Positions 1-64,000 of a stretch of 64,000 nucleotides of DNA are shown here, in pieces. The notes under the pieces were generated by a model. It was given only the letters and a program-made list of their open reading frames with translations. It was not told the DNA's origin and searched no databases. Within the stretch, counting starts at the first letter, position 1. Each line of letters begins with the position of its first letter. The translations under genes were made by a program, and so were the position numbers. Source of the stretch: Eledone cirrhosa (taxonomy: Eukaryota); assembly GCA_964016885.1 (NCBI GenBank), contig OZ024740.1, forward strand, positions 204,910,001 to 204,974,000, in the 5' to 3' direction.

Positions 1-5
1 TACTC

Positions 6-85
6 TTACAGGACTAGTTCTATTTCTTTCGGTGAAAAATCGTCAGAGAATTATTTTCTTTATCGAAACAGAACTAGTCCTGTAA
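6..85. repeat. short inverted repeat / hairpin
   Basis: ttacaggactagttct (6-21) and agaactagtcctgtaa (70-85) are perfect 16-bp arms. Confidence 0.8.
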
Positions 86-939
86 AGGTTACAGGTCATC
101 TTCCAATAAAACGAGTACCCTTACTCTCTCCACACAAACACATGCCCCAGCATAGCCGTCCTCTAATACATGCGTTACAGTAAAAGTAATACAAAATTTG
201 AATAGTTTTAGTTTATTCATATTAGCTATTTAAACTATAAATAAATTTTGTCCACCGTTTTAAAAAAAAATGTGTGTGGGTATGTATGTATGTATGTATA
301 TATATATATATGTGTGTGTGTGTATAGTCGTTTGTTGCACTGTAAAAGGGGAAAAAAGCCTCTGCTATTTTATAAGTAGCCCGCTCCTAGGCCAAGATTG
401 AATAAACCGTTTATGAAGGACACTTATGTTTTAAACTGTTTACAGTAGTTAGATAGCACAGCTATATATTATCATCGTTTAATGTCCGTTTTCCATATAT
501 ATATATAATGTATGCATAGTGTATGTAGTAAATGGAGAGTTTAGATTGAGGGATACCGTCATATTTTTTCTCCATTTTTCCTTGTCTTTCACCTGCATTT
601 TGCTAATTTCCCAATACTCCCACTGATATTTAATTTGTTTGTTTTTTTTAACTTATAATCCCTCTTTTCTCATTTTTCAAATTCTTTTCGTTCGTGCCTT
701 ATAGGTTTTGAAATAATGTTCATCCTGTCTCATCACTTAGCTCAAATCCTCCTTTCTCGCGTGTATGAATGCAGAGCAGAAAACAAATATAAGAGTTTGA
801 AATATTTAAAAAAATAGGTAGGGAGGGAGACAGAGAAAAAACAGTTACGGAATGGAACATAAAAGTGAAAATAAGGGACATTTATTAGATGTAAGCAAAG
901 AGATTTAAGAATGACTGAAAGGATCGAACAATAATAAAG

Positions 940-2010
940 AAAACGGAGAGACTAGAAGATAGAGAGGAAGGGGGAGAGAGAATAGTAGGAGGGTAGCAGT
1001 TAGTAATTAAGGAGGGGGAATAAAGACAGATAGAGAGAGAGTAGTAGGAGGAGTGAAACAGCATTAGTAATTAGTAAGTGAAATATAGTTAGTAATTAGA
1101 GGGCGATAACGAGAGTAAGTTGCTAGGTTAAGAGTGAAAAAGAAGAATGATATAAGATAGATAGAACAGAGTGAGAGTAAGAATGAAATAGAGTTGGTAA
1201 TTAGGGAGGGAAATAAAAAGAGTAGGTTGCTATGTTAAGAGAAAATGGAGAGAAACTATAAATATAGTGGGAGAGTAGTGGAAGGATGAGTGAAAGATAG
1301 TTAGAAATTAGAGAGGGAAATATAGAGGGTAGGTTGATAGGTTAAGAGAGCAAAAGAAGACAAGACTTATATTAAGACACTGAGACAGCGTGTAGTGTAC
1401 GCATGTGAACTTATTCACAATTTATGTTAATAGATTTGTAAAAAGAATTATACCAAGAACAAGAGAGAGAAAATCAGCGGCGATGGTGGTCAAAAGAAGA
1501 TAGTGATGAAGGTGTAGAGAAAAAGAATGATGGTATAGAAAAGAGAGAGAAAGATATAGGCAGGAGTGACGAACGTATCTATGAGAGAGACACTGATGAA
1601 AGTCTAGGGAGGGAGAGAGTAATGAAGGTGTAGAGAAAAACATGGTATATAGAGAGAGAGACGAAGATACAGAAAGAAAGAGTGATGAAGATATAGAAAG
1701 AAAGAGTGACGAACGTGTAGATGAGAGGGAGAAAGACGATGGTGTAGAGAGAAAGAGTGAAGATGTAGAAAATGACGAACATGTAGAGAAAGAAAGAGTA
1801 ACGAAGCTATAGAGGGGTAAAGATAGTGATGGATATGTAGAGAGAGAGAGGCGAAGATAGAGAAAGAGAAAGAGTGACGAAGCTATAGAGGGGAATATAG
1901 TGTCAGATATGTGGAGAGAGAGAGAGAGGTGAAGATATAGAAAGGGAAAGAGTGATAAAGACGTAGAAAGAAAAAGATTGACAGTAGAGCTATGTAAAGA
2001 AGTGGAGGTC
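940..2010. repeat. GA-rich degenerate minisatellite / low complexity
   Basis: Recurrent gagtgacgaagatatagaaag and gttagtaattag motifs, strong purine skew. Confidence 0.8.
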
Positions 2011-4287
2011 GGGCAATTATTTTTTTATATTTCTTTTATGAATGTGGTAGGAAGAGAGTAATAAGACAGAAAATCAAAGAATGTGAGTAGATATATATAT
2101 CGAAAGAAGTAGAAAAAGAATAAATCGTATAGAAGAGAAGGGAAGCTGTTTTTAAATATACATTCATGCACATACAAATATGTATATATTATATTACTGA
2201 GAGTTTTGCAGTTTTCCATATGATGAACGGCAACCCGCAAAACTCAGAGTAGCATGAGCACTTTTTCTTCGTTTGCAAACCAAAACCGACGGATATATAT
2301 TCTACATGAAGTGTGTGTCAGTAGAGAGCAAAATGGGTAAGGTAAAAAATGAAAGAAAAGATGATAAAATCTTTTGCTACAGAAAGAAGAGAGTTTGTGT
2401 CTTTGTGCGTGTATATATATGGCATGAGAGTGTCTATATAAAGTGGACAGGGAGGCGAAAGATGTATAAAGAATTTGTAGGTAAAGAACATATATATATT
2501 TATACACACATATAGGAAAAAAGAAAGAGTAGGAGGAAATGAGTAAGAACACATACACACATATATAGAAAGAGAGGGATTGGTGAAAGAGAGAGAGTGG
2601 GAGGAGGAGATAGAGAATGGTGGGGAAATAGCAAGAGAAATGACAAAAAGACTAAGTGTGTATTATGGTGGGAAGGACAGAAAGAGTAGGAAGTAAAGAG
2701 GACAAAGTGTAAGTAGTTGCTATATAAAGAGAATAACAGTAAAAGAGGACAGAGTTCATATATATATATACGTGTGTGATTGTGTGCACTGACAGACACA
2801 CGTACACACACTCTCTATATATATATATTCTTCTCTCTATTTATAAAGAGACAGCTTGACGAAGAGACCAAACTGGAACTTCGAAGTCACTCACTTTCCT
2901 ATCCAGAAAATAAAATTTACACTACCTACACGTATTGAGTGCTCATTCAGCATTCAATGTTTTTTTAAGTACAATGATATTTTAAACACCCATTCTAACA
3001 TATAAGATTTTTTTAATGATATATATATATATATATATATAAATACACACACACACACGTGCGTGTGTGTCAGTGTATGACAGAAGAGAATGTTTAAAAC
3101 AAAGAAATGAATCACTAGATAATATATATAATGGGAAGGACAGACAGAGAAAGAGAATGAGTAGATAGGAGGACAGTGGGTTTATTGGTTTGTAGAATGT
3201 AGTAAAGAGAATATTATTTGATGATGTATAGGTAAAAAAGAAACAAATCAGAAAAATTAAGAGAGATTTAAAGATAAGGGTAATTGAATAAAAATCAGCA
3301 GAAGATAAAAGGGGAGAGTTTATTAAATGAGAGAAGCTAAGAATAAGTAGATGGTTAAGAAAAATAGGTTAGTGGACAGAATTATGCAGCACATGAAATA
3401 AAATTCCACAATGAAAATTCCCCAGTGTGGAAGAAATGAGTAATGTTTTAGTTGATCATTGGCAGAACAGAAATTGAGATGACTGGAGTGTTGTGCATGT
3501 AATTCCACTGAATTCATTGCATGGTCAAGTCATAGCCATGCTTCTTCTCCCTCACCGCGTCATCTTTGACACATCGTTGCCACCAACTAAACTTGGCCTT
3601 TTTTTAAATAACTATTGCATAACTCTGTTGTCTCCTTAGTTAGTTAGCACTTGCATCTGAACTGCATCTACCATTTCAGAGAGTGTTTATATTATTATTA
3701 TTGTTAATAACCACCCTCCTCTTGTCGTTGTTTTAAACAGTGCTCTTACTCAGTTCTTTGCAATCATCCTCTCTCTTTCCCATTCTGACACCCAGTCTCA
3801 CTTCTTCCTCATATATGCTGATGACTCACTGATTCTTAACTTTAGAGACAAGCACAGATAACAGCAGTGAAGAACTTCATTTATTTCAAGTTATTCTGCT
3901 CATTTCTCTCTTTTTCATTATAGTTTTATGTTTTCTTTTCTTGCCAATCACCCAACTCAAAACATATGCAGTCTTTCTGCTTCTTTTTTTACCCACCTTC
4001 CCAGCTAAAGCATTTTTTTTTTCGTCAATTTTGTCTTTTTGATATTTGATAATGAACACAGTTATTGGAGGCAACAGAGTATGTTTACATTCTTTTATAC
4101 CAGGATCAAAAGAATAGAATATTTTTTTAAAGACGGAATAACATTATGCAATATATTATATACATGTCCTTGCTAACAGGAAAAACAGACGTTAAATGAT
4201 TATTTATACATATATATATATATGCAGGAAATCTGTAGATAAAAGGTCAAGGAAAACAATGCTCTATCTAATACAAGAGAGCCTGTT

Positions 4288-4565
4288 TAGTATAATTAAA
4301 ATTTAATCACTTAACACGAATGCGCGACCTTAGGTTTCGGGATCCAGTTATGGCCACCACTGTATAGTAGAGGAGCCGTTTCAAAACTGGTATCTCGTCA
4401 GTTCATCCATCGGTGGCCAGAATAACATTTTTATCCTGGCACTCGATGAACTGACGAGAGACCAGTTATGAAACGGCTCCTCTACTATACAATGATGGGC
4501 ATAACTGGACCCCGAAACCTAAGGTCGCGCTTTCATGTTAAGCGTATGAAATTTTAATTATACTA
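4288..4565. mobile_element. ~280-bp palindromic element with hammerhead-like cores (probably Penelope-like terminal repeat)
   Basis: Arms ~4288-4408 and ~4445-4565 are reverse complements; CTGACGA...ccagttatg/cataactgg...CGAAAC-CTAAG-GTC in the arms. Confidence 0.6.
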
Positions 4566-4727
4566 TATATAATTTTCAAATATTTATTGACACCCAAAAG
4601 ACAGAATGAAAAAGTTGACTTCAGGATTTAAACTCGGAGCACAGAGAGCTGGAACAAATACATTTTAACCAATTAATATAATTAAAAAAATTTAACCAAT
4701 GATCGAAGGATTCTGCTAATTTGTGAA

Positions 4728-5130
4728 TCCATTCTTTTCAGCCTGTGACGTTTGGTGGAGTTGGGCCACTGACATCGAAGTTCTTGATATCGCTGGCAGC
4801 TCTCCTTACTGGGGTGGCAGGTGATGCTCGTGAGGGTGCTTGGTTGTTTCAGCACTTTAGCCTCGCCTTCACCCGTGGTAATGTTGCAAGCAGGTTGGTT
4901 TGCCTCAAAGTGTTCCGTTGACCCTTGTGGTGTGCGGCCGATTGTCGTACTTGGTGATGAATTGATGGTCGTTTTTGTTTTTGCTTCCTCCTTTTTTCTT
5001 TCTTTCTCTCACTCTGGTCATATATTTTGGTGCGTTGTTTTTGTGAGGTTCCTAGCAATGGTTAATTGTATTTGTTATATGTGTTTATATTTGTGTTTAT
5101 CAAAGACATTTTATTTGTTAATAATAAAAT
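4728..5130 (+). mobile_element. 3' fragment of a CRE-like (restriction-like endonuclease) non-LTR retrotransposon
   Basis: Translates FQPVTFGGVGPLTSKFLISLAALLTGVAGDAREGAWLFQHFSLAFTRGNVASRLVCL*, matching the CRE C-terminal motif LFQRLS.A..RGNA; T-rich 3'UTR with AATAAA. Confidence 0.7.
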
Positions 5131-5744
5131 ATTACGGCCTTTTCCTATCTGTATATCGAACCATTACATGGTTGCTCGACCTGCTAGAAATAACAGCAAA
5201 ATGTGCCTCAAATCTGACCCTAACCTTTTGTTAGGAATAAATACAACAAATCTAATCCTAAAAAGACAAGATGGTCAACTTTGTTATAGTTAGAATTAAC
5301 TATCGTTGTTTTTGTCAGTTTCCCCACGTTTGGCGTGGGTTAAATGAAGCGCAGTTTCATGGGTGTTGAGCAACTGAAAGTATAAGACCATCACAGGGTT
5401 TCCCGTTTGCTTCTGGCCATTCATTTTCAGCTGAGTGAACTGGAAAAACGTGCAAGTGCCATGCTCAAGAACACGACATATCGCTCAATCTAGGAATTGA
5501 ACCTACCACCTTATGATCAATCACTAGGCCAGCAGTCTCCACGCAGAAAGATAAATAGCATTTGTATGTATGTATGGTCCCGTAACTCCTAATAGAGCTG
5601 TAGGTGCGTCGTATTGACATATGGCGTTTCTTGGGCATTTTTAAGCCTGGCGGAGCCCATCCCTCTCCAAGCCTGATTACAGCAGATTTCTTCCAGAGAA
5701 AGAGAGAAAACGAGAAAGAGATATAGAGGAAGAATCGACGGCAG

Positions 5745-5890
5745 CACTGGTACTTTTTTTTTTTATCAACCTCAAAAGGATAAAAAGCAAAGTTGACCTC
5801 GGCGGAATTTGAACTCAGAAATAGAGAGCCGGAACGAATACCATAAAGCATTCTATCCAACGTTCTAACGACTCTGTCAATTCGCCGCCT
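5745..5890 (-). mobile_element. tRNA-derived SINE (family A)
   Basis: GGCGGCGAATTG head, B-box GAGTTCAAATTCC, gccgaggtcaactttgc...gataaaa...gtaccagt body. Confidence 0.8.
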
Positions 5891-6453
5891 ATAAATAACA
5901 TTTACGAAGCTAGAATTTTTCGGCTGGACTTTTTTTTACAAATTATTTCCTATTCAGTGTCTAGAGTTTAGATCGAGACTATATCTAAAGTCATCCTATA
6001 ATTATTTAGCAGAAAATATCCATGAGCAGATTTGTCAATTCAAATGTTTATAGTATGTTTACTAGTGGGCAGACTTTTGTGGAAATTTGCAGTTTTCAAG
6101 AATGTCTTGCTAATGTGATTTCATTTGATGCAGGACGTTAAAAGTTAATAGATGTTATTCCTTTTTAAATAGCTCATACGAATTAAATAGATTATATCAA
6201 TTAAATGTCAGAAACCTCATAGCTCATTTATTTGTATCCTGAAAGCATAAATATTGCTGAATGCTAATCGTAATAAGTGTTCAGGCCAAGATAAAAAGGA
6301 AATGAACAAAAATGAAGAAAAAATAAACAATACTGAGAGAGTGATACATATATGTATATGTTCATGTATGTGTATGTGGTATATGTATATATATATATAT
6401 ATATATAATAAAGACTTTTGATGTATTGAAGGCTTCTTTGTTTTACTCTCTTA

Positions 6454-6487
<34 letters not shown>

Positions 6488-6491
6488 CTGG

Positions 6492-6523
<32 letters not shown>

Positions 6524-7366
6524 CAGAGATACAGAGAGAGAATAAGTTGGGAGGAGGCAAGTATTTATCTATCTACCAGTTAAATTCAATTAAGTACATT
6601 ATTGTGCCATGAAAATCAATGACATGATATTTGCTACTAAAGTTAATATGGAATGTCCTATTTGATATAATTGACAAAGTCAATTCAGACTAAAGTCTTG
6701 CTAGGAAGAGTTGAAACAAACAGATTATTCTTTTTAGTGAGTAGAGCTAAAAACAAAATTGCTTTTCCAAAATAAACTTTTTAAACCTTTCATTACCATA
6801 TTTCTAATGAAAAACACTGCCTATGATTTTCAAATAATTTCTAAAATAATTGGTATAACGTTACTCAATAGAGTGCGTAGCTCAGCGATCAGAGGGTCAC
6901 ACCAGGTAAAGCCACTACTTCTCTGAATTGAGATATCACAGCTCCAATACTATGGGCATGTGGTTAGAATGTCTCAGGAAAGAATTGCTGGACAGATTTT
7001 ATGGACAAAACCAACCGACAGGATACCCAGGGGTAGACCCTGAGCAAGATAGTTGGATAACATCCATGAGCTTGACTGGTTTCGCTTGGGAATCTAGTCG
7101 GATCAGTTGGAGATGGTTGCTTCTGACAGGACCTGCTGGAAGGAGTTTTTGAGGACTCTGCCTTCATGACCCTCTCAAGAAGAATTGGGCTAAAAAAAAT
7201 TTGGATAGATTTAATAATAGATCTTTCTCATTATTGGGCCATTTTAGAGCATAATTGATTGTCAAACAAAAAAAGCTTTTGTTACCAATCACCTGAATAA
7301 GCTCCAGACTTCTTCCAGTCTATGCAACCATGGAAAAATGGAAAATGATAATATAACTTACACAGT

Positions 7367-7588
7367 TTAACCCTTTCATGACTGTATTTCTAATGAAATC
7401 CACCCTTTTTCAATACATTAATAAAGAATTTTCAGGGATTTACTAAAATTATGATCCTTTCATCACTAAGATAGTAACTTAACATATGAGTTTATATATA
7501 AAATCATGGAAGATTTTTATTTAAAATGGATAGTTTTGTTTTATAGAACCAAAGCTGATTTTGGGCAGGTTGGTATCAAAAGGGTTGA
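7367..7588. mobile_element. TTAA-CCC-terminated MITE family 2 (other copies ~25916-26148, 28905-29143, ~34700-35130, ~44013-44640)
   Basis: ttaaccctttcatgac...ggtatcaaaagggtt termini with shared internal sequence among copies. Confidence 0.65.
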
Positions 7589-7799
7589 AATATAGGGCCA
7601 GCAAATATTAGTAGATGAAAAGTATACACAGCACACAAAGAGGCTGAAACAAGGAGGCTTGTCAATATCTTTCAATAAGGAGGCCACGAGCATGAGTTGT
7701 TCTGCACTGCAAGGCAGTGTTTCCATGTGAATCAGGATGTTGTTGGTGAAAAGTGTGTTCGAAATGATGCCAGTGCACTGAGCATCACTAATGTTCAAA

Positions 7800-8822
7800 A
7801 GAAAGAGGCTGATAAATGGGAGGAAATAGAGACTATTCTTAGCAGACCCAATAGAGAGACCAGCTATTGAAATTGAGTTACAGGGTCAAAGAAGCAATGA
7901 AGGAGATGAAAATGGTAAAGCTGCTGGACCCAGGGATAGTTACTGTGTTGCTAAAAGCATCAAAGAAAGTAGGAACTGAACTAGTCACTCTCATAGTCAA
8001 TCAGGAAATACAGGAGGTCATATCCAATGACTGGCATAGCAGTAGACTCATTAATTGCTACAACGGAAAAGGTGATGCCCTAGAAAGGAGTAACAACAGG
8101 GGAACAAAACTAATGGACCAAGTTATAAAAGAAATGAAATGAGTTCTAGCACAACTAATTAAAAAGAATAAAGTTAGATGAGATGCAGATCAGTTTTGTG
8201 CCAGGGAGAAGCACCACAGATTTCCTCTTCCTAGTGAAACAACGTTTAGAGAAGTTCCTAGCTAAGAATAAGCCATGGAATAGTAGTATCAGTAGAGCAT
8301 TGGACAACATGCTTTGTGGAATAGAGTTATGTCCCTTTACATTGAGTTCAAATCCTGCCTGCCAAGGTTAGCTTTGCCTTTCATCCTTATGGGGTCGATA
8401 AAATAAAGTACCAGTAACATACTGAGATCGATTCAATAGATTTCCCCTCCCCCAAAAATTGTTGTGCCTAAATCAGAAATCATTATATTTAGCTTTCTGT
8501 TGATCTAGAAAAGGCATTTAATAGAGTATCACGATCTGTCACCTGGTGGTCCTTAAGGAAACTATGGATAGAAGAATGGCGTGAGAGCAGTGTAAGCCAT
8601 GTACTGAGAAGCAGTCAGTAAAGTGAGAGTAAGAAATGAGTTTAGTGAGAGATTCAAGGATCAGGTAGGAGTGCATCGGGGCTCATTCCTCAGCTCTCTT
8701 CTGTTTATTATAGTTTGCAGGCGTTTAAGAGTTTAAGACGGGCTGTCTATGGGAATTTCTCTATGCAGATGATCTGGTTCTTATAGCTGAATCTGTGGAA
8801 GAACTAGAGAATAAGTTCTGTG
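7800..8822 (+). mobile_element. degraded RTE LINE RT fragment, interrupted by a SINE (~8283-8490)
   Basis: NCYNGKGDALERSNNRGTKLMDQV, MQISFVPGRSTTD, YADDL motifs with frameshifts. Confidence 0.85.
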
Positions 8823-9240
8823 TATCCCTGTCTTTTGTGTGTCCTGTAACATAACAGTTCTACAAATAGAAATCGATATAATAAATATTACACTTAAAGA
8901 AATACTGGGATTGATATGATAAATCCTTGAAATTGGTGCTGCAGTTCAATTACTGAAACCAGTAAAAGAATGACACCACATTTTGAATGTTTCAATTCTC
9001 TTCTATCTAGTTTGTTTATCATCCAGCTTCCACACCCATTGTATATACCATTGATTTTAATAATCTACCTTTCATCATACATAATTACATGGTAGCTTTT
9101 ACAAAAGCTAATCATCATCATTATATTCATGTTTATCTATCACCATTTTATGTCCGCTCTTCTATGACTGTAAAGGTCTTTCCTAACACAGCTTCCTAGT
9201 GTTCCTTTGTCTTCTCCTCTAATCTTTATTTGAATTTCAT

Positions 9241-9459
9241 TTAATCCTTTAGCATTTACATTACTCTATAAATACTATTATATTTCCATGGTAAAGGCTT
9301 TACCTCACATCATTATTTCACATAATATAAAATCTATGAGATTTTGATGCTATTTATTTCGAGAACAATACCTTAACATCAGTATGAGTAGCCAGTTTGA
9401 ACAGAAAGAGATGAGAGAATTCTGGCTGGATACAGCTGGTTTAAATACTAAGGGGTTAA
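9241..9459. mobile_element. piggyBac-like non-autonomous MITE family 1 (other copies 12580-12799, 13669-13839, 32666-32885, 34813-35046, 35671-35881, 37914-38108, 44036-44485)
   Basis: TTAA|CCCTTTAGCATTTA ... TAAATGCTAAAGGG|TTAA termini and conserved ~220-bp body in both orientations. Confidence 0.8.
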
Positions 9460-10361
9460 TCATCTCCCACTTCTTTTAAACTTGTATCCAAGAGAAGTAA
9501 ACTCATCTCCTACATCTACCATTTGTTCATGGACACAGCATGGCCAAATGGTTGAGAGGTTCCCCACAATCTTTAGGTCCTTGTTTTGAACCCGGTGTGT
9601 GGCTCATTGGACAAGTGTCATTTACTATAGCATTCAGTCGACCCATGCCTTGTGAATGAAATTAGGTAGACAGAAACTATTTGGAAGCCCATCAGATGGA
9701 CCATGCCTGTAATTCAAATGGTCAGTCTTGTCACACACCATGTCATGCGGAATCACTCTTAAGAATTACATTAAGGGTTCAAATGTCTGCGGAATGCTAG
9801 GCTGTCCTATTGATTGAAAAGCTAGAACACTCGTCGTTGAAACTGATGAGATCCATTTCATTTAATCTGATTTGCAATCTTAAATTCCTTTAACCCTTTC
9901 AAGACCAAATCGCCTAGAACACTCCTTGGTTCTATGGTGTAAAACGGTTTACTTTAAAGTTTATATATCACAATTTTATGTAAGAACTTTGTTATGTTCC
10001 AAGCATCAGCTTAATGAGAAAGTTAGTTATATTACTAAATCCATCTATATTCTAGATACACTCTTCAGGCAAGGCTGTAGAGTTTTTCACCTACCTATTT
10101 TCTCTTCGTCTTTTAATTGTATTACTGAAGTATAATAAATATACTTAACTCTTAATGTCCAATACTTCAAGAAACAGCATTAGCGTTCTTGAAAAATACA
10201 AAGCAGTATTATGACTGCGCCACATTAAAGTTTACTGTTTATTTTCAGTAAGATGTGGCCAACAATAAAGACACTATAAACATTTGAATTGACAAACCCA
10301 TTTTTAGGTATTTTCTGCTAAATTATTACAGGATGTGTTCATGAGTTTTATATCAGATAAT

Positions 10362-10530
10362 AATTGTTTCTACTTTAGGCACAAGGCCAGCAATTACCCA
10401 GTGCATTACTGGTACTTTATTTTATCGACCACATAAGGATGAAAGGCAAGTCCACCTCGGCGGGATTTGAACTCAGATCGTAAAGGGACGTAACTATGCT
10501 GGAAAGCATGGCGTCCGACCCTCTACCGAT
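10362..10530 (-). mobile_element. tRNA-derived SINE (family A)
   Basis: Reverse complement of the 10812-11000 copy. Confidence 0.8.
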
Positions 10531-10811
10531 ACTATTTGATTCATTTGCAAGCAAACAGCCTCATTATACTGTTTTAGATGACCATCACCATCCTTTTGTT
10601 CTAGCAGTAACAGAGAGAAACAATTGAATATCATCATTATTTGATATAAAACTCACAAATGCATTTACATATCCGCTATGTTAGAGTGAAACTGATTTTG
10701 TTTTTATTACAGGAAGTTAAAAGCATAGTAAAAAATAATAAAAAATTTCAAAATTATTTGAAAAATCATTGACAGTGGTTTTCATTAGAAATCATTATCA
10801 TTTAACCCTAA

Positions 10812-11000
10812 AGGGCGGTGGATTGGCAGTATCGGTAGAGGGTTGGACGCCATGCTTTGACGCATAGAGTTACGGCCCTTGCTATTCTGAGTTCAAATCC
10901 CGCCAAGGTTAACTTTGCCTTTCATCCTTATGGGGTTGATAAAATAAAGTACCAGTAATACACTGGGTAATTGCTGGCCTTGCGCCAAAAAGTAGAAACA
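10812..11000 (+). mobile_element. tRNA-derived SINE (family A) with 16-bp target-site duplication
   Basis: A-box TGGCAGTATCGG, B-box GAGTTCAAATCC; attatcatttaaccct flanks both ends. Confidence 0.85.
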
Positions 11001-11094
11001 ATTATCATTTAACCCTTTAGAATTTAAACCAGCTGTATCCAGCCAGAATTCTCTCACCTTTTTCTATTCAAACCGGCTGCTCAGACTTATAGTT

Positions 11095-11975
11095 TAAACC
11101 ATAAAAGAACTAGAAAATAAATTCCGATTATGGAAACAGAATTTGGAATCAAAAGGTCTGAGAGTAAACTTAGCCAAAACTAAAGTGTTAGTGAGTAGGA
11201 AAGAAGATAGAACATTGATTCCTTCAGAGAAGTGGCCATGCTCAATATGTAGAAAAAAAGTAGGCATAAACTCCATACAATGTACACAAGAGATGTAGTG
11301 GGATAATGAGTAGACTAACAGGAAGGGACGACTTTGTATCTAGAGAATGCATAGGGGTAATCGAGAAGAAGAGTGCCAGTAATATAAACCTTTTCCAGTC
11401 ACAGGAAGGGTCCATAGAAGTGGTTGATAGCTTCTGCTATCTAGGTGACTTAATTAGCAGCAGAAGAGGGTGTGCTGAGAGTATAATAGGTAGCATAAGG
11501 ATAGGATGGAAGAAGTTCAGAGAGCTACTCCTACTGTTGACTACAAAAGGTTTCTCCCTATGTACAAAGGGACAACTGTATGATGCCTGTGTGCGAAGTA
11601 TGATGCTGCATGGGCTATGACTGCAGAGGACATGTGTAGACTGGAGAGAAATAAAGCAACCATGCTTTGTTGGATGTGCAATGCAAGTATGAGAAAAAGG
11701 CTTGGATAAGCTGAGGGAGAAGCTGGATTTAAGAGAAATACGAGGTGGTGTGCAGCAGAGAAGACTGCATTGGTATGGACAATGACCGCTGGGTGAAGAA
11801 ATGCCAGTGGAAGGACATCACACTAGAGGATGATCAAGAAAGACCTGGGCAGAGGTTGAGTGAGCTGACCTCAAATTGCTGAGGAGATGACAAAGGAACA
11901 CGATGAGTGGAGAGATGCTGTGCTGAGTACCCATCTAACCCAAGCAAGCATGGAAAAATGATGATAATGATGAAG
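11095..11975 (+). mobile_element. 5'-truncated RTE LINE (3' part, GAT-repeat tail)
   Basis: VDSFCYLGD...GWKKFRELL...KGQLYDACVRS; ends agcatggaaaaatgatgataatgatg. Confidence 0.85.
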
Positions 11976-14900
11976 ACAAATCTCTTGCAATATAGGGTAC
12001 CTCTCTATTACATATTACATAACCAGCTCTGGTATTTTACAGTTATGTAGAGAAAGTATAAGCCTTAGACAAAACAAATTCATGTAAATATATAAAAGCA
12101 CCCAATACACACTGCAAATGTGGTTGGCGTTAAAAAGTGCATCCAGCCACAGCCGCAGAAACCAGCAAAAGTCAGTTCTGTATGAGCAAGTTGTGGTCAT
12201 CTGACCTGGCTTAACTCACAATAGGACAACTCGTCTAACCCATGCTAGCATGGAAAAATGGATGTTAAATGGTGATGATGATGATATATATAAACAAAAC
12301 ATTAAACTGAAGACACATACTTGAAACGAATCTACTTTCAAATGTAATAATTTTGTGATATGATGATTCACTTTTATTTCCCAAGCTGCAATGAAAGTAC
12401 TCAAACCTGTAGTTAGGATGTTGAACTCATTATCATGTGTTCAATTTCCAGAGCAAGACACCTCATTTTGTTGCTCCAGGTCACTTAACAACAAAAAATG
12501 AGTACCAGCTGAACGTTAAATATGTGACAGGTTGGTATCCCTTTTGTGCTTTCACTTGCTTAATGTCAATGAAATTTGTTTAACCCTTTAGCATTTACAT
12601 TACTCTATATATACTATTATAGTTTTGTGGTAAAGGCTTTACCTCACATCACATATTATTGAATCTATGAGATGCTGATATTATTTAATTTGAGAACAAT
12701 ACCTTAACATCAGTATGAACAGCTACTTACAGCCAGTTTGAACAGAAAGAGGTAAGAGAATTCTGGCTGGATATGGCCAGTTTAAATGCTAAACGGTTAC
12801 GCTCCTGGGCTGATGAGTTGCAAGACCTTGGACAGACTATTTTTATTTTTATATAAGAAATGTAGATACTTATAGAATCCAACAGATGATTAATTACTTT
12901 TTAACTTAACATTTTTCTATGTATTTCCTTTCTTCTAGAATATATTTATGATAGGGAATTTTCTAGTATGCCATTCTTCACTCTTTAGCATTTACATTAC
13001 ACTATATTTACTATTGTATGTTCACGATAAACACTTTATTTCACATATTGAATCTATGAGATATTATTTATTTTGAGAACAATACCTTAACATAAGTATG
13101 AGCAGCCGAGAGGCGAGAGAATTCTGGCCGGTTTAATACATTCTTTTACAATACTAACACTACTGATTTCATCATTACTATTTAATATCCATTTTTCCAT
13201 GCTAGCATGGGTTGTCCTGTTTGAGGCAAGTTGGGTCTGGTGACCATGTCTTGCTTATTACAATATAGTAGTTACAGGCAACCTTTTTTACAAAGTGGTT
13301 TCACTTACAATAACATCAACAGTAGATTGTGGTACAAATATTAGGATCCAGGTTTTTTGCCAATCAATCCTATCTGTAACCCTTTTAATACCAACCTAAG
13401 ATTGCCCCTATGAACATGCTCAAACTTAAATTACATTTCTATGATAAATGATAAGATTTCAGTTGGTCAACATAAACAATATATAAGTTTATAGATATTT
13501 TACTAAAACCCCTTTGAAACCTGGATTATATTGAAAATTATTGTTAGGAATATGGCCTCTACCACCATGTCCTAAGGTACATGTAGCAAGTTTTCCACAC
13601 CATTGAGGATAAACTTTATAGTCCAACATTTAGAAGGGGGAGGAGAAACAACACACAACAAAAATGTTTTAACCCTTTAGCATTTAAACTGGCCATATCC
13701 AGCCAGAATTCTCTCCAAACTGGCTGCTTATACTGACGTTAAGGTATTGTTCTCAAATCTCATAGATTTTATATTATGCGAGATAAAGCCTTCACCACAA
13801 AAATACAAGAGTATATATAGAATGTAAATGCTAAAGGGTCACACCCCCACCACCACTAAAGTAAGGGTTAACCTTGTGGGTCTTATATGGGAGTTTTTGA
13901 GGCAATATTTTAGTCCTTCTTAGTGCCAACACTTTTGATACCAACTAGACTGATTCTATAAAATAAAACTACTCTTTTAAAGGATGCCTATTTAAATTAA
14001 ACTCTTGCAACATAATTTTACATAAAACTCCTAAGTTACTATCTTAGTAATGAAATAATAATTTTAGCAAATCTCACACAATACTCCACTGATTAATTGA
14101 AATAGAATGTATTTCATTGAAATACAGACACAAAAGAGTGAAGGAGGAGGAAAAAAGAAAATGAAACTATTTATTAACTGAACATTGGAGTAAATAGATT
14201 TTAGTTCCTGAATTGCTAATTTTAGATGAGTTGTTAAATAATTTTGGGGCTATTTTATTTAGTCCAATCTTTATGAAATCCTGTTTCAACTATTTTGAAT
14301 TTCAATCATCTTCAGCCATTGCTATTTTTAAACCATTAATACTCTGTCAACAAAACAATATAGTTGTATTTAACATCCTGTAATGATTTAGCAGAAAATA
14401 TCTAAAGAATGGGTCTGTTAATTCAAATGTTTATAATCTTTATTATCAGACTTGTTTAAATTAGAATAGATACTTCAATTTTTAACATGATGTAATTATA
14501 TATCATAAAAATAAATGTAGTATAGGTCCATTGTAACAACACACATCTAGTAAAGACATCCAGACTGAATATGTGCACAAAAATAGCAATTTTGTTACAG
14601 TAAAAAATGCTTAGAATAAATATATTCTTTGACCCACCCAAAAAAGAAAGCAGTCAAATAGGTAGAGAGGACCCTTCAGCCATAAGTTGTGCTCGTGCCA
14701 TTTGTTCTCAGTACAGCCTATAAAGTGGCTAGCATAAAGAAGAGTATCCGACGTAAAAACCAAGCCAAAATGGAACTTGAGCAAGACTCAGCCCTCACTA
14801 TACATGAAAACAAATATTTAGTTTTATAGACAACTGAGTGGTTAAGGAGTTCACTTAGCAATCATATGGTTTTAGGTTCAATCCCATTGTGCAAACCTGC

Positions 14901-17333
14901 AATATATGCATGTGCCTGTGGTCCTATAACTTAGCAGTTTGAGAAAAAGATATAGTAACTGTCTACCCATTTTCACTCAAGACTTAGGTTAAACCAAGGC
15001 ACTAGGCACAAGATGCTATGCAATAGAATTGATCGCAAGACCTTCATGACTGGGAAGCAAACTTCTTAACCATTTAACAGTAAAACATGAGCATTACTGG
15101 TGAATGAATGAATCTTTTGTTTTTAAGAATTGAATCAGACTGCTTGCTTAATATTAATCATATTTAACTGGGTAATTGCATTGTGTTGCGTTTTGGGGCT
15201 TATTCAAACTTGTTATATTTTATTAGTAGGTAGGAATGAAAAGAGAAAAATTATATTGTATACTTTTAATACTGTGTGGACAAAAATATCTATTGAAAGA
15301 GCTATGGTCTGAAGGGTTTTTCTGGTGATAGGATTAAGTATTAAGTACACTAAAGTATATGGTACAAATAATCTGGTAGCCACAACTCTACAGAAAACAT
15401 TAAGGGCAATTGTGGCCTAATGCAGTTTGTCTTAGTACCAGTATAATGGGTGGGTAATCTTATTTAACTGGGTATTTGTATTTTCTGTAGTGTAGTTTAA
15501 TTGTATTAACTGTTAGCTATGGCTGCATAAAGAAAAATATGTATACATGTATGCGTTTATATATAAGAACTGCACAATGCAATGCCTGTAGCAAGGTTTA
15601 GGTATATAATCTGTTAGTAGTCAGGCATATTCACTAGGCAGCCACTGCAATAACAAAACTGATCAGTAGTCCTAAATGACCTCAAACAACCTTTAAATTT
15701 AGAATTGGTTGCACAGAAGAAAGCTTTCTGACATTAGCATTAAGTAGATTAAATGTAAATAAAGAACTGAATATATATATAATCCTTTACTGATTCAGCT
15801 AAGAGGAAATCTAGAGAATAACGAACATCTACAGATGCAGGCTGACTGTCAGTTGATTTGGTTAACTAAATCCCATTGTAATTATGGCTCAATCACACAC
15901 CTCACAATGCACATGGTTCCTTTGATTTCCTGATCTAATACTTACATAAAATTCTGAGTACCTGGTTTAACTGTTTCATTATCATACTACTAATGAAAGA
16001 CAGCTCAAGAAAATATTCAAATTTGAAGTGATGTATAACTTTCTCATTAAGTTGGTGTTTGGTATTAAAAGGCTTTGGCATCTGAACATAAAACATTGCC
16101 TTAAAAAAAATTAAACAGTAACCCTTGTGTGTAATGTTCAGCCATTCCATTGATTGAACTAAGAAACTCATGGTCTATTTCATATATCTGGCGGATCAGT
16201 TAAGTTATACATAGAATTTTAAAGATCTATGATGTCATCAACCTCTGGTAGATCTTTAACATCCAATATATATATATATATACGAGGCGATGCAAGAATA
16301 TACATTTTTTTTTTTTTTACTGTTTAGCTAAGTACAGTACCCACATACCTTCTCAGGGCCTCAAAAAATACTAAAATAATCAAATGGCCAGGTGGAATTT
16401 TTACCTTGAAGACATTTAAATTTTTTTTTCGTAACTAATATAATTTGATAGAGTTGTGTTATGGTAAGATATCACATGTTGCTCAAGTCTTGCAAATTTC
16501 TGCCTCTCTAACATGCAACACCTCAGACTGTTGCTTCATGGTCCCAGAATAAAACCGAGGGACAAGCACACAACTAACTTTATATTATATTACAAAGATA
16601 AAAATATGCTTGTGCTGTAAAATCCTTTCTGTGGACCTCATAATTGACATGCCTGCCCTAGTATAAGCAAGGTATATAGAATTAAGATGGAACGTCTCAA
16701 TCACACATGGGTAATAGAGATACAATTCAATTATTAGTTTGCTGTGTAAAAGCCATACTCATATTGCAACCATGTTGGGACACTACCTTGGTTTATCAGA
16801 CAGCTAAGTCTGATACTTATTCATGAAAAAGACATACTATAGCACCTACCAAGGGTACCAGAAAACAATACTTATACAGGTTATAAAATTGCTCAAACCG
16901 TTTCAATTTCTAAAACTATTTGATGTCCTAGCATAACTGCAGAATAATGACATTAATTATTACTAACATGACTAACTCTTAACCAATTGTATGGCTTAAT
17001 CTAATTCCATATCTGCTCAAACTGTACAGTTAAAATGAAATTTCTACAAAGATATCTGACAACTAGTAAAAATACCTTTTAAATAGCTGGTACATTGGTA
17101 ACAGATGGCAGGCTTCACACCTGCCTCACCAGAAAATATAAACTAGATTGATCACCACCAAAATATTCCCAGACTACATATAAACACCTGCAACCACTGG
17201 ACAACAATATTTACTGTCCCAAATTAATAACCAAGACAAATATAGTCAGCTGAAAGAAAAAGGTCAAAAAGAAATCGTCACAATTGTGACATGAAAAACA
17301 AGACATTTTAATTTGTGGTACACATTGAAACCA

Positions 17334-17339
17334 TTTATT
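17334..17339 (-). terminator. distal polyadenylation signal of the prothymosin-like gene (~1.05-kb 3'UTR)
   Basis: AATAAA on - strand followed by GU/U-rich downstream element (tgtcttgtttttcatgt). Confidence 0.5.
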
Positions 17340-18244
17340 CACCATCAGAAAGTATGAAGAAGGATTTGTTTTATTTATTTTTTTTCATTTTTTGAAAGCT
17401 CTTTGCCACATACACAAGCCATTCAATCAATTTGTTTAAAACTTTGTATACAGTCCTTAGTGGCAAGACCAACAAGGGGCTCTCCTCATACTGTGGGGGT
17501 AGGGACGAAACAGAAATCAGGACTCACCATCTCAAGTTTTCAATACTAATGCTAAAAAAGTGACAGTTAAAAATTTATCTTTTTCTTCAATTTCCTGTTT
17601 AACGGGGACCCGATAAAGACTTATCTCGTCTAAACAGTTGCAATAAAAAAAAAAAAAAAAGTTTATCAATGACCCCAACCCAGAGTTAAAACCAGTATTT
17701 TTCTCGGAATTAGCACCTGTAAAAAGCCAGGTATGTGAGAGAGGTCAAGATGGAAGGCTGGTATTAAGGCGACCAACCACAGGTAGCACTGTTAAGGTGT
17801 GCCATCATTACTCAAAGGGATACTACTCTATCCCTAAAATTAAAAGTAACCTACAAGATAGAAAGTGAAGGTGGATGACAAAAATAAAAAATAAAGCAAA
17901 GTCATGATATTGTAAATCTGTAAACAATGAAAAGATAGCAAAAAGCTATGTATCTGTGATGAAAAGGTATGAGAAATAAAATAAGGAAACACTGGCAGGC
18001 AAGCCCCTAATTGCCGTGTCGTATTGGTTGTTGGCAGGGTATGGTTGGAGAAGAGGGAAGATAGAAGCCAACTAAATAATAATGCAAATCTACATGGAAA
18101 AATATATATGTATAGTAAATATATTATTGGTTTCACAACTAACTACTAATACTTAAGTATTGAAAACATCTTGTCAAGACAAAGACAAGGATGGAAGGAA
18201 AGGAAGAAAAAAAAAAAAAAAAAAAAACAATTAACAACTTATAA

Positions 18245-18250
18245 TTTATT
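18245..18250 (-). terminator. proximal polyadenylation signal of the prothymosin-like gene
   Basis: AATAAA on - strand ~130 nt after the stop, followed by a long U-rich tract. Confidence 0.5.
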
Positions 18251-18376
18251 GAGAACTCAAAAAAGATGATAGCAAATGATATGATCATTTATACATCTTA
18301 ATGAAATGCCAACTAAATTAGCCAGAAATGTGCTATAGAAAGTACACTGTTTATAGAGTGTTTATCTGGCCAGAAA

Positions 18377-18492
18377 TCATGACTCTGGGGCTACAGCTTC
18401 CTTTTCTTCAGTTTCTGTTTTTGATTTCTTTGATGGGCTGACATCGTCCCGTATGAAGTCATCTGGGGCTCTTTTGCGCGGGCTGATCACAT
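18377..18492 (-). CDS. coding exon 4 of the prothymosin-like gene (bipartite NLS and stop)
   Basis: cctcctcttcag acceptor, phase 1, D-VISPRKRAPDDFIRDDVSPSKKSKTETEEKEAVAPES then TGA. Confidence 0.88.
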
Positions 18493-20029
18493 CTGAAGAG
18501 GAGGAACAATAAGTCAAATAAACCCCTTAGTAGTAGCGAATGGAAGAAGTCAAGTAAAATAAAAACAATGATATATATATATATGGTGGCGGCAACGTTT
18601 TATTCGTGTTTGTGGCTATGGAGAAAGAGGAGCACACATACCACACACCATGGGTCAAAGGCTGAAAATACACAAAAAAAAAAAAAAAGGGAATATCTTC
18701 TCAAGTAAAACAGTAATAAAAGCAACTTACCATCTTCGTTCTCCTTCTCGTCATTTTCTTTGTTGTTCGTTTCTTCTTTGTTATCATTACAGTCCTCAGC
18801 TCCAGATTCAGATTTGTCGTTCGATTCAGAGTCCTCCGGCTGTTCAGAACTGTTCACTTTGGAGTCTTCCTTCTTGGCATCTTTCTCATCCTTTTTATCC
18901 TTTTTATCCTTTTTATCTTCCGCCTTGCTATCTTTAGCTTTCTTCTCGCTCTCCACCTGAAAACGGGGGTAAAAATTAATATAATCGGCTCATACACAAC
19001 AATAAAATATTTCAACAAATTTAAAAGAAATCAACATAAAAACCAAATCTTACTTCAGGTTTATCATCTACTTTCTTGACAACTGGAGTCTCAACTTCAG
19101 TCTCCTGGTCATTGGTCCTGAATAAAGTAAAATACTATAAAATAAGATCTATTGTCTATAAAAATCCATTCATCGCTAAAACTCTTTTGATGCTCTTAGC
19201 CATTAAAAAAAATCACTACCTACCACAGAAAGCTAGCAACAGATTATAAAAACCATAATTAGCAATCACTAATGAAATATAATAAACGAATTTAAATATC
19301 CGAATTGCAAAATACAGCTTTTGTCAGAAACGGAACCTATTTATTGAATGAGATCAACACTTGTATGTATATGGTTTTATTATAAACAAAAACAAGCCAA
19401 AAGACGAGGAAGAAAGAGACGTGAAAAGAGATTAGTATTTCAATGGTGGTGGCAGCGGTGGGGCAAGATAAAAGTTGCCGGCGAGGAAGGGGGAGTAGTG
19501 TAGAGTTAATGGAAGTAGGAGGCATGTGGTATGGCGGCGGAGGACAGGACCACTGCTTTGTGTAAAATGGAGCCGAGCACCAGTCAATAAAGTCAACGGT
19601 TGACTAAAGCCTTCTTTACACCATTCTATTCCTTTAGCCCTACTATTTTTTTCAAACATTCCCTTCCCTAGTCCTTTACCATTCAACCCCCCTCCCGCGC
19701 AGCTTAGGGAAAAAAGAACTGCTTTCAACATTTCCATCGATTAGGAGAGACGGACGGAGACACCAAGAAAACCGCTTTATTTTCCCTATAAAACCTAATA
19801 AAATGCGCTATGTGGATGACCGGCTTCAAGACCCCCCCTCCCCATTTATATATATTAAAAACCGCCCTGGTTCTATGATATACACTTTAGAATAATGGTC
19901 CATCTAAAATACCAGAATTTCTTCTAATGGCAATATTTTATTATATGATAATGAAAGGGCTAGTGAGATTAAAAAGTCCTCGCTAGAATGAAAGACTAGA
20001 AAGATAGACTCCGTTAAATGGAGCCACGG

Positions 20030-20061
<32 letters not shown>

Positions 20062-21153
20062 TTGGAACCGACCATGCCGTACCGACAAAGAAGAGTCAAC
20101 CTTTCTCACATTTTAAACAAATATTGGATTTTTAAAGAAACCTCTTTCACCGAAAATATTCTTAAGAACAAAATGCTTCAACATTTTTTCTTTATATGAA
20201 CCAGAACAAACAAAAATTATTCAAGATAAGATGAAGGCGATGCAAAAAGAGAAAATGGAAAAAAAATAAATATCGAAAATTATTGAATTTTAGCGATAAA
20301 AAACTTTAATTCAAGACAAAAACTAGAAATTCTATCGCAGTTGAACAAAAGAGCCAGCGACAATAGTAACAATAGAAGACAGGTAATATATACACACGCA
20401 TATGTATACACAATATATACGCACATACATATATAGTTTATATATATATATACACACACAAGTTTCGCAAGATAAACGAGCGGGGAATTTGGATATAAAA
20501 GATAATGGGAATTTTTCTTAAAATGTTAGAACCTCTTCTTTTTTTCGATAAACAAATGATTCGTTTTTTTTTCCTTTCAACCTGGAGGGGTAAAATAAAC
20601 ATTTAATGTGAAAAATTAACATATAGGAAAATATTTGCGGTTTTATCTTTCCTCTTTTGGAGTAATAAAATGAATGAAGAGAATGGTGACGAAAGATATC
20701 TGGAAAATTGATATAAACTGGTTTTAATTAACTAATGCTTTATAAAAATAAAATTCCATTAATATTTTAATATTTTTTTTAAGATAGCAATTTCTGAGGA
20801 TTCTATTGATTTACTTTAATAATTATAAAAATTTAAATATAGCATTACAAAATGTTTATATACAGCACAAAGAGGATATAATTTACGTGGTATTCTGAGA
20901 AAAAAAGATTAGATATAGTAATTTCTTTAAATTCTAGAGATTTGGAAAAATTTAAAGTATATATAACACAAAGGGAGGGCCGTTATTTAAGCGTTAATAG
21001 ATATAAAATTTACATGCCATAGGGAAAATCTGACTAAAGTGAAAAATTTTATGCTGAAAAAAAAGAAAGAAATCGAGATATTATAAGTATTTCATTGAAA
21101 TTTGAAGAAAAAAATCTTAAAAGAATTAATTTTTCTTACTTTGTGTCTGGCAT
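18377..21153 (-). CDS. 4-exon gene for a 139-aa acidic, intrinsically disordered, prothymosin-alpha/parathymosin-like nuclear protein; join(21153-21140,19117-19054,18956-18731,18492-18377)
   Basis: All three introns have GTAAG donors and (Y)nCAG acceptors. Phases 2/0/1 join into one 420-nt ORF: MPDTKTNDQETEVETPVVKKVDDKPEVESEKKAKDSKAEDKKDKKDKKDEKDAKKEDSKVNSSEQPEDSESNDKSESGAEDCNDNKEETNNKENDEKENEDDVISPRKRAPDDFIRDDVSPSKKSKTETEEKEAVAPES*. It has 47 D/E, 30 K/R and no W/Y/H/L. The gene model is well supported; the family assignment is less certain. Confidence 0.85.
18731..18956 (-). CDS. coding exon 3 of the prothymosin-like gene (K/D/E-rich tract)
   Basis: gttttcag acceptor, 226 nt open, GTAAGT donor; corresponds to the N-terminal part of track ORF 18600-18956. 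Confidence 0.9.
19054..19117 (-). CDS. coding exon 2 of the prothymosin-like gene
   Basis: tttattcag acceptor, 64 nt open (K-TNDQETEVETPVVKKVDDKPE), GTAAG donor. Confidence 0.85.
21140..21153 (-). CDS. coding exon 1 of the prothymosin-like gene (MPDT-K)
   Basis: ATG CCA GAC ACA AA followed by GTAAG donor at 21139; phase 2 matches exon 2. Confidence 0.75.
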
Positions 21154-21390
21154 ATTTGTGTTGAGTGTGTGGGTTTCCCTGTGTAAAAATAAGAACGAAC
21201 AGCAAAATGCCGGCGAGATATTTGAAATGCTACTTATCTCACTGAAAGCAGACGATCGACTAGATTTGGCACAGCTTCCCGCCAACCGTAGCTACCCCTT
21301 CCCTCCTCACTTGTCTGCTCTACGTTCATTGGTTGCTATTTTTCACATGCAGGTGGCAGCACCAAACCAACATCGGTCACGTGCACAACT
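21154..21390. promoter_or_regulatory. compact bidirectional promoter and 5'UTRs shared by the prothymosin-like gene and COMMD9
   Basis: 237 bp between divergent ATGs, locally GC/CpG-enriched. Motifs: CDE/CHR-like CGGCGA-gata-TTTGAA 21211-21226, Inr-like TCAGT (-) 21241-21245, E2F-like TTCCCGCC 21276-21283, inverted CCAAT 21328-21332, E-box GTCACGTG 21376-21383. Confidence 0.7.
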
Positions 21391-21438
21391 ATGGCGACCA
21401 CCAATCTACATTTCGAGGACTTGAAAATCTTACTACAG
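21391..21438 (+). CDS. COMMD9: COMM domain-containing protein 9, coding exon 1 (MATTNLHFEDLKILLQ)
   Basis: actATGG start context; resembles the human COMMD9 N-terminus MAALTAEHFAALQSLLK (recalled); phase-0 donor CAG|GTTTCC. Confidence 0.75.
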
Positions 21439-23364
21439 GTTTCCTCGATTATTTTTTTTTCTTCTCTCTCCTAGATCTATCTATATATCTAAAAGATACT
21501 CCATTTTTTACACATCACATATTTTTCCCTTCGCAGTTACTATTTTTTAAATTTCCCTGTTTCAATCAATACAATGTTTTTCCCCCGATTTAACTAACTT
21601 ACGTTCATTCAAACTTTCTAATTAAGGTTTCAATTAATATTTTTTAATCAATAACATTTCTCACTAAATTCCTTTTTAATAAATATTTAAAGAAATAAAA
21701 TTATCAGTACATTTATTTTTTAATATCCATTAACCAAGTAAAATAAGATTCTGTCTTAAATCTGAATCTGTTGTTAAATCTTACCAGGTGTGAGGCAGAT
21801 TAAATTATTTTAAAATACAAATAGAGAAATTATTATTATGATAATTTTAATATTATTATTATTAGAAGTAGTAGATATATAAAATGTGTAACTTTAATGA
21901 GTAAAGTGAAAAGTATAACAAATGTTTTTCATTTACTGTATATCTACGTGACACACCCACCTCTTGTGACCACCGCTGTTAGTTAACTATAACCATATAG
22001 AATTAAATGTATATCAATTCAGTATGGTTAAATTTCATTAATATGAATACCTAAATAATTTATATGAAGAAGAAAACAAATATATTCTGATTTTATAACC
22101 AATTCTTAGTCATCTGGACATTTTGGTGCGTAAAATAAGTTATGCTTAGTCCATGTTCTAGTGTTATTGAGATTCGTTGCGGTGGGTTCGTTAAAACTTG
22201 TTTCAGTGGTACTTTTACCCATCTTTTTAGTAATAAGTAAATAGTTAGAGATTGATAAATACAGAAGTTCAAATTTGCATACCCATGCAGTGAAAAAAAT
22301 TAACATTTCAATCTGGACATAACTAGTTTAGTGTCCTCTCGAAAGTGAAAGTTACGACACGAAGGTGGGGATGATAATACTTACATTATTGTATACTTCT
22401 GTTCATTAATACTTTTATTACTGAATACTTTCTACTTGTGATAGGACAAACTTTTTTCTTCATCCCTTTAAAGTTTATAATGATAATGAATAACCTCATA
22501 CTTTCTTCAGGAACTTTATGTATTTTGACAACTCTGAATCACAAAAAATATAATTATTTAAAAAAAACTTCTATCTGCACAATCGTAAATTACACATTAA
22601 GAAAGTTACGATGAGAGAGAATCGGATAGTGTGAAACACTAAACTGTAATTATGCTGCAAACATGATAGTAAATGATGTTATCGATTCCATTAATTAACT
22701 TAATAATATGTTTGAAAGTAACCCTAACAACTAATAGATCCAGAACAGCTATAGATCTGCCAAATAAGTAGCTGAACATGCTTTTATTATTGTTTACACC
22801 GAACAGCCTATTGTAGGAACATGTGCAGCAAAAACTGTTTAACGTATCCTATACAAACTTTGATATTAGCAAATAAAAATACTAATTTATTCCAATCAAT
22901 CTATCTTATGTTTGGGCTTAATATTCTTGATGTAATTTCCCCCAAATAATAATTTAAGATATTAATATGTATATCGAAGTTACTTTTATGAAAGTTTATG
23001 CTATGTGTATTTTAAAACAGGTAAACCTTATCCCTGCATGTCGTAAGAAGCGGCTAAAAGGGTTGGCTTTAGAAAGGGCATCTGGCTGTAAAGCATTGCT
23101 TCATAGAATCTGCAGTACTAACCATTAATTAAGCAGGTGAAGCAGCTAATGTTTGAAGGGATGTTTTGCAACTAATTGTCATGTATAAATGTTGTGTTTA
23201 CACTATAAATTCTGCTATATTGTGAAATATTATTTAAGAGTAACGAGAAATTTCTTTATATAATCTTTAGATCAGTCTTTTCTGTCTTCTTTAGACTCAA
23301 ATGTACAATCTAAATCTGAAGGAAATTCTATGTTACCCACCATTATCCTTAATAGTTTCCTTCT

Positions 23365-23541
23365 ATAGCCTATAATTAGTGGTTTAGCACAGTATCCCTA
23401 CATGACCTTAAATATACACCATAGTCTACAATTAGTGGTATGGTCCAGTTTAGCACAGTATCACTACATGGCCCTAAACCTACACTATAGCCAGCAATTA
23501 GTTGTTTAGGACAGCATTGCTACATGGGCCTAAATCTACAC
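23365..23541. repeat. three degenerate ~56-bp tandem repeats
   Basis: tatagcc..caattagtggtttagcacagtatc.ctacatg.cc.taaa..tacac x3. Confidence 0.7.
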
Positions 23542-23569
23542 CAAAATAATGAGGTTAGTGATCTAAATG

Positions 23570-24200
23570 GGAACCACTGATCAAAATAGAGAAGGAATAC
23601 AATGAGGTTAGACCACTCAGGATAATATCCTCTCAGACAACACCAAAGATCTGACTAAAAGGTGTTTCCAAAAGTTTAAGAATAAATAAAAAGGTTGCAC
23701 AAGGCCATTTCTATACAATGCATATTCTCCAAACCAACAACAAAAAAAAAACAAGTAAAATTGGTACTACATTGATCAACAAATCTAAAATAAAACCATA
23801 CACAAAATTTTAGCTATTCTATCAGTAGCCACAGGAGAAGTTTCAAATGCCATCAGTATCATGAAGGAGAAAGCTCCAGACCCAAATAACGTCACCGTTG
23901 ACCCTATCAGAGATGCTGGTGAACAAATCTTTCAATAACTAGCTGACCTTTTTGCAGTCTGTCTAAAACAAAGAAAATATATGGAATAAATGGAGCAGCA
24001 CCATTACAGTTCTGCTGCACAAACGCCAATGCAGAAGATTGTGTAAATTATGGGCTTATCAGCTTTATAAAAGTTTCACCAGAATCATAATGGATAGAGT
24101 CAACAAAAGCTTTGACCATCAGAACCAGCAGGCTTCAAGAATGACCACCTGTAAACAGATTGAGAAAACTGCAGAGTACGTCAATATATACAGCTTATCT
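23570..24200 (+). pseudogene. highly degraded RTE-like RT fragment
   Basis: EVSNAISIMK-EKAPDPNNVTVDPIRDAGEQI and LYKSFTRII...QQA motifs, many disablements. Confidence 0.55.
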
Positions 24201-26189
24201 ACAACTGATAGTTCTTCATACAATTACACAAAAATTCTAAATTGTTCCAACGAGTGAAAGAAGTGGCTTTATGACATGGTTGTAAAGGTCAATTGTTTCA
24301 ATTTCCAGCACAGGTGGCATATTCACTGAGCTGAAAATGACTACTGGAGGTAGCTGGAGGTTAACCTTGTGATCCTCAATCACTTAATGCTACATGAAAC
24401 TGGTATAAACTCTTATCTGATGATCCTCTGGGCTTAAGAAGGTGAGAAATCAATGTATATCACCAATGTCATCCAAGGAAGGAAGATCAAGTATAGAATC
24501 ATACTAACCTCATCTTCAAGCTCAATATCATACACTCTGAAAAGTGGTCCGTGTTAAGAAGGTTTTCCATTTGGAGGAACCAAGCCAAAGGGTTGGTTCC
24601 TATCACAAGACAACCTCTTTACTGTTGGTGTCACACAAATGCACTTTAGGCCCTCTAGAGAGAGAGTGTGACCTCTGGCCCATCTGAAAGGTCTAGCTCC
24701 AATTAAGTACAGATTTTGTCTGTGATGACCCTTGCTAGCAGGGGGAATGGATAATTAAGTGTTGATGTTGAATGCCAAGAGTCACAATTTAGAGATGTTG
24801 AACAAAAAAGCTCAGCTGTAAACTAAGAAGAATTATTCACAATATCATAAGGATCGGAAAAAGGCAGTTGTTGGGGCATTGGATATTAGCTCTGACTTTT
24901 TCTGGTTTGAGTTCCATTCCTGCACAGGCCTGCTTTGCCTTTCATACTTTTAGAGTTTATAAATAAAGTACCAGTCCAGTGTTGGTGCAACCCTATCTCC
25001 TTCCAGTTGTTCTGTTGGGTCAAGGGAGAGAGTGTCTATGTCTGCTTGTGATTGCATAAACAACTTAAACACTTACTGAAAGCATGATATATACTACCAT
25101 GTCATACTCAATTATGAGTGATGTCCATAGTTATATCACATGGAAGGACAGGAGAACAACACACTGGATACTGAAGTAGATAAGTGTTTGTGACATTTTT
25201 GAAGACTTAAACCAGTTGAAGTGGAACTGGGCAAACCATATGATGAGAATGTGATATGAGGTTAACGAACTGGACCACCAGAAACTAGACATGAAGTCAT
25301 AGTCGTTGACAAGCAAGGTAATATTGCTAAATTTAGACCAAGAGGACAGGGAGAAGTACAACAAAGGATGGTGTTTGGAGCCACGCTAAAGAAGAACAAG
25401 ATAGAGCAGTAGTAGTAGATGTCAGGGTGGGGGAAAAGGTTGTCAGCTATTCATAAGTTCTGGTAGTAGTAGTAGTAGTAATGGTGATGGTGTGGTAGTG
25501 TTGTTCAGTTTTTTCAAAGCAAAGTACTGCAACAGATGTATGCTCACTAGTTCAAAGTATTCGTTTTTTTCTGTGAGGAAGAGTTAATATGTGTGTTGTC
25601 TTTTAGAGAGGGAAGATAAGATGGCTGGGAGGAGGAGAGAGTAAAGGGGGTTTGTGTGGTTAGGCTAGGGAGTTAGAAACAATAGTATGTAAAACAGATT
25701 GCTCTCCCACAGATCAAATATTCATGGTTTCTTTTGGGTGTTGTTGGAGAGAGTATTTGTATGAATGGGACCATAGAGTTAATTGTGACAGGTGAGTTAC
25801 AGAATATCCATTGGTCACTCTACCCTATGTTCTAGGGAGTGAGAGAGTTAATTAACAATAGAGAGGCTTTGTGTGAAGTGGGGGCTGAAGAATAGAACTG
25901 GGGTAATCGCAGGTTTTAACCATTTTGTGACTATATTTTTAATGAAATACCTTCTATTTCATTAATGAAGAATTCTGAGGGATTTACCAAAACTATTAAT
26001 TATTTTATTACTAAGATAGTAACTTAACATGTGATTCTTATATAAAATTATGTTGGAAAATTTTTATTTAAATAGAAATCTTTTAAAATAAGTGGTTTTG
26101 TTTCATAGAATCAGAACCAGTTTTAGGTGGATTGATATCAAAAGGTTATTATATTCATTATAGCTTTGTTAGTTTGGTGGTGTTGTACA

Positions 26190-26620
26190 ATATCAGAATT
26201 TCAAGAGAAACTTTTTAGAAGTGTCTTCATGCTCAAAAAATTTCTGTTTGGGTATTCATCAGACATTTTTGCAGCTTCTACTATTGACTTTTCTTGCTCC
26301 CATTTACATATGGTTTGAACTTTTCTATAATCTTCCATGTTATTTTGTATGGCTTGTTATTTTCTTTTAATGAATGAACATTTATGTTTGAACACAGTAA
26401 TTGATCATTTTCTTTTGTTACTAAATGGAGTTGTATACTTAGCACACCTTAGTTTGAATGTTCCTTCCACCATCCTAATCTATCTTTTGGTATTAGCTGT
26501 ATTATTTCTATTTGTGGTTACCTTGGCTTCATATTTTCAAACAAGATGAATAACATAAATCAGTACCCACAGAAAAAAAGAAAAGTTAATAGACTTATGG
26601 ATTTAGGAAAACTATTAGTC
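26190..26620 (-). pseudogene. degraded Penelope-like element GIY-YIG endonuclease fragment
   Basis: YEAKVTT ... IRMVEGTFKLR ... LKENNKPYKITWKIIEK pattern typical of the PLE C-terminus, with stops and frameshifts. Confidence 0.55.
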
Positions 26621-26781
26621 CAAACGAAACATAAAGAACCAATAAGCTTGAGCACATTCATATTTTCAATATTATATATAAGATTTAATATTGTTATAAA
26701 CTGTATAATATTAAATATACTATTTGTGTACATTTTCATCTTTAGTTTACAACATATATATATATATATATTGTATATATA

Positions 26782-26812
<31 letters not shown>

Positions 26813-27109
26813 ATGTATGTATATATATATTATATGTATATATATATATTATATATATAATGTATGTATATATATATTATATATATAATGTATGTATATA
26901 TATATATATATACAGCACTCACTGTAAATGAGGTTGGTGTTAGGAAGGGCATCCAGCTGTAGAAATCAAGCTAGAATCAGTTCCCGTATGAGCAAGACAA
27001 GGTCAGCCGACCGGACACTGCCCACAGCAGGACAACCCGTCTAACCCATGCTAGCGTGGAAGAACGGACATAAAACGGGGATGATGATGATGATGATATT
27101 ATATATATA

Positions 27110-27157
<48 letters not shown>

Positions 27158-27609
27158 TGGTTGAGTGTCAGAGTCATTAGAGCATCAGAGAGAATGTGTT
27201 GCAATATTTGTTCCAGCCTTCTGTGTTTTGAGTTCAAATCCTCCTAAGGTATTCTTTGCCTTTGATGTTTAGAGGGTTGATAAAGAGTGTACCAGCCCAG
27301 CACTGGTGCTGCCTTCTTGCTGTCATTCCCTGGATATTCCATTAGATCAAGAATGGGAGAGTCGAGTGTGTCTGTTTATGACTGCATGGGTATCTTTCAT
27401 CATTAGTGAAAGCATGAGACATACTACCAAGTCAAGCTTATTGTGAGTAACAGATGTAGATGAGTGGATATTCAATGAGCAATATTGATAGCAGAGTTGC
27501 ATATGATCTCTAGGTAAAGACCACCTTCAGTCACAATGACCATGGGATTTGCACCTAGAAATTTCTTTTCTGAGGCACAAATCCAGGCAATGATCGATAT
27601 ACACCACTT

Positions 27610-28640
27610 ATCATCATCATCATCATCATCATCGTTTAACATCCATATTCCACGCTTGCATGGGTTTGGACGGGAGTTTTCCCACTTGAGGCAAGAGTGG
27701 TTGTCTTGCTCGCATAGGACTGTCTGGCGGGTTTTCTACGGCTGGATGCCCTTCCTAACACCAACCACATTTACAGTGTGGAACTGGGAGGTTTTTACCG
27801 TGTTACCTACATGGCCACATTACAGTGTGGACTGTGTGTTTTTTTGTTGTGACACCTACACGACCTCATTTGTTTCGGGCTGGATGTTGTGGTACCAACA
27901 TAACTTTACATTGAAAGGGGTGGTGTGGATGGGGTGGGGGTAGTGGGACGGGGGTGTATTTTGTTAGAGGTGCCTACTGACTGTAGTAGGTTTCACTTTG
28001 TATTTAGGTAAGGCGGGTCTTCTCTGTTACTGAGTACCGCCAAAGGTCTCGGTCCAGTGACATTGTCTTGGAGAGGTGTAAGTGTGTGAGGTCGGAATTT
28101 ATCAAGTCGTCCCAGGTTTTTCTGGGTCTGCCTACTCCGTGGCTACCGTCTATTTTTATTGCCCTGCACTTTTTTATACAGCTGTCATCTTTCATGCGCA
28201 TCACGTGACCATACCAACGTAGCCTTCTCTCGAGTAAACAACATCTGATCCCTCTTATCTCTAATTTTTCCCTTAGTTCGTTTATGCTTTGCCGTTCACG
28301 TATATTACTATTACACATCCGGTGGAGCATGCAAGCTTCGTTCCTCTCCAGTCTGCGTATATCCTCTGCACACAATGCCCAGGTCTCACTGCCATGCAAC
28401 ATTGCTGTTCGTATGCAGGTATCATACAGCCTGCCTTTCATTTTTAGGGAGAACCCTTTAGCGGCTAATAGTGGTATAAGCTCTCTGAACTTTTTCCATC
28501 CAGTTCTAACTCTAGCTACTGTACTTTCAGAGCACCCTCCCCCACTGCTGATTTTGTCACCCAGGTAACGGAAGCTGTTCACTATTTCTATAGAACCATC
28601 TGTGCAATGGAATGAGCTAGTATTCTGTGGGCACTTGCTG
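27610..28640 (-). mobile_element. 5'-truncated RTE LINE with 3'UTR and (GAT)n tail
   Basis: Track ORF 28004-28582 (FRYLGD...LHGSETW...RLRWYGHVMRM...GRPRKTW). Confidence 0.9.
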
Positions 28641-29849
28641 CTAATATATGCAATATGTTTACTTAGGTTTCATGGCCTAACTGTATTTTCAACTCTGATA
28701 GAGTGCAAGACATTCTGCCATTCATTCATCAGGCAAAATCTAAATGGCTACTCATGATTGAGAAGAAATCAAGAATGTGAAGAAGTGAGTCCTGTTGTGT
28801 TACTTAGGTGTTGTATCTTCTTAAAGAAAAATATTAAGGAATGCCAAGAATGGGTTATTTATTAGACTGTGGGACATTCTCCCATATGCAAAGCATGTCC
28901 AATATTAACCCTTTGTTGCTGTATTCCCAATGAAACCCACTCTGTTGCAATTAATTTTTGAAGAATTTTGAGGCATTTATTAAAAATTGTTAATTATTTA
29001 ATTACTAAAACAGTAACTTCACATATGGTTTTTATATAAAAATATTGGAAGATTTTAATTTAAATAGAAAACCTTTAAAACAAGTGGGGTGTTTTTCATA
29101 GAACCAGGGGCTGTTACAAGTGGTTTGGTATCAAAAGGGTTAAATACTGTATAAAGAAGATATAAACATTGTTAAGGAAAGATTTATTATTTGTAATAAT
29201 CAATAATTGTTTCTGATTTAGGCCAACAATTTTGGAGGAAAAAGAAAGCCTCAGTGTATGACTGGTACTTTATTTTATCAACCTATGTAAGGATGAAAGG
29301 GAAAGCTAATCTCGGCGGGATTTGAACTCAGAATGTAAAGGGCCGTAACTCAATGCTGTCAACAATGTTCTCCGATGCTCTCTGATAACTGCCAATCAAC
29401 TGCCCTATTCTTTCTATTAATAATGATATCAAGTAGAACATGTACAACCAACAATATAAAACAATATAGAACATGTACAACCACATGATAAAACTTCCCT
29501 CATTTTTACCCCTCCTGCTTTTATACCCCACACCCGTTTGTGTTTTACTAATCTTTAACATTCTTTTGCTTTTCACTTAATTGTATGTACTTATAAACAT
29601 ATACATATGAAAAGAAACTTTCCATATATATATATTTGTATGTGTTAGTTAAGTGTGTAACTACAGTTACAGGCGGCATGCTGTTCAGAGCACTCGGTGT
29701 TGTTACAATGTCTGTCTCATGTTGGGTTGTATTCCAGAGTTAAGGCGGCTGTAGTGTGTAAATAAAGTCAGTGCTGCAGCATATGTACAAACTCTATTGG
29801 CATATTACAATTGTTTCAATATCAGGCACATGGCTTACAATTGTTTCAA

Positions 29850-30195
29850 AATGGAGGCACATGGCTTAGTGGTTAGAGCATTGGCCTTGCAATCGAAAGG
29901 TTGTGAGTTCAATTCTCAGACCGGGTGATGTGTTGTTTCCTTGAGCAAGACACTTTATTTCACATTGCTCCAGTTTACTCAGCTGTAGAAATGAGATGAT
30001 AGGGACTGGGGTGCCTATCATTCCACTGCAAAGTGGTCGTGGAGGTGCCACAGCAAAAATGCACCCAGCACTCACTGTAAATGAGGTTGGTGTTAGGAAG
30101 GGCATCCAGCTGTAGAAATCAAGCCACAATCAGTTCCCATCCCACCCTTGCAAGCAGGGAAAAAGCAGACGTAAAATGAAATGATGATGAATGGT
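29850..30195 (+). mobile_element. tRNA-derived SINE (family B) with RTE-derived 3' tail
   Basis: tRNA-like head TGGCTTAGTGG...GAGTTCAATTC, central ccttgagcaagacactt domain, tail closely matching RTE 3' end at 54118-54330. Confidence 0.85.
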
Positions 30196-30330
30196 GATCA
30201 ATCAGCTCAGGGTACAATCAAATGACGGGGGCCCGACTATTCTTCAACATCTCAGATATGCAAGTTTATATGTGCAACGACATATCCAAACTCAATTGTA
30301 GCTTGACTATGTCGTTGCATATATAAACTC

Positions 30331-30414
30331 GCATATCTGAGGAGATGTTAAAGAATAGTCGGGTCCCTGTCATTTGACTGTACCCTGATTGATATTGAAA
30401 CAATTGTAATATGC
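30331..30414 (+). ncRNA. type-I hammerhead ribozyme (Penelope-like-element type)
   Basis: Stem I GCATAT/ATATGC, core CTGAGGA, stem II GATGTT/GATATT (three G-U pairs) with extension, GAAA, palindromic stem III CAATTG, cleavage triplet GUA (cut after 30408). Confidence 0.65.
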
Positions 30415-30540
30415 TAATAAAGTTTCTACATATGTTGCAACACTGACTTCAATTCTACTGACTTTATTTATATATGAATAGGGAGACACAAAGCAGGCTT
30501 TGTTTACAAATAGCTAGCGAATTTGAAAGTTAGGTAGTAA

Positions 30541-30829
30541 CATATGCTTACGCCATATTTGACTAAATAGAGTCAAATACGGCGTAAGCATATGTCTCAT
30601 AGTTGGGATTTTAGAAAACCCTCTGAATGGAAAAAAGATGAGTATTGACGTACATGGGACACGAACCCATATCTTTGGCTTGCCAGATCATTACACCAAC
30701 ACATCACCCACATGGTGGGTTTGTGTTCCATGTACATCTCAATACTCATCCTTTTTTCCATTCAGAGGGTTTTTTAAAATCCCAACTAACAGACTAATTC
30801 TATTTAGTCAAATACAGCATAAGCACATG
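30541..30829. repeat. ~290-bp palindrome with an additional nested 54-bp hairpin
   Basis: catatgcttacgcc...ggcgtaagcatatg (30541-30594); tagttgggatttt...aaaatcccaacta (30600-30788). Confidence 0.8.
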
Positions 30830-33179
30830 TTTTGTATTTATATATGGCTGTATAAATATACATATATTTGTAAATTATAAGTAAATGTATATCTGTAGTC
30901 ATATATTTCTATGATTTATGCATATTCAACAATACTGTTTGAATAAAAATTAAAAGTCAATAGAATACAATAGTTACTAGGCTGAATAACACGTGGTAAA
31001 TATATACTGTATCTTTTCTTATATTTACTTCTACCTGTAGCAAAATGTTTCTCATCTCCCATTCTATTTATGTTTATGTTTGCTACTTTGACCCAACAGT
31101 ATTGAGTAATTTATACAGTGAATCAGTATATGTTTAGTGTATATAGGTGCATGTATGTGTGTATAGATATATATAGGTGTGTGTGTGTTATCTCACACTA
31201 CCAGAGGTTACCAACACTTACCACTCTGTCGAATTCCGGTACACTTGACCAATATATCTTAAATGAAATCTGCTTGACAGAAATTGAGTGAAGGTTCAGA
31301 GAGACTTTTCCCCATTTTGATCCAATGTGTAGCTCAGACTTACTCCACCATCTGGCCCATTCGTACATTTGGTGGAGGCTACTCTGGTTTTATATCAAAA
31401 GTGTTAAGATATATTATTACCCAATGTTGAGAAAAATCCATGTGTACATTTAGTTTTAGTATTAACTTGGATCAAATTTCTAGAAAATCTTAATGTTTGA
31501 TAGGCTATTCATATTTCATTTTAACCAATTGTAGTTAAGAAATAACAAAGGGAGAGGAACTATTAAGTACAAATCTAAATTCTTGTTCTATTGTTTTACA
31601 TCTTGTCTAAAGACACATTTCTCTGCTTGCCTCATACTAGACATAGAATATGTAACCAAATGACCAACATTAAATATATTAATTCACTTCATGATTCATA
31701 TTTCAGTCACTGAACCTGCAGAAATTACACAATACATGCTAGCATAGAAAATTTAGCCTTTTTGATTATACCAAACCACCTGAAACCACTGTTGGTTCTA
31801 TAAGAAAAACAGTTTTAACCCTTTTGCCTTTAACCTGGCCGTATCTGGCCAAAATTCTGTCATCTCTTTCTGTTCAAACCAGCCATAAATTCAATGTTTA
31901 ACAAATATAAAGGTCCAAATATCTTTACAACACTGCACAAGAAAGAGCAATCTGAAGGATTAACTCACTCCTTGCAAGCATTGAAATTAATAGATGCAAA
32001 ATTGTGAATGCTGTCTAGAAAAATCATTAACACAAACAAAAATACCTGTCTTTAAAATGTATTTTCTTATCTGTATGACAATTTTCTAATCATAAGGTTG
32101 AATGTAAAAAAACAAAAATACAGAATTAGCTTAGTTATCACTTCATAAAAAAAAAAATAGAGAAGGATGATATTTACTAGACATTGAAAGATAGTTGAAA
32201 CTATTTTTAAGAATTCAGTAAAGTAATTTTTTAATGCCAAACAAAATTAATGAATATAAATTATTTTGTCGTACTGTGGATCTCATAAACATTCATCTTC
32301 TGGTTTTACATTACTTTTTTTTACTCATTCTTTATCATATTTCTAATGAAAGACATTGCCTACGATTTTTAAATAATTTTGAAAATAATCAAGATTTTGA
32401 TTGGTTTTAGTAAAATAACTAAATTTTGCAATTATTATTCTCAACAAAGGATTTTATATAAAATTATAATGGAAGGCTTTTTAGAAAAATGTAACCATTT
32501 TAACTATTTCATTACCATATTTCTAATGAAAGACACTGCCTATAACTCTCAAATCATTTAGAAAATAATGTAATTAACTTTTTCATTATGAAGCTGGTGT
32601 TTGGGGCTTAACAAAGATTCTTACATAAAATTATGATGAAAGGTGTTTAGATAAATATAAACACTTTAACCCTTTAGCTTTATATTTACTATTGAATTTT
32701 TTCACAGTAAACACTTTATTTCACATAATTATCTCACAATATATTGAATCTATGAAGTTTTGATATTATTTATTTTAAGAAGAATACCTTAACATCAGTA
32801 TGAGTGGCTGGTTGCAGCCAGTTTGAACAGAAAGAGGTGAGAGAATGTTGGCCAGATACAACCAGTTTAAATGCTAAAGGGTTAAAGTAGTTCTTAGGAA
32901 GATTCTGTGTGACGGGTGGCTCTTTCAATTAGAAACATACTTCATCTGATGACTTCCAAACAGTTTCCATAAACCTAATTCGACTCATATGGTTTGGGTT
33001 TACCCCAGACTATGATGAATGGCACTTGCCCAAGATACCATGCAGCTGGATTGTAAAATGTACTTTTTAACCATTCTGTGTCCACAATAACAAACCTAGG
33101 AATTAACTGAAAGCATTGTTTACAAAGAAACATTAAATTCATTTGTTTTGCAGTATCATCTTCTGTTTGAAATACATCA

Positions 33180-33620
33180 TCATCATCTTTTTACATCTGC
33201 ATGGGTTGGAGTGGTCTTTTCCAGTGCAGCTTCTTTCCACCTACTGTGTTCCTTCATTGTCTCCTCTGTGAGGTTTAGCGTTATGAGACCCACTTTCACT
33301 ACTTCTACCTAAGTCTTCCTCTACTGCAGCTTCCTTCCACTGGGAAGTCCAGGCACTTCTTCATCCATATGGAAATGTCTTCTCTCTTGCATACTACATC
33401 TGACTTTTCTTATACCCAGTTTCTTTCTCTGCTCATCCATGCTTCACCGGTCATGCACATTAACATCATCCATCGAAGCATGATTGCTTCACATCTCTCC
33501 AGCCTTTGCATGTCCTCTGCATTCAATGTCCATGTTTCACTTTCATGCAACATTGCACTTAGCACATGATCATTATACAGCCTGCCTTTCCTTTATAGAG
33601 TGTAACCTTTTGTTGTCAAT
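33180..33620 (-). mobile_element. degraded RTE LINE 3' fragment
   Basis: Homologous to 11500-11970 and 28004-28500 (KGRLYN...AMLHESETW). Confidence 0.7.
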
Positions 33621-35434
33621 CAACATATTAATTAGTGCTTAATTGTTCAGTTAGATAATATTAATGAGCAATGTAGTAGTGGGCAACTTAATATGCAAGC
33701 AGATAGCTGTGTTTTAAAAGTCGTAGACAGTAAAGATCTATGCTGTAAATTTGTTTGAAATCATCACCATCATCATTATTTTTCATCCTCTTTCCATGTT
33801 GGCAGAGGCTGGATGTGCTGTTACATCCAGGAAACCACATCTTGCTTAAACAGTCCATATTTTTACATGGTTTCTAAGGCTGGATTGGCTGTCACTTACA
33901 ATCGAAACTTGGTAGCATGTACCATGCTCTTAATAAGGATTTTAGGTGCAACTGCAGTTACAGACACCTTCTCCCTCCTTCTTTTGATCCAGGTTGTGTC
34001 AGCTGGAAGGGGAGGGGTCTTCACCAACACTAGGCTGGTACTTTCTTTATCGACTCTGAAAGGATGAAAAGCAAAGTGGACTTCGACAGGATTTGTACTC
34101 AGAGTGAAGAGAGCTGGAATAGATATTCAATGCTTTAAGGACTTTGTTAAATTGAATACTTTCAGCTGTTGTTAATATTCCTAGTAATGCCTTGTACTTA
34201 CTGTTACTATTTCCATAACTGGTTGACATTAGGAAAGGCATTCAGTGGTAGAAAAGTAAAATTCATCCAGTACACTCTGTAAAGGAGTTGGTAGTAGGAA
34301 GGGCATTCTATCATAGAAAACTTGCTTAATAAATGGTTGAGAGGACTCTTCAGTTGTGTGAGAGACATGACAACCTCCTAAGTGTGGGTGCCACAAAAAT
34401 ACACTCTGTAGAGAGTGAGATTGTGAGAACATATGATAAATGAGTTGTGGTAGTATCAGTGGTAGTAGTAGTACTAGTTCTAGTAATGGTAGTAGTAGTA
34501 GTAGCATTAAAGTAACAGCTGCAGTAGTGGTGGTAGTAGTAGTAGTAGTAGTTACTAGACCACCGGACCACATGCATAGTTTTTATTTTATCAAAACTAT
34601 ACGGATGAAAGATAAAAATGAGCCAGAAACGATTATATTGAAGGACTTAGTCTGATGTTCTGCAGTTTTCACTTCTTCAGCCCTTTTTCTAAAAACAATT
34701 AATTCTTTCATTACCATATTTCTATTGAATGGCGCTGCCTATGATTTTCAAATAATTTTGAAAATAATCAAGAATTTGGTGAGATTTAATAATGTAACTA
34801 ACTATTTCATTATTAACCCTTTATCATTTAAACCTGCAATATCTGGCCAGATTTCTCTTACCCTCTTTCTGTTCAAACTGGCTGCAACCAGCCACTCATA
34901 CTGATGTTAAGGTATTCTTCTTAAAATAAATAATATCAAAATCTCATAGATTCAATATTATGTGCGTTAATTATGCTAGGTAAAGCCTTTACCGTGATAT
35001 ATAGTATATATATATATATATAGTAATGTAAATGCTAAAGGGTTAAACTTGTGTTTAGAGCATAACTTAACAAAGGTTTTAAGTAAAATTATAATGAAAC
35101 GTTTTTAGATAAATATAAACATTTTGAAATGAATAGCATAGTATCATAGATCTATAAGTGGATTCAGGTAGTCTAGTATCAAAAACATTAAACCAGAGGC
35201 AGATTTAAGCTCTGATCTTTTTTTTAGCTTGCCCAAATAGTTAAACATAATTTCTTTCTTTTTCAATGTTTCTCCTTGATTTTTTGTGTTTATGCTTGAT
35301 GTACATGTGAACAAGTGAATTTACATATAGATAAATACATGTGCATACAACTGAAAACATGATTATTGTAAAAATAGTTAAAGAGAATCCCTCTTGTTAT
35401 AATATTTTGTATGTCTTCTGCTTTATTAAGCATA

Positions 35435-35540
35435 TTTGGCAAGTGAAATGATTTGTGAAAATTTTTGTTGAAACTAAAGCAATTACATTGTGAAAGAGTT
35501 ATTTTAACCTTTCAAAAACTATTAAATTCACTTTTCATTT
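35435..35540 (+). repeat. single inverted, diverged copy of the 87-bp array unit plus its left flank
   Basis: tgttgaaactaaagcaatt (35466-35484) is the exact reverse complement of 19 nt in the array units; similarity extends to tttggcaagtga and to unique flank 39138-39190. Confidence 0.85.
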
Positions 35541-36499
35541 AAAACAGGTAGGTGATTGATGGTTTTGTTATGAGGATTTATTGATGTGTTTAATCTGATA
35601 TTTAGTAAACTTAGTTTTACTAGATCACAAGCTTCGACAAAACATCAACCAGCTTCCATCATTTTATATATTAAACTTTTAGCATTTAAACCGGCGGCTG
35701 TATCTGGCCAGAATTATCTCACTTCTTTCTGTTTAAACCAGCCATAACTGGCCACTCATACTGATGTTAAGGCATTGTTCTCAAAATAAATATCAAAATC
35801 TCATAGATTCGATACTATGTGAGATAATTACCATGGAAATACAATAGTAAATATAGTGTAATGTAAATGCTAAAGGGTTAAGGAATGCTAGCAAAAGCAA
35901 TATAATAATTAAGAAGAAACACGCACATCTTTTTCTTCTTTTATTGTCAAAAATGTTTTAAGTTTTCATTAATAAATGATTTGGAAATTACACTATTACA
36001 ATCAAATAATAATAGCATGTTGATAGGGGTAAATGTTTAGTGTTTTTGGTGCCCCAGAAATCCCAGCAATTTTGTATCAATTTGTTGGTTGAAATATTTA
36101 ACAGTGAGTTGTAGATGTGTGGCTAGAGAGATTGAATTTATATATACTCCTGAGAGTGAAAAAGAGAGATAGGTTAAAAGCATGAGCTAATGATTAGAGT
36201 AAATAAGAGATACTGGTTGTCAGTGTATTTATGTCTCCCAGCAGCAGCTCTAGCTATATGACCATTGTAGGGTGAGTAAGAGCAAACTAAGAGGCTGACA
36301 GTGTCTGGTCATGGTTTTATAGCCAACAGAGACCTCTGACTGTGTTTGCACTTTTGGAGGAAGATTAAAAAATGGTGATACATAATTTAGTTTGATTTTC
36401 AAACTTGTTCCTCTATCTTCTGGTTACTTTTGATATGAAGTTACTACTGTTTACAAATGCTCTAATGTACCCCTGATGCATAAACATTTTTATAACGGA

Positions 36500-37330
36500 T
36501 TTTTCTTTTCTTCATGATATAACATTATGGTGCCATCTCCTCCATTAATGTGAATACGAACCTGTTTTGTGTGGGGTGGTATAAACAAGAATGGGCCAGG
36601 CATTGTATCTCTTGTCAGAAAATAAAAATTCATCACCATCTTCAAACACTTTTTGGCACTTTCTGAACACCTCATGCACATTTTCAACATGTGTGCATTG
36701 ACATTATCTCACCACTGCCTCCTTTTCAAGATTGCATCCACATTTTGACCTGTGTGGACAGATTTTCCATTTGGCCTGAAGCCATTCCCTTGCTTGATAC
36801 CACAGCAGAAACAATTGCTAAAGGTTTCCTATTTTGGCACATCCTTTACAGTTACAATGGGCAGAGAGCCTCTTCTCAGATTTGACACATATCTTAGGTT
36901 GTTACCTGCGCAACAGCTTACCTCTACAACCAATGGTATGGTGTGATGTTTTTATTGACAGTTGAAATCTGCTCTCAGAGCCTACAACAACAACTGGTTG
37001 GATATTCTGCCTCTTATCCTTCTTGGAATTTGCTCCAATGTGAAAGAAGGAATTTGTTCTACACCAGCCGAGCTTCTTTATGGCATAACATTGACATTAC
37101 CCAGGCAAACAATGATCCCTACTTCTCAGGACTTTCCAGATCCAACAAACTATATATATCATCTGAAGACCTTCATGCCATCTACTGCTACGTGATCTCA
37201 AAATATCACTACTCACATTCCATTTAATATTCAACAATGGACACATGTTTTCATTACAAAGGATACTGTACAAGCTCCACTGCAATAACCATATTACAAA
37301 GTATTCAGCAGAACACCCACATGTTTTATC
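36500..37330 (+). pseudogene. degraded Gypsy/Ty3 LTR-retrotransposon integrase fragment
   Basis: IDIISPLPP...LTCVDRFSIWPEAIPLLDTTAETIA and LKSALRA...WLDILPLILLG...TPAELLYG motifs, frameshifted. Confidence 0.8.
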
Positions 37331-37354
37331 CTGGATATCCAGTGAAGTCTCCAA

Positions 37355-37695
37355 CCCACACTGTAAAGTGGTCGTGTTGGTGTCACAACAAAAAGCATCC
37401 AATCCACACTGTTAAGTGGTTGTGTAGATGTCATGACAAAAAGCACCCAGTACACACTGTTAAGTGGTTGTGTAGATGCATGACAAAAAGCATCTAGTTC
37501 ACACTGTAAAGTGGTTGTGTAGGTGTCACAACAAAAAGCATCCAGTTCACACTGTAAAGTGGTCAGGATGGCAACACGCAAAAAGTGCCCATCCCACACT
37601 GTAGAGTGGTCGTGTAGGTGTCACGACAAAAAGCACCCAGTACTCACTGTAAATGAAGTTGGCATTAGGAAGGGCATCCAGCTGTAGAAACCACC
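37355..37695 (+). repeat. RTE/SINE 3' tail with ~7-8 tandem ~39-bp units
   Basis: cacactgtaaagtggttgtgtaggtgtcacgacaaaaagcacccag units ending in ggcattaggaagggcatccagctgtagaaa. Confidence 0.8.
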
Positions 37696-38429
37696 AATTC
37701 AGCTCCAGCAACACTGACCAGATCTAGTCAGTGAGTTCAATTGACATCGCATTGTATTCAGTACTGCAAGTAAGAGTACCTATGTCTCTTTTCGTTTGTT
37801 GGCCTTGACTTTCACCCTGTAAGGAAAGTAATGTAGCAAGGTTTTGTCTGGATTTGAAACCTGCCACTTTTAATCCCTTTTTGCATATTACTGAGAAAAG
37901 CAACTGACATCATTTAACCATTTAGTATTTAAACCAACCATATCTGGCCAGAATTCTCACCATAATTGGCTGCTCATACCAATGTTAAGGTATTATTCTC
38001 AAAATAAATAATATCAAAATCTTGTAGATTTGATATCATGTGAGATAATTATGAGGTAAAGCCTTTACTGTGAAAATATAGTAAATATAGAGTAATGTAA
38101 AGGGTTAAGGCCAGCCAATAAAATTGTTACAATCAAACCTGGATTTTAACAAAGAAATCATCAGATGAAATCTAGCCAATAAAATTCTGTATATAGCCAA
38201 ATTCCAAATGTTTAACATTGAGAACATCAAATGATGTCATTGCTCTGGTGAGCAGTGAAGTGTACATCTATGTCAATGTACAATATGCTATATTAAGTGA
38301 TATTAAAACAAAAAAATTAAGATGACCTAGATGACTAAGATGGCAGGGTGCCCTGATGCTGTGGGATCACTTTGGTTAGGTCATGTCACATCATCTTGCT
38401 CTACACAGCAAGAATTTATTTTAACATAC

Positions 38430-38832
38430 ATTACACTGTAAAGTAGTTGTGTAGGGGTCACGACAAAAAGTGTCCAGCACACTGTAAAATGGTCATGTAG
38501 GGTCATGACAAAAAGCACCAATCCACACTGTAAAGTTGTTGTTTAGGTATTATGACAAAAAACACCCAGTCTACACTGTAAAGTGGTTTAGGTATCATCA
38601 CAAAAAACACCCAGTCCACGCTGTAAAGTGGTTGTGTAGGTGTCAACAAAAAGCACCCAGCATTCACTGTAAATGAGGTTGGTGTTAGGAAAGGCATCCA
38701 ATTGGAGAAATCAAGCCAAAATCAGTTCTGTATGAGATTGACATGGTCACCTGACCTAGCATTGCTCACAATTGGATAACTCGTCTAATCCATGCCAGCG
38801 TGGAAAAATGTACATTAAACGGTGATGATGAT
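38430..38832 (+). repeat. RTE/SINE 3' tail with ~6 tandem units
   Basis: Same unit and terminal sequence, ends ggtgatgatgat. Confidence 0.8.
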
Positions 38833-39190
38833 CATCATCACAATGACTAAGATTTCACACTTTATTTTCATCTTAGATCAAACTTCTATTCTATGTTCTA
38901 GTGTGAATTTTGTTGACTTTTGTATATCTAATATTTTCCACCATTGATATGTTTAATTTATGCATATCATGTTTTCTATTGAAGCATATGTAAATCCATC
39001 ATGTTTTATTATCTTTGGTGTGTTTCTTTCACATTTATCATTTATTTCCTGGTGTCAAAATTACCCTCACACTTTTTTGTGACTTGGTCACTGACATACT
39101 TTCATTGTAACAGTGTATCAACATTTTTGACATCAGAAAATGTAAAATGAATTTAAGTTTTTGTGAGCTTTTTGAATGATTATAATATAG

Positions 39191-42100
39191 TTTCCTCAAT
39201 GCAATTGCTTTAGTTTCAACACTGTCCCAGATCAAGTCCCATGCCAAACAAGTACAACTGTGGCTAAAAGGATATTCTTCCTTAATGTAAATTGCTTTAG
39301 TTTCAACACTGTCCCAGATCAAGTCACATGTCAAACAAGTACAACTGTGGCTAAAATGATATTCTTCCTTAATGTAAATTGCTTTAATTTCAACACTGTC
39401 CCAGATCAAGTCACTTGTCAAACAAGTACAACTGTGGCTAAAATGATATTCTTCCTCAATGCAATTGCTTTAGTTTCAACACTGTCCCAGATCAAGTCAC
39501 TTGTCAAACAAGTACAACTGTGGCTAAAATGATATTCTTCCTTAATGTAAATTGCTTTAGTTTCAACACTGTCCCAGATCAAGTCACTTGTCAAACAAGT
39601 ACAACTGTGGCTAAAATGATATTCTTCCTCAATGTAAATTGCTTTAGTTTCAACACTGTCCCAGATCAAGTCACTTGTCAAACAAGTACAACTGTGGCTA
39701 AAATGATATTCTTCCTCAATGTAAATTGCTTTAGTTTCAACACTGTCCCAGATCAAGTCACTTGTCAAACAAGTACAACTGTGGCTAAAATGATATTCTT
39801 CCTTAATGTAAATTGCTTTAGTTTCAACACTGTCCCAGATCAAGTCACATGTCAAACAAGTACAACTGTGGCTAAAATGATATTCTTCCTCAATGTAAAT
39901 TGCTTTAGTTTCAACACTGTCTCAGATCAAGTCACATGTCAAACAAGTACAACTGTGGCTAAAATGATATTCTTCCTCAATGTAAATTGCTTTAGTTTCA
40001 ACACTGTCCCAGATCAAGTCACTTGTCAAACAAGTACAACTGTGGCTAAAATGATATTCTTCCTTAATGTAAATTGCTTTAGTTTCAACACTGTCCCAGA
40101 TCAAGTCACTTGTCAAACAAGTACAACTGTGGCTAAAATGATATTCTTCCTTAATGTAAATTGCTTTAGTTTCAACACTGTCCCAGATCAAGTCACTTGT
40201 CAAACAAGTACAACTGTGGCTAAAATGATATTCTTCCTCAATGTAAATTGCTTTAGTTTCAACACTGTCCCAGATCAAGTCACTTGTCAAACAAGTACAA
40301 CTGTGGCTAAAATGATATTCTTCCTTAATGTAAATTGCTTTAGTTTCAACACTGTCCCAGATCAAGTCACTTGTCAAACAAGTACAACTGTGGCTAAAAT
40401 GATATTCTTCCTCAATGTAAATTGCTTTAGTTTCAACACTGTCCCAGATCAAGTCACATGTCAAACAAGTACAATTGTGGCTAAAATGATATTCTTCCTC
40501 AATGTAAATTGCTTTAGTTTCAACACTGTCCCAGATCAAGTCACTTGTCAAACAAGTACAACTGTGGCTAAAATGATATTCTTCCTTAATGTAAATTGCT
40601 TTAGTTTCAACACTGTCCCAGATCAAGTCACTTGTCAAACAAGTACAACTGTGGCTAAAATGATATTCTTCCTCAATGTAAATTGCTTTAGTTTCAACAC
40701 TGTCCCAGATCAAGTCACTTGTCAAACAAGTACAACTGTGGCTAAAATGATATTCTTCCTCAATGTAAATTGCTTTAGTTTCAAGACTGTCCTAGATCAA
40801 GTCACTTGTCAAACAAGTACAACTGTGGCTAAAATGATATTCTTCCTCAATGTAAATTGCTTTAGTTTCAACACTGTCCCAGATCAAGTCACATGTCAAA
40901 CAAGTACAATTGTGGCTAAAATGATATTCTTCCTCAATGTAAATTGCTTTAGTTTCAACACTGTCCCAGATCAAGTCACTTGTCAAACAAGTACAACTGT
41001 GGCTAAAATGATATTCTTCCTTAATGTAAATTGCTTTAGTTTCAAGACTGTCCCAGATCAAGTCACTTGTCAAACAAGTACAATTGTGGCTAAAATGATA
41101 TTCTTCCTCAATGTAAATTGCTTTAGTTTCAACACTGTCCCAGATCAAGTCACTTGTCAAACAAGTACAACTGTGGCTAAAATGATATTCTTCCTCAATG
41201 TAAATTGCTTTAGTTTCAACACTGTCCCAGATCAAGTCACTTGTCAAACAAGTACAACTGTGGCTAAAATGATATTCTTCCTCAATGTAAATTGCTTTAG
41301 TTTCAACACTGTCCCAGATCAAGTCACTTGTCAAACAAGTACAACTGTGGCTAAAATGATATTCTTCCTTAATGTAAATTGCTTTAGTTTCAACACTGTC
41401 CCAGATCAAGTCACTTGTCAAACAAGTACAACTGTGGCTAAAATGATATTCTTCCTTAATGTAAATTGCTTTAGTTTCAACACTGTCCCAGATCAAGTCA
41501 CTTGTCAAACAAGTACAACTGTGGCTAAAATGATATTCTTCCTCAATGTAAATTGCTTTAGTTTCAACACTGTCCCAGATCAAGTCACTTGTCAAACAAG
41601 TACAATTGTGGCTAAAATGATATTCTTCCTCAATGTAAATTGCTTTAGTTTCAACACTGTCCCAGATCAAGTCACATGTCAAACAAGTACAATTGTGGCT
41701 AAAATGATATTCTTCCTCAATGTAAATTGCTTTAGTTTCAACACTGTCCCAGATCAAGTCACTTGTCAAACAAGTACAACTGTGGCTAAAATGATATTCT
41801 TCCTTAATGTAAATTGCTTTAGTTTCAAGACTGTCCCAGATCAAGTCACTTGTCAAACAAGTACAATTGTGGCTAAAATGATATTCTTCCTCAATGTAAA
41901 TTGCTTTAGTTTCAACACTGTCCCAGATCAAGTCACTTGTCAAACAAGTACAACTGTGGCTAAAATGATATTCTTCCTCAATGTAAATTGCTTTAGTTTC
42001 AACACTGTCCCAGATCAAGTCACTTGTCAAACAAGTACAACTGTGGCTAAAATGATATTCTTCCTCAATGTAAATTGCTTTAGTTTCAACACTGTCCCAG

Positions 42101-42834
42101 ATCAAGTCACTTGTCAAACAAGTACAACTGTGGCTAAAATGATATTCTTCCTTAATGTAAATTGCTTTAGTTTCAACACTGTCCCAGATCAAGTCACTTG
42201 TCAAACAAGTACAACTGTGGCTAAAATGATATTCTTCCTCAATGTAAATTGCTTTAGTTTCAACACTGTCCCAGATCAAGTCACTTGTCAAACAAGTACA
42301 ATTGTGGCTAAAATGATATTCTTCCTCAATGTAAATTGCTTTAGTTTCAACACTGTCCCAGATCAAGTCACTTGTCAAACAAGTACAACTGTGGCTAAAA
42401 TGATATTCTTCCTTAATGTAAATTGCTTTAGTTTCAAGACTGTCCCAGATCAAGTCACTTGTCAAACAAGTACAACTGTGGCTAAAATGATATTCTTCCT
42501 CAATGTAAATTGCTTTAGTTTCAACACTGTCCCAGATCAAGTCACTTGTCAAACAAGTACAACTGTGGCTAAAATGATATTCTTCCTTAATGTAAATTGC
42601 TTTAGTTTCAACACTGTCCCAGATCAAGTCACTTGTCAAACAAGTACAACTGTGGCTAAAATGATATTCTTCCTTAATGTAAATTGCTTTAGTTTCAACA
42701 CTGTCCCAGATCAAGTCACTTGTCAAACAAGTACAATTGTGGCTAAAATGATATTCTTCCTCAATGTAAATTGCTTTAGTTTCAACACTGTCTCAGATCA
42801 AGTCACTTGCCAAACAAGTACAACTGTGGCTGAA
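39191..42834. repeat. tandem array of ~42 near-identical 87-bp units in COMMD9 intron 1
   Basis: Unit atgatattcttcct(c/t)aatgtaaattgctttagtttcaacactgtcccagatcaagtcac(t/a)tgtcaaacaagtacaactgtggctaaa; 38 full units 39529-42834 plus ~4 more divergent units at the left edge. Confidence 0.98.
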
Positions 42835-43080
42835 ATTTAAGAGCTTCTGCCAAGTTATCAAATACCCAAGGGACAGTTGTTACATGTTGCCTATATTTTG
42901 CTCTATATTTCAATAAAGTGTTGATTAAAATTTCCATTACATCTTTTACAAATGAAGTTTATTGTCATAATGATAATTTCTAAATAACATTGATAGTTTT
43001 TCTCTGACTTTCAATATTGATCTCACACTCTCTTTCTCTCTCTTTTTTCTTTTCCTCCCCTCCCTCTCTCTCTCATACAG

Positions 43081-43209
43081 AGTCCTAACAAAGATATAGT
43101 GGTGAGAATTTGTAATGATATCGTGAAATTTTCTGGACTTGGATCAACTGAGCCACAATTAAAATTCATCTGTAATTCACTTAAAGTAGAGAAAGAAGAC
43201 AGTGAAAAA
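43081..43209 (+). CDS. COMMD9: COMM domain-containing protein 9, coding exon 2 (SPNKDIVVRICNDIVKFSGLGSTEPQLKFICNSLKVEKEDSEK)
   Basis: ~55-nt polypyrimidine tract + CAG acceptor, 129 nt open in phase 0/0, GTAAGT donor. Aligns by eye to human ASSKDVVRQLCQESFSSSALGLKKLLDVTCSSLSVTQEEAEE. Later exons not found in the window. Confidence 0.8.
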
Positions 43210-44093
43210 GTAAGTCCATAATTCATTCCATCCTGAAAACTTGGAGAACTGAAAACTTTTTATTTCTTTTACTTGTTTCAGTCGTTAGACTGTAACTATG
43301 CTGGGGTATTGCTTTGAAGGGAATTAATCAATTATATTGACCCTAGTACTTTTTATATTTATCAAGTTTGGTGCTTATTTTATCAATCACTTTCTGTGGA
43401 ACTGCTAAGTTACAGGGCATAAACAGACACAGGCACACACATACACACGCATGTATACAACAAGCTTCTACACAGTTTCTGTCTACCAACTTCCACTCAT
43501 AAGGCATCACTCAATCTGAGGCTATAATAGAAGACAATTGCTCATGGTTCCAGTAGACCTTAAACAAAGAACCACATGGTGGCAATGCAAACTCCTTAAG
43601 GAGGTAACCATGTCTGTGCCCATACCTCAATCATGTTTTTTAATAATACTGAAATTTTGAAAAGTATTAACCTTTGCAAGCATGGTTGTGTGAATAAAGA
43701 ATTTGCTTTGCAATCATATTGTCTTGGGCTGAATGTGAAGCACCTTGGACAAATGTTTTCTACTATAGCCATGGGTTGACCAATGGCTTGTGAATGAAAT
43801 TTGATAGATGGAAACTGCTTGTGAGTGTGCCTGTATATATATATGTGTGTGTGTGTGTGTGTTTATGTCTTGTAAACTAGTAGTTTGATAAACAGATACT
43901 GGGGTTGATATAGTCTACTAAAATTTCTTCAATCTGGTGTCCCAGCATGACTGCAGTCTAATTACTGAAGCCAGTAAAAGAATAAAAGAACAATACTAAT
44001 TTTTGTTTTCTTTAAACCTCTTTGTGACTATACTTTTAACCCTTTAGCATTTACATTATATTTACTATTGCATTTTCACGGTAAGTGCTTTAT

Positions 44094-44280
44094 GCAAGGG
44101 CGGTGAATTGGCAGTATCGGTAGAGTGTCGGACATGCTTTCCAACATAGTTATGTCCCTTTACGATCTGAGTTCAAATCCCACTGAGGTTAACTTTGCCT
44201 TTCATCCTTACGAGGTCGATAAAATAAAGTACCAGTAATATACTGGAATAATTGCTGGCCTTGTGCCAAAAGTAGAAACA
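44094..44280 (+). mobile_element. tRNA-derived SINE (family A) inserted in a MITE with 39-bp target-site duplication
   Basis: attatatttactattgcattttcacggtaagtgctttat at 44055-44093 and 44281-44319. Confidence 0.88.
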
Positions 44281-47200
44281 ATTATATTTACTATTGCATT
44301 TTCACGGTAAGTGCTTTATCTCACATAATTATTTCATATAATATGGAATCTATGAGATTTTGATATTATTTATTTTGAGAACAATACCTTAATGTCGGTA
44401 TGAGTGGCCGGTTACAGCCAGTTTGAACAGAAAGAGGTGAGAGAATTCTGGTTGGATACGGCCGGTTTAAATGCTAAAGGGTTAATGAAATAAGCTACTT
44501 GTATTTGACTTAATTCTTAAAATAATGAAGAATTGGAAGATATTTAGTAAAATAACTTATTAATTAATATATTGAGTTGGTGTCTAGAACATAACCTAAC
44601 AAAATTCTTTTATATAAAATTATGATGCAAGGTTTTCAATATAAGGTAGATAGAAGAGAAACTAGATATCAGGTATACTTAAACAAGGAGAGAAGCAAAA
44701 AGTATGAGGTTTGCATATGTTCTGCATTTTGAGAATCTGAGCTGTGATGTTTGGGATTGTAAAACAGTGTATTAATATGAATTATAGAGTTGTTGATAGC
44801 AGTGTCCTCACCCTTACTAATGCTAAGAGGAAGGAGGCATGCAAATGTTATTATGAGAGGTTGCTGAATAAGGGGAATTCAAATAGACCTAACCAGCAAT
44901 TAAAATCAACAGTTTAAGAATCAAAATAGCTATTAAGAATATGATGGCAAGGAAAGCAGTTGGAATATCAAGAATAGTCAGAAAGATATTGAATATGTTC
45001 TGTGAAGTAGGATTGTGTGATTTAATCACTCATATATTTAATGTGAAAGCTTCTATACATAACTTTCATCAACCTAGAGAAGGCCTTTCACAAGATATTA
45101 CACTTTGAAGACTGGTGGTCATCAACAGCTTTATGTGTAGATAAATAGTTCATGAGAACCACACAAGTCATATACAGAGATGCTATTCACAACTAAGTCA
45201 GCTACAAGGAATTGAGCATATAATTAGATGTCTACCAGGGCTCATATTTCAAGCTCTTCCTGTTTATTATTGTTTCCAGGTCTTAACAGAAGAGTTTCAG
45301 ACTATTTGAAGGTCTATACACCAATAACCTTAGTTATGTGTGCATTCTTAGATTTACCATTACCCTTAACCTTTGTGTGTGCGTGTGTTTATGTATAGAA
45401 GCTTTAGCTCATAGGACTTCCATGATCTATGAACAATAATAGTAATCTAAGGATTTGTAGCTCATGAAGCCAATAAACTATTAGCCTGCCACTCACAAGA
45501 CACCTAGTTCATGTATCTTCCCTAGTACTTTGCTGTATCCGTAGCCAAAACAGTTGTTGTTAAGCTGCAAGTCTGCCCTGATCAAATGATCTATGATCAG
45601 AAAAATTTCCAACCATGACCATATCATCCTAATTTTTATATCTAGAACTGCATTGTCAAATGTGTCTTTCATTTCTTAAGACAGTAAGAATTTTAAGTAG
45701 ATTTGACTTCTATTTCTAATAGGTCAAGAAACCATTTAGAATCTCCTTCTTTTGCTCATCTCTTAAATAAGTATGTGCTGAACCTCACAAAGGAAATGAC
45801 CAGGACCAAGAAAACTGGCAATATTCTGTAATACGAGGAACTTGCCTTCCCATGTAAGTGGAACGATTGCAGCAGAAGCAAGATGGCTAATCCACGTACT
45901 TCCCTCCACTCTAAACCTGAAGAAGCAGTGAGATGTTAAACACTCGAGTCTCATCTCCCACCCACCAGTATACTCCTGAAATCTCTGCCAGTATGCCCCT
46001 AATCTCTTCCTTCACCTTAAACTCAATGAAGCAGAGAGATGGAACAATTCTTAGGTCCTAATCTGCCAATATACTCCTGACTTTTTTGCCTAATCCATAC
46101 TAGCATAGAAATCTAGGTGGACTGATTCACCTTTCTTGCTGAGTCCTTGCATCCTCAACAACCTCCCAACCCAAGAAAGCCTGGCATATACTAAAAAATG
46201 ACTGGCACCACCCACCCAACCACATGCCCCAAGCAATATATAAATGTCCCATATTTAGGCCACTAATGGAAGACAGGAACCAGCATCCCCCCCACCCCCA
46301 ACACTACCATGTACACTAAACACCTGAGTGCTGTAATGAAATAGGGCTGGTGCCACTACAATAGCATCAAGTCTAACCTGTAAGGTGGTAGTGCTGGTGC
46401 CACTACAAAAGCACCCAGTCTACTATGTAAGGTGGTAGTGTTGTTGTAAAGTAGTTGGAAGTGCATCCAGCTATAGAAACCATGTTCCCAGTACACTCTG
46501 TAAAGTGGTTGATGTTAAGAAGGACAAATATCAATAGAAATCAAGTGTATTGACCAGGACCTAGTCACCTTACCAGGCTGGCCTCAGCATGCGACAGCTG
46601 TCTAATCCATGCAAGCATGGAAAATAGACATTAAACAGTTTTGATTTAAATATAAACATGTTAACCCTTTCTTTACAATATTTATTTCTCATGAAACACA
46701 CTACCTATATTTTTCAATAATTTTTTTTAATGATTAAAAGTATGGAGACATTTAGTAATATATCTAGCTCACTTTCTTAATATTAAGATGGTGTTAAGGG
46801 CATCAATGTCCTTCCATAAAATCATGATGGAAGTTTTTTAGATAAATATAAACATCTTAGTATCAGGGACCCAGTACACCCTGTAAAAATTGCTAGACAA
46901 TGGTTTGAGAGCCCTCTTCAGTTGTATCAAAGGTATGACAATCTCCTTAGTGTTGGTGTCATGATAAAACACATTCAGTACACTCTGTAAAGTGTTTGGT
47001 GATAGAAAGGGCATCTAAGGGCAGAAAACTTGCTGAACAAAATGACAAAAGTTATGTAAAAAATATGACAACCTCCCCAGTCCTGACATCCCGACCAGCC
47101 CTTCTTAATAGGGACAATGGATGTATGATGATGATGCTGATATATGATATATAATTTATTGTTTTCAACAACAGATATTGAGCTCAGTTCTATAATTTTA

Positions 47201-47289
47201 AAAAGCCTCATATTTTTACTTGTCCACCCAATAATACTTTTTTAATTGCGCTGATTACGATGAAGCAAACTGTAATCTCACATTAAGCT

Positions 47290-47910
47290 GCGTCGTTGAT
47301 CCAATTCCAATTTCCTGTTGCGGACATTTCACCTCACTCCAGTTCTTTTCTTCTTTCAACGAAGTCAATAAAAAGTTGATGATTAGTGGGCTACAATACT
47401 CTAATGATTGTTCAATATATTCCTTTTACATTTCACAATTACACAATACATATTTCTATGGCCGGTTTAAGTCATCAGTCCATGATGCAAGACAATCAGA
47501 TGTAATGAACATAATAGATTTAAAAGATCTAGTTCAGTAATCCTTATAGGGTTACAGCAAAATATAAACAATAATATCTGAAACTTCCCTGTTCTTATCA
47601 AAGGTCAATGTGCTTCTCAAAACGCTTTGACAGCATCTAACACAACAGCTTCCTGACTATTACCAAGAGCGTGTGCCTCTCCAGTTGTTATAGTCACATA
47701 AATTGTCTTTTTTCGGTAGCTCCACATTTCCACTCATCCGGACTTTTGCAGTGTGCCAAATTATATTTATCAATACAGATAGTTCTTTTACCATTGGATC
47801 GCCTTACTTCAGAAGAAATAAAATCTACACCGGTTGCCTTATTGTTTGCCATGGGTTTTAAGCCTTCTTTTATTTCGCCTTCTGAAATGTGCCTAATAGC
47901 AACAAATATT
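47290..47910 (-). pseudogene. highly degraded RTE-like RT fragment
   Basis: ISEGEIKEGLKPMANNKATGVDFISSE ... PDEWKCG ... NLCDYNNWRG. Confidence 0.6.
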
Positions 47911-48698
47911 TATCCTATAGAAAAGTAACCGGATTTTATCTTAAAATACCCATTAATCATGACAAATTCATCTTTTATCAGGTTAAAATACTAATTCAAA
48001 ATCAAATGTTTGCAATTTTGGATACAGAAATAAGGTTGCGTTTGATTTATGGTTAGGTTAAAACATACGATAGGTCTAGTACTTACTTGGTAAACAGCTT
48101 ATGAAATCCTCACTCAAAACTTATAACTTTCTCCTCTGACCTGCAGCTTATAGGACGCAGAGTGGTTTTTAGAGATAGTTTATTGGGTGGGGGCATCTCA
48201 TAAAGCCACGGAATAATTGTTTAATTTTTGGTTGTTTTGAGTGGATACTACGCTTCAATGTGTAGCAACCTTAGTATGTGGGAAATAAAAGAAAAAAATT
48301 AATGTAATCCTTCATTGCGCCACCCCCACTACATACGTTCTTCTTCTACAAATGTGTTTCGATAAAGTATCAAAGTATCTTTAATTTATTAAGCCTTACA
48401 TAAAGTTCAACGTGATACTCTTCTATATGTGTTCTGAGTGTTTTTATCTTGCCACTTCAAATGATCATTTGAATGTAATCTTCTATTGTTCATATATTTA
48501 TATATGAATAATATATACATATATATGATGATGATAGTCAGGTATTTTTAGTTATGCGGGAATTTAAGACAAAGCTGTCTCTCTCTCTGTATACTGTATA
48601 TATATATATAGATATATAGATAAATGTGTGTGTGTATATACATACAGCAATGAATTTGTTTTCCAAGGTTTTTGATATGAAATCGTGTGTTGAAACAG

Positions 48699-48818
48699 AT
48701 ATTGTTATATTTAGGGAGGGTCATGTTGTTATAATATTGCCAGAAAAAAATAGTGTGTTTTACTACATTTTTTCTGACAATATTATAACAACATGACCCT
48801 CCCCAAATATAACAATAT
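48699..48818. repeat. near-perfect 120-bp hairpin (MITE-like; partial arm also ~58178-58205)
   Basis: atattgttatatttagggagggtcatgttgttataatattg / caatattataacaacatgaccctccccaaatataacaatat. Confidence 0.85.
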
Positions 48819-48834
48819 ATATATATGATAAATC

Positions 48835-49390
48835 CCCTGGTCTTGCCGGATGCCTCATCATGGCGAAAGGGTGTCAACCACAGATCTCAGTGGGTAAAGA
48901 ACTGGCAAATACAGGCGTCAGGTTAGCAACCCGGCACTGCTGTAAAATTCAAAATCGCTAAAGAAACAGTAAGAAAAGCAAAAAAAAAAACCATAAATAA
49001 CTGGCGCAAAGATGAAGGTGTGGGAAACACTCCATTCTTGATGGGCCTCAACCAAAGCCGAAAGGACGTTGGCATTCTGAGTGCCAAAACAAAGACGTGA
49101 GTTGGAACTTGGAACGTGCGAACGCTGTACCAGGAAGGAAAGCTGGCTCAGCTACTGTTATCTGAACATTCTGGGCGTGAGGGAAATATGCTGAGCTGGC
49201 AGCGGAAGCATGATTCTGGACACCTAGACAAGCACGTACACATCGTGAGGGAGTTGACGGGAGTGTCGAGCAGTGCCAGCATGGCAATGAAGACAAAAAT
49301 AGCAAGACATTGACCACTGGAGCAGAACAGGACCAGAGATGGATGGAGCACTTCCGGGAAACGCTGAACCAACCAAATCCAGTTAGCCCC
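48835..49390 (+). mobile_element. 5' part of a second RTE-family LINE (5'UTR, APE start, internally deleted)
   Basis: GTWNVRTLYQEGKLAQL (APE N-terminus) and QRWMEHFRETLNQP. Confidence 0.75.
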
Positions 49391-50117
49391 GTTTCCTTCT
49401 CCCCTCTCCACCCCCTGCACCCACCCACCACCACCTCTACACGCCTCACGCCCTTTCACCACTTGTTTTCATTTAAATTTTTTTCCTTCCCTTTAGCCTT
49501 CCCCCTTTAAATGTCTTTCCACCACTCCCCCTCACACCCTCAGAACTCTTTTCCTTCCCACTTTTCTCCTGATGAACGGCTTATGCCTGAAACGTCGTCC
49601 CCCACCCCCACTCTCAAGCGTGAACCTAATGCTAACACTGTTTATACTGCACTCTTCGTTATTGTTTTTGTCTTTTGTTTTTAATTTATATATATATAAT
49701 TTTCAATTTGTACACCTTTAACATATGTTTATTACTCTGAGATTCAATTTATCAATTTATCGATATCATCTTATTGAGTACTTTGTGCAAAGCTTCCAAA
49801 TATTGTTCTTCCGTGGGATGCGAGCTGTTGCCGCAACTTCGATTCGTTTTACTCACATTATAAATATATAATATATATAATATATATTTTGCTGTTTTTT
49901 TACTGTTTCCTCTTTTCTTCATTTTTGCTTTCCTTCCCTCCCTCCTCCGTTTTCCCAATATCTTATCCAGTTATAGATGCCCTGGGGCGAGATATATTGT
50001 CTTTAAAGCGTAGAAATATCCGAGACCCCCAGTAGACAACTGATGAGGAAACCCCCCCCCCCGCCCCGTTCTTGCTTTCTTCGTATTCCCACTGCATTTT
50101 AAGTTATATATATATAT

Positions 50118-51615
50118 CTTAGTCTTAGGTTCTTCGGTCACGATCAGCGGCAGCTTTTCGCGTCCGTGTCAAGTGATGTTGGCTACCATCAGGTCTTTTC
50201 GGGACGTTCGGCGCCAGGTGATCCTGGGGCAACCCCGCCTCTGTTTGCCGCCAAGTGGAGTCCAGTTCATTGTTGTTTTCTAGTGTTCATCGGGCAGGCG
50301 CAAAATATGACCAGCCAGGCGGCACCACCGCTCTGTAACCATCCTCTGTAGCGTCCACGACTTGGTTCTCCGCAGGATTTCCTCGTTTCGCATTTGGCCG
50401 TGCCAGGACACCCGAAGGATCATTCGCAGGCACCACTGGTGGAAAGCATTCAGCCGTCTCTCTATCTTTGCTGTGTTCTTCCAGGTTTCGCGTGCTTAAA
50501 GCATTGTCGGTAGCACGATGCTCTTATATAGGCACAGCTTGATCCTGGGGCTGAATCATGAAGACAACCAGACTGGGTGTAACCGCTGGAAAACTGCGGC
50601 TCCTTTGCCGATCCGACAGTTGATGTCAAGTTCTGCGTTGCCATTGCTTGCTAGGATGCTGCCCAGATAGGTGAAGTGATCGACTTCCTCTAGGTCTTGT
50701 TAGTTGACTCTGATCGCTGGACCTGTGTTGTTGGCTGTTCTCATCACCTTGGTCTTTTTGGTATTGATTCTCAGACCGATCTTTTCTGCACTCTCTTGCA
50801 GAGATGTTGTTAAGGCTTGCAGATCTGCACTGTCTTTAGCGATCAAAGCGATGTCGTCGGCGAATGCCACGCTCTTCAGCCTCGACTGGCCTCTCCATGG
50901 GATTCCTTGACCGGGTCCTTCCTCTGTTCGCATTAGCACAAAATCGGCTGCCAACAGGAACAACAACGGAGAGATAATGTAACCCTGTCTGACTCCGGAG
51001 ACAATGTCAAAGAGCTCTGTCACACCAGACTCAGTTCGCACGCAGCAGCTGGAGTTTGCGAACAAGGCCTTGAAAATGGCGATGAATCTTGCAGGAATGC
51101 CGTACGAGTGCGCAATATTCCACAGCGATTCCCGATTCACACTGTCGAATGCTTTCTGGAAATCAATGAAATTGACCGCCAAAGGGTGCTGGAGCTCAAC
51201 GCATTGTTCGAGGATGTTGCGTAACGTGAAGATCTGTTCGGTGCAAGATCGATTGTTTCGGAAGCTAGCTTGTTCCTCCTGGAACACAGAGTCGACAGCT
51301 TGCCGGAGTCGACGCAGCAGCACGGTGCAGAATGCCTTGCCTGGGACTGACAGCAATGTGATACCGCACCAGTTGTTACAGTTGACCAGGTTTCCCTTCT
51401 TCAGCAGTTTGATGATGACACTCCATTGCCACTCAAGAGGAACTTGACCAACACTCCAACAGTGGTCCATCAAGTTTGTCAACGCTGTTATCATGCTATC
51501 CCCACCAAATTTTAGCAACACTATAGAGATCTCATCCAGTCTGCCTGCTTTGCCATACCTCAAGTCACTGATCCCATCTCTCTCGTCTCCTGCTTGGTGA
51601 TTTGGTCCTCGCAGA
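50118..51615 (-). mobile_element. 3' part (RT to 3' end) of the second RTE-family LINE
   Basis: Track ORF 50700-51680: KKGNL..CNNW.GITLLS, FIDFQKAFDSV, GVRQG.I.SPLLF, FADDIAL; ends gaacctaagactaag. Confidence 0.9.
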
Positions 51616-51779
51616 CCTTGAGTAATCCAACTTATTTTACAAACGGGATAAAATAATATATTCTGGACGCAGTCCTGCACTCCTTACTTTATTATAGTTT
51701 TTATATATATATAAATTGCATTTCGCTCATTTCTACCCACGATTCTCGCTGAATTTATATTTATCAGCGACCTCACAGT

Positions 51780-54330
51780 CAGAACTAGATGAACCTGGAA
51801 ACAGAAGCCAACCTGGAGAAGAAAGATCTGGAAGCTGAAAGACCCCTCAGCCAGTAACAGATTTAAAGATATTTTACTCAACGTCTATGACAGTAAAGAA
51901 GAACAGATACAGACATTCAATGTAGAAGAGCACTGGGAGTTCATAAAAAATAACTTACTAAAGGCGACAGATGAGATCTGTGGCTGGAGTAAGACCACAG
52001 GCAGGAGGAGAGTGACTTGGTGGTGGAACAATAAGGTAGATGAGGCAGTTAAGGCCAAAAGAGACAGGCATAGAAAGAATGGAAGAACGGGGGAAGCAGG
52101 GTACATTACATAGAGACCAGGAGGGAAGCTAGGCGACAAGTATACTTAGCTAGGAGGGAAGCAGAGGATAGAAAATTCAAGCATGTTTTGCAACGTGAGG
52201 ACCAGAAACAGGAGGTGTTCAAGATTACAAGGCAGTGTGTCAGAGAGAATTGTGATGTCATTGGAGAGAAGTGTATCCAGAATGATAAAGGTGAGCTTGC
52301 CCTCACAAGTGCTGAGAAGAAAGATGCGTGGAAGAGCCATTATGATACATTACTAAATGAGGAGAATGCGTGGGAAGAAGCGACCCTACTGCAAGTAGAA
52401 CCTATAGAGGGGCCAGCAGTACAAGTCAGCAGCAGCATAGTAAGTAAGGCAATCAAAGATATGAAGACAGGGAAGGCAACCGGTCCATCGGGTATAGCTG
52501 CCGAGATGTTGAAGGCATCTGGGTCGGTAGGTCACACCATAACCACACGTATTGTTAACCAGGTAATACTAGGTGCCATACCAAAGGATTGGTGCAGAAG
52601 CATCATTGTCAACTGCTACAAAGGTAAAGGTGATGCACTAGATAGAGGAAACTATAGAGGTATAAAGCTGATGGACCAGTCATGAAAGTAACAGAAAGAG
52701 TTATAGCACAGTTGATTAGGGACCGGGTGAAACTAGATGAGATGCAATTTGGGTTTGTTCCAGGAAGAGGTACCACTGATGCCCTCTTCCTTGTGAGGCA
52801 GTTACAGAAAAAGTACCTAGCTAAAAGTAAGCTGCTCTACCTGGCATTCGTCGATCTCGAGAAAGCCTTTGACAGAGTTCTCCGTGCTGTAATCTGGTGG
52901 GCTCTTAGAAAACTAGGAGTAGATGAATGGCTTGTGAAAGCTGTACAAGCCATGTACAGGGGAGCAGTCAGCAAAGTTAGGATTAGCAATGACTATAGCG
53001 AGGAATTTAGTGTACAGGTAGGTGTCCACCAGGTCTCTGTTCTTAGCCCTCTCCTGTTCATCATAGTTCTGCAGGCAATAATGGAGGAGGTTAAGACCGG
53101 ATGCCCATGGGGACTCCTGTATGCAGATAACCTCGTACTTATAGCTGAATCTATGGTAGAACTAGAGAAGAAATTCCAAACTTGGAAGCAGGGACTAGAA
53201 AGAAAGGGTCTCAGGGTCAACCTGACAAAGACTAAGGTCTTTGTAAGTAGACGAGAAAACAGAACCCAGATCCCCTCAGGGAAATGGCCTTCCTCAGTGT
53301 GTAGGAAAGTGTAGATAGGAACTCCATTCTCTGCCCCAAATGCAAACAATGGGTACACAAGAGATATAGCGGGATCTCAGGAAGCTTAACTAAGAATGTA
53401 GGCTTCACATGTAGCAGCTGTGCTGGGAGAGCAAGTAGCAAACAGCCACAGGAAACAAGTATCACCAAACTCTGGGAGGGCTCTGTACAAACAGTAGACA
53501 GCTTCTGCTACCTAGATGACCGAATTAGCCGCGGAGGTGGGTGTTCGGAAAGTACAATAACTATGGTAAGAACAGCATGGAAGAAGTTCAGGGAGCTACT
53601 GCCACTGCTAGCTGCAAAAGGCTTTTTCCTCAAAATGAAAGGCAGACTGTATGATGCATGTATACGAACAGCAATGTTACATGGTAGTGAGACCTGGGCA
53701 CTGTCTGTGGAAGACTTGCGTAGATTAGAAAGAAATGAAGCCTGCATGCTCCGATGGATGTGTAATAGTAATATACGCGAACGGCAAAGTATAAATGAAT
53801 TGAGAGAGAGACTGAGCATAAGAGGAATAAAATGCTGTGTGCAGGAGAGGCGGTTGCGTTGGTATGGATATGTGATGCATATGAAGTATGACAGCTGTAT
53901 AAAAAGGTGCAGAACACTAGAAGTCGATGGAAACCGCGGAGTGGGGAGACCCAAGAAGACCTGGGATGATGTGATAAAAGCCGACCTCACCCAATTACCT
54001 CTCAAAGGCGTTGACACACGATCGTGACCTCTGGCGTCACGCATACAGAAGACCCGACCCCCCACGGGTACAAGCCGAAGCTGAAGCATATAGACAATAT
54101 GCCCCCACACACCCTCCCACTGCAAACTGGTCGTGGAGGTGCCACAGCAAAAAAGCACCCAGCTCACACTGTAAAGTGGACGTGTAGGCGCCACGGAAAA
54201 AAAAGCACCCAGCACTCACTGTAAATGAGGTTGGTGTTAGGAAGGGCATCCAGCTGTAGAAATCAAGCCAGAATCATTTCCCGTTCCACCCTTGCAAGCA
54301 GGGAAAAGCGGACGTAAAATGATGATGATG
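51780..54330 (+). mobile_element. longest RTE LINE copy (linker + RT + Cys-rich insert + 3'UTR), frameshifted
   Basis: Track ORFs 52188-52685, 52682-53314, 53563-54027 (FVDLEKAFD, YADNL, GRPKKTW); (GAT)n tail. Confidence 0.95.
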
Positions 54331-54504
54331 GCAAGATTGGTTGTCTTGCTCAGGACTGTCTGGCGGCTTTTCTACGGCTGGATGCCCTTCCTAACACCAA
54401 CCACGTTTACAGTGTGGACTGGGAGGTTTTTACCGTGTTACCTACACGGCCACATTACACCGTGGACTGTGTGTTTTATTGTCGTGACACCTACACGTCT
54501 GACA

Positions 54505-54542
<38 letters not shown>

Positions 54543-54744
54543 TATCTATTTACATATATAGAGAGAGAGAGTCTGCGGTGCTGAGATCGAGGAGACCACT
54601 CATCATGTGAGTACTCGATACATGGGGAAATGTAGAGTGGGTACAGAGATATGTAAAATCCCCACCGCAGCGTCAACCGATTTCAGGTTGCTCAACGCAC
54701 AAGCCGAAACCACTTAGCACTGCAGTCGGGATTTTACATATCTC

Positions 54745-54808
<64 letters not shown>

Positions 54809-54819
54809 TATCCATATCC

Positions 54820-54962
54820 AGTTCAGATCTGGCTGTCGAAACGGCCGGAGCTCAGCCGTCGGGGGCTTAAATTTTTTCATATTTTTCACTCTACTACCCT
54901 CAAGTATTGAGTACTCTGGTAGGTTATGGTCTACCTGGTTTTTTACCACACCTTATCAGATA
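54820..54962 (+). repeat. dispersed repeat with a hammerhead 3'-half (second copy 62430-62605)
   Basis: ctgtcGAAAcggc...gccgTCgggg...actctactaccct.aagtat.gagtactctggt.ggttatggtcta shared by both loci. Confidence 0.65.
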
Positions 54963-55066
54963 TATATATATATCTTTCTGTACCCTCTCTCTCTTTATAT
55001 ATATATATATCTTTCTGTACCCTCTCTCTCTTTATATATATATATATCTTTCTGTACCCTCTCTCT

Positions 55067-55106
<40 letters not shown>

Positions 55107-55469
55107 TATATATATATATATATTATATGTATATATATATATAAATATATATATGCTTCTCTCTTTCTTATATATATTATTTATCTGTTTCTCTCTTTCA
55201 CACATATACTCTGTCTCTCTTTATACGTTAATATACTCTGCCCCTCTCTTACATACATTATCTCTCTGCTTTTTGCTTTTGCATAATTTCTCATCGCCTC
55301 TCTCTCTTATTTACAGTATATCTCTTTGCCTCTCTCTTATTTAGAATATCTCTCTCTGTTTATACATTATTTATATATAATGTGTGTGTCTCTGCAAGGC
55401 TGACTGATGCCGCCATATGTATGTATATCTATCTATTAGTATATATATGTGTGTGTTAATGGGTGAAAT

Positions 55470-55920
55470 GGAAAAAAAGAAAAAGAAACAGTTTAGGAGG
55501 AAGGGAAAGAGATTGGATCGAGGCATTGAAGAAAGATAAAGGAATAAAGAGATTGACAGAGTAAAACAAATATGGCAGGGGCGAAAATGACGAGAGATAG
55601 AGAGAGCGGGGGAGAGCGAAAGACATAGAGAGCGGGGAAAGACTAAGGGAAGTGGATTAAATAAGAGGGATAGAGAGTGGGGGAGAATTACAGAAGGGTT
55701 GGATGAGAGATATAGAGATACATTAAGGGAGAAAAGATTCAGGAATGTTGATAGAGTAAAAGAAATAGAAGGGGGGGGGATTGGGTGAGAAAGAGAGACA
55801 GAATGAGATAATAGGAAAGACCCAGGGAAGTAGATATGGTGAGAGTGGAAGAGAGAGAGAGAGACATAGAAATGGATAAAGTGAGAGAGGTGCAGAAAAA
55901 TAAAAAGGGGACACAAATAG

Positions 55921-55970
<50 letters not shown>

Positions 55971-56590
55971 TTTAAATTCAAAGAGGAGACATTTTGAAAG
56001 AGAAACTGATAGAAAAATGGAGATGGGAAAAGAGAAAGAGAAGAAAAGGAGTGTAAGATTGAATCATAAATGGAAAGAAAAAGACTTTAGGAAGCATTTA
56101 TATAGAGGGAAATGGGATGATAGGAACAACGAAGCCAGAGTGCAAATAAATGGACAAGGTGTATTAGAGGGGGTGGAGAGAATTAATAGTATAAGAAAGA
56201 ATGCAGAGAGTAAATGGACAGAGAAGGTGTAAGAGAGAGAGTAAATAAATGTAGAAGGTGTATAAACGAAAGGGAGAGTAAATAAACGGAGAAGATGTAT
56301 GAGATAGAGAGAGTTTATAGGCGGAGTTGTATTAGAAAGAGAGAGAGTTAATAGACGGAGGTATATCAGAGAGAGAGAGTAAATAGACGGTGAAGGTGTA
56401 TTAGAGAGAGTAAATAGATGGAGAATATGTATGAGAGAGAGGGAGTTAATAGACGGAGGAGGTGTATTAGAGAGAGTAAATAGATAGAGGGTTAGTATAT
56501 GGAGGAGCTGTTTTACAGAGAGTAAATAGAGATGTATTAGAGAGAATGCATAGCTGAGCAGCAGATAGAGAAACAAAGAAAGGAAATGTA
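55470..56590. repeat. GA-rich low-complexity region with ~35-bp degenerate minisatellite (56210-56540)
   Basis: gagagagtaaatagacggagaaggtgtatta units. Confidence 0.8.
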
Positions 56591-56965
56591 TGTGGAAAAA
56601 GATTTGACTAAAAGACACGTATAAACATATTTGTATAAACAAAGAATGGAAACCTTTGCTGTTTACTCAAATAAAGCTAAACTAGCCAACTGTCTTCTAA
56701 TAAATATAAATATATTGAAAAACCTTTTTTGGGGATAATTTATATCATCACTATATAAACATGTATATATATATATATACATACACAATGTATTTATATA
56801 TAATATATATATGCTCCACCTTCGATGGAGGGAAGGGATGACTCAAGAATATATATATATATATCTTACGTTAATTATTTTCTATTTTGACGTTATAATC
56901 ACTTATATATTATGAAATACTGTTGGCTTCTTGCTCACGTTAATTTCTATATTTTCATTTATATA

Positions 56966-57004
<39 letters not shown>

Positions 57005-59202
57005 GTATTTATATATATATGTGTGTGTGTGTGTGTAATGTATCTATATATATATGTGTGTGTGTGTATATATATTTACACGCATTTATTTAGTGGACAC
57101 CCACCTCCGGGCACTGCATTATATTAAGGGTTTATTTCCTGAGATATTTGTTGTCTCCTTCATTGTTTGTAGGACCTTATCTTTTTCTCCTGCTTTCACT
57201 AGTTTTTCCTCTGTCCATTTCCCTTTGGAGATTTATAAAATACGATCGCTTATTTATATAATTATTATTATTTATAAAATTAGGTTTATTTTTTCTTCGT
57301 CTAAAAAAAAAATGAAATATATTGATTGATCTTTGTTTCGATGTCACATTATTGTAGTTCGTAGTTTATATATTATACACACATAAGTGTGTATATATCG
57401 TCTGCTAACTCTTGGTTGAGCGCCCAAGACCCTTATAGACACCTGCTTTCGCGCGAACATGTGTTAGGTTTCATTTCAAACTTTATACACACACACATAC
57501 ATACGTGGATATATATATAATTTTATGTTCATATATAGAACATGAATAATATATCAGCTCTTTTACATATTAAATCGAGCACTTTTCCCTTATCCATGGA
57601 TATTTTTGCTACTTATACATGTATAAACACAGTTTGTGTAAGTGTATTGACATTTATTAAATATAAATAAATACAGATATAATAGGGCTAACACAAAAGC
57701 ATGTTGAATTTGTGTCATTTATTATTTGTTAGTTTTCGATTCTTTTAATTAAATAAAAGTTTACTTTTTTGTGTCTTTTTTTTTCACATTATTTTAGGGT
57801 AGCAATGTATATATGTAGTTAATCGTGTTCCAGTTCATGTGTGACTGATTTCTACCCCTGGAGAAAGGATAAAAGCCACTCAATCTAGTTTTCTTCCCTA
57901 TAAGCTTTTCATCTTTCTCTCAAATAAAATTAAAAAAAACAAAAACAATACATAATATAGTGAGATACAATTCACACGATCTCATCATGCATTCTCTTTA
58001 TTAATCGGTGCCTTTGTACCTACTCTACAAAGATACAAAAGAAAAAAATATTTAGAGGGCAACACTGGCATTCCCTGTTGTAATGTAATTGAGTGTGCAT
58101 GTCTTCTCCCCTTTTTTCTTTTGTTTATTGATTTCTTTCTTTTATTAATCATGAACATTATATAAATTGTTTGTGCAGCATGACCCTCCCTAAGTATAAT
58201 AATATAGTTCGACATTAATATGAATATTTTAATCAGGGAGAAGTATTTCATGCTTTAACCAAAGGTCAACAATATATAATCAAAAAATTTGGAGCTCTGA
58301 CCATAGTCTTTTTTTAAAGACATATGTATGCAGGACTATCTTATTTCTAGTAGATTGAGCTACCTGGGAAGTACTTAATGTTATATTTATTACCCCATTC
58401 AGTTTATGATCGAGATAATAAATTGGAAATGGACGGTTATCAATTAGAATTAAACTGAATTCAATGTATATTTTTCATATACTATTTTGGCGCCTAAATG
58501 GTTATATCCGGCTCAAGCTGTTCTTTTATTTGTTTATTTAGTATTCAGTCGTTATCGTCTGTATAGTGTGTATAATAATGAAACTGAAAATATTGCATTG
58601 ATATCCAGCTTACTTGCAACATACCATGACGTTGATATAATTTGTCATTTATTTTATTGATTTCTTTCGGATGAAAATCGACATTTAAAAAAAAAATGAA
58701 ATCATTAAAACATTTATATTTCAGCTTTTCCTTATAAAACGGACTTTGTTCAGGAAATCATGAATTCTTTTTTCTTTTACTTAAGCCAACCACGTTAGGG
58801 GGAAGATACACACTTTTTTCTTACAAGATATTTTATTCAAGGATTAGAAGATATGCAAATTGACATGACTTCATATTTAATTATTTTGGGAAAACAAATG
58901 TTTAGAAATGTCATTTCTCTATTTCTTAAATTTGTTTATTCAATCATTAAAATAATGAAGAAAAAAATTGTATATATATATATAGATATATTGAAGACAA
59001 GGAAGACACAGATTCAATAAGTCTTAGTTTCACGCTCTATACACACACATAGTAACAAGCAGTTCACTTTTATACTACATTGTGTTAAGAAGGAAGAAAA
59101 ATAAGTGAGAAAGAGGAATGGGAGAAAGATTGTGTGTGTAAGAGAATAAGTGCGTGTATATATATATATATAGATATATACATATCTATATATTTATACA
59201 CA

Positions 59203-59283
59203 CATAGTGTCCACCAAAAATGTATACACATGTTTCTCAGAATGCTGTTGAAGTATGTGTACATTTTTGGAGACACCCTCTAT
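59203..59283. mobile_element. tiny Tc1/mariner-like MITE remnant
   Basis: gtgtccaccaaaaatgtatacac ... gtgtacatttttggagacaccct inverted ends. Confidence 0.5.
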
Positions 59284-59924
59284 GTGTGTATATATATATA
59301 TAAACTTTATCATTGTCTGGTTTTAATGAATATATGTATGGTTGTTTGCGATCACATTAATATTTTCGGAATAAAAATGAATATTCACTATCTAAATACA
59401 GACAATTTGTTAGAACTTAGTAAATCAATATATTGATAACATAATATGAATCAATATTGGGTTTCGTGCTACAAATAATTTTGGGGGTGACCATTAACTC
59501 ATCGTATAGTAACAACTCGTTTAAAAATATACATTAATTAAACAAAAGAAGTGAATAACATGAAATACATCGAAAATGTATATTATTTTTAACTGGAGAA
59601 ATTCCATTTCAAATGCACTCGCCATTTATTTTCATTTTATAATTTCGACTTGAAAATTTTCGATTTTTCATAGCCATTATTCACAAGAGCTGTTTATACA
59701 CATGCAATTATTAACTAGTAGATTTAATTTTAAACATCGATCTTTGAATAATTTAAAAGTATAAAGTAAAAGTTTCAGTAGGATCGCTGCGTAATTAAAT
59801 TCGTTTTCTATCTAGTAGTTTCTATTTACCACAGAGCAGTGGGCAGTCATGTGGCAATCCAGCAGTTAGCTTGGCTAAACATTTCTCATGTCGGCCTGTC
59901 AATTATTTACTCTGTTTATTTTAT

Positions 59925-60650
59925 TAAAGGCGACCATAGTTAATAACAAAACATTGATTAAGATACTCATCTTTTATCTAGTGGATACTATTTAAATACC
60001 GGACAATATTCTAGTAAAAACCGAAAAAAGCGGCGTAAAAAAAATAACTTGGCTTCCTTGAATTACCTTTATTTTTTCCTTTGTTCTTATTTAAAGGTGT
60101 CCATAGTTAAGTTAATTTTATTGATTCTTATAAAGCTATCTGACAAAATTTACAGACTAAACTCTTTCAACAGATACCATTATTTGCAGAATGATTTCAG
60201 TGGTAGATATCGGACAACATAGGGGAAAAAGTGGAGAAAAGCGGCGTAATTAAAAATGAAACCAACGATAATGGGAATATATTAAAAAAAAAGTAAATTG
60301 GTTTTCCTGAATTACCGAAATGAATAATTATTTAGGCCTCGCTACAATATAAAAAATATAATCTTTAAAGTGAATATTTTCACACATAAACGTTAAGTAT
60401 ATTTTGTATGAATGTTAGCTATTAAAACCTGAAAATGTATTGCTTTTGTATTAAAGATAAACACTTATTAATGTGCTTACATTTATATTTAATTAAACGA
60501 ATGTTAATATTATATACAAAACTGATGGAAGTAGGGGCACGTTGTAAAACATTCATTTCAGTAGTCTAGGAAAACCAAATTACGTTCTCCATTATCGTTG
60601 GTTTCGTTTTAAATTACGTCGCTTATTTCAACTTTTACCCGACATCCTTT
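59925..60650. repeat. MITE-like element: ~110-bp inverted repeats (60205-60315 / 60560-60650) plus a direct partial copy (59925-60067)
   Basis: gcggcgtaattaaaaatgaaaccaacgataatgg vs ccattatcgttggtttcgttttaaattacgtcgc. Confidence 0.65.
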
Positions 60651-62059
60651 TTTATCCTTAGTTCCAAGTAAAAACAAACAAAACAGCTTTTACTTGCTTC
60701 ATTTAATACTAACTCATACATATAAATTTGTATCCTCCTCAATTTAAAATGAAATTATTTTTTCCTACATGAAACGTTAAGCATATTCTGTTTGCTTTCT
60801 GAAAATTAAAAATGATGTTATTTCAGTATGAAAAGTATTAAAAATGAATGTTAAACTATATATATTTTTTCTGCTCTGTCTTTAATATATGTCTGTGTGA
60901 GTATCGCTATCGGCGTCCAAAGAAAGGAAGCGCTAAAAGTATAACCAGAAAGTAACATTAAAATCCAAGAAGATCGACAGAAAAATACTGGGAATAGCTT
61001 ATTTAGAAGGGTATATATTTAATAGGGCGCAAGAGATATATATCAAGACAACGGAAACAAATCAGGGAGCGTCACAAAATCGGCTCAATTGACATTTTAA
61101 AAGAACCTACAGTACACATTCCATGTCAGAATCGGACTCGTCGACCATCTATAAAACATAAAAAGGCCCATTTAATCAAGTAGCCTAAGTCTACCGATGA
61201 AGGAACGGCAACAGCTCTTTCAGGAAAATCGGACCCAGGACAAAAATACCCATATAGTAAAAAATAAAACAATTTGAATACAGTCGGAAGCTAGATAGCT
61301 AGTATCTACTTCTTTTTTTTTTTTCAATTTTTACACATTTTAAGCACGACTGTTTTACAATTTACTCTGGTATTATTAGTGAAATTGTAGTTAACACACT
61401 AAAAAATCTCCAAGTACCCTGCCTTCGTAATGGAAATTATTCACAGCATTAAATGTAGAGAAAAACTATGTTTTTGTGGTCAAGATAATTACTTTCATAA
61501 TGTTAGTTATATAAGACTATAAAATCCATTTCTAAAATCTTTTACTGTTTTATTATTATTGTGGAGTTTTTTTTGTCCGTATCCCAGAAAAAAACCCACT
61601 TAATGTTGCGCCATTAGGAGCTAAAATATTTCAGTGGTTATGTAGGAAGGGAGACAATCGAAACAATTTCAATCCAAATCCCACACAATTGTTTTCGTTC
61701 CTGTCCTCTATAGAGTCAACGAAACTCTGATCATAACCCTATATTCCTTGCCTACATGTGACCTAAATAGAATTATGAATCATAAGTGTTTATACTGTTA
61801 ACCTTCCAAACCAGCCCCTGTTTCTATTTAAAACCATTTTAAAGAGTTCTTATTTTAAAAAATACAACTTAAATGAATATTAGAAACCTGAGCACATTTT
61901 TTCCTTTTGTATTCTATATATTTTTTCCATTCTCTAACTGGTTCCAGTAGGTGGACTGTGGCTATGTTGGGGCACCGACTTCAAAGGTTTAATCGATCAT
62001 AATATATACAATTATATATTTTCCATGTAAAATAAATTATATCGCAAGCAGCACTGGAA

Positions 62060-62245
62060 CCTCTCTAATTATTTTTTAGGCAAGCCAGCACGCTCGCAGC
62101 ATTACCTCGGGTGATGGCGAGGCTGAATTGCTGAAACAGCCAAACGAATTCACAGTTACTTCGGTTAGGCGAGCCGCCAGTTATGACAAGAGCCTCGCAA
62201 TCAGTAGCCCAACTTCCCCAAACATCTCGAACGCCACAGAGCATA
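62060..62245 (-). mobile_element. second CRE-like retrotransposon 3' fragment
   Basis: VAFEMFGEVG...LAARLTEVT / WLFQQFSLAITRGNAASVLACL; homologous to 4740-4910. Confidence 0.7.
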
Positions 62246-62654
62246 ATTGGTTTTATTTTATGTCTAGTTTATGTATTAGCTAAGTAAGGTTCAGTGTAGT
62301 TTTATGGGTTACGTTTGTTTGAGTCCGTGGACAGCGTTGGTGTAGTTTTGATTTGTTTACGTTTAAGTTAAGGCAATTATGTCATAGTTCTTCTTCACAC
62401 ATAGTTATAGTCATAGATACATATATATGATAAGATTCAGGCTCCCGACGGCTGTTTCGACAGCTAGATACGAACTCTGTCGAAATGGCCGGAGCTCAGC
62501 AGTCGGGGACCTGAATCTTTTCATATTACCCACTCTACTACCCTAAGTATCGAGTACTCTGGTGGGTTATGGTCTAGCTGGTTTTTACCACACCCTATCT
62601 GATACACACACACATATGCACTCCCCAACTCCAACCACATTCCCAGAGTGCTCT

Positions 62655-64000
62655 GGGCCATTTTTGTCGTGACACCTACAGGACCACTTTACAGTATGAA
62701 CTTGGTGTTTTTGGTCGTGACACCTACACAACTACTTTACAGTGTGGCCTGGGGGGGGGGGTTGGAGAGGTAAATCTAGCGTGGAGCATTTATCAGGTGA
62801 GGGGTGGATCAAGAGTGTTAGGATGCTGGAGGTGTATATAAGAGGGATGTAATGGAGAGTAGTGCATACTAGATGTATGCTTCAACCTGTGCACATGGGA
62901 AAGCCAGCCTTTTGTATTACTGCATAACGCCAGAAATCTCAATATTGTGTCATCGTATTTGAGAGGTGTAATTGTGCAAGGTCAACTTTTATCACCTCAT
63001 CCCAAATCTTCCTAGGTCTTCCTTTTCCATAGCTTCCATCAACTTTGAGTACCCTCTACCTTTTTATACAGCTGTCATCTGGCATATGTATCACATATCC
63101 ATACCAACGCAATCTCCTCTTCTGCCCAGTTACTCTCTCAGTCATGCCCTGCCGTTCACGTATATTACTATTACACATCTGTTGAAGAATGCCAGCACAC
63201 AGCACCCAGGTCTTACCACCATGCAACATTGCTGTTCGTATACACGCATAATACAACCTACCTTCCATTTTGAGGGAAAAATTTTGTAGGTAGCAGCAGT
63301 AGTAGCTCCCTGAACTTTTTCCATCCTATTCTCACTCTGGCTACTGTACTTTCAAAACACCCACCTCCACTGCTAATTTGGTCACCTAAGAATTTGATAG
63401 CACTTGTTTCCTGTGAGTGTTTGTTACTTACTGCTCCTGTGCAATGGTCACAAGTAAAACTCCTCACTATAGTCATTATTAATTCTAACCTTGCTGACAG
63501 CACCTCTGTACATGGCCTGTACCACCCTCACTAGCCACACTTCTACTCCTAGGTTCCTAAGTACCCACGAGATTACAGAATGGAGAATTCTGTCAAAAGC
63601 TTTCTCTAAGTCAACAAATGCTAAGTAGAGGGGTTTGCTTTTAGCTAAATACACCTGCAGTTGCCTCACAAGGAAGAAGGCATCCATAGTACTCTTTCCT
63701 GGGACAAATCTGAACTAGGTTAATAATCCAGGTTAATTCAATCTCTAATCAATTGTACAATGACTCTTTCTGTAACTTTCATGACCTGGTTCGTCAGATT
63801 GATTCCACGATAGTTCCTCTGTCTAGTGCATCACCTTTGCGCTTGAAGCAGTTGATGATGATGTGGCTATGCCAATCATTGCGTGTGACACTATTTTGTA
63901 TTTCTTGATTAACAATATAGGTGGTTAAGGTGTATCCTACTGTCCCAGTTGTTTTCAGCATCTCAGCAACTATTCCTGATGGCCCAGCTGCTTTGTCTGT
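62655..64000 (-). mobile_element. RTE LINE relic running off the window end
   Basis: Track ORFs 63448-63687, 63258-63503, 63056-63268 match the 52-54 kb copy. Confidence 0.9.

Follow-up and report, generated by a model that had tools for sequence, protein, structure and literature searches.

Prothymosin bound to linker histone H1 is the model of a fully disordered, high-affinity complex, and the origin of this protein is rarely addressed. An acidic-protein gene in a 64,000-nt stretch of the Eledone cirrhosa genome (hereafter, the window) raises the question of whether cephalopods carry a relative, as proposed in a preliminary description of the locus that called the product either a distant homolog or a convergent analog of prothymosin α. 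We find that the gene is real, coding and spliced, and that its product lacks a name. We assign a probability of about one half to the reading that this product is a charge-based histone chaperone of the disordered nuclear type and shares distant common descent with prothymosin and with Drosophila Df31.

Gene structure, transcript and neighbor

The gene lies on the minus strand and has four exons:

18245..18250, minus strand: AATAAA motif, likely proximal polyadenylation signal
18377..18492, minus strand: coding part of exon 4, 116 nt including the TGA stop codon
18493..18730, minus strand: intron 3, 238 nt, phase 1, absent from a spliced contig
18731..18956, minus strand: exon 3, 226 nt, encoding a Lys/Asp-rich segment and then an acidic segment
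18957..19053, minus strand: intron 2, 97 nt, phase 0, absent from the spliced contig
19054..19117, minus strand: exon 2, 64 nt, from the gene model and spliced contig, with residues 14–21 at 19092–19069
19118..21139, minus strand: intron 1, 2022 nt, phase 2, GT-AG
21140..21153, minus strand: coding part of exon 1 in the gene model, 14 nt with the ATG and a phase-2 donor

All three introns are GT-AG, with phases 2, 0 and 1, and their splice sites rank in the top 0.5–17% of GT and 0.6–8% of AG dinucleotides by consensus count on the minus strand. The product has 139 residues, of which 47 are Asp or Glu (33.8%) and 30 are Lys or Arg, for a net charge of −17 and a predicted pI of 4.5; Trp, Tyr, His and Leu are absent, and there is one Phe and one Cys. 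The preliminary description had the exon number, length, acidic content (34%), approximate net charge and missing residues right; the motif at which it ended the protein is followed by 11 further residues (129–139). Exon 1 holds the sole Met of the protein and the only in-frame ATG of the gene. The two segments encoded by exon 3 are residues 31–58, rich in Lys and Asp and containing a 9-bp repeat at 18888–18917, and residues 60–103, with a net charge of −14. The gene is single copy, and searches of its own genome with exon-4 DNA, exon-4 protein and the related protein P0005 found no paralogs at meaningful scores.

Four public sequencing runs, all from one study and none recorded as RNA, cover the locus. 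Three of these (X1–X3) are unspliced across 18260–19500. In the fourth (X4), regarded as RNA solely from its skipping of two GT-AG introns, one 1261-nt contig omits exactly 238 and 97 bases of this region, corresponding to introns 3 and 2, and maintains the reading frame over both junctions; its depth is unsuited to ranking expression level. Of the junctions that the preliminary description proposed to confirm in RNA, these two are thus spliced in X4, and that between exons 1 and 2 was not seen, because the contig continues into intron 1, the 3′ part of which is retained unspliced, and the stretch compared (18260–19500) excludes exon 1. Support for exon 1 comes from protein comparison, as residues 1–26 aligned to the start of P0005 beat 5000 of 5000 shuffles. 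A start within intron 1, which the X4 contig enters and which has a TATA-like match at 19854, was rejected as a source of this protein: exon 2 has an in-frame stop just upstream of it, and none of the intron-1 ATGs can reach its frame. The RNA over intron 1 may be a non-coding or retained-intron species. At the other end, the X4 contig, if colinear, stops near 18239, although an adjacent homopolymer run could also end a contig, which makes this weak support for the AATAAA signal.

Upstream, the gene appears to face a COMMD9 gene across a shared promoter:

21241..21245, minus strand: initiator-like TCAGT (motif match), candidate start of transcription, roughly 90 nt upstream of the ATG
21250..21390, no strand: CpG-rich segment, putative promoter common to the acidic-protein gene and COMMD9
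21328–21332: CCAAT box, promoter motif
21378–21383: E-box, promoter motif
21391..21438, plus strand: putative COMMD9 exon 1, 16 codons, phase 0, assigned by length and phase

The plus-strand ATG of the 16-codon exon lies 238 bases from that of the acidic-protein gene. No COMMD9 match was found for this putative exon itself (21391..21438); the next exon (43081–43209, 43 codons) resembles human COMMD9 residues 20–58 from its third codon onward (E = 0.2–0.3), and exons just beyond the window match COMMD9, a later one with E = 4e-12. From the COMMD9-matching exons and the close, opposed ATGs, we infer that the genes stand head-to-head on a short CpG-rich promoter, with a GC content of 0.44 and a CpG observed/expected ratio of 0.91 as against 0.41 for the window. 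The initiator-like motif has 68 matches on the same strand of the window, so TCAGT marks a candidate start site. Elsewhere in this genome, 39 matches to the molluscan hemocyanin domain (PF14830) comprise five genes of seven intact units and two further matches, which marks the genome as that of a mollusk; seven units is the octopod-type count.

Relatives, predicted nuclear signal and predicted disorder

A HMMER search of 1.84 billion representative sequences with exon 4 returned three matches at E ≤ 0.001, 70–73% identical and all unnamed. A profile search added four relatives among 7999 scored candidates, and one cluster contains two additional members. HMMER and word searches reached these seven close relatives, none of them a named protein, and no vertebrate or arthropod protein; the unnamed relatives are probably cephalopod proteins. 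A word search with exon 4 among proteins of 71–2000 residues confirmed none of 19 candidates but is insensitive, since it missed P0004 and P0005, and one with P0005 residues 34–138 recovered two of 143 candidates, both previously found relatives. None of the pattern matches proved to be a related locus, whether in metagenome contigs (0 of 592 and 0 of 594) or in viral contigs (0 of 11), PDB sequence searches gave nothing beyond chance matches, and the ESM Atlas yielded no usable match to exon 4 alone.

Of these relatives, P0005 reads as spliced and, from its second Met, is identical to the 139-residue protein at 68 of 105 positions, the exon-1 region included, with an alignment score of 261 compared with a maximum of 110.5 in 1000 shuffles. 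In P0008, the exon-3 boundaries appear to lie at the same places. Most of residues 31–58 has no counterpart in P0005, and the Lys richness remarked on in the preliminary description is therefore in part a local expansion.

The best-conserved part of the family contains the predicted nuclear signal:

18416..18484, minus strand: predicted bipartite nuclear localization signal by pattern, K108-R109, a 13-residue linker and K123–K126

It consists of S-P-R-K-R, the 13-residue linker with DD and S-P-S, and then K-K-x-K-T, and the residues that precede it are also well conserved. By pattern match, KR-x13-KKxKT is present in the 139-residue protein and in P0003, P0004 and P0005, so the C-terminal motif to which the preliminary description drew attention is indeed kept among relatives. 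Its quoted match to prothymosin is retained at KR, DD and KKxKT; the Ala after KR becomes Gly, and the Val of DDV becomes Met or Ile, and part of that match is thus unconserved. Putative CDK-consensus sites at S105 and S120 place S-P-x-K at both halves of the predicted signal.

The protein is predicted to be fully disordered. In a charge–hydropathy plot, it falls far to the unfolded side of the line (0.27 versus 0.46). An AlphaFold2 model of P0005 has one three-residue turn as its only secondary structure and a mean pLDDT of 53, a value that, coming from an 11-row alignment, is a weak sign of disorder.

Prothymosin, Df31 and competing explanations

In the Pfam check called for by the preliminary description, exons 2, 3 and 4 singly and P0003–P0005 gave no match to the prothymosin/parathymosin family (PF03247; family cut-off, 23.9 bits) at E ≤ 10, with P0005 standing in for the whole spliced 139-residue protein and with HMMER filters that penalize biased sequence such as these exons. 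PF03247 was also absent from the first 25 of 33 families for 11 members of set A3. By contrast, the best three of 30 ESM Atlas matches to P0005 residues 34–138 are clusters that carry PF03247: a mostly arthropod cluster of 132-residue proteins labeled ‘prothymosin alpha family protein’ (43% of 70 members with the domain), a parathymosin cluster (85% of 62) and a cluster bearing a fish name (98% of 103). An arthropod cluster without a name comes fourth, and family agreement is complete in the ten best matches that have a family (10 of 10). The three best clusters share 173–177 features with the query at a score of 0.86. This is a lead only: the score lies below 0.9, one in three shuffled proteins attains 0.8 or ten agreeing matches, and the thresholds are not calibrated on protein parts. 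Nevertheless, a link to prothymosin is still plausible, because all three carry PF03247. The arthropod cluster, the best match, is similar in length and from invertebrates; 43% of its members carry PF03247, whereas the cephalopod protein does not, and its name is automatic. This cluster, together with a 2023 title, cited in PMC10675086, according to which prothymosin was detected for the first time in the sperm of mussels, softens the statement that prothymosin is usually described as vertebrate. Passages of PMC9873970, PMC4774093, PMC3745453 and PMC9102069 add nothing on the origin of prothymosin, and a literature search on prothymosin and mollusks gave results that were off topic by their listings.

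Df31 (Decondensation factor 31, Anon1A4), which the preliminary description did not name, appears to fit at least as well as prothymosin and, in its charge, better. PMC3547006 and PMC12309367 describe Df31 as a disordered protein that binds H3 tails and snoRNA and decondenses sperm chromatin. From the sequence in PMC4822317, a hand count gives a net charge of −30 over 183 residues, or −0.16 per residue, compared with −0.12 to −0.18 in the cephalopod protein and its relatives. Like prothymosin, Df31 was compared by eye, by short motifs and by residue counts; the count used for prothymosin carried one surplus Glu (111 for 110 residues), without consequence for the conclusions. Both it and the cephalopod protein are moderately acidic without long Asp/Glu runs, and the likeness extends to KR followed by [ST]P-x-KKxK near the C terminus and to ENG motifs. 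Df31 is longer, has 39 Ala residues rather than seven, and has a signal with a longer linker and only one CDK-type site. Df31 residues 10–17 and cephalopod residues 14–21 are identical at seven of eight positions, a match for which chance predicts 0.02 occurrences over all pairs of segments and 0.0005 within the first 30 residues; in P0005, the best ungapped match to this motif is four of eight. A Df31-like run in the Lys/Asp-rich segment was discarded as being of low complexity and missing from P0005. No search returned a Df31 protein.

Nucleoplasmin, N1/N2-NASP and HMGN proteins also have acidic tracts and a C-terminal bipartite import signal, with ENG-type motifs in HMGN. Nucleoplasmin and NASP have folded cores, whereas the PDB searches and P0005 model give the cephalopod protein none, and neither single exons nor P0003–P0005 gave an HMGN or nucleoplasmin Pfam match.

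The strongest competitor to shared descent is convergence, a rather unlikely but serious alternative in which an acidic, disordered nuclear protein of the mollusk lineage, which may still chaperone histones, resembles the others only because a small chain rich in Asp, Glu and Lys that carries a C-terminal bipartite import signal can take few forms. It would account for the lack of any profile or pairwise link to prothymosin, and for Atlas features, which can follow composition. It also fits the chromosomal setting. The neighbors of vertebrate prothymosin/parathymosin loci are COPS7 and PDE6D. No such linkage was found, with COPS7 on C12, the PDE6D/UNC119 family on C22 and C2, and the acidic-protein gene on C1; the test is weak, as coleoid genomes are rearranged. 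Moreover, the C-terminal tails of P0004 and P0005 match prothymosin's N-terminal region at seven of eight positions, out of register, showing that such matches arise in proteins rich in Glu, Lys and Val. In motif tests chosen after the sequences were seen, 2987 of 200,000 shuffles of the 139-residue protein (1.5%) already contain the bipartite pattern, and 63 contain the Df31-type [ST]P-x-KKxK pattern. Only 152 add the final Thr to the bipartite pattern, however, and only 12 of the 2987 also have DD, the features that are conserved around the second basic cluster as in prothymosin. Convergence must also contend with the same order of parts in the cephalopod protein, prothymosin and Df31: an N-terminal VV-E/K motif, an acidic middle (with ENG in the relatives), a C-terminal signal and a short acidic tail. 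Descent from a prothymosin/Df31 ancestor stands at about even odds.

A narrower proposal, that the protein is the one-to-one counterpart of prothymosin α, binding H1 with picomolar-to-nanomolar affinity and stripping it from nucleosomes, is improbable. Its appeal lies in the Atlas matches and in local likeness. Both proteins are small, acidic and nearly free of aromatic residues, relatives of the cephalopod protein carry an ENG motif, and a bipartite KR...KKxKT signal with DD before the second cluster is common to both. By eye, the signal region shares about 11 of its 20 residues with human prothymosin, whose C terminus as quoted in the preliminary description agrees with the supplementary sequence of PMC7661507, and P0005 residues 15–22 (from the second Met) match prothymosin residues 19–26 at six of eight positions. 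The genome has no other PF03247 candidate, but the control of that search was silent, making it uninformative. Against this proposal, human prothymosin carries a net charge of −44 (given in PMC7661507), with almost 50% Asp/Glu (given in PMC9496091), as compared with −17/−18 and 34–36% in the cephalopod protein and its relatives, and it has a central poly-Glu tract where the longest Asp/Glu runs in the cephalopod protein and its relatives are of three to four. For Cys and aromatic residues, of which prothymosin has none, the comparison is mixed, with one Phe and one Cys in the cephalopod protein, neither kind in P0005 residues 34–138 and one Cys in P0004. The linker of the signal is 13 residues rather than 12, the tail is 11 residues longer, and the two conserved S-P-x-K sites of the cephalopod protein and its relatives have no equivalent in the printed prothymosin sequence. 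According to PMC10576128, it is the release of counterions, between large charges of opposite sign, that drives prothymosin–H1 binding, and, according to PMC11971343, affinity changes with net charge and with clustering on the globular domain of H1. With 40% of the charge of prothymosin, evenly spread, the picomolar mechanism is not directly transferable to the cephalopod protein.

Gene structure gives a mixed answer. The human prothymosin gene has five coding exons, with intron phases of 0, 0, 1 and 0, whereas the four cephalopod exons are separated by phases of 2, 0 and 1. Phase 0 followed by phase 1 before the signal would agree between the two genes; the first intron, and the human intron inside the signal, would disagree. 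Given no PF03247 match, low charge, no poly-acidic tract and no linkage, we do not file the gene as a prothymosin member. The alternative posed at the outset, homolog or analog, is left standing, and membership itself fails where tested.

It is quite improbable that the protein, although disordered and nuclear, has a non-chaperone job, for example as an importin-α decoy or a cell-cycle-gated cargo with the acidic chain as a soluble spacer. Conservation is highest in the import signal and its CDK-type sites rather than in the acidic middle, and well-mixed charges (κ of 0.13–0.15) weaken polyanion behavior. Yet net charge stays at −17, −18 and −18 despite lengths of 139, 105 and 102 residues, and conservation is high ahead of the signal too. 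Finally, a non-coding transcript with chance frames, for which one could cite the unnamed relatives and the unseen exon-1 junction, can be dismissed given the frame kept over two spliced junctions and the identity to P0005.

Proposed mechanism and wider significance

If the protein is a histone chaperone related to Df31 and prothymosin, importin-α would carry it into the nucleus via the bipartite signal, and CDK phosphorylation at S105 and S120 would tune import or add negative charge during the cell cycle. Residues 60–103, the acidic middle, would bind basic histone tails by charge and non-specifically, via counterion release. Binding to H1 would be weaker than that of prothymosin, because each residue carries on average −0.12 to −0.18 rather than −0.40. 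In this way, the protein would chaperone histone tails or linker histone, loosening chromatin as Df31 and prothymosin do.

More broadly, we tentatively suggest, with the odds somewhat against it, that PTMA/PTMS, Df31, the arthropod PF03247 proteins and the cephalopod gene form one family that dates back to the last common ancestor of bilaterians. The ancestral chain would have been moderately acidic, with a CDK-gated import signal, and the extreme acidity underlying picomolar H1 binding would be a vertebrate specialization. The surprise is lowered by arthropod proteins already labeled prothymosin in databases and by the mussel title. In the literature searched, largely open-access papers, none mentions Df31 together with prothymosin. 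If there is one bilaterian family, Df31 would be the fly’s unrecognized prothymosin, and what fly genetics shows for Df31 could be brought to bear on prothymosin. Should the resemblance be convergent, the locus is still an unnamed, conserved and spliced cephalopod gene that profile searches overlooked. Within one architecture, proteins of net charge −17, −30 and −44 would form a natural series for testing directly how charge determines histone preference and affinity.

Intron 1 transcript and pseudogene-like relatives

The spliced contig of public run X4 extends into intron 1 of the acidic-protein gene and, if colinear, would end near 19834 (window 19500-19860), with a TATA-like match at 19854 beside this projected end. 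The extension could mean that intron 1 is retained in this RNA, or that transcription has a second start which gives a non-coding product. Among the unnamed relatives of the protein, P0006, P0007, P0010 and P0011 read through the intron-3 junction, carry a damaged signal motif, and have lost the N-terminus and altered their ends; they look like processed pseudogenes of another species. Searches of the E. cirrhosa genome (G000) with exon 4, as DNA and as protein, turned up no such copies.

Repeats and gene remnants

Window 50703-54027 and 28004-28669, and sequences L003 and L004: broken LINE retrotransposon copies
Sequence L006:9395-9805, minus strand: weak THAP-domain match (E 1.4)
Window 39192-42836: 87-bp tandem repeat, 42 copies, 97% identity, within COMMD9 intron 1
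Window 37356-38681: families of 45-50-bp repeats
G000:C26:21939424-21939696 and 22009706-22009960: stop-ridden remnants resembling an eighth haemocyanin unit

The two LINE frames tested gave reverse-transcriptase matches, and the THAP-like segment is possibly a THAP gene or the remnant of a P-element-type transposon. The 87-bp array stops 245 bases short of COMMD9 exon 2. Each of its strands holds long open frames, which probably arise just from the repetition. On contig C26, two haemocyanin genes in opposite orientation each contain one remnant flanked by intact units; the three haemocyanin genes on C1 lack an eighth unit-like remnant.

The COMMD9 neighbour and shared promoter

Window 21391-21438 and 43081-43209, with L005:1177-7456 just beyond it, plus strand: COMMD9 gene, ~50 kb
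Window 21378-21383: E-box CACGTG

The E-box lies in the promoter common to COMMD9 and the acidic-protein gene, and is one of four CACGTG sites in the whole window. Mammalian prothymosin is reportedly c-myc-regulated, as worded in a title within a reference list; the promoter CACGTG may be a chance occurrence. The two genes are arranged head-to-head, with 238 bases between their start codons, and the COMMD9 linkage provides a handle for locating orthologues of the acidic-protein gene.
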